From contig JAWLEN010000005.1 of the NCBI GenBank assembly GCA_041686095.1, positions 1 to 50,051 of the forward strand: a stretch of 50,051 nt of DNA, in the 5' to 3' direction. The notes beneath the pieces were generated by a model. The model saw only the letters and a program-made list of their open reading frames with translations. It was not told the origin of the DNA and ran no database searches. Positions 1-50,051 of the stretch are shown one piece after another (the first letter of the stretch is position 1; each line of letters starts with the position of its first letter). Made by a program: the position numbers and the translations under genes. The DNA is from Candidatus Aminicenantes bacterium (GTDB lineage: Bacteria; Acidobacteriota; Aminicenantia; Aminicenantales; Aminicenantaceae).

Positions 1-2
1 AC

Positions 3-227
3 CCTTCCTCTTTAAACAAAGTCCTTGGTGAATTGGGCCTGCCAAAACTCAAATCAGGCAATAAAGAACTTGCTTCGATCACAGGTTCCCGGAATGACAT
101 TTATTTGTACAGATGGGATGACTACCCTTCAGGCATTCTTATTATGGAAAGGACGACTTGCATTGATAGAAGTTCAGTAACCAGATATCATTGTCTTTCA
201 GTCATCACCCTTATTAACAGATATTAG
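3..227 (+). CDS. 3' end of a hypothetical protein entering from the left edge
   Basis: Frame 3 is open from the window start (PSSLNKVLGELGLPK...) to TAG at 225-227 and converges on the next gene. Confidence 0.45.
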   Translation, partial: PSSLNKVLGELGLPKLKSGNKELASITGSRNDIYLYRWDDYPSGILIMERTTCIDRSSVTRYHCLSVITLINRY

Positions 228-252
228 CCTGAATTATTCAGGTTGTTCGAAT

Positions 253-1581
253 TTATTTAATGATATCTTCCCAAAGCTCTTTTCTGTAATCCTCCCTGTT
301 GATAACCTCGCAGTCATCAATGGTATCAACTTGAGAAGTGCTGTAAATCAGCTTTGCCATGAATCCAGGAGCTCTTCTTATTCCTTCACCAATATTGATG
401 ATAACAACATCGCCGTCTTTCAGCAGACCATCAGCCAAAGACTTAAAAAAGCCCCCTACAGCAATGGCTGCTGCCGGCCCTATTCTTACCGCTGACTCAT
501 AAGCCACTAAACGGGTCACTGGAATGGTGTCCACTTCAGGAAAATCATTGATCTCTCCACCACTCTCACGAACTAATTTGCTCACATAAGGATAAGTTTT
601 GGGATAACCTGTAGCCAATGTGGGGATTATGGTCTCGGGATCATGGTAAATTGGATAGGTTTTTTCCCATCCATCAGGAAATCCCTTTTTCTTAGCTTCA
701 GCCCAAGCATCTGCCATAGGAGAGCATTTATCGGTCTGAGTGAGAATAAACCGGGGCATTTTTTTAAAAAATCCCATGCCCTCAAGTTCTTTGCATGCTT
801 TGGCAATCCCCAGAGGTCCTGTTCCCCCACTTAAGGCCTGGATATAAACAGTAGGAAAATCCAACATCAGCCTCAACCACTCATAGACCATAGTTTTTTT
901 CGACTCAATGCGCATCGGATCAAAATTCCCAGCAGCCAGGAGTATTCCTTCTCTCTTGGAAAATTCAAGAGCCATCTCTTTGGCCGCTTGATAATCACCA
1001 TTTACCCTAAAAACCTTTTGTCCAAAACATCCTATCTCTGCTTCCTGAGCATGAGAAGCATTATTAGGAATAAAAGCATATAAAGTAATATCTGCTGCTG
1101 CCAGGTAACGAGCATAAGCTACTCCCACATTCCCTGTCGAAGCTGTCACATAAGTCTTAATATTGTTTTCTTTCAAAACACTGGCTATCATAGAACCCGC
1201 TAAGTCTTTAAAAGTGCCGGTGGCAAAATTATCATCATGTCTATGGGCAAATACTTTACATTTAATCCCATGTTTTTCTTCTGCAAACTTTTCTAAAAAA
1301 CGCCATCTGTCAATGGGCACAATTCCTTCTCCGCAACTGACTATATTATCTTTTTTATTAAGAGGCAGATAATCAAAGTATCTCCATAAACCTGAATAAT
1401 GAGTGTCTTTATCGTGGAGCAGGTCCTCGATGCCTGTCATTCCATCTATATAAACCACATCAGCTTTGTTATCCCCGCAGGAAGGACATCTTTGTCTGTT
1501 TTTAAACCATATGCCAAAGGTTTCTATTTCCTGTCCGCAACTATTGCATTTGAGGTAAAACTTTTTTTTCTTTTCACTCAT
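253..1581 (-). CDS. Threonine synthase-like fold-type II PLP enzyme (possibly cysteate synthase-like)
   Basis: N-terminal CNSC/CPSC Zn ribbon, GLWRY, TGTFKD (PLP lysine), ASTGN, KKTMVYE, SGGTG. Confidence 0.8.
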   Translation of the reverse strand: MSEKKKKFYLKCNSCGQEIETFGIWFKNRQRCPSCGDNKADVVYIDGMTGIEDLLHDKDTHYSGLWRYFDYLPLNKKDNIVSCGEGIVPIDRWRFLEKFAEEKHGIKCKVFAHRHDDNFATGTFKDLAGSMIASVLKENNIKTYVTASTGNVGVAYARYLAAADITLYAFIPNNASHAQEAEIGCFGQKVFRVNGDYQAAKEMALEFSKREGILLAAGNFDPMRIESKKTMVYEWLRLMLDFPTVYIQALSGGTGPLGIAKACKELEGMGFFKKMPRFILTQTDKCSPMADAWAEAKKKGFPDGWEKTYPIYHDPETIIPTLATGYPKTYPYVSKLVRESGGEINDFPEVDTIPVTRLVAYESAVRIGPAAAIAVGGFFKSLADGLLKDGDVVIINIGEGIRRAPGFMAKLIYSTSQVDTIDDCEVINREDYRKELWEDIIK

Positions 1582-2332
1582 TTTTCTTCTCCTTTAGTTT
1601 GATTTGCTGAACCCAGGCCTCCTCTTCTTCTCTCACTAGATCAAGATGAAGACCGCACTCTGTTTTATCAATACCCGGCCACCGACCGCTCCTGGGTCTA
1701 TCTTCTAATATATTTCTTTTTGTGCATTCAGGAGGGAAACAACCGATAGAAGTATATCCCCTGTCATAAAGCGGATGAAAAGGCAGCTTTTTGGCATATA
1801 TATACTGCCATATTTTATGTCGGCTCCAATGAATCAATGGATGAATCCGAATGTATCCTTTTTTGTCGCGCATAAACATATCAAAGGATAATCTGTTGGA
1901 ATTCTGATCCTTCCTCACTGCAGACAACCAGGCTGAAATCTTTAATTTCTTTTTCAGTTTTTTTAAAGGCTCCACTTTATTCAACCGGCAGCATAAATCC
2001 GGATTGTTTTTATAAAGAGGTCCTTTGTTTTGATTCTGGGGATCATTTTTCTTTTTGGCGGACCTGACGGTCTTTACATTCAAATTCCATTCATGGATCA
2101 ACCTGTCCCTAAACTCCAAAGTTTCAGGAAAATGATAACCCGTATCTATAAAATAAATAGGAAAATCAGGTTGGATTTTCTTTATCATGTCTATCAATAC
2201 TACCCCCGATGCTTGGAAGGAAGATGTCATCGCTGCATCTGGATAAATATTTTCAATAACCCAGCCAAGTATGTCTTCGCACCTTGCGTACCTGAACTGC
2301 ATATTGAGCTTTGTAAGGTCATACTCTTTCAT
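1574..2332 (-). CDS. cysH: APS/PAPS reductase
   Basis: TSSFQ, FIDTGYHFPET, LCCRLNKVEP, GYTSIGC, RSGRW, KTECGLH; overlaps the downstream gene by 8 nt. Confidence 0.9.
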   Translation of the reverse strand: MKEYDLTKLNMQFRYARCEDILGWVIENIYPDAAMTSSFQASGVVLIDMIKKIQPDFPIYFIDTGYHFPETLEFRDRLIHEWNLNVKTVRSAKKKNDPQNQNKGPLYKNNPDLCCRLNKVEPLKKLKKKLKISAWLSAVRKDQNSNRLSFDMFMRDKKGYIRIHPLIHWSRHKIWQYIYAKKLPFHPLYDRGYTSIGCFPPECTKRNILEDRPRSGRWPGIDKTECGLHLDLVREEEEAWVQQIKLKEKKNE

Positions 2333-2419
2333 TTTCTAAAAGAGAATACACTTTTCCCTTTTTTTGTTCAAGAATTTTTATGCTTGTATAATTCTTAAAG
2401 TGAAGAGTTTTTTGGGAAT

Positions 2420-3742
2420 CTAAAGTCCGGAAACCACCATGTCTTCAAAAACAAGACTGGGGGTGCGTCGAGAGGAATAAATCCAAGGATCATCAGCTGT
2501 TTCAATCAACCTCTGCCAGAATTGAAGATGGTTCCCAGCAATATTCATTTCAGATACAGCCTGAACCGGTTGACCATTTTCGAATAACTGACCTATGATC
2601 CCCATGGAAGCATCGCCAGTGGTTGGATTTGAGTTCCCGCCGATAAATCCAGTGATGAAGATTCCTCTATTCAAGTCCTTCATTATTTCTTGAACAGAGC
2701 GTTTCCCTGGGGGGATTATAAGGTTGGATGGAGCTCCAGTGGTGGGTTCCCAACCCAATTTCCGGCTGTAGTACCAGTCGATATAGAATTCTTTTAAATC
2801 ACCCGCATCAACCATCGTCCTTTTTTTAGCAGCAAATCCATCTCCATCAAAGAGCCGGCTCCCCAGGCCTCCCTTAATAAAAGGATCATCTATGATGGTG
2901 AAGTGTTGGCTGCCCACATTCTTTTCTTTTTTATCTGCAAGAAATGACCTTTTCTGCTGGATGCTGCTTCCATGCATAGCAGCGAGGAATCCTCCGAGCA
3001 ATCGAGAGACTTGTCTGTTTTCCAGCACAACCGGAAATTTTTCTGTCTTGATTTTTCTGGCTCCCAGTAAGTTAAGGGTGCACTCAGCAGCTTCTTTTCC
3101 CACCTGCTCCGGCTTTGGCATTTCTTTTCTATTGGTACAAACAACAAAGCTGTAATCACTAGGGCGACGATCTCCTTCATCTTTAGCGGTCATAGAAGCC
3201 ACTGCCACATAGATAGTCGCCTCGCTGTATCCTTCAAAACCATTGCTAGCCAAAAGGACTTCTTCCACATAACTGTCCTGTTCTTCTGCAGTAACAGAAA
3301 TGACTTTATCTCCGCCTTTTTCAAGGCAGGATTCCTCAATATCTTGAACCATCTTGTGTCTATCTTCGGGGCTGAAATTTTTATATTCAGGATCAACCAA
3401 CCGTAAATCTTTATCTTCTCTTCCTTTATAATACTTTGGATCTGGAAGGGTTCTGTATGGGTCTTCAGCAAGAAGCTTTGTGGCAGAGACTGCATTGGAG
3501 ATAAAGTCTTTTACGGCTGTCTTGCGCAGATCTGAGGTGCTTTGAGCTGAATATCTTCCGTTGACATAGACTTCAATGCTGAGTCCTCGCGTGGAAGCTT
3601 CTTTTATATTTTCAGGTTTTCTGTTTCTGTAGCTTATTTCAACCAGGCGCTGATTGCTGATTTGGACTCGACAGTCATCAGCACCCGAAGATTTTGCTGT
3701 TTTGATGGACCAATCTGCTAAATCATAGAGTTCCTTGTTCAT
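2420..3742 (-). CDS. pmbA: TldE/PmbA family protein
   Basis: SRLFDGDG, QKRSFLADK, GGNSNPTTGDAS, VSEMNIAGN; no HExxH; follows tldD. Confidence 0.9.
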   Translation of the reverse strand: MNKELYDLADWSIKTAKSSGADDCRVQISNQRLVEISYRNRKPENIKEASTRGLSIEVYVNGRYSAQSTSDLRKTAVKDFISNAVSATKLLAEDPYRTLPDPKYYKGREDKDLRLVDPEYKNFSPEDRHKMVQDIEESCLEKGGDKVISVTAEEQDSYVEEVLLASNGFEGYSEATIYVAVASMTAKDEGDRRPSDYSFVVCTNRKEMPKPEQVGKEAAECTLNLLGARKIKTEKFPVVLENRQVSRLLGGFLAAMHGSSIQQKRSFLADKKEKNVGSQHFTIIDDPFIKGGLGSRLFDGDGFAAKKRTMVDAGDLKEFYIDWYYSRKLGWEPTTGAPSNLIIPPGKRSVQEIMKDLNRGIFITGFIGGNSNPTTGDASMGIIGQLFENGQPVQAVSEMNIAGNHLQFWQRLIETADDPWIYSSRRTPSLVFEDMVVSGL

Positions 3743-3755
3743 TTGTTTTCTCCTT

Positions 3756-5225
3756 TCAACCTCTCACGCCGCCCACAGTCAGCGATTTTACAAGACAGGT
3801 CGGCTGGCCAAAACCCGCAGGCACAGCCTGCCCTCCTTTACCACAGGCTCCTCCCCCTCCTTTTGCCATTTCAAAATCACTCGCGACCATGGTTATGTTT
3901 CTTAACATTTTGGGTCCGTTTCCCATAATGTTAATATCCTTGATCGGAGCTGTGCATTTCCCGTTTTCAATCAATCGACCTTGGGATACATAAAAGGCGA
4001 AATCACCTTCTCCTATTTTTACCTGCCCGTTGCTCACATCCCTAACATAGATCCCTTTTCCCGCTTCTCTGATCACCTCCTCCGGAGAAGAAGGTCCCGC
4101 CAGCATATAGGTATTTCTCATGCGGGGCTGAACATAGTGCTGATAGCTCTGACGCCGACCATTGCCCGTGGGTTTGACTTTATAAAAGCGAGCTGAAATT
4201 TTATCATGCATGTAGCTTGACAGAATTCCCTTATCCACCAGCACTGTTTTTTGACCCGGAGTGGCTTCATCGTCAAAATTGATGGAACCGGGTAGATGAG
4301 GAACCGTTCCGTCATCAACAATGGTCACCATGGGTTCAGCCACTCTTTTTCCCATCATGGTGCAGTAGGTTGATTCTTTCTTTCGGTTAAAATCTGCTTC
4401 CATGCCGTGACCGATAGCCTCATGAAGCAGGACTCCAGTGACTCCTGGTCCGAGCACAACAGGAATCTCTCCTGCAGGAGGCTGGACCGCGTCAAAGAGA
4501 ACAACAGTCCGCTCTACGGCTTCTTTGGCCACTTCATTCACCACGGATTCCGAATAATAAGAAAAATCCTTTCGTCCTCCCAGATTCCATCCAGCTCTTT
4601 CTCGCTTTCCGTTCTTCTCAGCAGTCACACTTGCGTTTAAGTAGTTACGTGGCTGAAGGTCCTCAGCTTTGATTCCTTCGCTGGTCACCACCAGGATTCG
4701 CTTCTGCTGGTCATAAAAAGAAGCATTGACCTTGACCACTAATGGAGAGAGCGCAAAAGCTTTATCATTCACTGACTGGACAAGAGGAAGCTTTGATTCA
4801 AGGGGAACTGAAGTCAGTAAAGATTTGAGAGGATAGTAATTTTCTGTTTTTAGATCCACGAATTTTCCTGAAAAAGCCTTTCCCTCGCCACTTGCAATGG
4901 TGGCAGAGGTAGCGGCTGCTTTGAGCATTGACTTTTCAGTCAGGTCTTGAGTGAATCCATACCCTACCTGATCCCCTTTGACGGTTCTGATTCCCACACC
5001 CAAAGACACATCACTGTAGGCTCTGTTGACCTTTCCATCTTCAAGTATGACCCAGTTGCTTATGGAGTGCTCAAAGAAAAGATCGGCAAAATCCCCGCCT
5101 TTTGACAGAGCTTCCGCCAGGACTTTTCTATAGATTTGGTCACTCATCCCAAATTCGTTTTCAAAATAACCTGGGGAATCTGCCCGGGCAAGATGGTACC
5201 ATCTCATAAAATTTTCACAAATCAT
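3756..5225 (-). CDS. tldD: TldD family metalloprotease
   Basis: GGDFADLFFE, LLHEAIGHGMEAD, TGNGRRQSY, PRMRNTY, CGKGGQ; start codon uncertain. Confidence 0.92.
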   Translation of the reverse strand: MICENFMRWYHLARADSPGYFENEFGMSDQIYRKVLAEALSKGGDFADLFFEHSISNWVILEDGKVNRAYSDVSLGVGIRTVKGDQVGYGFTQDLTEKSMLKAAATSATIASGEGKAFSGKFVDLKTENYYPLKSLLTSVPLESKLPLVQSVNDKAFALSPLVVKVNASFYDQQKRILVVTSEGIKAEDLQPRNYLNASVTAEKNGKRERAGWNLGGRKDFSYYSESVVNEVAKEAVERTVVLFDAVQPPAGEIPVVLGPGVTGVLLHEAIGHGMEADFNRKKESTYCTMMGKRVAEPMVTIVDDGTVPHLPGSINFDDEATPGQKTVLVDKGILSSYMHDKISARFYKVKPTGNGRRQSYQHYVQPRMRNTYMLAGPSSPEEVIREAGKGIYVRDVSNGQVKIGEGDFAFYVSQGRLIENGKCTAPIKDINIMGNGPKMLRNITMVASDFEMAKGGGGACGKGGQAVPAGFGQPTCLVKSLTVGGVRG

Positions 5226-5307
5226 ACCTTTATCAACAAAATCCCCATTTTTCCCGACTCTAATTATACGATATCCTTAAAAAAAAGAGAACCTCCTTTA
5301 TGACATT

Positions 5308-5526
5308 GGAAGCATTTCCAAAACCATGATACGCGTGAAGTATAATGTTTATTAAGGGGAGAGGGCAAGGGATGAGGAATCCCCTGTGAGGGCGGAGCGG
5401 GCATGGTTCCTCTTTAGAGGAGAGCGAAGCCCGAACCGGGAGAGAGATTCATCGCTGGTGAATCGAGCGGGTGACGAATCCCTTGCCCTTCCCCTTATCC
5501 TCTATCACGGTTTTAGAAATACTTCC
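5308..5526. mobile_element. MITE-like element, copy 1 (219 bp)
   Basis: 24-bp imperfect terminal inverted repeats GGAAGCATTTCCAAAACCATGATA / TATCACGGTTTTAGAAATACTTCC; flanking 9-bp direct repeat TATGACATT (5299-5307) / TATGACCTT (5527-5535); second copy at 14128. Confidence 0.85.
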
Positions 5527-5666
5527 TATGACCTTCAATCAACAATAAGCATCCCTTTTTTTGAATAGAATATGTTCTCCTTGAAAGAAAAGGGCTTGGA
5601 TTGAATAAAACCATAGATTAATATAAAATCTATAGTCAAAATATATTTAACAGAGAAGATTTTTCG

Positions 5667-7445
5667 ATGCCTATAAAATACATAAACGGGAATCGGCTTT
5701 ACAATGCCTTTCTTGCAGGCGGAGAGGCTGTGATCAACGACCAAAATTATCTTAATAAAATCAATGTTTTCCCTGTCCCAGATTCTGACACAGGCACCAA
5801 TATGGCTTCCACCATGCATTCTATCATCCAAGGGGCTGTCCGAAATCCTTCTCTGAAGAAAACTCTGGACTCCATTGCTGAGGCAGCCATCTACGGAGCC
5901 CGAGGAAATTCCGGCCTTATTTTTGCTCAGTTTATCCATGGGGTCAACAAGGAAATAAGACAGGAAATGAAAGCCTCGACCCATAGTTTCGGAGAATCAG
6001 TGAAAAAAGCAATAAAACACACTTATAAATCTATTGTCAATCCAGTGGAAGGAACCATGCTCACAGTGATGAAGGACTGGGCTGAAGCTGTGTATAATTA
6101 CAGGACCCAAACCAATGACTTCTATGAACTATTCTCCCTGTCTCTTCCTGAAGCTAAAAGATCTCTCAAAGAAACTCCTAAAAAACTCTCTATTCTTGCC
6201 AAAAAAGGAGTCGTTGATGCCGGCGCTAAAGGATTTGTGGATTTCCTGGAAGGAATTGTCCAATTCATAAAAAAAGGAAGGTTAAAAAGTATTTCAAAGC
6301 CCAAAATCCAATGGGAAGACACTCCTATTCATTCACACTCAGATCGAAATTCCATTGGAGAAAGATACTGCACTGAAGCCCTTTTAACAGGCAGTCATAT
6401 TGACCTTGATAGTCTCAGAAAAGACATTCGAGAATTTGGAAACTCAGCCATTGTGGCAGGTTCAGAGACCAAAGCCAGAATACACATTCACACTGATCAT
6501 CCTGAAAGGCTCTTCTCAAAAGTCAAGGATTACGGCTCTATCATCAACATAAAAGCCGATGACATGGTCAAACAATTTGAAGTCAGCCATAATAGAAAAG
6601 CAGACATAGCTCTAGTGACAGATTCAGCCTGTGATATTCCCACTGAGACCTTAGACCAACACCAGATTCATGTGGTTCCTCTGAATCTGCATTTCGGAGA
6701 CAGTGTGTTCCTGGATAAAGTCACTATCAATCCCAATCAGTTCTACAACCTGCTTAAAACGCAAAAGCAGCACCCCACCAGCTCCCAACCTTCGCCAAAG
6801 ACCGTACAGAATTTATTCTCTTTTTTGTCCACTCATTACGATTCAATCATTGCTGTATCTATCTCCAGCAAACTCAGCGGAGTCTATGAACAATTTATGA
6901 ACGCCGCAGCACAGATCAAAGATAAAAATATCCGCATCATCGATTCAAAACAATTGTCAGCATCCCAAGGTCTCATCGTGCTTAAAATCGCTGAGGAAAT
7001 CCAACAAGGAAGCAGCTTCGAGCAGATCACAGAATCAGTGGACCAATGGATTAAAAAAACAAAAATTCTTGTTGACATCCACACTCTAAAATATATGGTG
7101 CGGGGAGGCCGGGTGAGTCCTTTGAAAGGATTTCTGGCGAAAACATTGAATCTCAAGCCCATTATCTCTCTGGATGAACAGGGAAAGGCCACAGCTTTTG
7201 GAAAGTCATTCAGCCGAAAAAGCAATATGAAAAAAATCATTAAAGAAGTTAAATTCCTGCACAAGACCCAAGGAATCTGGAATTACGCTGTGGTTCATGC
7301 TCAGGCCCCAAAAAGAGCTGATTCCTATGCTGAAAATCTATATCAAGAGTTGGGCATAAAACCCGTCTACATCGTCGATATTTCTCCTGTGGTGGGTGTT
7401 CACAATGGTTTGGGAACGGTAGCGATCGCTGTGATGACCCTTTAG
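5667..7445 (+). CDS. DAK2-DegV fusion (fatty acid kinase FakA/FakB-like)
   Basis: LNKINVFPVPDSDTGTNM, GARGNSG, GVVDAG, RIHIHT; then DegV motifs VTDSACD, TSSQPS, ISSKLSG, RGGRV, VGVHNG. Confidence 0.92.
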   Translation: MPIKYINGNRLYNAFLAGGEAVINDQNYLNKINVFPVPDSDTGTNMASTMHSIIQGAVRNPSLKKTLDSIAEAAIYGARGNSGLIFAQFIHGVNKEIRQEMKASTHSFGESVKKAIKHTYKSIVNPVEGTMLTVMKDWAEAVYNYRTQTNDFYELFSLSLPEAKRSLKETPKKLSILAKKGVVDAGAKGFVDFLEGIVQFIKKGRLKSISKPKIQWEDTPIHSHSDRNSIGERYCTEALLTGSHIDLDSLRKDIREFGNSAIVAGSETKARIHIHTDHPERLFSKVKDYGSIINIKADDMVKQFEVSHNRKADIALVTDSACDIPTETLDQHQIHVVPLNLHFGDSVFLDKVTINPNQFYNLLKTQKQHPTSSQPSPKTVQNLFSFLSTHYDSIIAVSISSKLSGVYEQFMNAAAQIKDKNIRIIDSKQLSASQGLIVLKIAEEIQQGSSFEQITESVDQWIKKTKILVDIHTLKYMVRGGRVSPLKGFLAKTLNLKPIISLDEQGKATAFGKSFSRKSNMKKIIKEVKFLHKTQGIWNYAVVHAQAPKRADSYAENLYQELGIKPVYIVDISPVVGVHNGLGTVAIAVMTL

Positions 7446-7500
7446 ATCAAATGGTTTTAAATAGATCCCCACATCCTTCTTCATACTGGGACAACTTCTC

Positions 7501-8529
7501 CTAATCTCTCAGACTAAGAGGCTTTCCGGAAAGGCTCAGAAACTGCTCTAGCTCTGTATATGTTTTTGCCAGGCAGCAGACCGTGCTGACATTAGGATTA
7601 TCCAGCACAAATCTTATGGCCGCGGCTTTGATTTCCTCAGGATTTTCCAGATTATGCTTTTGAATAAAATCCTCGGCGCGGTCAACCTTTTCCTTATACC
7701 TCTTCAATCCATCGGCATAAAGAGGATTCACTTCTTTGTTTTCTTTCTGCATCCTCTCTACGCTGTTTTTTAGATTGTAATATATGGCTACAGGTGTGGC
7801 CTTCATGATAGCGGTCCCGATATTCTTCTGCCTGCAGACCTCCAAGACTTTCTCGGATTGGTCCATCTTTAGAAAGTTATAAGCCATAAGAAAAACATCA
7901 AAACGGCCGTCTTCTGCAGCCGAAAGTAGCACTTTCTCCATAGTCTCTGCAGGGTCTCTAAACCAGAAAGAACCATGATTGGAAACTCCCACAAACCTGA
8001 CTCTCCCCTCAGCTTTGAGCTCGCTCATGGCCTCGTGGAAACCAGGTGTTTTGAGTGTTTCAACTGTCTCAGCCATATGTATCATGATGCAGTCCACATA
8101 ATCTGTGTCCAGCTCCTGCAGGCATTTTCTGGCACGTCTGAGAAATCCCTGTTTGGATTTGTCTTTGAGAATCTGGATTTTGGTAGTGATAAAAATTGAT
8201 TGTCTGTCTCTCCCTTTTATAGCTTCTCCCACCACTTTATGGTGTCCCGGATACTGTTCTGCTGTATCGATATAGTTCACACCGGCGTCAAGTGCGGTTC
8301 CGAGAACTCCTTTATCCTGGATAGAACCGGCTCCGATATCCGAGACCCTAAAATTTGTGCGTCCCAAAGTCCGGTATTTTCTCACAGAGGGAAACGAAGT
8401 ATCCTGGTCAGGAGAATAGTCTTTATTTGTTTGGGACAGCCTGCTTCTCATAGAGGCTCCCGCGCCCAAAACACCAAAAGCCGAAGACTTTAAAAAACTT
8501 CTTCTATTTAAAATTTTTTTATTATCCAT
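7501..8529 (-). CDS. Aldo/keto reductase with Tat-like leader, C-terminally truncated (possible pseudogene)
   Basis: NRRSFLK leader, YRTLGRT, GVNYIDTAEQY, ITTK, LDTDYVD, GVSNH; frame continues after the TAG as EKLSQYEEGCGDL. Confidence 0.8.
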   Translation of the reverse strand: MDNKKILNRRSFLKSSAFGVLGAGASMRSRLSQTNKDYSPDQDTSFPSVRKYRTLGRTNFRVSDIGAGSIQDKGVLGTALDAGVNYIDTAEQYPGHHKVVGEAIKGRDRQSIFITTKIQILKDKSKQGFLRRARKCLQELDTDYVDCIMIHMAETVETLKTPGFHEAMSELKAEGRVRFVGVSNHGSFWFRDPAETMEKVLLSAAEDGRFDVFLMAYNFLKMDQSEKVLEVCRQKNIGTAIMKATPVAIYYNLKNSVERMQKENKEVNPLYADGLKRYKEKVDRAEDFIQKHNLENPEEIKAAAIRFVLDNPNVSTVCCLAKTYTELEQFLSLSGKPLSLRD

Positions 8530-8654
8530 AACTCCTCCGTCAGTTCAAATTGAATTCATTCTAACGGTAAAGTCATATCTCTTCAACCTGTTTTTACATA
8601 AGAATCTTTTATTATTGATTTTTCTTAACCTTTCCAATAAATTATTATCTTTAA

Positions 8655-9947
8655 ATGAATATGTTCACATCTACAGAAATCATCCTTGCCGTGATGGTTG
8701 TGACCTATGTAGCTGTCAGGGCTTTCAAAATTTCAACCGAACTTTCTATGTTTGCAGCTGCCCTGGCCGGCGCTCTTGTGGCAGGAGATGGGATTCCTGT
8801 GAGGCACATCGTTGAGGGAGCGTTCACTTATTTTGATATCATCCTGATTTTTATCACAGCCACCCTCTTCATGAATCTACTCAAGCAATCAGGCGGAGTG
8901 GCTTATGTGGTGCGCCGAATTCTTGTTCGGTTTCACAGAAGGAAAATCATTCTTTTTGTTCTCTTGACTTTCCTTCTTCTCATTCCGGGAGCCCTCACTG
9001 GGGCGGGCAGTGTCACCGTGCTCATCATGGGGGGCATGATAGCCATTGTCTTGGACTATATGGGTTTGAGCCGGCCCAAAACCACCGCCATCATATTTAT
9101 TCTGGCGGGCTTGAGTGCTGCCGCTCCTCCAGTAAGCCTCTGGGCTATGCTCACCGCTGCAGGAATCAATATGCCTTACGCAGGCTTTTTTCTTCCCCTT
9201 TTTATTCCCTGCGTTGTGCTCGGACTGTCTACCCTGTTTATTCTGGGATGGAAATCAAAGCCTGTTGATTTGGAAAAAGCACTGAGCGAACTTCCTGAAC
9301 CACCTGAAGAGATGAACTGGATTCGAGTGGTTGTTCCTTTTATTGCTTTTTTCCTGCTGGTCCTTGCCGGAAGAGTTTGGCCTCATTCAATGCCTATCAT
9401 CGGCCTTCCTATGATGTTTATGGTGTCTGCGGGGCTGAGCTTTCTTCTTTCGCCAAAAAAATTAGAGTTCCTGAAAATCTCAAGGGATACCATTCATCAA
9501 CTTCTTCCTTTGATCGGCACCCTGACCTGTGTGGGCATTTTGGTACAGATCATGACTTTAACCGGGGTGCGGGGTCTTATCGCCATCACCACGGTCACTC
9601 TTCCCCTTGCAGCAGTCATTCTTACTTTGCCCCTGGTCCTCCCAGCTTCAGAGGCTGTTTTGATGTGGGGAGCTGCTCCTGTTTTAGGAGTTCCTCTGGT
9701 TCTTTTATTCAACACCATTGGTTTGAATCCCATCGTGGCCCTGGCTGGCATGAGCATCATCTGGCCCCTTGGAGATGCCCTTCCCCCCACAGCTATCATC
9801 GGCCGTTTGGCTAAGGAGACTGTCAACATGAAGGAGCCATATTTAAAAATGCTCCGACATTGTATTATTCCCGCCGTAATCATAATGGTTGTGGGCATAC
9901 TCATGGTCATTTACAGCAAGAAACTGAGTTTTCTTACTATGTTATAA
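8655..9947 (+). CDS. IT-superfamily (TRAP DctM/GntP-like) permease
   Basis: About 11-12 hydrophobic segments, PGALTG, AAPPVS, GDALPPTA repeats. Confidence 0.75.
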   Translation: MNMFTSTEIILAVMVVTYVAVRAFKISTELSMFAAALAGALVAGDGIPVRHIVEGAFTYFDIILIFITATLFMNLLKQSGGVAYVVRRILVRFHRRKIILFVLLTFLLLIPGALTGAGSVTVLIMGGMIAIVLDYMGLSRPKTTAIIFILAGLSAAAPPVSLWAMLTAAGINMPYAGFFLPLFIPCVVLGLSTLFILGWKSKPVDLEKALSELPEPPEEMNWIRVVVPFIAFFLLVLAGRVWPHSMPIIGLPMMFMVSAGLSFLLSPKKLEFLKISRDTIHQLLPLIGTLTCVGILVQIMTLTGVRGLIAITTVTLPLAAVILTLPLVLPASEAVLMWGAAPVLGVPLVLLFNTIGLNPIVALAGMSIIWPLGDALPPTAIIGRLAKETVNMKEPYLKMLRHCIIPAVIIMVVGILMVIYSKKLSFLTML

Positions 9948-9986
9948 TAAACCTGAATAGTTCAGGTAAGGAAAAAGAGAGTGATA

Positions 9987-10133
9987 ATGGTTACTTTTTT
10001 GTACTATATTTTAAGTGCTTATATTGCCTTTATTATTGTTTGGAACCTGGTTAAGAGCAAAAAATGGCAGGATGAACTTCTTTATATAATCATCCTCATT
10101 CCATTTATTCTGCGCATACTGCGCCTCAAATAA
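9987..10133 (+). CDS. Small 48-aa two-helix membrane protein (not in the ORF track)
   Basis: MVTFLYYILSAYIAFIIVWNLVKSKKWQDELLYIIILIPFILRILRLK*; fills the gap between permease and deacylase; purine-rich upstream. Confidence 0.75.
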   Translation: MVTFLYYILSAYIAFIIVWNLVKSKKWQDELLYIIILIPFILRILRLK

Positions 10134-10142
10134 GACTGAGAA

Positions 10143-11315
10143 ATGAAAAAAATAAAAACCCCTACCATAAGAAAATCAGTATTCATTTCGTTCGGCTTGG
10201 TGGTGATCATATCTTCTGGAATTAATTTTTATAAAAGCCGGCATATGAAAGAGCCTGTGGTGATGAGTCCAGGAGTTACCCAAGTCAAGAGATTGGGCCA
10301 GTATTTCTCCGGGATCGCAGGCACAATAAATGACTCTCATGTTTACATACTGGAAGGAGAACAGCCAGGAGGAACCATTTTGGTTTTGGGAGGAACTCAT
10401 CCTGAGGAGCCTGCCGGACGTCTTGCTGCATGGATTTTGGTTGAAAACGCCATGCTGAAAAAAGGCCGACTTCTGGTCATCTTGTCAGCCAACAAAAGCG
10501 GTTCCACGGTAACCAGGTTAGGAGGAGCTTACCCTCCTGACTACACCATCCCCACGCCTTGGGGAGAACGAAAGTTCCGAATGGGAGACCGCTGGTCTAA
10601 TCCTCTCGACCAATGGCCTGACCCAGAAGTTTACATCCATTATCCCAGTAATCAAGAGCTCGCCTATGTAGATATAAGAAATTTAAACCGCACCTTCCCG
10701 GGCCGTCCTAACGGAACACTCACTGAAAAAACCGGTTTTGCCATTACCCAACTTATCCGCAAAGAAAAAGTCGACATAGTCATTGATCTTCATGAAGCAG
10801 AACTTCAGTATCCTGTCATAAGCACTATTGTGGCTCATGAACGAGGTCAAGACCTGGCAGCCATGGCTTCTATGATGATTTCAGGCACTGAAGATTTTAA
10901 CATAGGCATGGAGAATTCGCCTCCAGAACTCCGAGGTCTTTCACATCGAGAAATAGGTGACCACACCCAAGCTGTCTCCCTTCTTCTTGAGTCCCCTGAA
11001 CCTATGCTGGACGCCTGCAGAGGGAGGACAGATAGAAAATTACTTCTTGAAGGAAAAGATGAATTTCTGGTCAAAGCCTACCAGCATGGTCTGCTGTTTG
11101 AAAAAATCGATAAGAATGGATGGCCCATTAAAAAAAGAGTAGGAAGACACACTTCCTCAATCCTTCAAATTACAGAGCTCTGGACAGCTGAACATTCTGA
11201 CAAGGAAATCATAATCAACAATGTCCCCAAATATTCCCAACTCATAAAAAATGGAGTGGGGGGCTATCTTCACAATCCAGCAGAGGCCCCCCCGGCTCGT
11301 CTGGAATGGGAATGA
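10143..11315 (+). CDS. Succinylglutamate desuccinylase/aspartoacylase (M14-like) deacylase, membrane-anchored
   Basis: N-terminal TM, GGTHPEE, RNLNRTFPG, IDLHEA, LLLES. Confidence 0.85.
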   Translation: MKKIKTPTIRKSVFISFGLVVIISSGINFYKSRHMKEPVVMSPGVTQVKRLGQYFSGIAGTINDSHVYILEGEQPGGTILVLGGTHPEEPAGRLAAWILVENAMLKKGRLLVILSANKSGSTVTRLGGAYPPDYTIPTPWGERKFRMGDRWSNPLDQWPDPEVYIHYPSNQELAYVDIRNLNRTFPGRPNGTLTEKTGFAITQLIRKEKVDIVIDLHEAELQYPVISTIVAHERGQDLAAMASMMISGTEDFNIGMENSPPELRGLSHREIGDHTQAVSLLLESPEPMLDACRGRTDRKLLLEGKDEFLVKAYQHGLLFEKIDKNGWPIKKRVGRHTSSILQITELWTAEHSDKEIIINNVPKYSQLIKNGVGGYLHNPAEAPPARLEWE

Positions 11316-12370
11316 AAACCATATAATATCATCGCAGCCATGACCGCAAAGTAGATTAAAGCTACCACTAGAAACGCCCAAGATCCCTCTTTAACATATT
11401 CATAAACAGCGCCTTTTCCTGGCTCAGGAAGCGGCACAGGATCCCAGGGAAGCCCATAAGCCTGCACAATTCCATTGATATAAAGAAGATGGACCACAGG
11501 ATATCCTTGAGCCGCCATCTCAAATACAAGCCCTCTTCTCTCCGGAGGCGGAAACCTTTTGATATTTGTTAGTCCCGGTTTTAATTTCAGGACATCTGAA
11601 TCAATTCCCAGACCCGAATAACTTCCGCCAATATTGATAAAAGCAGCGATCTCTTCCTCCCCACTATGCTGTTTGAAAATAGCTATTTTCTGCTCCACGT
11701 TCCTCTTTAAATCAGATTGATAGACAAACGTTACCCCGCTCCTTCTAATGGTCCTTAAAAGTTCAACGCGGCCTTCGGGGTCCATGCCCTCACCAAGATC
11801 GTTTTCTCCTCCTATAGAAAAAGCCACTGGTTTATAGCTGAAAATATTTTTTTCTAACAGACAATCATGCATGATTAACCAATGGAACTTTAGATCATTG
11901 GCTCCCCACTGGGAAGCACCCAGTGAACCAATAAAACCCACCTTGAGGTCCATAACATGCGCAGCAGAGAATACAGCAATGATCAAACCCGGAAATGAAC
12001 CTGATGCTTCCACAGCAATGGTATCTCCAGCTTTGACACCTGCTTCATTCATAAGCTTAACCATAAGTCCTGCAAAATTTGGATTTGCGGTGGTTCTCTT
12101 TGCTTCCAAATTTCCCACTGAAGTGGTGATAGGAGAACTTTCTTTCCCGATAATGCCTGTGCGGTTTATATCAAACTCATGATTTATCTCAATTCCATTT
12201 TCTCTCCGGCAGTTCTTAACCGCATTCATAGCGCTTTCCATCTTTTCTGAAGCTGTCAGCATAGACTCATGTAAGTCGAATTTCCCTTTATAAGGAAGAC
12301 AGAATGTGACCGCAAAAAAAAAGATGCTGATAAGAGAGGCCAGGATAATTACTTTGTGGTTTTCATTCAT
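11270..12370 (-). CDS. pgsW: Poly-gamma-glutamate system protein PgsW-like
   Basis: DINRTGIIG, ITTSVGNLEAKRTTANPNFA, SGSFPGL, SLGASQWGAN, FINIGG; follows pgsC. Confidence 0.85.
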   Translation of the reverse strand: MNENHKVIILASLISIFFFAVTFCLPYKGKFDLHESMLTASEKMESAMNAVKNCRRENGIEINHEFDINRTGIIGKESSPITTSVGNLEAKRTTANPNFAGLMVKLMNEAGVKAGDTIAVEASGSFPGLIIAVFSAAHVMDLKVGFIGSLGASQWGANDLKFHWLIMHDCLLEKNIFSYKPVAFSIGGENDLGEGMDPEGRVELLRTIRRSGVTFVYQSDLKRNVEQKIAIFKQHSGEEEIAAFINIGGSYSGLGIDSDVLKLKPGLTNIKRFPPPERRGLVFEMAAQGYPVVHLLYINGIVQAYGLPWDPVPLPEPGKGAVYEYVKEGSWAFLVVALIYFAVMAAMILYGFHSHSRRAGGASAGL

Positions 12371-12807
12371 AATCCTATCCAGCCTATCACTCTAACAAGA
12401 AAATAAGTGGCCACAGCCACGGTTATCATAGAAGCCAGAGTCAAAATCTGTTTCTGCTTTTCCATGTTGTTGGCAATGAGACCCGGAATAACCAGCCCTA
12501 TGGCTCTCAATCCAATAGGTTGGGGGAGTACTTCAGGCCAAACAAGAAACCAAATATGCGCCCACAAAGCACCCAGCAGAACCACCATGACAAACCGTCT
12601 TCTTCCAAACAGAATTAAATACCGAGACAGCAGCTTGTATGAGAAAAGAGCTAAATAAGCGATCACTATTGTTGCGGCTATCCTGCCTGGTTGATGAAGA
12701 TAAAGGGCCATATAGGCTGGGACTATAATTCCTCCCGGATAAATATCAAAGATCTCTACATAAAAAACCGCAAGCAAAAGCCCTATAAAAACAGTTTCAT
12801 AAGTCAT
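12367..12807 (-). CDS. pgsC: Poly-gamma-glutamate biosynthesis protein PgsC/CapC
   Basis: PGGIIVPAYMAL, ILFGRRRF, IGLVIPGLIAN. Confidence 0.92.
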   Translation of the reverse strand: MTYETVFIGLLLAVFYVEIFDIYPGGIIVPAYMALYLHQPGRIAATIVIAYLALFSYKLLSRYLILFGRRRFVMVVLLGALWAHIWFLVWPEVLPQPIGLRAIGLVIPGLIANNMEKQKQILTLASMITVAVATYFLVRVIGWIGL

Positions 12808-13999
12808 GGCGTATTCCTATGGTGTCCCAGTGGTCTAAAAGATCTATCCCGATTCCTTTTATATTCCCTAATCCCACCAAAACACAATTTTTCTTTTCTT
12901 TCTCTAAAATAGAAGACATTATCTTTTTGGCATTTTTATTTCTAATGGCCTCATATTCCATCTTTTCGGCGTTCTTTTCCAGTTTTCTTTTCAATAATTC
13001 AGCCTGGTCTCCAAGGAAAATTATTTTTTGGAACTCTGGAAAAAGATTATCCTTGAAAGCAGACATCCACTGGTGAGTTCTGTCTCCCCTGTCTTTCCGA
13101 ATATTGAACAATCCAATCCATCTTTTGTATTTTATGTTTTTGCTTTTTATTAATTTATCAACAACATCCCTGGTCGACTCCGGATCATTAGCTGAAAAAG
13201 CACTGACAAGATCCCATTTGCGTATGGGCAATGTGAATTCAGCTTTCCAAATTTTTAGACTCCCCACATCCGGAAGAGCTTTGATGATTCCTGAGTAGGA
13301 TGTCTCTCTTTTGATATCCAAAAAGTCACAGACATCAAGAGTAAGGCGAATATTCTGCAGAAATTCAGACTTTGGTATTTTTTTTATGACAGATTTTTCA
13401 CTGGATAAATCTAATGTTCCGACTTTGACCAGCTTAGCCTTTCTCTTGACTGCCCAATTTTTAAAAACAGGCAAACACTCCTCTTCTGGAATAAAAACAG
13501 TAGATAAATCATTTATAGATCGTGCAAAATTTTCAGCTATCTCTTGTTTTGATTTCCCGGCTTGAACCGTATGGTCCATCCTGACATTGGTGATGACCAT
13601 TATATGGGGCCGGAGCATCCGCCGGCTTTCTGCATACAAAGACTCGGGGCTGAACGACATCAACTCAACAATTAAAACTTGAACGGAATTGGAAGCTGCT
13701 TTCCGGAGAACCTTTTTTTCCTCTAAAATTGAAGTGATCCCTCGACGTCTGATAAATCTCTCCTCTCCTCCGGGAAAAATAAACACAGGCTTTGTGCCTG
13801 TGACTTTGGCCAGCACTCTGAAGCCGGCTTGATTTAAACAGGAAGCTAAAAGACGCGTGACTCCCGACTTCCCCCGAGTTCCTGTAACACAAATCCTCAA
13901 GGGTATCTTTCTGGACTTTTTATATAAGCTCTCTCTCTCAAACCACAAATACAGCAGAAAAACCAAAACTGTGGTTGATATGATAATGATTTCCCTAAT
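12797..13999 (-). CDS. pgsB: Poly-gamma-glutamate synthase PgsB/CapB
   Basis: RICVTGTRGKSGVTRL, KVTGT, ITNVRMDH, PDVG, AFSANDPEST, RKDRGDRT; start extended to in-frame ATT at 13999 (ORF track uses TTG at 13966). Confidence 0.9.
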   Translation of the reverse strand: MREIIIISTTVLVFLLYLWFERESLYKKSRKIPLRICVTGTRGKSGVTRLLASCLNQAGFRVLAKVTGTKPVFIFPGGEERFIRRRGITSILEEKKVLRKAASNSVQVLIVELMSFSPESLYAESRRMLRPHIMVITNVRMDHTVQAGKSKQEIAENFARSINDLSTVFIPEEECLPVFKNWAVKRKAKLVKVGTLDLSSEKSVIKKIPKSEFLQNIRLTLDVCDFLDIKRETSYSGIIKALPDVGSLKIWKAEFTLPIRKWDLVSAFSANDPESTRDVVDKLIKSKNIKYKRWIGLFNIRKDRGDRTHQWMSAFKDNLFPEFQKIIFLGDQAELLKRKLEKNAEKMEYEAIRNKNAKKIMSSILEKEKKNCVLVGLGNIKGIGIDLLDHWDTIGIRHDL

Positions 14000-14127
14000 T
14001 GGGCTCTCCTTCCACCAATAAAAGGCTCAATTTTTTTTATCCGATTTTTTATCTTCAGAATATGTTATTAATGAAGGTCACTATTATATCGGATAAATAA
14101 GAAAAAATTAAAATGTTTTTCAGCGGA

Positions 14128-14258
14128 GGAAGCATTTCTAAAACCGTGATACACGTGATAGATAATGTTTATTAAGGGGAGAGGGCAAGGGTTGAGGAAT
14201 CCCCTGCTCTTCCCCTTATTTGTTAAATAATCTATATCACGGTTTTAGAAATGCTTCT
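14128..14258. mobile_element. MITE-like element, copy 2 (about 131 bp, internally deleted)
   Basis: Perfect 23-bp inverted repeats GAAGCATTTCTAAAACCGTGATA / TATCACGGTTTTAGAAATGCTTC; first ~80 bp nearly identical to copy 1; no clear target duplication. Confidence 0.8.
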
Positions 14259-14266
14259 ATTCACTG

Positions 14267-14407
14267 TTATTTTCTGGACCAGTTTGGGAGCCTGTTTTCT
14301 CCCTTTGAGGTAAGTCGCCTCAGGTTGCTCCCGTCATAATCTATAGAATAAATTTGAATACTGCCTACCCGGTTGGATTAAAACACAATATGACGTCCGC
14401 CAGGAGA
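14267..14407 (-). pseudogene. Remnant of a TolB-like PD40 beta-propeller C-terminus
   Basis: Translates as SPGGRHIVF*SNRVGSIQIYSIDYDGSNLRRLTSKGENRLPNWSRK*, matching the WSPDG..IVF.S.R.G..QIY....DG...RRLT...N..P.WS pattern, with an internal stop. Confidence 0.75.
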
Positions 14408-14570
14408 TTACTTCTTTATTCTGTCCTGGATCTAAAGATGAATCAAAGAATATCCTCTCTTTTTTTGACTTGGGTTTTATCTTCTCATCAGGATTTGAAA
14501 TCACGGAAATCACTTTTTCTAGAGTTTTTCGATATCTCAAAAGATCAGAATTGATGGTTTTTGATACCGT

Positions 14571-15581
14571 TCATATCTTTTTTTCAAACTGCTTGATCAT
14601 TTCAGGGCTGGCAATAAAAATCAAAACATCTTTTTCTTTTATTTGGGTGTCAGAAGAGGGATTAAAAAGATAATCCCCTGTTTCTTCATCTCTAACAGCC
14701 ACCAAAATAGCATCTGTGTTTTCCCTGAGTTTGCATTCATCTAGGGTCTTCCCAATCGCAGGAGAATTTTTTTCCACACAGACTTCTTCAAATCTAAAAA
14801 CTCTTTTTCTGTCTTTCAACATCATATCTAGAAAAGTAACCACAGCCGGGCGGATCATTTCAGAAACCATGCGCATTCCTCCTATATAAGTGGGTGACAC
14901 CACCGCATCAGCGCCAGCTTTCTTCATCTTGCTATGGCTTTTTAAATCTACGGCTTTGCTCACGATCCTTATATCAGGATTGAGGCTGCGGGCAGTCAAG
15001 GCTACGAAAAGATTCTCTTCGTCGTTACAGAGCGACAGTATAATCCCTCTTGCCCTTTTTATTCCGGCAGAAACAAGCACCTGGTCTTCAGCAGAATCGC
15101 CTATGATGTAGAGAAAATCTCCATACAAGGAGAGTTGGTCAATCTTTTCCTGGGAAGCCTCAATGACTACAAATTCTCTTTTGGTCAATATAAGCTCCTC
15201 AACAATGGTATGGGATGTTTCATCGGCTCCACAGACAATATAATGATCTTTAAGCTTTGATATTTTCTTATCCATCTTTCTTCTCCAGAGAATATTTTTA
15301 AGTTCTCCCTCCACAATAAAAGCTGTGATCGAAGATATGGCAAAAGTAATAGTCCCCAGACTCAATAAAATAAATATCACCACAAAGACACGCGCTCCTG
15401 GATTTGCACTCAAATCAATAACTTCTTCGTAACCTACAGTGGAAATCGTTATCACAGTCATATAGAAGCTGTCCAGTAAAGACCATTCTTCACCACCAAA
15501 AAATTTAAATCCAATAACTCCACCGATAAACACTAAAAAGAAAATAAGAACAGATAAAAATATTCTTTTTCTGCTGTTCAT
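14571..15581 (-). CDS. 2TM potassium channel with RCK (TrkA_N/TrkA_C) domains
   Basis: WSLLDSFYMTVITISTVGYEEV pore, HYIVCG, GDSAEDQVL, AGADAVVSP, TrkA_C tail. Confidence 0.9.
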   Translation of the reverse strand: MNSRKRIFLSVLIFFLVFIGGVIGFKFFGGEEWSLLDSFYMTVITISTVGYEEVIDLSANPGARVFVVIFILLSLGTITFAISSITAFIVEGELKNILWRRKMDKKISKLKDHYIVCGADETSHTIVEELILTKREFVVIEASQEKIDQLSLYGDFLYIIGDSAEDQVLVSAGIKRARGIILSLCNDEENLFVALTARSLNPDIRIVSKAVDLKSHSKMKKAGADAVVSPTYIGGMRMVSEMIRPAVVTFLDMMLKDRKRVFRFEEVCVEKNSPAIGKTLDECKLRENTDAILVAVRDEETGDYLFNPSSDTQIKEKDVLIFIASPEMIKQFEKKI

Positions 15582-15585
15582 GATT

Positions 15586-17211
15586 CTATTTCCTTAATCC
15601 TAAGGATGTCATAAAATCTTTCATTCTTTTCAATAATGATTTTCTATTGCAGCTGTCCCTTATATCCTTTTCTGATAACTCTATGATCTTTCTGAGAAAA
15701 TTTTGGTTCTTTTTATTCCTTGCACTCACTATGTCTGCTATGATTTCATTTAACTCCGGATTTTGGGATAATAAAAGGGCGAAGTCCTCAGCTTTGATCT
15801 CCAGCAGCACAGTTTCCTGTTCAATAACACCGGTGGCAGTCCTGGGCATTCCAGTAAAAAGGGACATCTCTCCAAATATGTCCCCTGGATTTATATAAAA
15901 TTCCGACTCATACTTCTTCCCTTTTTCTTCACAAGTCACAATTCCCTTGATCCTTCCTGACACCACGACGTAGCAGCTTTCTCCTTTATCCCCCTGTTTG
16001 AATAAGATTTCCCCTGGAGAATAGGTCTGCTTTCTCACTAAAGAGGCTAATTTTTTTATTTCATCTTCAGATAAAATCATCTTTCCAGCTTGTTCTCCCT
16101 CTTGATATCTTAAAAAAGAAGAATGAATCAAGGATTGAAATATACTCTCTTCTTTTTGTTGTTGTTCTGGAATCTCTTCTCTTTTTGCTTGGGCTAGATA
16201 TTTGAAAACATGCTGGACTTTATCGCTCAATGGAACTGGGATTTCGATCCCGGCTCTTCGAAATTTATACCATATTAACCTTCCTACTTTCCCCAACACA
16301 TGATACTTTTTACTAAAATCAGTTATCCAAAACTTCAAGACATAAGAGATGCCAAAATCTTCATAGCCTTTTACAAAAACCTCGGGGGATGGATCACGGG
16401 TAACTTCAGGCATATCTAAAGCAGCTTTCTTGAGCGCTTCCATAACGGCCATAGAAGGAGATCCATAACTTACTTTTACGGGCACAGTCAGCGCAGTCCT
16501 GCTGTCAGGGCGAGAATAATTGACAAGAACCTCAGAAGCGATTGAATTATTGGGAATAACCACAATATTGGAATAAAAATCTTTTATCCTTGTTTCTCTC
16601 CAGTTGGTATCAATGACCAGCCCTTCTTTATCTCCGCTTTTTATCCAATCTCCCTTGCTGAAAGATTTGGAAAAGTGTATAGACATTCCAGAAATGATAT
16701 TCCCCAGCAGCTCCTGAAGGGCTAATCCTAAAATCATAGTGAGGATAGCAGAAGTCGCCAGAAGCGGAGTTACGTCAACACCAGCCACTCCTTTTAAAAC
16801 TATGAATAAAACCACTAAATAAAGGACAAAAAGTAAAAAACGGTGGAGCACCCGGGGGAGGGGAAAAGTTTTTTTTCGGTTCACATAACTTGTCACCCAT
16901 GATGCATCAATCAATCTGATCACTAAGAAAAAGAAGAAAAACAGTACGGCTGTATCCAAATATTTTTTAAAATCAGGATTTAATTGAAGAATTTGAATCA
17001 AATTGATTGTTCTGACAAATAAAACCGCAGTGAGAAACGCTAAGGGAAAAATGATTTTAGAAAAAAATATTCCTGACTTTTTCCCTTTTAACTGAAAAGT
17101 TTTTTTATCTATATACCGGAAAAGAAGGTAAAGAATAAGTCCTAAACAAAAAGTTAATAAAACCAGGAATGCCTCTACAATGCCGCTTCCTATTAAATCC
17201 TGTTGTGACAT
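15586..17211 (-). CDS. MscS-family mechanosensitive channel with C-terminal cNMP-binding domain
   Basis: ILGLALQELLGNIISG, FSKGDWI, WRETRI, VIPNN; FKQGDKGESCYVVVSG...FGEMSL...PRTAT. Confidence 0.92.
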   Translation of the reverse strand: MSQQDLIGSGIVEAFLVLLTFCLGLILYLLFRYIDKKTFQLKGKKSGIFFSKIIFPLAFLTAVLFVRTINLIQILQLNPDFKKYLDTAVLFFFFFLVIRLIDASWVTSYVNRKKTFPLPRVLHRFLLFVLYLVVLFIVLKGVAGVDVTPLLATSAILTMILGLALQELLGNIISGMSIHFSKSFSKGDWIKSGDKEGLVIDTNWRETRIKDFYSNIVVIPNNSIASEVLVNYSRPDSRTALTVPVKVSYGSPSMAVMEALKKAALDMPEVTRDPSPEVFVKGYEDFGISYVLKFWITDFSKKYHVLGKVGRLIWYKFRRAGIEIPVPLSDKVQHVFKYLAQAKREEIPEQQQKEESIFQSLIHSSFLRYQEGEQAGKMILSEDEIKKLASLVRKQTYSPGEILFKQGDKGESCYVVVSGRIKGIVTCEEKGKKYESEFYINPGDIFGEMSLFTGMPRTATGVIEQETVLLEIKAEDFALLLSQNPELNEIIADIVSARNKKNQNFLRKIIELSEKDIRDSCNRKSLLKRMKDFMTSLGLRK

Positions 17212-17231
17212 GTTTTTTAAATCTTATTAAT

Positions 17232-18050
17232 TTACAGTCTTATGGTTAATCCTTCCTTAGCACCATATGTTTCTCGGAATTTCTTCTGAGCATTGTTTAT
17301 TATCATACCAATCTTTTCATCCGAATGAGAAGGATTAAAATGAGAAAGATACAATTTTTTCACACCAGCCTGTTCAGCGACTCGCGTACCCTCCAGCCAC
17401 GTGCTGTGACCCCATCCTCTTTTGCCCTGACTGTATTCTTCGGGGGTGAAGGTTGAATCATAAACAAAAATATCTGCTTTCTTGGCAAACGCAACCAAAG
17501 GCCTATCCACTCCTTTTTCAGGATGTTCGGTATCTGTGGCAAAAACCGCGCTTTTTCCTTTTTCATGAAATCTGTAGGCTAATGAACCTTGAGGATGGTG
17601 GAGCGGAACATGAGAAATTCGGATATCCCCAATATTGAAATCTCCTGAGGGAACCTGTTTAAAATTTTTTTTAGATTCAGTTTCATTGAAATCAACTGGA
17701 AAAAATCTTCCTCCCATTACCATCCTCAATGTTTTTTGGGTCTCCTCTGGTCTCAAGGCAGAATAAAATGTTATCTCAACATTTTTAGAAAAAAGAGGAG
17801 CAAAAAATAGAATCCCCAAAGTATGATCTATATGAAAATGAGTCAAAATAAGATGAATATGAAATTTTATCTTGCTTTTTTCTTTCGTCAGCCTCTCCCC
17901 CAAGGGAATGATCCCTGTTCCAGCATCAAGAATAATGAGGTTCTCTTCTGACGAAATAATTGAAGCGCATGGAGTATGGCCTCCATATTCAACCATATTT
18001 TTCCCGCACACAGGTGCAGAGCCCCTGACTCCCCAAAAAGTAATTTCCAT
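17232..18050 (-). CDS. MBL-fold metallohydrolase, putative cyclic-nucleotide phosphodiesterase
   Basis: FWGVRGS, YGGHTPC, LDAGTG, THFHIDH, HPQG, TDTEH, GWGHS, SHFNP. Confidence 0.85.
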   Translation of the reverse strand: MEITFWGVRGSAPVCGKNMVEYGGHTPCASIISSEENLIILDAGTGIIPLGERLTKEKSKIKFHIHLILTHFHIDHTLGILFFAPLFSKNVEITFYSALRPEETQKTLRMVMGGRFFPVDFNETESKKNFKQVPSGDFNIGDIRISHVPLHHPQGSLAYRFHEKGKSAVFATDTEHPEKGVDRPLVAFAKKADIFVYDSTFTPEEYSQGKRGWGHSTWLEGTRVAEQAGVKKLYLSHFNPSHSDEKIGMIINNAQKKFRETYGAKEGLTIRL

Positions 18051-18063
18051 TAGTGCTTTTCCT

Positions 18064-20196
18064 TTATTTTATTCTCAAATCAAAGACTCCATCCCAATGT
18101 AAAGGAGGAGGACTTTTTTCAAATTCCATACATCTTTCAACGTATAATCCAGCTAAATCATCTCCCTTTATATTTTGAAATAAGGCCTTTGCGTTCTTCC
18201 ATTCCCTGTTTTTATAAAGGATAAGTGCCTCTTGAAAATCAGAAACCAATTTCATTTGGGAATCATCCATTTTGTCTTTTTCAGCAATGATCTCAAAGAC
18301 CTTCACCGGCCTGCTTTTTCCCACCACTCTAATCACATCCACTTCCCTGGTCAATATCTTGTCTCTAATTTGATGAAAGGTTTCCTCACCTATGAGTATA
18401 GAGACTCTATACTGTTTACACGCTCCTTCCAGCCTGGAGGCAAGATTGACAGTATCTCCTATAGCGGTGTAATCAAACCGCCTGCGTGATCCCATATTCC
18501 CCACTACTGCAGGCCCGGTGTTGATTCCAATCCTCATAAATAATTCATGTCCATATTGAGACTTTAGATGGCTTCTCATCTTCTTCAGATTTTTTTGACA
18601 GCCCAAAGCTGCCCGACAAGCATTGTAAGCATGATTCTCCTGCTCAAGAGGTGCATTCCAGAATGCAATGATGGCATCTCCCTCATATTTATCCAAAGTT
18701 CCTTGATAACTGAGAATGATATCGCTCATTTCTGAAAGATATAGATTCAGGAGCTCGACCAGTTCTTCAGGAGACAATCCTTCAGATATGGAAGTGAACC
18801 CTTTTATATCTGTAAAAAAAGAAGTTATTTCCCTTTTGTCCCCTCCCAGTTTTAAAAGGCCTGGGTCATCGACAATCATATCAATGAGGGACGGAGAAAG
18901 ATAAAACCGGAATACATTTTTTATAAAACGGCGCTGTCTGCCTTCTAGACTGTAATTCAAAAGAGCCGCGCCTAAAAAAGCAATGAGCACAGCAAATTCA
19001 GGAGCGACAAATTCCAACCAATAACCTGAAAAGAAAAAAACAATAGAGGCCACCGCAGGAAGAGCTAAACAAACAATAAAAAAAAGACTGATGACCCAAG
19101 GTCTTTTTAAAAGTGAAACGCCCACTCCAGTAAAAAGAGTGAAAAACAGAATAAAAAACAAAACCACTGGTTTCCCAGGAAAAGAAATAAAATCCTTGTT
19201 TAAAATATTATTAAGAAGTGTCGCCTGAACCTCTACACCAGGATACACAGAACTAAAAGGAGTGGATCTAAGGTCAAAAATCCCGGGAGCACTGGACCCG
19301 ATGAATACCGCTTTTCCCTCAAATTCGCCCGGGGGAATCTGGGGATCCAGCCCCTCATTTATCTGGGCCCACGAATTGATAATGGAAGCGACTGAATAGG
19401 TCGGATAAGTTCCCTGCGGACCATAATATTTTATAACCATCTGGCCTGAATCATCTAAAGGAATTTTCCTGTTTTCTAACCAGATGCTCCGGTTATCTTT
19501 GGCATGTATTTTCCCACAGCTGACAAACTCTGAAACCTCTAAAGGAAGCGCAGGTATGGTCATCTCCTCATAAGAAAAAAGAAGGGGTATACGGCGGTAT
19601 ATCCCATCTTCATCCGGAGAAAATCTTACATTCCCAACTCCTCTTAACCCAGGAAGAAGCTCTTTGACTGGAAGAGTGACAGAGTTCATCTGATAAACAG
19701 GATCAGTGCCTTTCTCTGACAATTCCCATGTGAACGGCTTTAAAACATCTGGATCTAATTCCATAAACTCATCTTGCTTCTGGCTTAAGAATACTGGCAG
19801 GAAAACATTTCCCGCCTCCTTTATAGACGAAGCAAAAACAAGGTCATCTTGGACTCCATATAATGAGGATTCAGAAAAAATCAAATCAAAACAGATGGCT
19901 TTGGCTCCCCCTTGGTGCAGGTAATTCACCAAGTAGGAATAAAATTCTCTGGGCCAGGGCCAAGGAAGCCCCTGCTGTTTTTCATACACATCCAGGCTGT
20001 ACTGATCAATGAGAAAAAGTACGATATCTTTATCTGCTTGAGAAGCCTCTGAAAAAAGCCTGAGTCTTAGATCCCATGATTTCCATTCAAGGGACTGAAA
20101 AAGCTGAAACTCATGAAGCAGAAAAATCAAAAAAAATGAGGCCAAACCAATAAGGGTCCCCCTGAAAATTTTTCCTTTTATATTGAATCGGCCCAA
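18064..20196 (-). CDS. CHASE2-domain class III adenylate cyclase
   Basis: CHASE2 motifs (IDQYSL, WPWPR, FDLIFSE, DEDGIYRR, GVEVQA), 3 TM, FTDIKGFT, DKYEGDA, RIGINTG, YTAIGDTVNLASRLE, VVGK. Confidence 0.93.
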   Translation of the reverse strand: MGRFNIKGKIFRGTLIGLASFFLIFLLHEFQLFQSLEWKSWDLRLRLFSEASQADKDIVLFLIDQYSLDVYEKQQGLPWPWPREFYSYLVNYLHQGGAKAICFDLIFSESSLYGVQDDLVFASSIKEAGNVFLPVFLSQKQDEFMELDPDVLKPFTWELSEKGTDPVYQMNSVTLPVKELLPGLRGVGNVRFSPDEDGIYRRIPLLFSYEEMTIPALPLEVSEFVSCGKIHAKDNRSIWLENRKIPLDDSGQMVIKYYGPQGTYPTYSVASIINSWAQINEGLDPQIPPGEFEGKAVFIGSSAPGIFDLRSTPFSSVYPGVEVQATLLNNILNKDFISFPGKPVVLFFILFFTLFTGVGVSLLKRPWVISLFFIVCLALPAVASIVFFFSGYWLEFVAPEFAVLIAFLGAALLNYSLEGRQRRFIKNVFRFYLSPSLIDMIVDDPGLLKLGGDKREITSFFTDIKGFTSISEGLSPEELVELLNLYLSEMSDIILSYQGTLDKYEGDAIIAFWNAPLEQENHAYNACRAALGCQKNLKKMRSHLKSQYGHELFMRIGINTGPAVVGNMGSRRRFDYTAIGDTVNLASRLEGACKQYRVSILIGEETFHQIRDKILTREVDVIRVVGKSRPVKVFEIIAEKDKMDDSQMKLVSDFQEALILYKNREWKNAKALFQNIKGDDLAGLYVERCMEFEKSPPPLHWDGVFDLRIK

Positions 20197-20237
20197 TTTC
20201 TTTTCTTATGAATGTTCTGTGCTAGAAAAAATTCACC

Positions 20238-21155
20238 TCACTTAAGTCCCTGAACAGCTTTGTTAAATCTCATGCTCCGGACCTGTACTTTTTCAGGAAT
20301 ATAAGTCAATGATGACATTTCCTTTTGAGCCCGTTCAATCCTATCGGCAGCGCTGGGGTGTGTTTTAAACCAACCCTTTGCATCCTTCCGGGAAGATTCT
20401 TGCTTCATTGTCTCCAGAAAACCGACAAGTCGGTTGGGATCATATCCTGTTTGAGAGGTGATTTTCATGGAAAGACGGTCTGCTTCATATTCATATTTTC
20501 TATCATAGCCCCTTTCTATCAGCTTTTCTGCGATATCGCTTAAAGCCCCCTCAAAAATATCTGTTAATTTATTCAGCTTTTCAGGACCATATTTTTGCAC
20601 TGCTTTTTGCCCTATGAGAGTGAATGCATCGATCAAGCGTGAATTTTTTATGGCCCGGAGACCATGTTTTTCCTGCACATGACCGACTTCATGGGCTAAA
20701 ATGCAGCCGAGCATATCCTCGTCTTGACATCTTTTCAACAAACCTTTGCTTATAAAGATAAAACCAGATGGAGCCGAGAGGGCATTGACTTCTTCTGTGT
20801 CCAGAATGAGGAAATGGTAGCCTGCATAAGTCTCTGGTCTGTCAGAGTGAAAAACAACTGCTTTGCCCACTTTATTTACATACTGATTTAAAGCCTCATC
20901 ATTATAAACCGAATATCTGGATAGGATTATGGCGGAGACAGCCCGGCCAATATAATATTCTTCTTCTTCGGAAATATCTCCAAAACTTGAACGCACCGCT
21001 TTAGTGGCCTTGGTTGCGGTTTCTTTGTCAGCCTTAACGACTTTACTCACTTTATCAAAAATACCCGCTCCCTCTTCCATGACAGAACAACTGATGATCA
21101 TCAAAGTTAAAAATAAACAGCAAGTCAACACAGCCATTGTCTTTTTATTTCTCAT
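20238..21155 (-). CDS. M48 family zinc metalloprotease, lipoprotein
   Basis: IISC lipobox, VNALSAPSG, LAHEVGHV, EYEAD, THPSAADRI. Confidence 0.9.
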   Translation of the reverse strand: MRNKKTMAVLTCCLFLTLMIISCSVMEEGAGIFDKVSKVVKADKETATKATKAVRSSFGDISEEEEYYIGRAVSAIILSRYSVYNDEALNQYVNKVGKAVVFHSDRPETYAGYHFLILDTEEVNALSAPSGFIFISKGLLKRCQDEDMLGCILAHEVGHVQEKHGLRAIKNSRLIDAFTLIGQKAVQKYGPEKLNKLTDIFEGALSDIAEKLIERGYDRKYEYEADRLSMKITSQTGYDPNRLVGFLETMKQESSRKDAKGWFKTHPSAADRIERAQKEMSSLTYIPEKVQVRSMRFNKAVQGLK

Positions 21156-21637
21156 TCTTTCCCCCTGAATTCCCCTAATCTGCCTCTTTTCAGAAAAGAT
21201 TTTATCTCAGAGGAAGAAATGTCTATCTCCAGCATTTTATCCACCATAGCAAAACTTATGTTTGGATTTCTGGCCTTATATTTTCCTTCTACCTGTTTGT
21301 TAAATCCTTTCCCCGCCAGAGCAACTTCATCCGCAGATGTCTCTGTCTTTAGAGAATCCGCCACTTGAAGCAGAGCGAATTGTTTTGGCTTGACCGCACT
21401 GATATGAACCCAACCTGTTAATCCCTGAGAACTTTTTACTTTGATCCAACTGCCCTGGACTTCAAGTTGTTCCACACTTTCTCCGTTTTTAAGAACCGCA
21501 AGGGACTGAGCATAAAACTGAGGTGCTTCTCTTAAATGAGTGATTTTGATCTTGACCACAAATGATTTAGCGATAAGAAGAGTAACAAGAAGAAAAAATA
21601 AAACCAGGAATACAGTCAATACAGAAGGCTTTTTCAT
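21152..21637 (-). CDS. Secreted SH3b-domain protein
   Basis: Signal peptide, LREAP..., WIKVK...GWVH, then ADEVALAGKGF; 4-nt overlap with the M48 gene. Confidence 0.8.
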   Translation of the reverse strand: MKKPSVLTVFLVLFFLLVTLLIAKSFVVKIKITHLREAPQFYAQSLAVLKNGESVEQLEVQGSWIKVKSSQGLTGWVHISAVKPKQFALLQVADSLKTETSADEVALAGKGFNKQVEGKYKARNPNISFAMVDKMLEIDISSSEIKSFLKRGRLGEFRGKE

Positions 21638-21807
21638 CTAAGTCTCCTCCTCATTACGTTATTGGAAGCTAAAAGTCTTTCATTCTTATGGATGATAGTA
21701 TAATGAAAGATTTATTCAGTCAATATTAATTTAAGGCTCATGCACCAGCCTTTTAATCATCTTCCAAGTATTGACATAAGTGTCAAATGTTCTATCTTAT
21801 TAATAGA

Positions 21808-22551
21808 ATGACATTAAAAAAATTATTAGCTCCTTTTTTGTCTGTTTTTTTACTCGCAGCCTTGTTATATCCACAGAGTCTGGTTGAACTGGCCAAAAAA
21901 GAAAAAGAAAGAAGGGCTAAATTAAGCGGACAATCCAGCATAGTTCTCACCAATGCTGATCTTAAAAAAATAAAAAAGGGGGCTGCTCTAATAACCAGTA
22001 ATTTGAATCTTCCTCAGAAAAACCAGTCGGAGAGCATCCCTTTAAACTCTAGGACTCTTGGGCCAAAAGTCAACCCTCTTCAAAATAGGGATCAAATGGA
22101 TCAGAGAGAATTCGACAGCCGCAGCAAAAGATATGGAACCAAAGTGATGGACTCCACAGAAAGAGTCCAGAGCCCATCTTCATCCCTTTACAAGCCGGAC
22201 GGAAGCTTTGCAAAAGTTGAATATTACGGCTTCCTTGATCTGGAGCTTGAAGCGGAAAATAAAAACGGACCTGATATTGGTGTGTATGCAAGACGTCAGC
22301 AAACCGGAGTCCTGCCATTTACCCTGAACTATGCCCTGTTTGCCATGGATAATGATGGAGAATGGAAATACTTAGGGACTGGCAGCGGAATCCAAAGCCC
22401 AGAGGTTTTTGAACTGGGAGAGGTCTCAGGCACTCAAAAAATCAGAATCCTGTTTAGAGATTACACAGACACAAATACCATCAAACGCATCAAACCTCAT
22501 TCAGAGGAATATTACATGGAAATAGATGCCGTTGAATATCTGCATTTCTGA
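21808..22551 (+). CDS. Secreted hypothetical protein
   Basis: Signal-like MTLKKLLAPFLSVFLLAALLYP, then QSLVELAKKEKERR...LTNADL; alternative start at 21787. Confidence 0.7.
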   Translation: MTLKKLLAPFLSVFLLAALLYPQSLVELAKKEKERRAKLSGQSSIVLTNADLKKIKKGAALITSNLNLPQKNQSESIPLNSRTLGPKVNPLQNRDQMDQREFDSRSKRYGTKVMDSTERVQSPSSSLYKPDGSFAKVEYYGFLDLELEAENKNGPDIGVYARRQQTGVLPFTLNYALFAMDNDGEWKYLGTGSGIQSPEVFELGEVSGTQKIRILFRDYTDTNTIKRIKPHSEEYYMEIDAVEYLHF

Positions 22552-22552
22552 A

Positions 22553-23803
22553 TCATTCAGCAGACGGCTTAAATTCAGCCAATACCTCTGAAACAGCGTC
22601 TTTATGGACCATAAAGGTCAGCATTTTAAGTTTCACGTAATCATCCCTGAAAAAATAATAACCTTTGAAATCTCCTTGCTGAGCACTGCTTCCTGAATCT
22701 TTAATCAGAAACCACTCATGGCCATCCAGTTCACTCATCCCAACCGCGTGAATGGCGTGGTCATCAAAAGTAGTCCTGTTGTCAAATCGGTATTCACGGC
22801 TGTCCTGATTTATTAACTGAAACGGAATATCATAGGAAGGAATGATGGCTAGATCTTCATCCCCGCTCTTTCCGGGCTCAGATACATCACCGCCTAAAGC
22901 CACAGTATATCCTTTTTCCAGCGCTCCCTTAACAGACTGAAAAAATACATCCAAAGGCACATTATAATAAACATCACTGTGCCACCAATTGTCAGGGACT
23001 TTATATTCGCCCTGGGTATAAAAAGGAAAGTATTTCAGGCTCATCAAAGTAACATAACTGTCCAAGGGAAGCTGGAGCACATCCTCCAAGTATTGTTTTG
23101 GAGTCAAGGTTTGACCGTCTATCTCAATAGTCTCAGGAGGTTTCCCCATATGCTTATTCAATATTTGTTTGACATAATTGACCGCTTTTTCCTCATCCCA
23201 ATATTCGTTTTCTTTACAGAAATTCAAATAATCCCTGATCTCACGAAACAACTTCCCATGATTGTGTTCAGTCTCTCCGGAAAGAAGGCCTGTGTAGGCA
23301 TCAGCGGGGAGAGCTCCGTATTGCTTCATCCTCTCAATCACAGCATTGTGTTCAGATCCTTGACCGAGATGCATGTCTCCCTTGTTCTGTATAAAATACC
23401 TTGCTTTTTCTACATACTCCCAATACACGGTGAACATTTCTGAGAGTTTGATATCCCCTTTTCCGAGACGTTTTAATTCTGATTCCAACAAAGAAGTCGT
23501 GGCAAAACACCAGCAGGTGCCTGTCCAATACTGTCGTATAGGTGGGTTATGAAAATGAGCGGCGAATTGATCTAAAGAGGATGGTTTGTTTATCTCTGAA
23601 AAGTCAGCAGAAAGATAAGTGCGCTCTTGGCCCCTGAATTCTCTGGTTTTATAAACAGCTTCGCTGGCTTCCTGGAATTCCTCATCCCCAATCTGAATGA
23701 CTGTTTTTTGGACGACTTCTTCTTTTTTTGAACATGAAACAAAAGAAAAATTGATAAAAATTAATAAGAAAAAAACTAGAAAGATTGCCTTAAATGTCCT
23801 CAT
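22553..23803 (-). CDS. C1 (C1B, aminopeptidase C-like) cysteine peptidase, lipoprotein
   Basis: FVSC lipobox, QYWTGTCWCF, LSEMF, DDHAIH, LIKDSG; SD GGAGG. Confidence 0.88.
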   Translation of the reverse strand: MRTFKAIFLVFFLLIFINFSFVSCSKKEEVVQKTVIQIGDEEFQEASEAVYKTREFRGQERTYLSADFSEINKPSSLDQFAAHFHNPPIRQYWTGTCWCFATTSLLESELKRLGKGDIKLSEMFTVYWEYVEKARYFIQNKGDMHLGQGSEHNAVIERMKQYGALPADAYTGLLSGETEHNHGKLFREIRDYLNFCKENEYWDEEKAVNYVKQILNKHMGKPPETIEIDGQTLTPKQYLEDVLQLPLDSYVTLMSLKYFPFYTQGEYKVPDNWWHSDVYYNVPLDVFFQSVKGALEKGYTVALGGDVSEPGKSGDEDLAIIPSYDIPFQLINQDSREYRFDNRTTFDDHAIHAVGMSELDGHEWFLIKDSGSSAQQGDFKGYYFFRDDYVKLKMLTFMVHKDAVSEVLAEFKPSAE

Positions 23804-23894
23804 GAAATCCTCCCTTGATTAACCTGACTCGCGAATCAATCAGATTAAGTGTTTGATGAAATCTATTGAAACACATAGACTCCTATGATAATCA

Positions 23895-24965
23895 TTAATC
23901 AGGAAAATGCAAATGAAAAGAAGCAAGCATTTCTTTGAGGTCCAGGTATTCAATTTGAGATGTTTCTGAGTTAAAATACTTTAGATATAATTTCCCGTCC
24001 CTTTCAACAAAACCGTACATATCCAAAACATACTCGCCCAAAACATTTTTATCTATTTTTTTTGGAATAAAGGTATTATATAACACATACTCAGTCTCAA
24101 CCCGACCCTTACTCTCCTTAGGCATCTTAATACAAATAAGCCACTGGTTGTCTTGGGTAGAATTGATTATCTGAAAAACAGCTTCATTATCTCTGTCAAT
24201 CTCCACTCCCGAAGCCTTATCTGTATCCATTAATACCGCGCTCTCATCTTGGCTTAAGTAAATGGCATTCACAGATTGAATTTCTTTTTCTGTTTCTATC
24301 TCAGAAATACAGGTGACATCTGTTTCTGATCCTTTGTACACACCCTGAATCTCCAGTCTTAAGATATAATGGACCGCATCCGCCGGGCTTCCGATCTCTG
24401 TGGCTTTTTCTCTTTGATAACTGTCAACAACGCTCTCTTTGAATTCTCTCAGTCCTGTCCATGATAAGGGGAAATTTAAAACCTGTTCATCTTGAGTGTC
24501 CTGAAGCTCTATGACATATTCTTTTTCATATCTCACAGCATAATATTGCACCGCTATTTCAGAGACATGCGCTTCAGGACTGATCCCCACATAAAAGCTG
24601 ACTCTCATCTGCTTAACTCTGTTATAATTATAGAACGACTCATCACTGCTTGCGAACCCATTTATGATATTTAAAGTTCTGGTGTTTTCTGGTATCTTGA
24701 AAAACAAGGCTTCTCCTATTCCATCCCCGGGCATTCCTTCAGCCCAGCATGTAGCCCTGTCCCCATCAAACATCCTGACCCCTGAAAAAATTCCAGGATT
24801 AAAAGGATCGGGCTCAGGATTCTCATGTTCTGATGTGACTTGATACAAAACATTATTTTGCCAAGAATAAAGAATTATCTGCTCCCATTGGACGGCTGAA
24901 GAGTATAGACAGACAAGAGAAAACAAAATAGAAAACAAAACAGATGCTTTCATTGTTCTTTTCAT
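23895..24965 (-). CDS. Secreted protein with discoidin/glycan-binding-like domain
   Basis: Start at 24965 after GAGG; signal peptide; MFDGDRATCWAEG..GDGIGE, IINGF, NRVK, DVTCISEI. Confidence 0.7.
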   Translation of the reverse strand: MKRTMKASVLFSILFSLVCLYSSAVQWEQIILYSWQNNVLYQVTSEHENPEPDPFNPGIFSGVRMFDGDRATCWAEGMPGDGIGEALFFKIPENTRTLNIINGFASSDESFYNYNRVKQMRVSFYVGISPEAHVSEIAVQYYAVRYEKEYVIELQDTQDEQVLNFPLSWTGLREFKESVVDSYQREKATEIGSPADAVHYILRLEIQGVYKGSETDVTCISEIETEKEIQSVNAIYLSQDESAVLMDTDKASGVEIDRDNEAVFQIINSTQDNQWLICIKMPKESKGRVETEYVLYNTFIPKKIDKNVLGEYVLDMYGFVERDGKLYLKYFNSETSQIEYLDLKEMLASFHLHFPD

Positions 24966-24990
24966 CTTTAACCTCTCTTCTAAACTTTGC

Positions 24991-27525
24991 TTAACTCGAT
25001 AATTCTTTGGACTGCATCCCGCTGTTTTGAGCATATGTCTTAGCCACTTCAATGAAGTGCTCTACTACCTCAGGATCAAACTGTTCCCCTGATTTATTGA
25101 CAATTTCTTTAACCGCATAATTATGGGAATTGGCTTTTCGGTAAGGACGCTCTGAAGTGATGGCGTCATAGGTATCCGCTATAGCCATGATCCGGGAACC
25201 AATGGGGATTTCCAAACTTTTCAATCCATCTGGATAGCCTTTCCCATCATACCTCTCATGGTGGTGTCTTATGACTTTAGCTACCTTATTCAATTCCACC
25301 ACAGGTTTGAGTATTTTCTCTCCATGAATCGGATGCTGTTGGATAATAAGGATTTCTTCTTTTGTTAATTTATCTTTTTTGTGAAGTATCTTTTCAGGAA
25401 CAGCGATTTTCCCTATATCATGAAGTATGGTGGCTACCTCCAGATCTTTTTGCTCTCTCTCGTTTAGGCCCATCTTCTCGGCGATCTTTAAAGAAATTTC
25501 AGTCACTCGAGCAGAATGAGCACGGGTATACTCATCTTTAGCTTCCAGAGCAGAGACCAAAGACTTAGTCATAGCCACAAACAGGGACCTCTGCCGCTCA
25601 GCAAGGTCACTGGTTCTCATTTTAAGATTTCGATTGGCCAGTGCTAAGTCTGCCTCTGCCTTCCTCATCCTGAGCTGAGAACGGATTCTGGCTTTTAATT
25701 CTGTGGAATCAAACGGCTTGCTTATGTAATCATCAGCACCGGAGTCAATACCTTCGGCCAACATTTCCGCCCCAGTTCGGGCAGTTACCAGAATCACCGG
25801 AGTGTGTTTGAGATTTTCATCTTCTTTGACTTTTTTGCAAAACATATGCCCATTCATTCCGGGCATCATAACATCGCACAGAACAAGGTCGGACATCTTT
25901 TCTGAAATAACTTTTAATCCCTCTTCAGCAGATACACACAGGTCTAAGTCATATTCATCCTGAAGAATTAACTCCATAAGCTTTAACACTTCTGGATTAT
26001 CATCAATAACCAAAAGCCTGTATTCATGCCCGCCTCCGGTTGACTTGGCTTTTTTCGGCATATCCATCTGTTCAATATCAATGAGCTGAAGTTTTTTAAA
26101 GTCTGTGACAATATCCTGCACTTTGGGATGTTCGGTGTCAGTGGCTCTCTTTTTTAGAGCCACTGGTTTATCTTCCTCTCTCCGGTCAATCACATCCCTA
26201 GTGTAATGACTGTCTCCCTTTCTCAACTCGACAATAAACCGGGAGCCTCTACCCAATTCGCTTTGGGCTTTTATTTTACCGCTGTGCAGTTTTACGATCT
26301 CATAAGCCAGTGAAAGACCGATTCCTGTTCCTGCGTGCTGACGGGAAAGGGATCCATCAATCTGAGAAAACCGGTCAAATATATTGGCCAATTTATCCTT
26401 AGGCATGCCGATACCTGTATCTTCCACTGTCAAAACAATTCGGTTATCTGTTTCCTCCAAATAAACAGTGATTCTTCCACCTTCATTGGTGAATTTAACC
26501 GCATTGGACAGCAGATTTAAAATGACTTTTTCAAAATGGTCCGGATCTATAGTGACTTCCATTTTGTGGGGAGGATGCTGGAAATAGAGAGTGATTTTTT
26601 TCTGATCAGCCAAGGGTTTGACCGAAGAAAGAAGAGAATTGATATACTCGACAAAATCTATACTTTTGATTTTAAGCCTCATCTGACCTTCTTCTAATTT
26701 TGTCAGGTCCAAAAGGTTGTTAATGAGCTTGAGAAGCTTTAATCCATTCTTTTTCAGGGTTACCAGTGCATCTCTCTGTTTTGGAGTAATCCGGCCCATC
26801 TTGCCATCTATAATTGGATTTAATGGAGCCAGCATCAAAGTCAAAGGAGTGCGCAGCTCATGATTGACGTTAGCAAAAAACTGGGTTTTTAGTTCATCTA
26901 GGCTTTTGAGCTTTATGTTTGATTCCCTCAGTTTCTTGGAGGTCTCTTCCAGTCTGATAAGACTTCTCAAACCCCGGCGTCTAATGGTGTCCATTACATA
27001 GGAGGCAAATCCTCCGATGATAATGATTGAGCTGAGAAAAAATATATTATTAAACATGATCCTCCAGTCAAGCTTTTCCAATTGGATCATCACCAAACTG
27101 GGAACCACATAACTGGCCCATACCACTGAGGAGACAATCAAAGCTTCCCGGGTGGTGAAAGGAAGAAGAGCCATCATACACATGATAATCAGGGTCAGCC
27201 CCTGGTAATAGCTGCTCATAAATCCGCCCATGATCTGTATCATGATGGCAATGCCAAAAGCGTCGATAATGAGAAGAGCCATTCCCAAAGTTAAAAGGCT
27301 GCGGATAGAGTGAGCTTTACGGTGGAGAATTAACAGAACCGCGTTTAAAATAATCACCACCAGCCGGATGATCAAAAATTCAATAATATATTCAGGAGTG
27401 TAAATGAGGTCTAAGATCAGAAAACCCGGATAAAATACCATGCTGAGAATGATAGACAGTTTGACTCTGCCCCGCAGGTCATATTCCTTAAAATACCTTT
27501 TCAAAAATTCCTTACTTTCGCTCAT
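24991..27525 (-). CDS. 6TM hybrid histidine kinase-REC-HD-GYP phosphodiesterase
   Basis: Six TM helices; FFANVNHELRTPL, NLLSNAVKFT, DTGIG, GTGIGL; REC IDDN..CDVMMP..TAR..KPF; HSARV, LHDIGK, HHERYDGKGYP, ADTYDA, RPYR. Confidence 0.93.
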   Translation of the reverse strand: MSESKEFLKRYFKEYDLRGRVKLSIILSMVFYPGFLILDLIYTPEYIIEFLIIRLVVIILNAVLLILHRKAHSIRSLLTLGMALLIIDAFGIAIMIQIMGGFMSSYYQGLTLIIMCMMALLPFTTREALIVSSVVWASYVVPSLVMIQLEKLDWRIMFNNIFFLSSIIIIGGFASYVMDTIRRRGLRSLIRLEETSKKLRESNIKLKSLDELKTQFFANVNHELRTPLTLMLAPLNPIIDGKMGRITPKQRDALVTLKKNGLKLLKLINNLLDLTKLEEGQMRLKIKSIDFVEYINSLLSSVKPLADQKKITLYFQHPPHKMEVTIDPDHFEKVILNLLSNAVKFTNEGGRITVYLEETDNRIVLTVEDTGIGMPKDKLANIFDRFSQIDGSLSRQHAGTGIGLSLAYEIVKLHSGKIKAQSELGRGSRFIVELRKGDSHYTRDVIDRREEDKPVALKKRATDTEHPKVQDIVTDFKKLQLIDIEQMDMPKKAKSTGGGHEYRLLVIDDNPEVLKLMELILQDEYDLDLCVSAEEGLKVISEKMSDLVLCDVMMPGMNGHMFCKKVKEDENLKHTPVILVTARTGAEMLAEGIDSGADDYISKPFDSTELKARIRSQLRMRKAEADLALANRNLKMRTSDLAERQRSLFVAMTKSLVSALEAKDEYTRAHSARVTEISLKIAEKMGLNEREQKDLEVATILHDIGKIAVPEKILHKKDKLTKEEILIIQQHPIHGEKILKPVVELNKVAKVIRHHHERYDGKGYPDGLKSLEIPIGSRIMAIADTYDAITSERPYRKANSHNYAVKEIVNKSGEQFDPEVVEHFIEVAKTYAQNSGMQSKELSS

Positions 27526-30500
27526 TTTTCTTGTCCTTTAGTGACCACACAAACATAACCCTGAGGAGGACTTCCAAAAGTCTCAACGGTGCGGACATGC
27601 TCAAAACCTGCTTGTTCCAACAGCTCATAAAGATGATCTAAATCAAAAAAGTCAAAAGTGCCTGCCTCTTCCAGCTCAACGAGAGCTTGGGCATCATTGA
27701 GAAAGGAACGTATGGAGTTCAGCACCAGCTGTTTTTCCCATTTCTCTGGAAAAGAATCATCGTCCATCTCCTCCACTTTTTTGACTAACCTGGTGAAAAG
27801 GCCTGAAGCATCCGCATCCGGACGAACACTGGATAAGATTAACAGTCCTCCTGGGCTTAAAATCCTGTTCAGCTCAATTAAAGTTTCTATTGGATTAAAA
27901 ATATAAGATAAAACAAGGCTCATCACTATTTTATTGAAGTATCCCTTCTTAAAAGGAAGATGCAGGCCTTTTTGCGTATCGTCTGAAAAGACCAGCTTTT
28001 TATAAGAAGGCTTCTCTTTTTCCAAGCCTAAAATATAACGGGATGCTTTATTGAAATCAACAATAGTTCTTAGTTCAGGAAGCTCAAACGTCTTTTTCAG
28101 CCGCTTCTTCTTTTCCGGTGTGATTTTTTCCCCGCGGAGGATTCGGTGCACACGAGGAGAGTAGCGCCTGTGTATCTTATTCGCTGACTGGATGGTTATA
28201 TTCTCAATTTTATCTACAAATTCCAAAAAATTGGCGACCTCTCCGTTTAAAAAACGAAGAATAGGTAAATATCGGTTCATTTCAATGTCACATCCGATGT
28301 AGTCAAGACGGATATTTTTTTGATCTGATTCAAGCTTTTGGCTCAGTTTCTGCTCGGCTTTATTTAATGCCTCCGGAACCAGATCAGCTACAATGATTTC
28401 CTTGGGCAAAGGCTGTTTCCCTTCTAAAATATAGAGAATAAAGTTCCCTGTCCCACCACCCAAATCAAGAACATGGTCCTCAACAGACAGCTCAAGAGCT
28501 TGGAGCTGATCCCTCATAAGCTCATCATAGTCATCAGCTAGAGTGAGTACATCAAAACCTAAGAGATCTTTCTCGCCGATAAGATATCGCCTCCAGTATT
28601 CATCTCGATCTTCCAAATTCCGACTCGGTAATCTGTCTTTTTCTGCATGACGTTTGAAAAAAAGGTTGTTTTTTCGAGGGACCACAGGTTTGATATGGCT
28701 CTGGTGAATGAAGCGGTATGAAAGAGCTGTGACAGCCGCAAACATCTGAAGAGCTTCCTTGGATGTTCGAGCGTTGTGACCAAGAGAGATGGGGATCACT
28801 TCCCTCATAGCATCAGCCTTAATCCCCATAATATCTCGAATGAATTCTGGCCTCACCCAATGATCATGTTCACCGTATATCCAGGTGACAGGGATGTCGA
28901 TCTCTTTTATGTCTTCTCGGGCTTGGTCAAGAGTGGCGATACGATTAGCCAATCCATCTTCCATGTACTTATCGACATTCACCAAATTTCCCAAAACTGG
29001 TCTGATTCCCAGCTCAATACCAAGCTGATGTTGTTCTAAAAGATCCAATCCACAATTAACACGGGTAAGGAGATGCCTGAGCTCAGGAGTCCCCATACAT
29101 GCGATCCAGTAATCAACCCGGCTTCTATAGGCTTTATCTCGAAGGACCAACCTCGCTTCCAAGGCAGCCAAAGAAAAGCTCACCAGTATGACTTTATCAG
29201 CCTTTATGATAGGATTATTATCAAGCCAGTCCAAAACAGCTTTGATGTCAGAAGCACCCTGGCTAAGAGAGGCATTAACCATTTCATAAGGAGGTTCAGA
29301 GGCTTCAAGGTCTTTATAGCTTTCTCCTTTCCTGCGGATTCCATCGAATCGAATAACCGCAGCGGACTGACCACAAAGATAGAAATTTTCAATAATAGTC
29401 TGGGACAACGCAAATAGGGTCTCTTTGGTCTTACCAAAAGCAGGGGGGATAATGATGACTGGAACGGGAGACCCGTCCAAAGGAAGAGAAATATCCAGCA
29501 ACCCCACAATCTCTTCACCTTTTTTGTTTTCCAGCCGGATGACTTGAGGCGGTTTTTTTGCTAATTCACCTAAATCAGAATGCCGGCGGGGTCCGGGACG
29601 GATAGCATCTGTGTCTTTAGTGGGCTTCCTCTCTTTCGGAACTTCAAACTCTGGAAGCTTGGCTGTATCAATGGAAAGGCGACCAATACCAAATTGGAGC
29701 CCATATCTAAATTGATTTTTCCCATTGGTTTTGATTCTTTTAATATTGCGTATTTCCCCCCTCGTTTCCCTGATAATCTTTTCTCCCCGCAATACTTTTA
29801 TTGACTCTATGGGAGTGCCGCTCAAAAGAGCCACATTTTCCTGCTTTGTGATGAAGCTGACTCCGCCTTCACTGATATCAGTTATGGTGCCTCTGATCAC
29901 TGAATCAAAGGGATAAGGAAGCTTAATCTCCAGCTCCAATTCTTCCTCTGGCTTTTCTCTATCCAGAGCTCTCTTTTCAGAATAAAACAAAATTTGGGGA
30001 TAAAGAACATCAATATAAGAGCCTTTTTCATCAATTCTATAAATGACTGTCTCAAAATTATAGGTTGCGTATCCAGATTGGAAGGAAACAAATATGCTTT
30101 CTGAAGTTTTGAATTTATTATCCAAGTCTTCACCAGATAATCGACAGTAATGCCAAGGATCTATATCAATCAGCTTGAGTGTAGATGGGAGCCGCGAAAA
30201 AGAAGGAATGGCTGTGATCTCTGATTTACTATTCATGGCTCTCTGAAGGAGTGATTCAATTTTCTTTTTATCCTTAAAAGGAATGATGGCGTCTACTTGC
30301 AAAAATGGATACCTGTCCTTAAGTTGAGAGACCTCTCCAATGGTGGCATACTGCATTATATGCCTGGCTAGGATTTGCCGGCTTTCTTCATCAATACCCA
30401 AAAAGCGAATCCCGACTCCTTTGTTTTCTTTATCTGAGTGCACCACATATCCGGCAAGCTCATGCTGAGTCCCGTCAGGAAGCTCAAGGATAAACGGCAT

Positions 30501-31055
30501 GACCCGGTCTTCAGGAAGCAGGGCTTTTACGAACATTCCATTTTCACTGATGTTTTCCACAGAGGCTGGGGAATGATAGTCCAGATGAGCCTGGATGCTT
30601 CCCTTATCAGCCACCTCCACCCGCATGCATTTTCTTTTTTCCTTTGATTTTTGTGCAAAAAGATAACAGAGTTTCCGTTTGACTTCCTCTGGATCAAAGG
30701 ACCGGTTGTAAAAATAGTCCAACTGCCCTCCATACATCCCGATGTAAGAGAGCTCTTTATCACTGGATTCTCCAATAAGCATCTTGATCATATTGTCTGG
30801 TTTGGGAATATTTTCGTTGACATGCCTTATAAAAACACCACTATCCATATTGGGAAGTGAGTGATCAACCACAATGGCATCAATCCGCTTGACTTCTTTG
30901 AGAAGCTGGATGGCTTCAACTCCGCTGTCAGTGGTGTAGACTTGGTATTCAGGCTCCAGACTCTGCCGCAGTCTTTCCCTTTTTTTCGGATCGCTGTTGA
31001 CCACTAAAACCACTGACTTCAAATGAGTGCTTTTCTGAAGTCCTTTTGAAGCCAT
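27522..31055 (-). CDS. Multidomain pseudoREC-PilZ-PilZN-PilZ-LuxD-like thioesterase-SAM methyltransferase
   Basis: RKCMR..NISENG and RALDR..DISEGG PilZ motifs; PPAFGK..IRFDG, VSFSLA, GEHDHWV, SLGHN hydrolase motifs; VLDLGGGTG, VADL, LPF..FNKIV..L..RILSPGG methyltransferase motifs. Confidence 0.85.
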   Translation of the reverse strand: MASKGLQKSTHLKSVVLVVNSDPKKRERLRQSLEPEYQVYTTDSGVEAIQLLKEVKRIDAIVVDHSLPNMDSGVFIRHVNENIPKPDNMIKMLIGESSDKELSYIGMYGGQLDYFYNRSFDPEEVKRKLCYLFAQKSKEKRKCMRVEVADKGSIQAHLDYHSPASVENISENGMFVKALLPEDRVMPFILELPDGTQHELAGYVVHSDKENKGVGIRFLGIDEESRQILARHIMQYATIGEVSQLKDRYPFLQVDAIIPFKDKKKIESLLQRAMNSKSEITAIPSFSRLPSTLKLIDIDPWHYCRLSGEDLDNKFKTSESIFVSFQSGYATYNFETVIYRIDEKGSYIDVLYPQILFYSEKRALDREKPEEELELEIKLPYPFDSVIRGTITDISEGGVSFITKQENVALLSGTPIESIKVLRGEKIIRETRGEIRNIKRIKTNGKNQFRYGLQFGIGRLSIDTAKLPEFEVPKERKPTKDTDAIRPGPRRHSDLGELAKKPPQVIRLENKKGEEIVGLLDISLPLDGSPVPVIIIPPAFGKTKETLFALSQTIIENFYLCGQSAAVIRFDGIRRKGESYKDLEASEPPYEMVNASLSQGASDIKAVLDWLDNNPIIKADKVILVSFSLAALEARLVLRDKAYRSRVDYWIACMGTPELRHLLTRVNCGLDLLEQHQLGIELGIRPVLGNLVNVDKYMEDGLANRIATLDQAREDIKEIDIPVTWIYGEHDHWVRPEFIRDIMGIKADAMREVIPISLGHNARTSKEALQMFAAVTALSYRFIHQSHIKPVVPRKNNLFFKRHAEKDRLPSRNLEDRDEYWRRYLIGEKDLLGFDVLTLADDYDELMRDQLQALELSVEDHVLDLGGGTGNFILYILEGKQPLPKEIIVADLVPEALNKAEQKLSQKLESDQKNIRLDYIGCDIEMNRYLPILRFLNGEVANFLEFVDKIENITIQSANKIHRRYSPRVHRILRGEKITPEKKKRLKKTFELPELRTIVDFNKASRYILGLEKEKPSYKKLVFSDDTQKGLHLPFKKGYFNKIVMSLVLSYIFNPIETLIELNRILSPGGLLILSSVRPDADASGLFTRLVKKVEEMDDDSFPEKWEKQLVLNSIRSFLNDAQALVELEEAGTFDFFDLDHLYELLEQAGFEHVRTVETFGSPPQGYVCVVTKGQEK

Positions 31056-31182
31056 TTATTCTCTCTTGTTAAGAGTATGAAGTCCAAATTCTTGAAAAAA
31101 TGAATAGAACATTAATCTATTTAGTCGCTCTTGGACAGAAAAAATGTAAATATACAAAATATCCAGTTAATCCCTAAATAGT

Positions 31183-31211
31183 ATACTATATATAGTTAAT
31201 TTACTTGTCAA
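31183..31211 (-). promoter_or_regulatory. Putative sigma70 promoter for the 31055 operon
   Basis: Minus strand TTGACA (31211-31206), 17-nt spacer, TAGTAT (31188-31183). Confidence 0.55.
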
Positions 31212-31293
31212 GTATATAGAAATCAAATTTTATCCCAGAAAAATTTAGGAAAACCTATTTAAAAAGCCCCCCTAACACCATTAAATTCAAGAT

Positions 31294-31322
31294 GAGAAGG
31301 GTAGGAATGAGGCATCCCCTGT
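31294..31322 (+). repeat. Degenerate left-arm fragment of the MITE internal sequence
   Basis: GAGAAGGGTAGGAATGAGGCATCCCCTGT versus copy-1 GAGAGGGCAAGGGATGAGGAATCCCCTGT. Confidence 0.5.
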
Positions 31323-31369
31323 ATTGAAAAAGCATTTTTATTCCATTAAAATAAGAAAAAAGCATTTAA

Positions 31370-34615
<3,246 letters not shown>

Positions 34616-34708
34616 TAATTCCTATTTATAAAACAAAGCCAAGAAAATAAAAGATTGGAAAAAAAGGCTTCATCATATAAAATCTTAAAGAATATCAAGG
34701 AGAAAACC

Positions 34709-35014
34709 ATGTCTCACAAAATAAAAACAGACAGTGTGTATATCCCATCTAAGGACATTGTGGCAAGAAATATTGAAGGCGAAATCATAATCGTTCCTCT
34801 TACGTCAGGGATAGGTGATCTGGAAGATGAACTTTTTACTCTCAATGACACGGGAAAAGCCGTATGGAAAAATCTTGACGGAAAAAAATCAGTTGATGTC
34901 ATAATCTCTGAACTTTCCAATGAGTATAAAGCAGAGCCCGAAGAAATAAAGCAGGATGTGATAGGACTGCTGGAAGAACTTGCTAAAAGAAATATCATCG
35001 TCAAAAAAAAATAA
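34709..35014 (+). CDS. PqqD family (RiPP recognition element) protein
   Basis: AAGGAG SD then ATG at 34709; VARNIEGEIIIVPL, LFTLNDTGKAVWKNLDGK, IKQDVIGLLEEL. Confidence 0.85.
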   Translation: MSHKIKTDSVYIPSKDIVARNIEGEIIIVPLTSGIGDLEDELFTLNDTGKAVWKNLDGKKSVDVIISELSNEYKAEPEEIKQDVIGLLEELAKRNIIVKKK

Positions 35015-35043
35015 ATGAGGGAAAAATAGAAAAAACTCTCTTA

Positions 35044-36372
35044 TCAGGTCCGCTGTTCTGCTATTTTTCTAATCCCCTCCAGTAATTGATCGATCTCTTT
35101 GTGGTTTATGTAATAATGAGTTGACACTCGGCATCCATAAGTCCCTTTTTCTCTGCTTCCCACGGTTCGGATCACGATATTGTATTTCTGCCTCACATAA
35201 TCCACGATGTCTTTTGGTTCAACTCCTTTAATGGAAAATGCAGTCAGACCTCCGCTTAAATAAGGGTCCTCTGAAGTGTGAAGCTTAACCCCTGATATTT
35301 TTTTCAATTCCTGTTTGAAATATCCTGCCAGAGATTTAATCCTTGTCTCAATTCTTGCTTTGCCGATATAATTCTGGAAATCCACGGCTTCTCCCAGGGC
35401 TATGATCAACGCATCCGCTCTCTGACCTAAAGTTTCATATTTTCTGGCGGTAGGCCGGTCCCATCCTGAAGTGGTGATAGTGGGCCACAACTGGTCCTGA
35501 ACTTCCTTCCGGACATAGAAAACACCCACTCCTGTAGGCGCCCCCAGCCACTTATAGGGACTGGTGGCAAAAAAATCAACCCCCAATTCTTTCATATCTA
35601 AATCCAGCATGCCCATGCCGTGAGCGCTGTCTGCAGCCACCAGAAGACCCTTCTCGTGAGCCATTTTGGAAAGCTCTTTTAAAGGAGAAATGAGTCCTGA
35701 AATATAAACAGTATGGCTCACGCTGATGACTTTGGTTTTTGGAGTGATGGCTTTTTGGAAACCGTTCACAAATTCATCCACACTTTTAGGGGGCAGTCCA
35801 ATGGGCACTTCTGTGACTTTGATGCCATAGCGCGCCTCCTTGATCTTCCAAGGATGAGTTCCGCCCGGATGCTCCATAGAAGAGAGAAGGACTTCATCGC
35901 CTGGTTTGAGGTCCAGCCCGTTGGCCGCAAAATTCATGCCTTCTGTGGTGTTCCTTACCACAGCTACTTCATCCGGAGATGCGTTGATGAACTGCGCGAT
36001 CCTCATGCGTATTTCCTCTTTTTTCCTGGGAATATAGGTGTAGGTATGCACTGGAGAAGTGGCTTGAACCTTAAATATCTTCATCAGGGTATTGAACACA
36101 GGTTTAGGCATGGGCCCCACAGTCCCGTTGTTCATCATTATCAGACCATCCTGAAACAAAAACTCCTCTCTAATGGCATCCCAATAAATCCCATCCGGAG
36201 CCTCATCCCGAATATACTTTTGGTTGAGATCAGTTATGCTCTGATAAATAGATGCATTGAGTTTGGATAAGCCAGCTATGGAAAGGGATGAACCAGTTAA
36301 AAGATATTTCACAAAATCTCTTCGTGTGACTCCTTTTTCTCGGAATTTTTTAGATAAATGGTCATTATCCAT
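35044..36372 (-). CDS. Class V PLP aminotransferase (isopenicillin N epimerase/SufS-like) with Tat leader
   Basis: TRRDFVK, MNNGTVGPMP, RNTTEGMN, EHPGG, DSAHG, SPYKWL. Confidence 0.88.
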   Translation of the reverse strand: MDNDHLSKKFREKGVTRRDFVKYLLTGSSLSIAGLSKLNASIYQSITDLNQKYIRDEAPDGIYWDAIREEFLFQDGLIMMNNGTVGPMPKPVFNTLMKIFKVQATSPVHTYTYIPRKKEEIRMRIAQFINASPDEVAVVRNTTEGMNFAANGLDLKPGDEVLLSSMEHPGGTHPWKIKEARYGIKVTEVPIGLPPKSVDEFVNGFQKAITPKTKVISVSHTVYISGLISPLKELSKMAHEKGLLVAADSAHGMGMLDLDMKELGVDFFATSPYKWLGAPTGVGVFYVRKEVQDQLWPTITTSGWDRPTARKYETLGQRADALIIALGEAVDFQNYIGKARIETRIKSLAGYFKQELKKISGVKLHTSEDPYLSGGLTAFSIKGVEPKDIVDYVRQKYNIVIRTVGSREKGTYGCRVSTHYYINHKEIDQLLEGIRKIAEQRT

Positions 36373-37266
36373 TTATTCCTCCTTGTTGATATCTCGCTTA
36401 TTTTCTTCCCTATGATGAGAATAAATATTGGATTCCATCAGGATGATGCTTCCCTCAGGGACTCCTATATCCTCTGCAATCACAGGACACTTTGCTTTTA
36501 AAAGAAAAAAAATGGGCTTTTTTAATTCTGAAAGCGCTTCATAATTACCTTGGCCCTTACTAATGATCATGGGAGCTTTATTAAAGGTATCTAAAAATTC
36601 TTTGGAGCAGCAATTCAATACAGTTCCTGGTGCATCACTCCCTGAAGATATGATTTCAGCAATTCTGTCCAATCCTGCGGCCACCGCATCCTCTTTCACA
36701 GCATCATTGATGACCGGCTTGTCCCTGACAGCATATATCACAGGAACATCTAACTCTTCAATCAAAATTCGGTCAAATACAGTCTCTCCCGCATTATCTG
36801 CCAAGTAAACGATCCGGTCAGTCTTCCGGATCATCTGTTTGAATTCATGAAAATGATTGACCGCAAAATCCTGTACGAAAATTTTCTCCAGATCCTTTTC
36901 TATATCAAATTCTGTATTGGCTCCAAAATCAATGATATTTCCCGCAATAGCAGCTCTAAGAGCCGCCATCAGAGGGTTATCAGCCTTTTTCACCTTTTCC
37001 TTTACCTCAGGGTAAAGATCTAATGCCTTCTGAGTGCAGGTTTTTTTAATCTCTTTGTAAGGATCTTCCACTCCTGTAATCTCTGAAATAATCCGGTAAA
37101 CTTCCCTTCCTATTTCAGGAGGAGTGGAATCAAAAGACAATTGAGGAAGAAATGAGCTGACCTCTCTCAATGCTTTCCATATCTCTTTTTCATCAGAGGT
37201 GATCAACCTCATTGTTCTCAAAGTCTGGATAAAAAAACAGGGATAGCAATCCAAATAAGCTTTCAT
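36373..37266 (-). CDS. DUF89/ARMT1-like damage-control phosphatase
   Basis: DCYPCF, DPY, AIAGNIIDFG, DNAGETVFD, PVINDA, ISKGQGNYE, KAKCPVIA. Confidence 0.92.
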   Translation of the reverse strand: MKAYLDCYPCFFIQTLRTMRLITSDEKEIWKALREVSSFLPQLSFDSTPPEIGREVYRIISEITGVEDPYKEIKKTCTQKALDLYPEVKEKVKKADNPLMAALRAAIAGNIIDFGANTEFDIEKDLEKIFVQDFAVNHFHEFKQMIRKTDRIVYLADNAGETVFDRILIEELDVPVIYAVRDKPVINDAVKEDAVAAGLDRIAEIISSGSDAPGTVLNCCSKEFLDTFNKAPMIISKGQGNYEALSELKKPIFFLLKAKCPVIAEDIGVPEGSIILMESNIYSHHREENKRDINKEE

Positions 37267-37291
37267 ACTCCATGCTTCCTGTTTAATGAAA

Positions 37292-38791
37292 TCATCTGTA
37301 TTCTATGATGTGGATGTTGAGTTTGCCTATCAATTCAGAAGCAGAAAAAACCATTTCCTTAAATAAATTTTCATCCAGCTCTGTTCGACCAAATTTAATA
37401 TGAGTGGCATCTGTATAATATTCACCGCTACTTGGATCCACACTGAACCATTTGGGATCCAAATCAATCCACTGGCCCACAAAAACTTCAGGCCACATGT
37501 GATAAGCAAAAAAATCTTCTCCGTACATAATCCCTACATTCGCCCTTGCCGGTATCCCAACCGAACGGCACAAAGCCGTGAAAAGCACTGTGTATTCACT
37601 GCAGTCTCCTTCTCTGTTTTTCAGTATCTCTTTGCTTGAAGCAAATCCCACATCGTAATTGGGCTTGATTTCATTTCTAATCCAGTCAGCAATCTTTTTT
37701 GCGGCTTTCCATGAATTTTTTTCATCTCCTGCAATTTTCTCGGCAGTGGCTTTAATATCCGGATCATCTGATTGACAGAACAGGGTCGACTTGAGGGCGG
37801 ATTCCAGGTTTTTTTTATCTATGGGCAAACACAGAGCTTCTTCCTCATGAAAAATCACTGATTCTGTGTGTAAAATAAAAGAATCTTCTTTCTTCTTAAC
37901 CAGTTTTTGACTCGGTCCATCCCAGGGAAAATCATCGATTTTTTTCTCAGACAAACCACTTAACTCCATTTTCATGCTTTGAATTTGTTGGGGATTTTTT
38001 ATTTCTTTATTTGTTCTTATGATTGTGGATAAAGCTATATCAACAGTTCCGGTCCCTTTTTCCAGTGCTTTTTGCTGGGACATTTTTAAGGACGTGATAT
38101 TCATAAAACCGGTTTGTATCTCAGACTTATATAATTCCCCTTTGTCATCTATCCATTCTTCTGCAACCACAGGAACCAGAGAGGAGAGTCTGGACCTGGT
38201 GTGCCATAATTCATAACTCTTCCCCAGGATCAATATTTTCTCTTTTCCTAAGATTTCATAACGACAATCTGAGAAGGAGTAGGCTATGGGATCGAGTATT
38301 TTGTAATCATAAACAGCTCCTTTTTTGAGCTTTTTCTGTTCAATTATTTTTCTGACTGGAACTTCAAGATAGAAAGGTTCCTTAATAGGAATCTCCTTCA
38401 CGGTCTTGCCCTCCATTTTAAACACAACAGAGTCAGGATTTATCTTGGCCCTGACATTGATTTCCTGCTCAGACATCTTTGTTCTCACCACAGCTTCAAC
38501 AGGTCTGTCTTCACCATCATACAGAAATTCCTCAGCAGTGGTCATCTCAACCGGATTTCCCCCTAAACGAGAGACTTCCATTTTTGTCTCGCTATAAATT
38601 CTAGTGTATTCTTTATGGTCCCTGTGAATTTTTTCTTTAAATAAATAACTGTGACCAATTTTAATGCCCTGCATGTAAAGGCCCATCCAAGTCTCATGTC
38701 CATCTTTATCCTGAAATCCAGCGGTCCCTAAAATAGAAAAATTCAGAAAAAATATTAATAAATTAAGGGATAAAGATTTTTTTCTATTCAC
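37292..38791 (-). CDS. Secreted transglutaminase-like domain protein
   Basis: Signal peptide; EGDCSEYTVLFTALCRSVGIPAR, YHMWPEV, WIDLDP (Cys-His-Asp). Confidence 0.88.
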   Translation of the reverse strand: MNRKKSLSLNLLIFFLNFSILGTAGFQDKDGHETWMGLYMQGIKIGHSYLFKEKIHRDHKEYTRIYSETKMEVSRLGGNPVEMTTAEEFLYDGEDRPVEAVVRTKMSEQEINVRAKINPDSVVFKMEGKTVKEIPIKEPFYLEVPVRKIIEQKKLKKGAVYDYKILDPIAYSFSDCRYEILGKEKILILGKSYELWHTRSRLSSLVPVVAEEWIDDKGELYKSEIQTGFMNITSLKMSQQKALEKGTGTVDIALSTIIRTNKEIKNPQQIQSMKMELSGLSEKKIDDFPWDGPSQKLVKKKEDSFILHTESVIFHEEEALCLPIDKKNLESALKSTLFCQSDDPDIKATAEKIAGDEKNSWKAAKKIADWIRNEIKPNYDVGFASSKEILKNREGDCSEYTVLFTALCRSVGIPARANVGIMYGEDFFAYHMWPEVFVGQWIDLDPKWFSVDPSSGEYYTDATHIKFGRTELDENLFKEMVFSASELIGKLNIHIIEYR

Positions 38792-38825
38792 TTCAAAAAT
38801 CCAGGTTAATAAACTGAATTAATGG

Positions 38826-40076
38826 TTAATCCCGGGAAGACAGGTCAATGACTTTTTTAAAAACCCTCATCAGATTACCACCCCATATTTTTTCTATTTC
38901 TTCCTCTGTATAACCTCGCTTCAGCAGTTCTCTGGTTATATTGGGCATTTCACTCACATCATTGCACCCATCAAGTCCGCCCCCTCCGTCAAAATCAGTT
39001 CCGATCCCCACATGATCGACTCCGATCAATTCCTTTACATAATCAATATGATCCACCATATCCTCTAAGGTCGCGCTCGGGGTGGGGTATTTTTCCATGA
39101 TCTTCATGTATTCTTCTCTAACTTCTTGTTTGACTTTTTCCTCTTTTATTTCTGAATACTCTCCATACTTTTCCTCCAGCTGCTCAACAGCTCTCTGCCT
39201 TTCAGGATTTTCCTCTGCTTCCTTGATAAAACTGGAAACAAAACAAATTTGGATCACACCTCCTTTTTCAGCCAGAGCCTCCATCATCTCATCAGAAAGG
39301 TTTCTGGGATGGTCACACAGAGAACGCACACTGGAATGAGAGGCAATGACCGGCGCCGAGGAATGCTCCAGCACATCAAAAAAAGATTGGTCAGAAACAT
39401 GGGAAACATCCACCATGATTCCCAGCCGATTGCATTCTTCCACCACTTTTCTACCAAACTCACTCAATCCATTATCTTCTGGTTCTCTTCGGTCAGTGGA
39501 GGAATCGCAGATATCATTATCGCTGGAATGGCAGAGCGTGATGTATCGAACTCCCTTATTATAAAACTCCTCTACTAGAGATAAGTCTTTTCCTATGGGA
39601 TATCCATTCTCCATTCCAAGAAAAGCAGCGATCTTTCCCTGTTCCTCCAGTCTGTAAGCATCCTCAGGTGTGGTCGCAAAACTGACCATTTCCGGATATT
39701 GCTCGCACATATCATGGACCGATTTAATGAGAAGATCGGCTCTCTGCTTGGCTCTTTTATAACCCTGTTCTGTTCTTTCTCCCTGGCCTACATAAGCGGC
39801 AAAAAATTCCGCATCCAGTCTTCCCTTTTTCATTCGCGGAAGATCGATCTTCCCTCTTCTTTCCTCCTCAGGCCCATGAAATTTTCCTATATCATATTCG
39901 CCTCTTACCATCATCATTGGGGTGTCGCAGTGAGTGTCAACTGTCAAGACCTTATTGTGTATTTCCATGACTTCAGCATCTGTAACATCCGATTTTTTTT
40001 CAGTGGAACATGAATTGGAAAAAATCAAAAAGACCAAACATAAACTCAAAAATAAAATCAAGGCTTTATCAAACAT
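38826..40076 (-). CDS. M19 membrane dipeptidase, lipoprotein
   Basis: VDTHCDT, GMENG, ITLCH, DVSH, ASHS, HPRNLSD, DHIDY, GIGTDFDGGG, GGNLMRV. Confidence 0.93.
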   Translation of the reverse strand: MFDKALILFLSLCLVFLIFSNSCSTEKKSDVTDAEVMEIHNKVLTVDTHCDTPMMMVRGEYDIGKFHGPEEERRGKIDLPRMKKGRLDAEFFAAYVGQGERTEQGYKRAKQRADLLIKSVHDMCEQYPEMVSFATTPEDAYRLEEQGKIAAFLGMENGYPIGKDLSLVEEFYNKGVRYITLCHSSDNDICDSSTDRREPEDNGLSEFGRKVVEECNRLGIMVDVSHVSDQSFFDVLEHSSAPVIASHSSVRSLCDHPRNLSDEMMEALAEKGGVIQICFVSSFIKEAEENPERQRAVEQLEEKYGEYSEIKEEKVKQEVREEYMKIMEKYPTPSATLEDMVDHIDYVKELIGVDHVGIGTDFDGGGGLDGCNDVSEMPNITRELLKRGYTEEEIEKIWGGNLMRVFKKVIDLSSRD

Positions 40077-40166
40077 ACCATCTCCTTATAATAAAATAAA
40101 AACAATATTTCATTCTTATGAATAACCTCTCCATTGTCAAGGGGGCTCTGATCTCTATTTTGAAGC

Positions 40167-41156
40167 TCACCTTTTTTTGGCCAGTACATAAAAATTCCTG
40201 TATCGACGGTTCATGACTTTACATCGGAAATCTTCCACCCTGTAGCCAGTCTTAAAAAGTTTTTTAAAAGCTTTTCGGGTCCTCATCCTCCAGTCTAGGG
40301 GGATGTGTCTGATCCTTTCATCTGATACATCTGTTTCCCGAATCATCCTGTAAAAATCATAAGGGATTTCTACCAGAAGGAATTTTTTTGAGGTTTTTTG
40401 CCTATCAAAGTCAATTTCTTGACTCACTTCCATATCCGTCTGAAGGTTTTTCCCTTTTATTTTTTCAAGACGGGAGCTCAAAACCAGACAGTCCTGCCTC
40501 AAAAGCGAATCTAAATCATAATCCTGCTTTTTTTTCTTTTCTTTCAATCTCCATAAAACAAAGAATCGGTCACTGGGGAGATCTTTTCTATTCAAAGCGC
40601 CAGAAAAACCTTTGTAAAAAGATTCTTTATAATCCATGACTTCCATTCCCAGCTTATGGATGTTCCGATAAGCGTTAACTCCTGTCAGGGGATCAAATGT
40701 GCAGGTTATGGTATCAATATGAAAAATATCCTTGACAATCTTTTTCTGGAACTGCTTGAGCATGAGCCCCAAATTTAAATTCCGGCACTCTTGTCTCACC
40801 GCCGCATATTGAGAATAAAAATTAAGATTGCTGACTTTTTGATAGGCTGTATTTTTGTTGAGCACTCCTACATATCCATATGCAAACCCTATAAAATGAT
40901 TTTCATCCCTCCTTATATTTCCTTTTTCATCTTCAGCATAAATACCTAAGAAAAGACTGCTTCCATCATTGAAATAATTCTCAGCGGCCATGTTTCTGGG
41001 ACAGGATAAATGGTCACTAGGATCTTCCCATATTTCCATCCGCATCCTCTCGTATTTTTTATAATCCATCTCATCCTGAGATATTTCTACAAAAAATAGA
41101 AATCTTCTTCCCTTAGAATTTTTGATTTCTTCTAACTCATTCATGGCAGGCATCAT
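40167..41156 (-). CDS. GNAT acyltransferase (COG3375-like)
   Basis: YSQYAAV..RNLNLGLMLKQFQ, TFDPL..NAYRNIHKLG, LPSDRF, LVEIP, WRMRTR. Confidence 0.8.
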   Translation of the reverse strand: MMPAMNELEEIKNSKGRRFLFFVEISQDEMDYKKYERMRMEIWEDPSDHLSCPRNMAAENYFNDGSSLFLGIYAEDEKGNIRRDENHFIGFAYGYVGVLNKNTAYQKVSNLNFYSQYAAVRQECRNLNLGLMLKQFQKKIVKDIFHIDTITCTFDPLTGVNAYRNIHKLGMEVMDYKESFYKGFSGALNRKDLPSDRFFVLWRLKEKKKKQDYDLDSLLRQDCLVLSSRLEKIKGKNLQTDMEVSQEIDFDRQKTSKKFLLVEIPYDFYRMIRETDVSDERIRHIPLDWRMRTRKAFKKLFKTGYRVEDFRCKVMNRRYRNFYVLAKKR

Positions 41157-41269
41157 TCAAAGATTTTATCGGACTCATAAGACAATAGTCAAGAATGCAG
41201 AAACAACATTTTCCTTTGTATTGAATAACATTTTCTGGTAAAAATATGACCTGAGACACTCATAATTCC

Positions 41270-42202
41270 ATGAAAAAAGAAAATTTTTTATCAAATAAAA
41301 GAATTGTCTGTATTATCAATCCCTATGCTGCAAATAATAAATGGATTCGGAATAGATTAATCAGGAATTATATAAAAAAAAATATACCTGGAAAAATAAT
41401 CGCCCTTCATAAAAATAAACACTACACCATTCAAACAGCCAAAAGATTATGCCGGAATTTTGACACAATCATTGTGGCGGGTGGAGACGGCACCATAGCG
41501 GATGTCATCCAGGGGATTATGGATTCGGGTCGAAATAAACATATCTCACTGGGAGTTATTCCATTAGGAAGCGGAAATGCCTTTAGCATCTCTTTAAAAA
41601 TCCCACTGAGCATAAGAAAAGCCTTAAAAATAATCAAAAAGGGCGTTAGTAAGGAAATCGATTTGATAAAAATAAATAACAAATATGCCTCATTTGGAAG
41701 CGTGGGAGCCACAGCTCAAGTGCTGGTTGAGAAACTTAAAAATAAAATACCAGGGTTTTTAGGCCATATACTTTCCGCCCGGATCATGCTGCGATTATCT
41801 AGAAAAAAGCAGGAAATAGAGCTTTTTGATGGGGTGGATGACAAGGGAATCCATTTTGACAGAAAGCATTTGAAATTAAAAGTATTTGATGGCTTCATAG
41901 GAAAAAGCAAACATTTTGGATATGGATGGATGATCGCACCTAAAGCAAAAATAGACGATGGTTATATAGACATGACATTTTTAGAAATAAGCAACCTGAG
42001 ATTTCTCCTCTTCTTCCCCTATATTTTTTTCGGCATTTTCCAAAAAACACAAAAACATTTCAAAGCAAAAAAAATAATCATAAAAGGGAACAAACTGCCT
42101 GTTCAATATAATGGAGAATGGCTGGGGAAAACAGATACCGTTCGAATAAACATCCTTCCAAAAGCTCTCAAGGTGCTGACGCCGTTGGGATATAGAAAAT
42201 AA
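41270..42202 (+). CDS. Diacylglycerol/lipid kinase family (YegS/BmrU-like)
   Basis: IINPYA, VAGGDGTI, LGVIPLGSGNAF, IDL, APKAKIDDG, QYNGE. Confidence 0.88.
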   Translation: MKKENFLSNKRIVCIINPYAANNKWIRNRLIRNYIKKNIPGKIIALHKNKHYTIQTAKRLCRNFDTIIVAGGDGTIADVIQGIMDSGRNKHISLGVIPLGSGNAFSISLKIPLSIRKALKIIKKGVSKEIDLIKINNKYASFGSVGATAQVLVEKLKNKIPGFLGHILSARIMLRLSRKKQEIELFDGVDDKGIHFDRKHLKLKVFDGFIGKSKHFGYGWMIAPKAKIDDGYIDMTFLEISNLRFLLFFPYIFFGIFQKTQKHFKAKKIIIKGNKLPVQYNGEWLGKTDTVRINILPKALKVLTPLGYRK

Positions 42203-42216
42203 TCAAATAAATCCAT

Positions 42217-43143
42217 TCACCGCTGTGACACAACCAAAGTGAATGCCTGGACAGCCAATTCTGGAAAAGTTCTCCCCCCTAAACTCTTGATACGGTCAAC
42301 ACTCCCGAATTCATTCACTTCAAGAAAAGGGGAAGCTTTCTGTGAAATTTTCTCATAGATGTTGGCAAGCGCAATGATACTGGCCCCGATATTGATATCA
42401 TCTAAATTTTTATCAAGATTATCAGGATTTTTTAAATAATGATGATAATAATCTTCAAGCAAAGGCTCTATTTCATCTAAAAGAGAGGCGGTTGATTTTA
42501 AAACGACTTTTTCTCTATCACTTAAAGAAGACTCTGTTGTCTTTATCTCCTTAGACCAGAAATCTGATAACTCATAAAAAAAAGAAAGGCTTTTACGGAG
42601 TGCTGTGGATTCTGACAGGAGAGCTGCTGACTTTATGTTCTCTACTTCTCTGGTTTCAAGTCCAGCAGCCTCTGCTATTTTACCTGCTGTATGAGATATT
42701 CTCACAGAGGCAGGCTGCTCTTCATCTCCATATTCCAAATATTTAAACATAATTTCCAGAATACCTATATAGGCTGTTTTCAGTTTTTTTAGTCTGGTTT
42801 CCCTCTGTTCTGAAGCCGTGCCTATGACCGCTCCTGTCAGCAGCAGAAAACTGCCCCAGGCTAAAACATTAATAAATTCAGGAAAAGTTAAAATGCTTTC
42901 AGCTTGGGTGGCTCTCCCTGTGAATAAAAGATAACAAATCACCACCAGGATACTGAAAAGCGCCGTTAAAACCCCCTGTCTTTTCCCAAGAAAATGCCCT
43001 GAAAGAATCACTGGCAAGAAAAAAAAGTTAAGAAATGCCAGTTTATACTGAACAAGAAGGGCTGTCCCTATAACACCTAAAAATATTAGAATAACTAAAG
43101 ACAGCTCAAAATGCTTGACCACAAAATCTTTTATCTTATTCAT
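42217..43143 (-). CDS. Membrane protein with degenerate HD-GYP-like domain
   Basis: 4 TM, then SVRISHTAGKIAEAAGL...IKSAALLSE, YHH, INIGASIIALANIYE, GRTFPELAVQAF. Confidence 0.65.
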   Translation of the reverse strand: MNKIKDFVVKHFELSLVILIFLGVIGTALLVQYKLAFLNFFFLPVILSGHFLGKRQGVLTALFSILVVICYLLFTGRATQAESILTFPEFINVLAWGSFLLLTGAVIGTASEQRETRLKKLKTAYIGILEIMFKYLEYGDEEQPASVRISHTAGKIAEAAGLETREVENIKSAALLSESTALRKSLSFFYELSDFWSKEIKTTESSLSDREKVVLKSTASLLDEIEPLLEDYYHHYLKNPDNLDKNLDDINIGASIIALANIYEKISQKASPFLEVNEFGSVDRIKSLGGRTFPELAVQAFTLVVSQR

Positions 43144-43280
43144 TTTGCTTATTTGAAGATAGACAAATCAACCCATTCTTATAATTCTATCCTTTATATA
43201 TCACCACAGTCCAGATTAGTCAACCTTTGAATTTATCCTCCTAAGTATCTATATTTGGGTGAGAGGTTTATTGTATCCTA

Positions 43281-43322
43281 AAGGGGAATCGAGCGGGTGA
43301 CGAATCCCATCCCCTACCCCTT
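43281..43322 (+). repeat. Right-arm fragment of the MITE internal sequence
   Basis: 23-nt exact match GAATCGAGCGGGTGACGAATCCC (43286-43308 = 5460-5482), followed by a similar C-rich arm. Confidence 0.75.
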
Positions 43323-43435
43323 GTAAAGGTTTGGGAGACGTTTTTTTTATTGACTATTTTTCTGATTCCAATTATCCTATTTGACAAAAATGGGGGATTT
43401 AATATTTTTTGAATATAAAATGAAAGGAGAATAAC

Positions 43436-43876
43436 TTGAACAACCAAAAAGAAACACCCGCACCTGATAAAGATATAAAAATTCAAGTATCCGGGCCTTC
43501 CATAGGACTTCTCATCACAGGTATTATTGGGGCTTTATCTTCCTTAGGAACTCTGATTTCCCTTGTCATTGGCATAAGTTTTTTAAGCATGCCGCGATTT
43601 TATTCTGAGATTCCTGATGATTTTCCTGTCAATATCGAAGAAATATTTAAAGGCTCATTTGCCATAGGAAGCTCCTTTGTAGGGATTATTGTGGCGGGAT
43701 TGATTATTTTCGCTGCTTTAAAAATGAAAGAACTTGAACAATGGGGCCTAGCTTTAACTGCCAGCATCCTGGCCATGATACCCTGTATAAGCCCCTGCTG
43801 CATCATAGGACTTCCCATCGGAATATGGTGCCTGGTGGTCTTAACAAAGCCTGAAGTCAAAAATGCATTCAGTTGA
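43436..43876 (+). CDS. Membrane protein with Cys-rich PCISPCC motif
   Basis: AGGAG SD, TTG start, 3-4 TM, IPCISPCCIIGLPIGIWCLVVL..PEVKNAF. Confidence 0.75.
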   Translation: MNNQKETPAPDKDIKIQVSGPSIGLLITGIIGALSSLGTLISLVIGISFLSMPRFYSEIPDDFPVNIEEIFKGSFAIGSSFVGIIVAGLIIFAALKMKELEQWGLALTASILAMIPCISPCCIIGLPIGIWCLVVLTKPEVKNAFS

Positions 43877-44307
43877 AACAAATTCCTGCTGAGACTCCTC
43901 ATTTAATTGTTTTATTTATCTGTTTGTTTATCATAGCAGGTTCTTTTATTCTCAAACCTCCAACCAAGGAAACTCCCTATCTAAAATTAGGCTCTCTGCC
44001 TATGCCTGAAATCTGCACCTTCCATAATCTGACGGGTCTTCCATGTCCTGGATGCGGTCTGACCCGCTCCATGGTGGCAGGAGTTCACGGTCAGTGGAAA
44101 GCCAGTTTTAAGTACCACCGGTTGGGAATATTGACTCTTTTTTATCTCTTTCTTCAAATCATCTATAGAACCGCTTTAATATTGGGAGCTGATCAGGAAA
44201 ATCTTTTAATCCGGTCAGGAAAAATTTTAAATAAAGGTTTGATAATTCTGGCTTCTCTTTTTATCATTAACTGGATCTTTAACCTGGGCGATATATTGCT
44301 TCTCTGA
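43873..44307 (+). CDS. DUF2752 membrane protein
   Basis: CTFHNLTGLPCPGCGLTRS; 4-nt overlap with the upstream gene. Confidence 0.88.
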   Translation: MKQIPAETPHLIVLFICLFIIAGSFILKPPTKETPYLKLGSLPMPEICTFHNLTGLPCPGCGLTRSMVAGVHGQWKASFKYHRLGILTLFYLFLQIIYRTALILGADQENLLIRSGKILNKGLIILASLFIINWIFNLGDILLL

Positions 44308-44322
44308 AATTACACTCAGCTG

Positions 44323-45141
44323 TTACCTAAGAGTAATGACCTTTCCCACTCCCATAGTAACATAATTTTCCCCATAAGCTTCTTTAAAAAGGCTTATAGC
44401 CTTGTCTCCGGTACAGTGAGTGGCCCCACACATAGTGACCCCCAGTTCATTGAATCTTTCAATAATCTGATGAACCTGGCTGTCAGATTTTGACATAAGG
44501 TGAAACCCCCCAAAGGCAAAATAGATCTCCCCATCTAGCACTTTCTTCGCCCTTTCAACAATATCAACAATGCCCGGATGAGCGCAGCCTGTAATCAACA
44601 CGCCGCCTTGGTCTGTTTTTATTATCAAAGACTGTTCCTTAATGGAAGTGCCCATCTCACCGGTCAATAAAACATTGGGACATATTTCCATGGGTTCAGA
44701 TACTCTCACAGCTGTGGATCCATTCTCTTCAATGGTTTTTACAAAGCTGTCAGGAAACGAAGAAGGTAGGTAAACCAGCACCTGTTTCACCTTTTCCAAA
44801 ACAGAAACAAGTCCACCGGTATGGTCCCTATGGATGTGAGAAAGAACAATCAAATCGACTTCATTTATGTCCACATCAAGGAAGTGGATATTGTGCCAAA
44901 GGATCTTTCCCTGAGTTCCTGTATCAAAAAGAATGGTTTTTTCTAATCCTGTGACAAGACAAGAAAAGCCCCAGTCTGATTTTGTTCCTTCCGTATAAAC
45001 TGTGTTGTCATAAAGTATTTGGACTTGGATGTTGTTTTCAGCACCCCTCATGGAAGCTGCCTTCATGCCGAAGGTTTTTATGGTGAGAGAAAAAACAATC
45101 ACAAAAACAGATATTAAAAAGATTTTTTTGTTTGAAATCAA
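44323..45141 (-). CDS. MBL-fold hydrolase (COG1237-like) with signal peptide
   Basis: ILYDN, WGFSCL, LFDTG, LSHIHRDHTGG, EQSL, TGCAHPG, GGFHL, HCTG; SD AAGGAGG + TTG. Confidence 0.88.
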   Translation of the reverse strand: MISNKKIFLISVFVIVFSLTIKTFGMKAASMRGAENNIQVQILYDNTVYTEGTKSDWGFSCLVTGLEKTILFDTGTQGKILWHNIHFLDVDINEVDLIVLSHIHRDHTGGLVSVLEKVKQVLVYLPSSFPDSFVKTIEENGSTAVRVSEPMEICPNVLLTGEMGTSIKEQSLIIKTDQGGVLITGCAHPGIVDIVERAKKVLDGEIYFAFGGFHLMSKSDSQVHQIIERFNELGVTMCGATHCTGDKAISLFKEAYGENYVTMGVGKVITLR

Positions 45142-45216
45142 AGGTACCTCCTTAATTTTTTATCTCTTTTTTTTATAATCCAAAACAAAAATAAATTCCA
45201 GCCATTTCAGATAACC

Positions 45217-45948
45217 TCAGGATTTCTCTTTCATCCCAACTCCTTTTGAAAAAACAGCCAGGAGCAGCCTTTTGTCCTTATGACTCATTCCCAGCCGTCC
45301 AAAAAGGTCATACATCATATCAATGACATGAGATCTGTTGGTGTTATGGATAAATTTATTATCTTCTAACTTATTTATTATCATTTGAATACATTCTTCC
45401 TGCTCTTTTCTTGTCATCAGTTGGGGGTCTTCTTCTTGTTTTTTCTGATAACTTCCTTGAATAAAAATCTGGAATAGAGTGAGGAGTACGGCAGAGGCAA
45501 GATTATATGAAGGCTGATCTTGTTTCTGAGGTATTGAAAACCTGAAATTTGAATGTCGCAGTTCATCTGAAACCAAACCAGTCCTCTCATTTCCAAAAAC
45601 AAGGCCTATTTTTGTTCTGGGAGAAAAACCCATTATCTTTTTCACAGCCTCATTAAAATTTATAGAAGTAAAATCTTTTCTATGCCTTGCTGCCGCTGCA
45701 AACACAATTTCCAGGTCCTTGACAGCTTCATAAAGGTCAGAATATATGATTGCATTTCTTAAGATTTCTTTGGAATGTACAGCCGTCCTATAAGCAGTTT
45801 CTGATATAGGTTGATCCAGTATTAACCTTAAATTTTTAAATCCTGTATTCTTCATCCCTCTAGCAACAAGTCCTATGTTCTCTGGATGACTCGGTCTGGA
45901 AAGAATGACAAATATATTTTTTCCTGAAAAATTTTTTAAAAGCACCAA
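45217..45948 (-). CDS. trmJ: TrmJ/LasT SPOUT RNA methyltransferase
   Basis: PSHPENIGLVARGMKNTG, VFGNERTGL, SYNLASAV. Confidence 0.82.
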   Translation of the reverse strand: MVLLKNFSGKNIFVILSRPSHPENIGLVARGMKNTGFKNLRLILDQPISETAYRTAVHSKEILRNAIIYSDLYEAVKDLEIVFAAAARHRKDFTSINFNEAVKKIMGFSPRTKIGLVFGNERTGLVSDELRHSNFRFSIPQKQDQPSYNLASAVLLTLFQIFIQGSYQKKQEEDPQLMTRKEQEECIQMIINKLEDNKFIHNTNRSHVIDMMYDLFGRLGMSHKDKRLLLAVFSKGVGMKEKS

Positions 45949-45994
45949 TCATCCCCCTCTTTTATTATATAATTTCTGCTTATTTCATTGGCAC

Positions 45995-46417
45995 TCAATA
46001 CTTTCCAGTGCTTCCAAATCCCCCTTCACCTCTTGGGGTCTCATCAAGGCTCTGGACTTCCACAACCTCTAATTCCATAACAGGTTGAATAAGCATCTGG
46101 GCTATTTTCATTCCTTTTTCTATAACAAAGGGCTTTTTTCCAAGATTAACCAAAACCACTTTGACCTCTCCTCTGTATCCGGAATCGATCACTCCAGCTA
46201 ACCTGTGAACAGATTTGAGTGAAATACCGCTTTTATCCCAAATAAGTCCCGCGTAACCCTCTGGAATGGCCACTTTGATTCCTGTGGAAATGGGCTTGGC
46301 TTCAAATGGATTCAGTTTGTATTCCTGGCAAGAAAACAAATCCAGCCCTGCATCCCCTTTGTGTCCCCAGGAAGGAATTTTTGCTTCTCTGTTTATTCTC
46401 TTCACTTTTAGTTTCAT
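45995..46417 (-). CDS. dut: dUTPase
   Basis: DAGLDL, GVIDSGYRGEV, KIAQ, RGEGGFGSTG; ATG at 46417 after GAAGGA. Confidence 0.95.
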   Translation of the reverse strand: MKLKVKRINREAKIPSWGHKGDAGLDLFSCQEYKLNPFEAKPISTGIKVAIPEGYAGLIWDKSGISLKSVHRLAGVIDSGYRGEVKVVLVNLGKKPFVIEKGMKIAQMLIQPVMELEVVEVQSLDETPRGEGGFGSTGKY

Positions 46418-46418
46418 T

Positions 46419-47117
46419 TTAAATTCCTTCCAGGTTGACTTTTGAAAAGTATTTTTCAGAGATTCTTGCATACTCTTGTATTTCCTCTTTGGGATAGGGT
46501 TTAATGTCTCTATACGACTTATCCAGAGTGTTTTTTGGTGAAAACTGCTGAAGCTGAAACAAAGGACTTCCTTTTAGCATCTTTCCTATTTCTTCAATAT
46601 CTTTCCTGCCTATAAGGCCTGGCACAACCGTTGTTCTGTACATGGTATCAACTTTTGAATTATTGATAATCTCAATGCTCTTTTTAATATCATCGGTATC
46701 GACATCCACTCCGGAAGCAAGAGAATATTTACCTAAAATCGCTTTTATATCCATAGCCACATAATCGACAAGACCTTTTTCTATGATTTCTTCTAATCGA
46801 TTAGGAAAAGAACCATTGGTATCGATCTTAACCCGGAGTCCTCTCTGCTTGATGAGAGCCAACAGTTCTATGATATCTTCGTGCATCAGAGGTTCGCCTC
46901 CAGTCACACACACAGCATCTAACCAATCTTTTCTGGAATCAAGAAAATCTAAGAAAAAATCTTGAGGTATGACCGGAATATCCCCTGGATTTAAAACAAG
47001 GTCAGAATTATGACAAAAAGGACATCGAAAATTACATCCCCCCACAAATATGGTGGATGAAATATGACCTGGAAAATCTTTGGGAGCGAACTTCTCTAAT
47101 CCTCTGATTGCAGCCAA
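46419..47117 (-). CDS. nrdG: Anaerobic RNR activating radical SAM enzyme
   Basis: GCNFRCPFCHN, TGGEP, KIDTNGS, AMDIK, RTTVVP. Confidence 0.93.
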   Translation of the reverse strand: MAAIRGLEKFAPKDFPGHISSTIFVGGCNFRCPFCHNSDLVLNPGDIPVIPQDFFLDFLDSRKDWLDAVCVTGGEPLMHEDIIELLALIKQRGLRVKIDTNGSFPNRLEEIIEKGLVDYVAMDIKAILGKYSLASGVDVDTDDIKKSIEIINNSKVDTMYRTTVVPGLIGRKDIEEIGKMLKGSPLFQLQQFSPKNTLDKSYRDIKPYPKEEIQEYARISEKYFSKVNLEGI

Positions 47118-47362
47118 TTTCTAAGCTCCTGGGGGGTGTTTATGACTTTTTTGACTTCACCATCTTCTTCGATCAAGAGTGTGGGAATGATGATCCCGCC
47201 CTTTTCATCGCGTTTGATGACTTTGAGATAATCTCTGATTTTAATCTTACTTTCTCTGTTGACAAGGTTATATTCTTTGCCTTTTAATCCAGCTTGATCC
47301 AGCTCTTTTTTTAAGGACTCACAATTGGGACAATTCGGATACGTAAAAATGAGGTATTCCAT
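47096..47362 (-). CDS. Glutaredoxin/NrdH-like redoxin
   Basis: FTYPNCPNCESLK, IPTL; sits between nrdD and nrdG. Confidence 0.85.
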   Translation of the reverse strand: MEYLIFTYPNCPNCESLKKELDQAGLKGKEYNLVNRESKIKIRDYLKVIKRDEKGGIIIPTLLIEEDGEVKKVINTPQELRNWLQSED

Positions 47363-47363
47363 C

Positions 47364-49436
47364 TTATCCTACTTTCTCAAACGTTTTCCTTTCATTAAAC
47401 TCCTGCTTTTTCCCATCATTCCAAGTAGAGACAGGACGGAGATAGCCCACTATCCTGGAATAAACTTCAGTCACTTCTCCACAATTCGGACATTCACTCT
47501 TTTCTCCGGGAATATAGCCATGATTCGGACAAATACTGAATGTCGGTGTTATGCTGAAATAAGGCAGCCTGGTTTCAGCAATTTTTCTTACTAATTTTTT
47601 TGTGACGTCCTTATCCACAGCTTCGGGAAGGAAAGAATGGAATATAGTCCCTCCAGTATAGTAAGGCTGAATGTCCTTTTGATGATCCACCGCATCAAAG
47701 AGGTCTCTTGTGGCATCCACATTGAGCTGGGTTGAGTTGGTTAAAAAAGGATGTTTATCTGTTCCTGAAGTTTTGATATTCATGTATTTTTGCTTGTCAA
47801 GCCTGGCCAACCGATATGAGGTCGATTCTGCCGGAGTGGCCTCCAGATTAAAAAGGTTTCCAGTCTCTTCCTGAATGCCCTTAAGAACATCTCTCATAAA
47901 AACAAGAACCCTTTTAGTAAATTCTTTGGCTTCTGGTTCCTGAATTCCTTTTTTTAGAAAATTAAGACAGGCTTCATGCATTCCCAATAAACCTATGGTT
48001 GAAAAATGATTGTCAAAATGCCCCAGGTAGACTTTGGTATAAGGAATAAGTTCTTTTTCCAAAGTGTTGTTGACCACTTCTCTTTTTGTCTCTAAAGATT
48101 CTTTGGCCAGCACCATCGTGTGTTTGAGCTGGCTGAAAAATTCTTCTTCACTGCCTGCTTCATATCCTATTCTGTTCAGATTTATGGTCACAACACCTAT
48201 GGAACCTGTTGAATCACCCGGGCCCCACATATTTCCCGGCCTCTGCATTAATTCCCGCTGATCCAGGTTCAACCGACAGCACATAGCTCTTATGTCTCCG
48301 GGATCCATCTCTGTTCCTATATAATTTTGAAAATACGGGATTCCATACTTCGCTGTCACTTCAAACAAAAGGTCGGCCACCGGAGAATCCCAGTCAAAAT
48401 CCTTGGTCAGGTTGTAAGTGGGGATCGGAAAAGTAAACACACGTCCTTTTTGATCCCCCTCCATCATAAGCTCAAGAAAGGCTTTGTTTATCATATCCAT
48501 CTCTTTTTGATATTCACCATAAGTAGAATTTTTCTCTTCTCCTCCCACCACCACTTTCTTGTCTTTCATGTCACCCGGGACTGTCCAGTCAAAAGTAAGG
48601 TTTGAGAAAGGTGTCTGCCATCCCCACCGGGAAGGGACATTCAGCCCAAATATGAGTTTTTGAAGGTCCTGCTTGACTGCTTCGTAATCAAGCCCATCCT
48701 CTCTAACAAAAGGAGCCAAAAAGGTATCTACGCTGGAGAACGCTTGGGCTCCTGCAAATTCTCCCTGCATTGTCCCAATGAAATTGACCATATGAAGTGT
48801 CGCGGTCTCCATATGCTTTGCTGGAAATGAATGGACTTGATTGGGTACATGTCCAAATCCTTTTCTCAGTAAATTTTCCATGGACCATCCAGCACAGTAA
48901 CCCACTATAGGATAGGAAAGGTCATGAATATGTATATCTCCATTTAAGTGGGCTCTTTTCACATTCTCAGAATAAATCTGATTCAATGCAAAATTAGCCA
49001 GCACTTCCCCGGAAATTCTGGCATTTAATCCTGAGAAACTCATATCCCCTTCATTGCTGTTTTCCCTGACTTTCCAATCATACTCATTTATATAATCTTT
49101 AATCAGTCTTTCCAGGTTTATTCCTATCTTCTTTGCCTCACGAATTTCTTTATGTCTATCGCGATAGAGAATATAGGCTTTGGCCACCTCATGATATCCC
49201 TGTTTCATCAGCACCATTTCAACAATATCCTGTATTTGTTCTACAGAGGGGACCGTATAGCCGCCAAATTTATCCTCCAGCACAAACGTCACGATATCAG
49301 AGACACTTTTAGCCACATTTCTATCCATAATCCCTTTGGATTCCATGGCTTTATAGATGGCTGTGGTGATCTTTTCCTGAATAAAATCCCTTATTTTCCC
49401 ATCTCTTTTTCTAATCCGGGTGATTGTCCCTGTCAT
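47364..49436 (-). CDS. nrdD: Class III anaerobic ribonucleoside-triphosphate reductase with ATP-cone
   Basis: IRKRDG ATP-cone, HIHDL, YCAGW, FTFPIPTYN, MCCRL, EATPAES, CPNHG/CPNC, YSRIVGYLRP. Confidence 0.96.
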   Translation of the reverse strand: MTGTITRIRKRDGKIRDFIQEKITTAIYKAMESKGIMDRNVAKSVSDIVTFVLEDKFGGYTVPSVEQIQDIVEMVLMKQGYHEVAKAYILYRDRHKEIREAKKIGINLERLIKDYINEYDWKVRENSNEGDMSFSGLNARISGEVLANFALNQIYSENVKRAHLNGDIHIHDLSYPIVGYCAGWSMENLLRKGFGHVPNQVHSFPAKHMETATLHMVNFIGTMQGEFAGAQAFSSVDTFLAPFVREDGLDYEAVKQDLQKLIFGLNVPSRWGWQTPFSNLTFDWTVPGDMKDKKVVVGGEEKNSTYGEYQKEMDMINKAFLELMMEGDQKGRVFTFPIPTYNLTKDFDWDSPVADLLFEVTAKYGIPYFQNYIGTEMDPGDIRAMCCRLNLDQRELMQRPGNMWGPGDSTGSIGVVTINLNRIGYEAGSEEEFFSQLKHTMVLAKESLETKREVVNNTLEKELIPYTKVYLGHFDNHFSTIGLLGMHEACLNFLKKGIQEPEAKEFTKRVLVFMRDVLKGIQEETGNLFNLEATPAESTSYRLARLDKQKYMNIKTSGTDKHPFLTNSTQLNVDATRDLFDAVDHQKDIQPYYTGGTIFHSFLPEAVDKDVTKKLVRKIAETRLPYFSITPTFSICPNHGYIPGEKSECPNCGEVTEVYSRIVGYLRPVSTWNDGKKQEFNERKTFEKVG

Positions 49437-49486
49437 TAAATCCTCCTTTTATTCTTTAAGCACATAAAAAATAAACCCTCAGATAA

Positions 49487-49534
49487 AATCCATATATTGT
49501 ATATAACTGACTTAAAAAACACTAAATATTGTAT
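49487..49534. promoter_or_regulatory. Tandem NrdR boxes
   Basis: AATCCATATATTGTAT (49487-49502) and ACACTAAATATTGTAT (49519-49534) fit acaCwAtATaTwGtgt; starts are 32 bp apart; directly upstream of nrdD. Confidence 0.85.
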
Positions 49535-49544
49535 CTGTATTACA

Positions 49545-49573
49545 AACTTATAACTGTTTTGATTCATTGTCAA
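49545..49573 (-). promoter_or_regulatory. Putative sigma70 promoter of the nrdD operon
   Basis: Minus strand TTGACA (49573-49568), 17 nt, TAAGTT (49550-49545); NrdR boxes lie just downstream. Confidence 0.6.
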
Positions 49574-49628
49574 GAACAAAAATAAATTTTTTTAAAAAAA
49601 TTATTTATGCTAAAATAACCTCAAAAAA

Positions 49629-50024
49629 ATGAACACATTACAAATAAAAACAAATCAAAAGGAAGAATTCATCGATCTCACTTCCAAGATCCAAGACACT
49701 GTTCAGTCCTCAGGGATAAAAAACGGTTTGTGTATAGTCTATGTCCCGCATACCACAGCCGGGATTACCATAAACGAAAACGCAGATCCTTCAGTTAAGC
49801 ACGACATTCTTATGTCCCTCAAAAAAATGGTTCCGGATTCCCTAGCCTATACCCACGCAGAAGGAAATTCTCCTTCCCATATCAAGGCCAGCCTGATCGG
49901 TTCGTCAGTCGAAATAATAATTCAAGAAGGACATCTTGCATTGGGAACATGGCAGGGAATTTTCTTCTGTGAGTTTGATGGCCCCAGGCGAAGGCAAGTT
50001 TACTTACAAACCATCAAAGAATAA
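49629..50024 (+). CDS. yjbQ: YjbQ/UPF0047 family protein
   Basis: VPHTTAGITINENADP, HAEGNSPSHIK, LGTWQGIFFCEFDGPRRR. Confidence 0.93.
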   Translation: MNTLQIKTNQKEEFIDLTSKIQDTVQSSGIKNGLCIVYVPHTTAGITINENADPSVKHDILMSLKKMVPDSLAYTHAEGNSPSHIKASLIGSSVEIIIQEGHLALGTWQGIFFCEFDGPRRRQVYLQTIKE

Positions 50025-50051
50025 CTAAGAAGATATTCCAAGTTTTTCTCA

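Follow-up and report, generated by a model that had tools for sequence, protein, structure and literature searches.

A predicted c-di-GMP effector enzyme of an Aminicenantes bacterium that joins PilZ domains to a LuxD-like hydrolase and a methyltransferase

Introduction

In the window examined here, a stretch of 50,051 nucleotides from a Candidatus Aminicenantes bacterium, an initial annotation had placed a LuxD-like thioesterase fused to a SAM methyltransferase at positions 27522-29560, outside any lux operon. The locus raises the question of what such an enzyme would do away from a lux system, and what would control it. We observed that the pairing of hydrolase and methyltransferase had been recognized correctly, but that these coordinates take in only the C-terminal ~678 aa of an ORF that covers 27522..31055 on the minus strand. 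The N-terminal half of the gene, which had been overlooked, specifies a receiver that is degenerate, then a PilZ domain and finally a PilZN-PilZ pair of the YcgR type. The c-di-GMP effectors that have an enzymatic output are few, and we know of none that drives acyl-hydrolase or methyltransferase chemistry. Once the product of the present enzyme is identified, c-di-GMP signalling would gain a new class of output, and a lipid signal or a modification of the envelope that is new might come to light in uncultured Aminicenantes and in Myxococcota-like bacteria.

Results

Sensor domains of the N-terminal half

The complete ORF specifies 1177 aa and a stop codon, and is organized, from the N terminus, as a pseudo-REC, a PilZ domain, a PilZN-PilZ pair, a LuxD-like hydrolase and a SAM methyltransferase; its orthologues are ~1180 aa in length and 57-89% identical to it across aa 500-1177. 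All features described below lie on the minus strand. The REC-like domain (30666..31016, aa ~14-130) scored 29.3 bits with Pfam Response_reg when the whole protein was searched, which is under the cut-off of 30.2, and 30.3 bits when the N-terminal piece was searched alone. Its acid pocket reads N20/S21, and position 64, an Asp here, is Asp in 33 and Asn in 42 of 110 full-length orthologues; the receiver is degenerate and probably no longer phosphorylated.

Pfam PilZ matched two stretches of the protein (56.1 bits, cut-off 22.5), the best of them at aa 140-235. This first PilZ domain (30348..30644, aa ~138-236) contains RxxxR at 141-145 and NxSxxG at 168-173. The other stretch falls in the YcgR-like PilZN-PilZ pair (29646..30209, aa ~283-470), where RxxxR and DxSxxG are found at 362-366 and 393-398, respectively. 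The arginines of both RxxxR elements, R141 and R145 in the first unit and R362 and R366 in the second, are conserved in 110/110 full-length orthologues. A family profile matched YcgR, MrkH, PP4397 and 3kyf over both subdomains of the pair, with E-values from 5e-9 to 1.5e-7 for the first three. Both PilZ units thus retain intact c-di-GMP motifs and are predicted to be c-di-GMP readers. YcgR, MrkH and PP4397, with which the pair shares its two-domain form and its intact RxxxR and DxSxxG, are stand-alone adaptors or transcription factors, whereas the module described here directly precedes an enzyme and, in this clade, comes after an extra PilZ domain and a pseudo-receiver.

A coupled kinase gene

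The start of the adjoining gene (24991..27525) overlaps the stop codon of the enzyme gene in the sequence ATGA, an arrangement that predicts translational coupling of the two. The partner is an 844-aa protein with ~6 TM segments followed by HisKA, HATPase, REC and HD-GYP domains, as assigned with Pfam (Response_reg, 92.7 bits; HD_5, 163.5 bits). Its HD-GYP motifs are complete, with HD at 702, HHE at 755 and GYP at 763. REC-HD-GYP is given as the defining architecture of the RpfG family in 10.1101/2021.11.05.467447, and by its sequence the partner has this RpfG-type arrangement. A kinase-REC-HD-GYP gene lies directly downstream in 9/9 orthologous loci, at 59-86% identity. Because of this coupling and of the N-terminal sensors, we class the 1177-aa protein as a predicted enzymatic effector of c-di-GMP and not as an isolated metabolic fusion.

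The other neighbor of the enzyme gene in the window is lacZ. A search of the genome to which the window belongs (91% complete) found neither LuxE (PF04443) nor LuxC (PF05893); we reject membership of a lux system on these grounds, in agreement with the location outside any lux operon that had been noted at the outset.

Resemblance of the hydrolase to LuxD

The seven motif strings on which the LuxD resemblance had been based were all located in the translated ORF: VIIIPPAFGK at aa 533, VIRFDG at aa 567, GES at aa 577, ILVSFSLAA at aa 623, ACMGTPELRHLL beginning at aa 652, IPVTWIYGEHDHWV beginning at aa 721, and SLGHN at aa 757. They lie within an alpha/beta hydrolase domain of the Acyl_transf_2 type (28656..29549, aa ~503-800). 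Residues 628, 731 and 760 are Ser, Asp and His as claimed, with spacings of 103 and 29, and the nucleophile elbow, S-F-S-L-A, departs from GxSxG. The corresponding codons are at 29172..29174 for the predicted nucleophile, 28863..28865 for the predicted triad acid and 28776..28778 for the predicted triad base, the first two assigned from conservation and alignment to LuxD (1tht) and the last from conservation and its position in the structure model. In a phmmer alignment to 1tht, S628 is opposite Ser114 and D731 opposite Asp211 (chain residues), and the LuxD numbers given at the outset for these two residues were therefore correct; the triad His of LuxD, which we take to be His241, falls beyond the ends of this alignment.

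The profile PF02273 (Acyl_transf_2) scored 25.1 bits with the whole protein (E 1.3e-5) and 28.5 bits with the hydrolase domain alone, against a cut-off of 20.3, in a match that spans only positions 52-224 of the 294 in the profile. Precomputed annotation gives PF02273 for only 60 of the 120 close relatives listed, and for 0 of the 120 listed members of the 835-aa class described below. When the family profile was compared to PDB sequences, 1tht (E 1.1e-6) was the sole hydrolase among 49 hits. An AlphaFold (AF2) model of the hydrolase (pLDDT 95.8) was used for fold searches. Among 48,161 chains compared by VIA-align, 1tht_B ranked first, with Z 30.9 and 277 residues aligned at 2.5 A; the second-best chain had Z 26.1, and feruloyl esterases and lipases followed closely at Z 24-26. 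Foldseek also placed 1tht first with the single-domain model (TM 0.73/0.82), and fourth by E-value with a two-domain model, behind feruloyl esterases and lipases. The LuxD/Acyl_transf_2 match that had been predicted was thus recovered with PF02273, the family profile, single-domain Foldseek and VIA-align.

From the PF02273 score, the family-profile match to 1tht and the fold rank of 1tht, we conclude that the likeness to LuxD exceeds chance. It is a distant likeness, with an identity of 16-17%, and the NCBIfam LuxD equivalog NF052253 scored 21.8 bits, far under its cut-off of 420, so that we reject LuxD orthology. LuxD, the Vibrio harveyi myristoyl-ACP thioesterase/acyltransferase, and the domain described here share an alpha/beta-hydrolase fold that includes the cap, and both have a Ser, the predicted nucleophile of the present domain, in a non-GxSxG elbow, with Ser and Asp at aligned positions. 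They differ in that the present domain is embedded in a 1177-aa signalling protein, where it is fused to a methyltransferase, in a 91%-complete genome in which luxC and luxE were not found.

The putative catalytic residues are strongly conserved. Ser628 is Ser in 120/120 close relatives, and 78 of 79 diverse relatives likewise have Ser at this position, the remaining one having Cys; Asp731 and His760 are invariant in both sets. In the model, Ser628 is between strand 120-128 and helix 131-140, Asp731 follows strand 224-229, and His760 follows strand 252-257, which are the canonical strand-loop positions for the members of a putative Ser-Asp-His triad.

Methyltransferase domain and its insertion

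The C-terminal domain (27525..28559, aa ~833-1177) was confirmed as a class I SAM-dependent methyltransferase by Pfam matches and by intact SAM motifs. Methyltransf_23 (51.9 bits, cut-off 27), Methyltransf_11 (37.9 bits, cut-off 21.2), Methyltransf_31, Methyltransf_12 and Methyltransf_25 all exceeded their cut-offs, and D864, G866, G868, G870 and D891, which make up the motif I GxGxG and the acid ending strand 2, are kept in 120/120 relatives. The insertion of ~100 aa that had been reported was also found: 110 aa separate the motif II Asp923 from LPF1033. This segment (27960..28286, aa ~924-1032), between strand 3 and strand 4, is helical by DSSP of the two-domain model, with helices within model residues 431-509, and may act as a substrate cap for the methyltransferase. 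Of 78 relatives, 51 have the insertion, with 83-136 aa in the gap between Asp923 and LPF, and the other 27 lack it, with a gap of 5-12 aa.

The hydrolase and methyltransferase were modelled together with a pLDDT of 95.2 and a pTM of 0.92, and in this model they pack as one rigid unit. A complex prediction for the PilZN-PilZ pair (aa 283-470) with aa 500-1177 gave a score of 0.00 against a mark of 0.32; it was run without controls and speaks neither way.

By sequence, this domain matched methyltransferases of generic small-molecule types only. Searches of the ESM Atlas with the methyltransferase part returned only generic class I methyltransferase clusters, and Foldseek with the two-domain model returned hydrolases only, with no methyltransferase structural neighbor among its matches. 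The methyltransferase sequences of the PDB nearest to the family profile were a phosphatidylethanolamine N-methyltransferase, MitM, LahSB and a chain titled cyclopropane-fatty-acyl-phospholipid synthase, which between them act on O, N and C acceptors. Since the matches are so generic, carboxylate O-methylation by this domain is a guess.

Distribution of the family and context in sister clades

A hydrolase followed by a methyltransferase is present in 144 of the best 150 representatives, and the PilZN-PilZ module precedes the hydrolase in 134 of these 150. PilZN-PilZ-hydrolase-methyltransferase forms the core of this large, uncharacterized family. Searches with the hydrolase domain alone gave 457 representative clusters at E <= 1e-3, and the short form of the family comprises at least 551 clusters at 90% identity. 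Full-text searches of the literature returned nothing on this family; the architecture may be listed in supplementary domain tables of the papers cited here.

In the 835-aa class, whose loci were gathered with a narrow alignment of that class, a homologous kinase gene is downstream in 27 of the 30 loci with at least 3 kb of flank, and its product is 33% identical over 598 aa to the partner in the window. The same core and kinase partner are retained across clades. An HAE3/MMPL transporter is encoded in 16 of the same 30 loci, a LolA-like protein upstream of the gene in 7 of 42 loci, and, in a divergent Aminicenantales subfamily, fatty-acid-CoA-ligase-like and B12 radical-SAM enzymes after the gene in 2/2 loci; the metagenomic loci of the sister clades are not independent of each other. 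The synteny count left out 5 of 80 loci (L035, L057, L077, L079 and L108), from which the target ORF was not recovered. When the 80 metagenome loci were scanned with regular expressions, neither HD-GYP nor EAL turned up; four 'GGDEF-like' strings were detected inside ORFs of the MMPL cluster, and we take these as chance.

The lipid context is borrowed from these sister clades, because no lipid genes were found around the enzyme gene in the window, no close homologue of the ligase-like enzyme was found in the window's genome, and the RND transporter found there is only 23% identical.

Discussion

Possible reactions of the enzyme

With slightly better than even confidence, we propose that the protein is an enzyme gated by c-di-GMP, and that it acts by release and methylation of a fatty-acyl compound, whose identity, together with the order of the steps and the acceptor, we infer. 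The enzyme would be cytoplasmic, and its two PilZ units, of which one is the YcgR-like PilZN-PilZ, would read c-di-GMP, with either an activating or an inhibiting effect. The N-terminal sensor domains would in this way control the catalytic unit of two rigidly packed domains. The substrate of the first of these, a serine acyl hydrolase or acyltransferase of the LuxD type, would be a fatty-acyl thioester or ester, presumably a lipid, as the gene neighbors in sister clades suggest; by a thioesterase type of chemistry the domain would form an acyl-Ser628 intermediate from which the acid is released. The methyltransferase would then methylate the released acid, most simply at the carboxylate, to give a neutral methyl-ester lipid; possibly, the order is the reverse, and the tethered acyl chain is methylated prior to release. 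The partner would be a histidine kinase embedded in the membrane, with a receiver of its own that drives its HD-GYP phosphodiesterase, so that c-di-GMP would fall, and the enzyme be reset, in response to a cue from the envelope or from lipids. Less in keeping with this proposal, the hydrolase contains further invariant charged residues (K544, E545, R569, D571, D603, R635 and D671) that are not obviously suited to a plain fatty-acyl pocket.

It is unlikely, in our estimation, that the two activities instead operate a reversible methylation switch, with the partner kinase perhaps serving as target or as sensor of the mark. An esterase-type hydrolase and a methyltransferase in one rigid modelled unit, in a signalling setting of a REC-like domain, two PilZ units and a conserved kinase partner, would suit such a switch, and the methylesterase RdmC (1q0z) is among the fold matches at Z 19.6. 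There is also a parallel in MapZ, a PilZ protein that interacts with the methyltransferase CheR, according to the preprint 10.1101/814665. However, the closest fold, and the only hydrolase detected at the sequence level in the PDB, is an acyl-ACP thioesterase/acyltransferase that stands ~11 Z units above RdmC, and the sister clades carry lipid exporter, LolA-like, acyl-CoA-ligase-like and lipid-type radical-SAM genes. Moreover, a unit in which two opposed activities are locked at 1:1 would run a futile cycle unless they were reciprocally regulated.

We consider it no more probable that the serine domain transfers the acyl group not to water but to another acceptor, for example a lipid, a sugar or a protein. 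In that case, and with the same low likelihood, the methyltransferase would act on a hydroxyl, an amine or a carbon of this acceptor or of the product, and the output would be a modified envelope lipid or exopolymer and not a free methyl ester. LuxD is itself able to hand an acyl group to an acceptor other than water, PF02273 is named as an acyl transferase family, and the nearest PDB methyltransferases between them use O, N and C acceptors. Envelope and matrix production are commonly under c-di-GMP control, as this reading would have it, and the MMPL and LolA-like neighbors are equally consistent with export of an envelope lipid. Against it, neither an acceptor-binding domain nor a glycosyl- or lipid-synthesis gene is conserved next to the enzyme gene in the window's clade.

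We reject a biotin-type pathway of the BioC/BioH kind as highly improbable: there, the methyltransferase would cap a malonyl-thioester carboxyl as a 'methyl-ester disguise' for fatty-acid elongation and the hydrolase would later remove the ester to give a dicarboxylate such as pimelate, and although esterase-BioC fusions occur in biotin synthesis, there is a weak match of the methyltransferase to BioC (TIGR02072, E 1.8e-6) and JGI auto-names the hydrolase of relatives 'pimeloyl-ACP methyl ester carboxylesterase', that name is a generic COG label, the TIGR02072 score is 28 bits against a cut-off of 184.95, a search of the 91%-complete genome for BioB gave nothing above cut-off (best match 40.5 bits against 225), and a PilZ fusion and a sensor-kinase pairing make no sense for a cofactor pathway.

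Relation to known signalling systems

As an enzyme that would release and methylate an acyl compound under c-di-GMP control, the protein may be compared with the cellulose synthase BcsA and with Myxococcus PixB, since in all three PilZ is fused to a catalytic domain. The activity of BcsA is thought to be c-di-GMP-controlled (10.1101/814665), as is that of PixB, a PilZ-PilZ-acetyltransferase (PMC8316039). The output here is different, a LuxD-like hydrolase with a SAM methyltransferase, and in the searched text of 10.1101/814665 and PMC8316039 this pairing was not found, the nearest passage being the one on MapZ and CheR.

A methylated fatty acid of the kind that may be made here would not be without precedent among bacteria. 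Ralstonia PhcB is a SAM methyltransferase that makes 3-hydroxy fatty-acid methyl-ester signals; it has no fused hydrolase or PilZ domains, and the analogy is one of product type.

The Xanthomonas Rpf system (the signal synthase RpfF, the hybrid kinase RpfC and the REC-HD-GYP protein RpfG) offers an analogy at the level of organization: in both cases the gene for a fatty-acid-type enzyme, putative in ours, adjoins those for a hybrid kinase with several TM segments and for a REC-HD-GYP output. Here, in contrast, kinase and REC-HD-GYP are on one polypeptide, the enzyme is unrelated to RpfF, which is a crotonase, and it carries its own PilZ sensors, which would close the loop. A more speculative extension, which we think unlikely, is that the two genes make up a new, self-contained type of lipid-signal circuit, composed of enzyme, kinase and c-di-GMP feedback loop. 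The PilZ-gated enzyme would produce a methylated fatty-acid signal, the multi-TM kinase would detect this signal in the membrane, and the REC-HD-GYP arm of the kinase would lower c-di-GMP, a drop that the enzyme's own PilZ sensors would read. If this is true, signal synthesis and c-di-GMP would be wired into a single feedback loop. Such a circuit would be an Rpf/DSF-like system built from unrelated parts, to which the sister clades would add an MMPL/LolA-like export route.

Domain organization of the enzyme

The enzyme is encoded by a minus-strand ORF at window positions 27522..31055, with a predicted length of 1177 aa. The coordinates proposed in the initial annotation, 27522-29560, fall inside this ORF but span just the C-terminal ~678 of the 1177 aa. 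All of the sequence strings quoted there were found in the enzyme, at aa 533, 567, 577, 623, 652, 721 and 757, and the 3 residues named as a catalytic triad are, as claimed, Ser at 628, Asp at 731 and His at 760. Pfam searches gave, in order along the protein, a weak receiver match (29.3 bits, cut-off 30.2), PilZ in two stretches (56.1 bits), Acyl_transf_2 (PF02273) at aa 559-747 (25.1 bits, or 28.5 bits for the isolated domain, against a cut-off of 20.3), and class I methyltransferase models spanning aa 844-1154. The first 500 aa, which had been overlooked, are predicted to be sensory.

The hydrolase domain is distantly related to LuxD

The proposed likeness to LuxD was borne out, as a real but distant one, by the PF02273 match and by comparisons with 1tht, the crystal structure of the Vibrio harveyi myristoyl-ACP thioesterase/acyltransferase. 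With the single enzyme sequence, phmmer matched 1tht weakly among PDB sequences (E 0.49), in an alignment that placed S628 and D731 opposite chain residues 114 (Ser) and 211 (Asp), respectively. A family profile of 79 diverse members matched 49 PDB sequences, among which 1tht (E 1.1e-6) was the sole alpha/beta hydrolase. We used the same 79-member alignment for an AlphaFold2 model of aa 500-829 (mean pLDDT 95.8) and observed that 1tht, the best structural match anticipated in the initial annotation, ranked first in Foldseek (E 5.2e-16, TM 0.73/0.82, versus ~0.62/0.77 for feruloyl esterases and lipases) and also when VIA-align, which is independent of Foldseek, was run against 48,161 chains (277 residues aligned at rmsd 2.5 A; Z 30.9, runner-up 26.1). 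When the two-domain model described below was used as the Foldseek query, 1tht was only fourth by E-value, yet had the top query-normalised TM-score.

Position 628 was Ser in 120/120 close relatives and in 78 of the 79 diverse sequences (Cys in the other one), and Asp731 and His760 were invariant in both sets. In the aa 500-829 model, Ser628 lies between strand 120-128 and helix 131-140, and strands 224-229 and 252-257 precede Asp731 and His760, respectively (model numbering). By this model, the 3 residues occupy the canonical alpha/beta-hydrolase places of a putative triad.

LuxD orthology was rejected (21.8 bits with the NCBIfam LuxD equivalog, cut-off 420), as was membership of the enzyme in a lux system: neither LuxE (PF04443) nor LuxC (PF05893) turned up in the 91%-complete genome. 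The window's own genome contains a second, weak PF02273 match (G000:C146:8839-9123), in a 254-aa ORF that scored 21.7 bits, barely over the cut-off.

The methyltransferase domain

Residues D864, G866, G868 and G870 of motif I, and the acidic D891 that ends strand 2, were invariant in 120/120 sequences. Sequence and Atlas-cluster searches placed the domain closest to generic methyltransferases of small molecules, whose acceptors are O, N or C. An insertion of ~100 aa had been noted in this domain, and we found 110 aa between Asp923 of motif II and LPF1033. The corresponding segment is 83-136 aa long in 51 of 78 relatives and 5-12 aa in the other 27, and the insertion is thus true and clade-specific. 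As suggested in the initial annotation, it may act as a substrate cap. It is helical (model residues 431-509) in a model of both domains (aa 500-1177; pLDDT 95.2, pTM 0.92), which predicts that the hydrolase is packed on the methyltransferase in a fixed arrangement.

The predicted sensory N-terminus

Both PilZ units contain RxxxR in 110/110 full-length orthologues, and the (D/N)xSxxG motif of both is conserved nearly as well. By family profile, the second unit and the preceding ~80 aa match the PilZN-PilZ receptors YcgR, MrkH, PP4397 and 3kyf. Judged by its sequence, the receiver domain is degenerate: its acid pocket is replaced by N20/S21, and the phospho-acceptor position is Asp in 33/110 orthologues and Asn in 42/110. 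In the receiver (window 30666-31016, aa 14-130), this Asp is lost in most orthologues although a kinase gene always adjoins. The domain looks like a pseudo-receiver retained for some other reason.

The partner kinase

The partner gene (24991..27525) starts within the stop codon of the enzyme gene (ATGA). Its product has ~6 TM segments with almost no loops, followed by HisKA, HATPase, REC and a complete HD-GYP domain (HD 702, HHE 755, GYP 763). A kinase-REC-HD-GYP gene lies directly downstream of the enzyme gene in 9/9 orthologous loci (59-86% identity), and no other neighbour is conserved past close relatives. In two divergent Aminicenantales loci, L024 and L025, 2 additional genes separate the pair; both match below equivalog cut-offs, one being fatty-acid-CoA-ligase-like AMP-binding and the other a B12 radical-SAM gene, for which the closest models are of the hopanoid/lipid type. 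In the window's genome we found no close homologue of the ligase, and the best RND transporter match was only 23% identical. In L025 (G342:C11, 8045-17349) the enzyme is divided, either naturally or by a frameshift, into overlapping PilZ-hydrolase (662 aa) and methyltransferase (461 aa) ORFs, followed by the AMP-binding, B12 radical-SAM and kinase-REC-HD-GYP genes.

Distribution and conserved core of the family

Close homologues of ~1180 aa, with 57-89% identity over aa 500-1177, are labelled Aminicenantes or Acidobacteriota wherever the source names them. Matches occurred in 10/401 genomes sampled from the phylum, the window's own included; all 10 belong to the window's order, in which 9/17 other sampled genomes have a match. 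A hydrolase-domain search of 1.84 billion representatives gave 457 matches at E <= 1e-3 (223 at E <= 1e-30). Among the best 150 of the 457, a methyltransferase follows the hydrolase in 144, PilZN-PilZ precedes it in 134, all 3 parts are present in 130, and a receiver is present in 23; the exceptions to the three-part architecture are short sequences, perhaps fragments from the ends of contigs. These counts identify PilZN-PilZ-hydrolase-methyltransferase as the conserved core. The pseudo-receiver, the additional PilZ and the insertion in the methyltransferase are additions of the window's clade.

A shorter, sister-clade form of ~835 aa is common, with at least 551 clusters (90% identity) matched at E <= 1e-20; among those listed, one is labelled Myxococcales and none carries a functional name. 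Of 80 metagenome loci of this short form, which are not independent samples, 75 yielded the target ORF and were compared; the other 5 were left out. Where at least 3 kb of downstream sequence was available, a histidine kinase was encoded within 3 genes on the same strand in 27/30 loci, and an MMPL/HAE3 transporter occurred in 16/30. This kinase and the window's partner are homologous, with 33% identity over 598 aa that take in some of the membrane region, and the short-form kinase ends in a second HATPase domain, not HD-GYP. In the 42 loci for which 1.5 kb or more of upstream sequence was available, we observed there a recurrent Trans_reg_C-AAA_16-TPR regulator (24/42), a recurrent fusion of AAA-type kinase and dCMP/cytidine deaminase domains (11/42), a sigma-54 activator (10/42) and a LolA-like protein (7/42).

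Possible function

On balance, we lean towards reading the enzyme, from the observed arrangement of its domains, its motifs and fold, and the pairing of the two genes, as a c-di-GMP-gated acyl hydrolase/methyltransferase coupled to the membrane kinase, the HD-GYP arm of which would set the c-di-GMP level. We infer the substrate, which would be of a lipid type, and likewise the reactions catalysed, which of them comes first, and whether c-di-GMP activates or inhibits. It seems unlikely that the enzyme is instead a writer/eraser switch for methylation, and we regard acyl transfer in place of hydrolysis as equally doubtful. A BioC/BioH-like pathway is highly improbable, since the BioC score was 28 bits versus 185 and no BioB match in the 91%-complete genome exceeded the family cut-off (best 40.5 bits versus 225), a result that may reflect biotin auxotrophy or an assembly gap.

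Full-text literature searches returned no description of this architecture, nor did it appear in the keyword passages of two PilZ/HD-GYP domain surveys (10.1101/814665, 10.1101/2021.11.05.467447) and a Myxococcus PilZ study (PMC8316039). PilZ-gated enzymes such as BcsA (10.1101/814665) and PixB (PMC8316039) are already known; the present enzyme would likewise be PilZ-gated, with a new type of output.

Other genes in the window

The remaining neighbours are unrelated. The ORF after the kinase gene (23895-25052, minus strand) encodes a NADase_transloc/discoidin-type glycan-binding domain and is kept only in close relatives; with the TTG start as listed, it would share 62 nt with the kinase gene, and the true start is therefore probably later. 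A LacZ-type GH2 beta-galactosidase of 1081 aa (31370-34615, plus strand) is divergent from the enzyme gene, an arrangement shared by no relatives other than the closest two, L002 and L005; in another relative, L019, a GH2 homologue is instead located ~6 kb past the enzyme gene on its downstream side. Three adjacent minus-strand genes at 15586-20196 resemble a module for cyclic-nucleotide signalling. The first (15586-17211) encodes a channel of the MscS type with a cNMP-binding domain at its C-terminus, the second (17232-18050) a protein with a metallo-beta-lactamase fold, and the third (18064-20196) a CHASE2-adenylate/guanylate cyclase.
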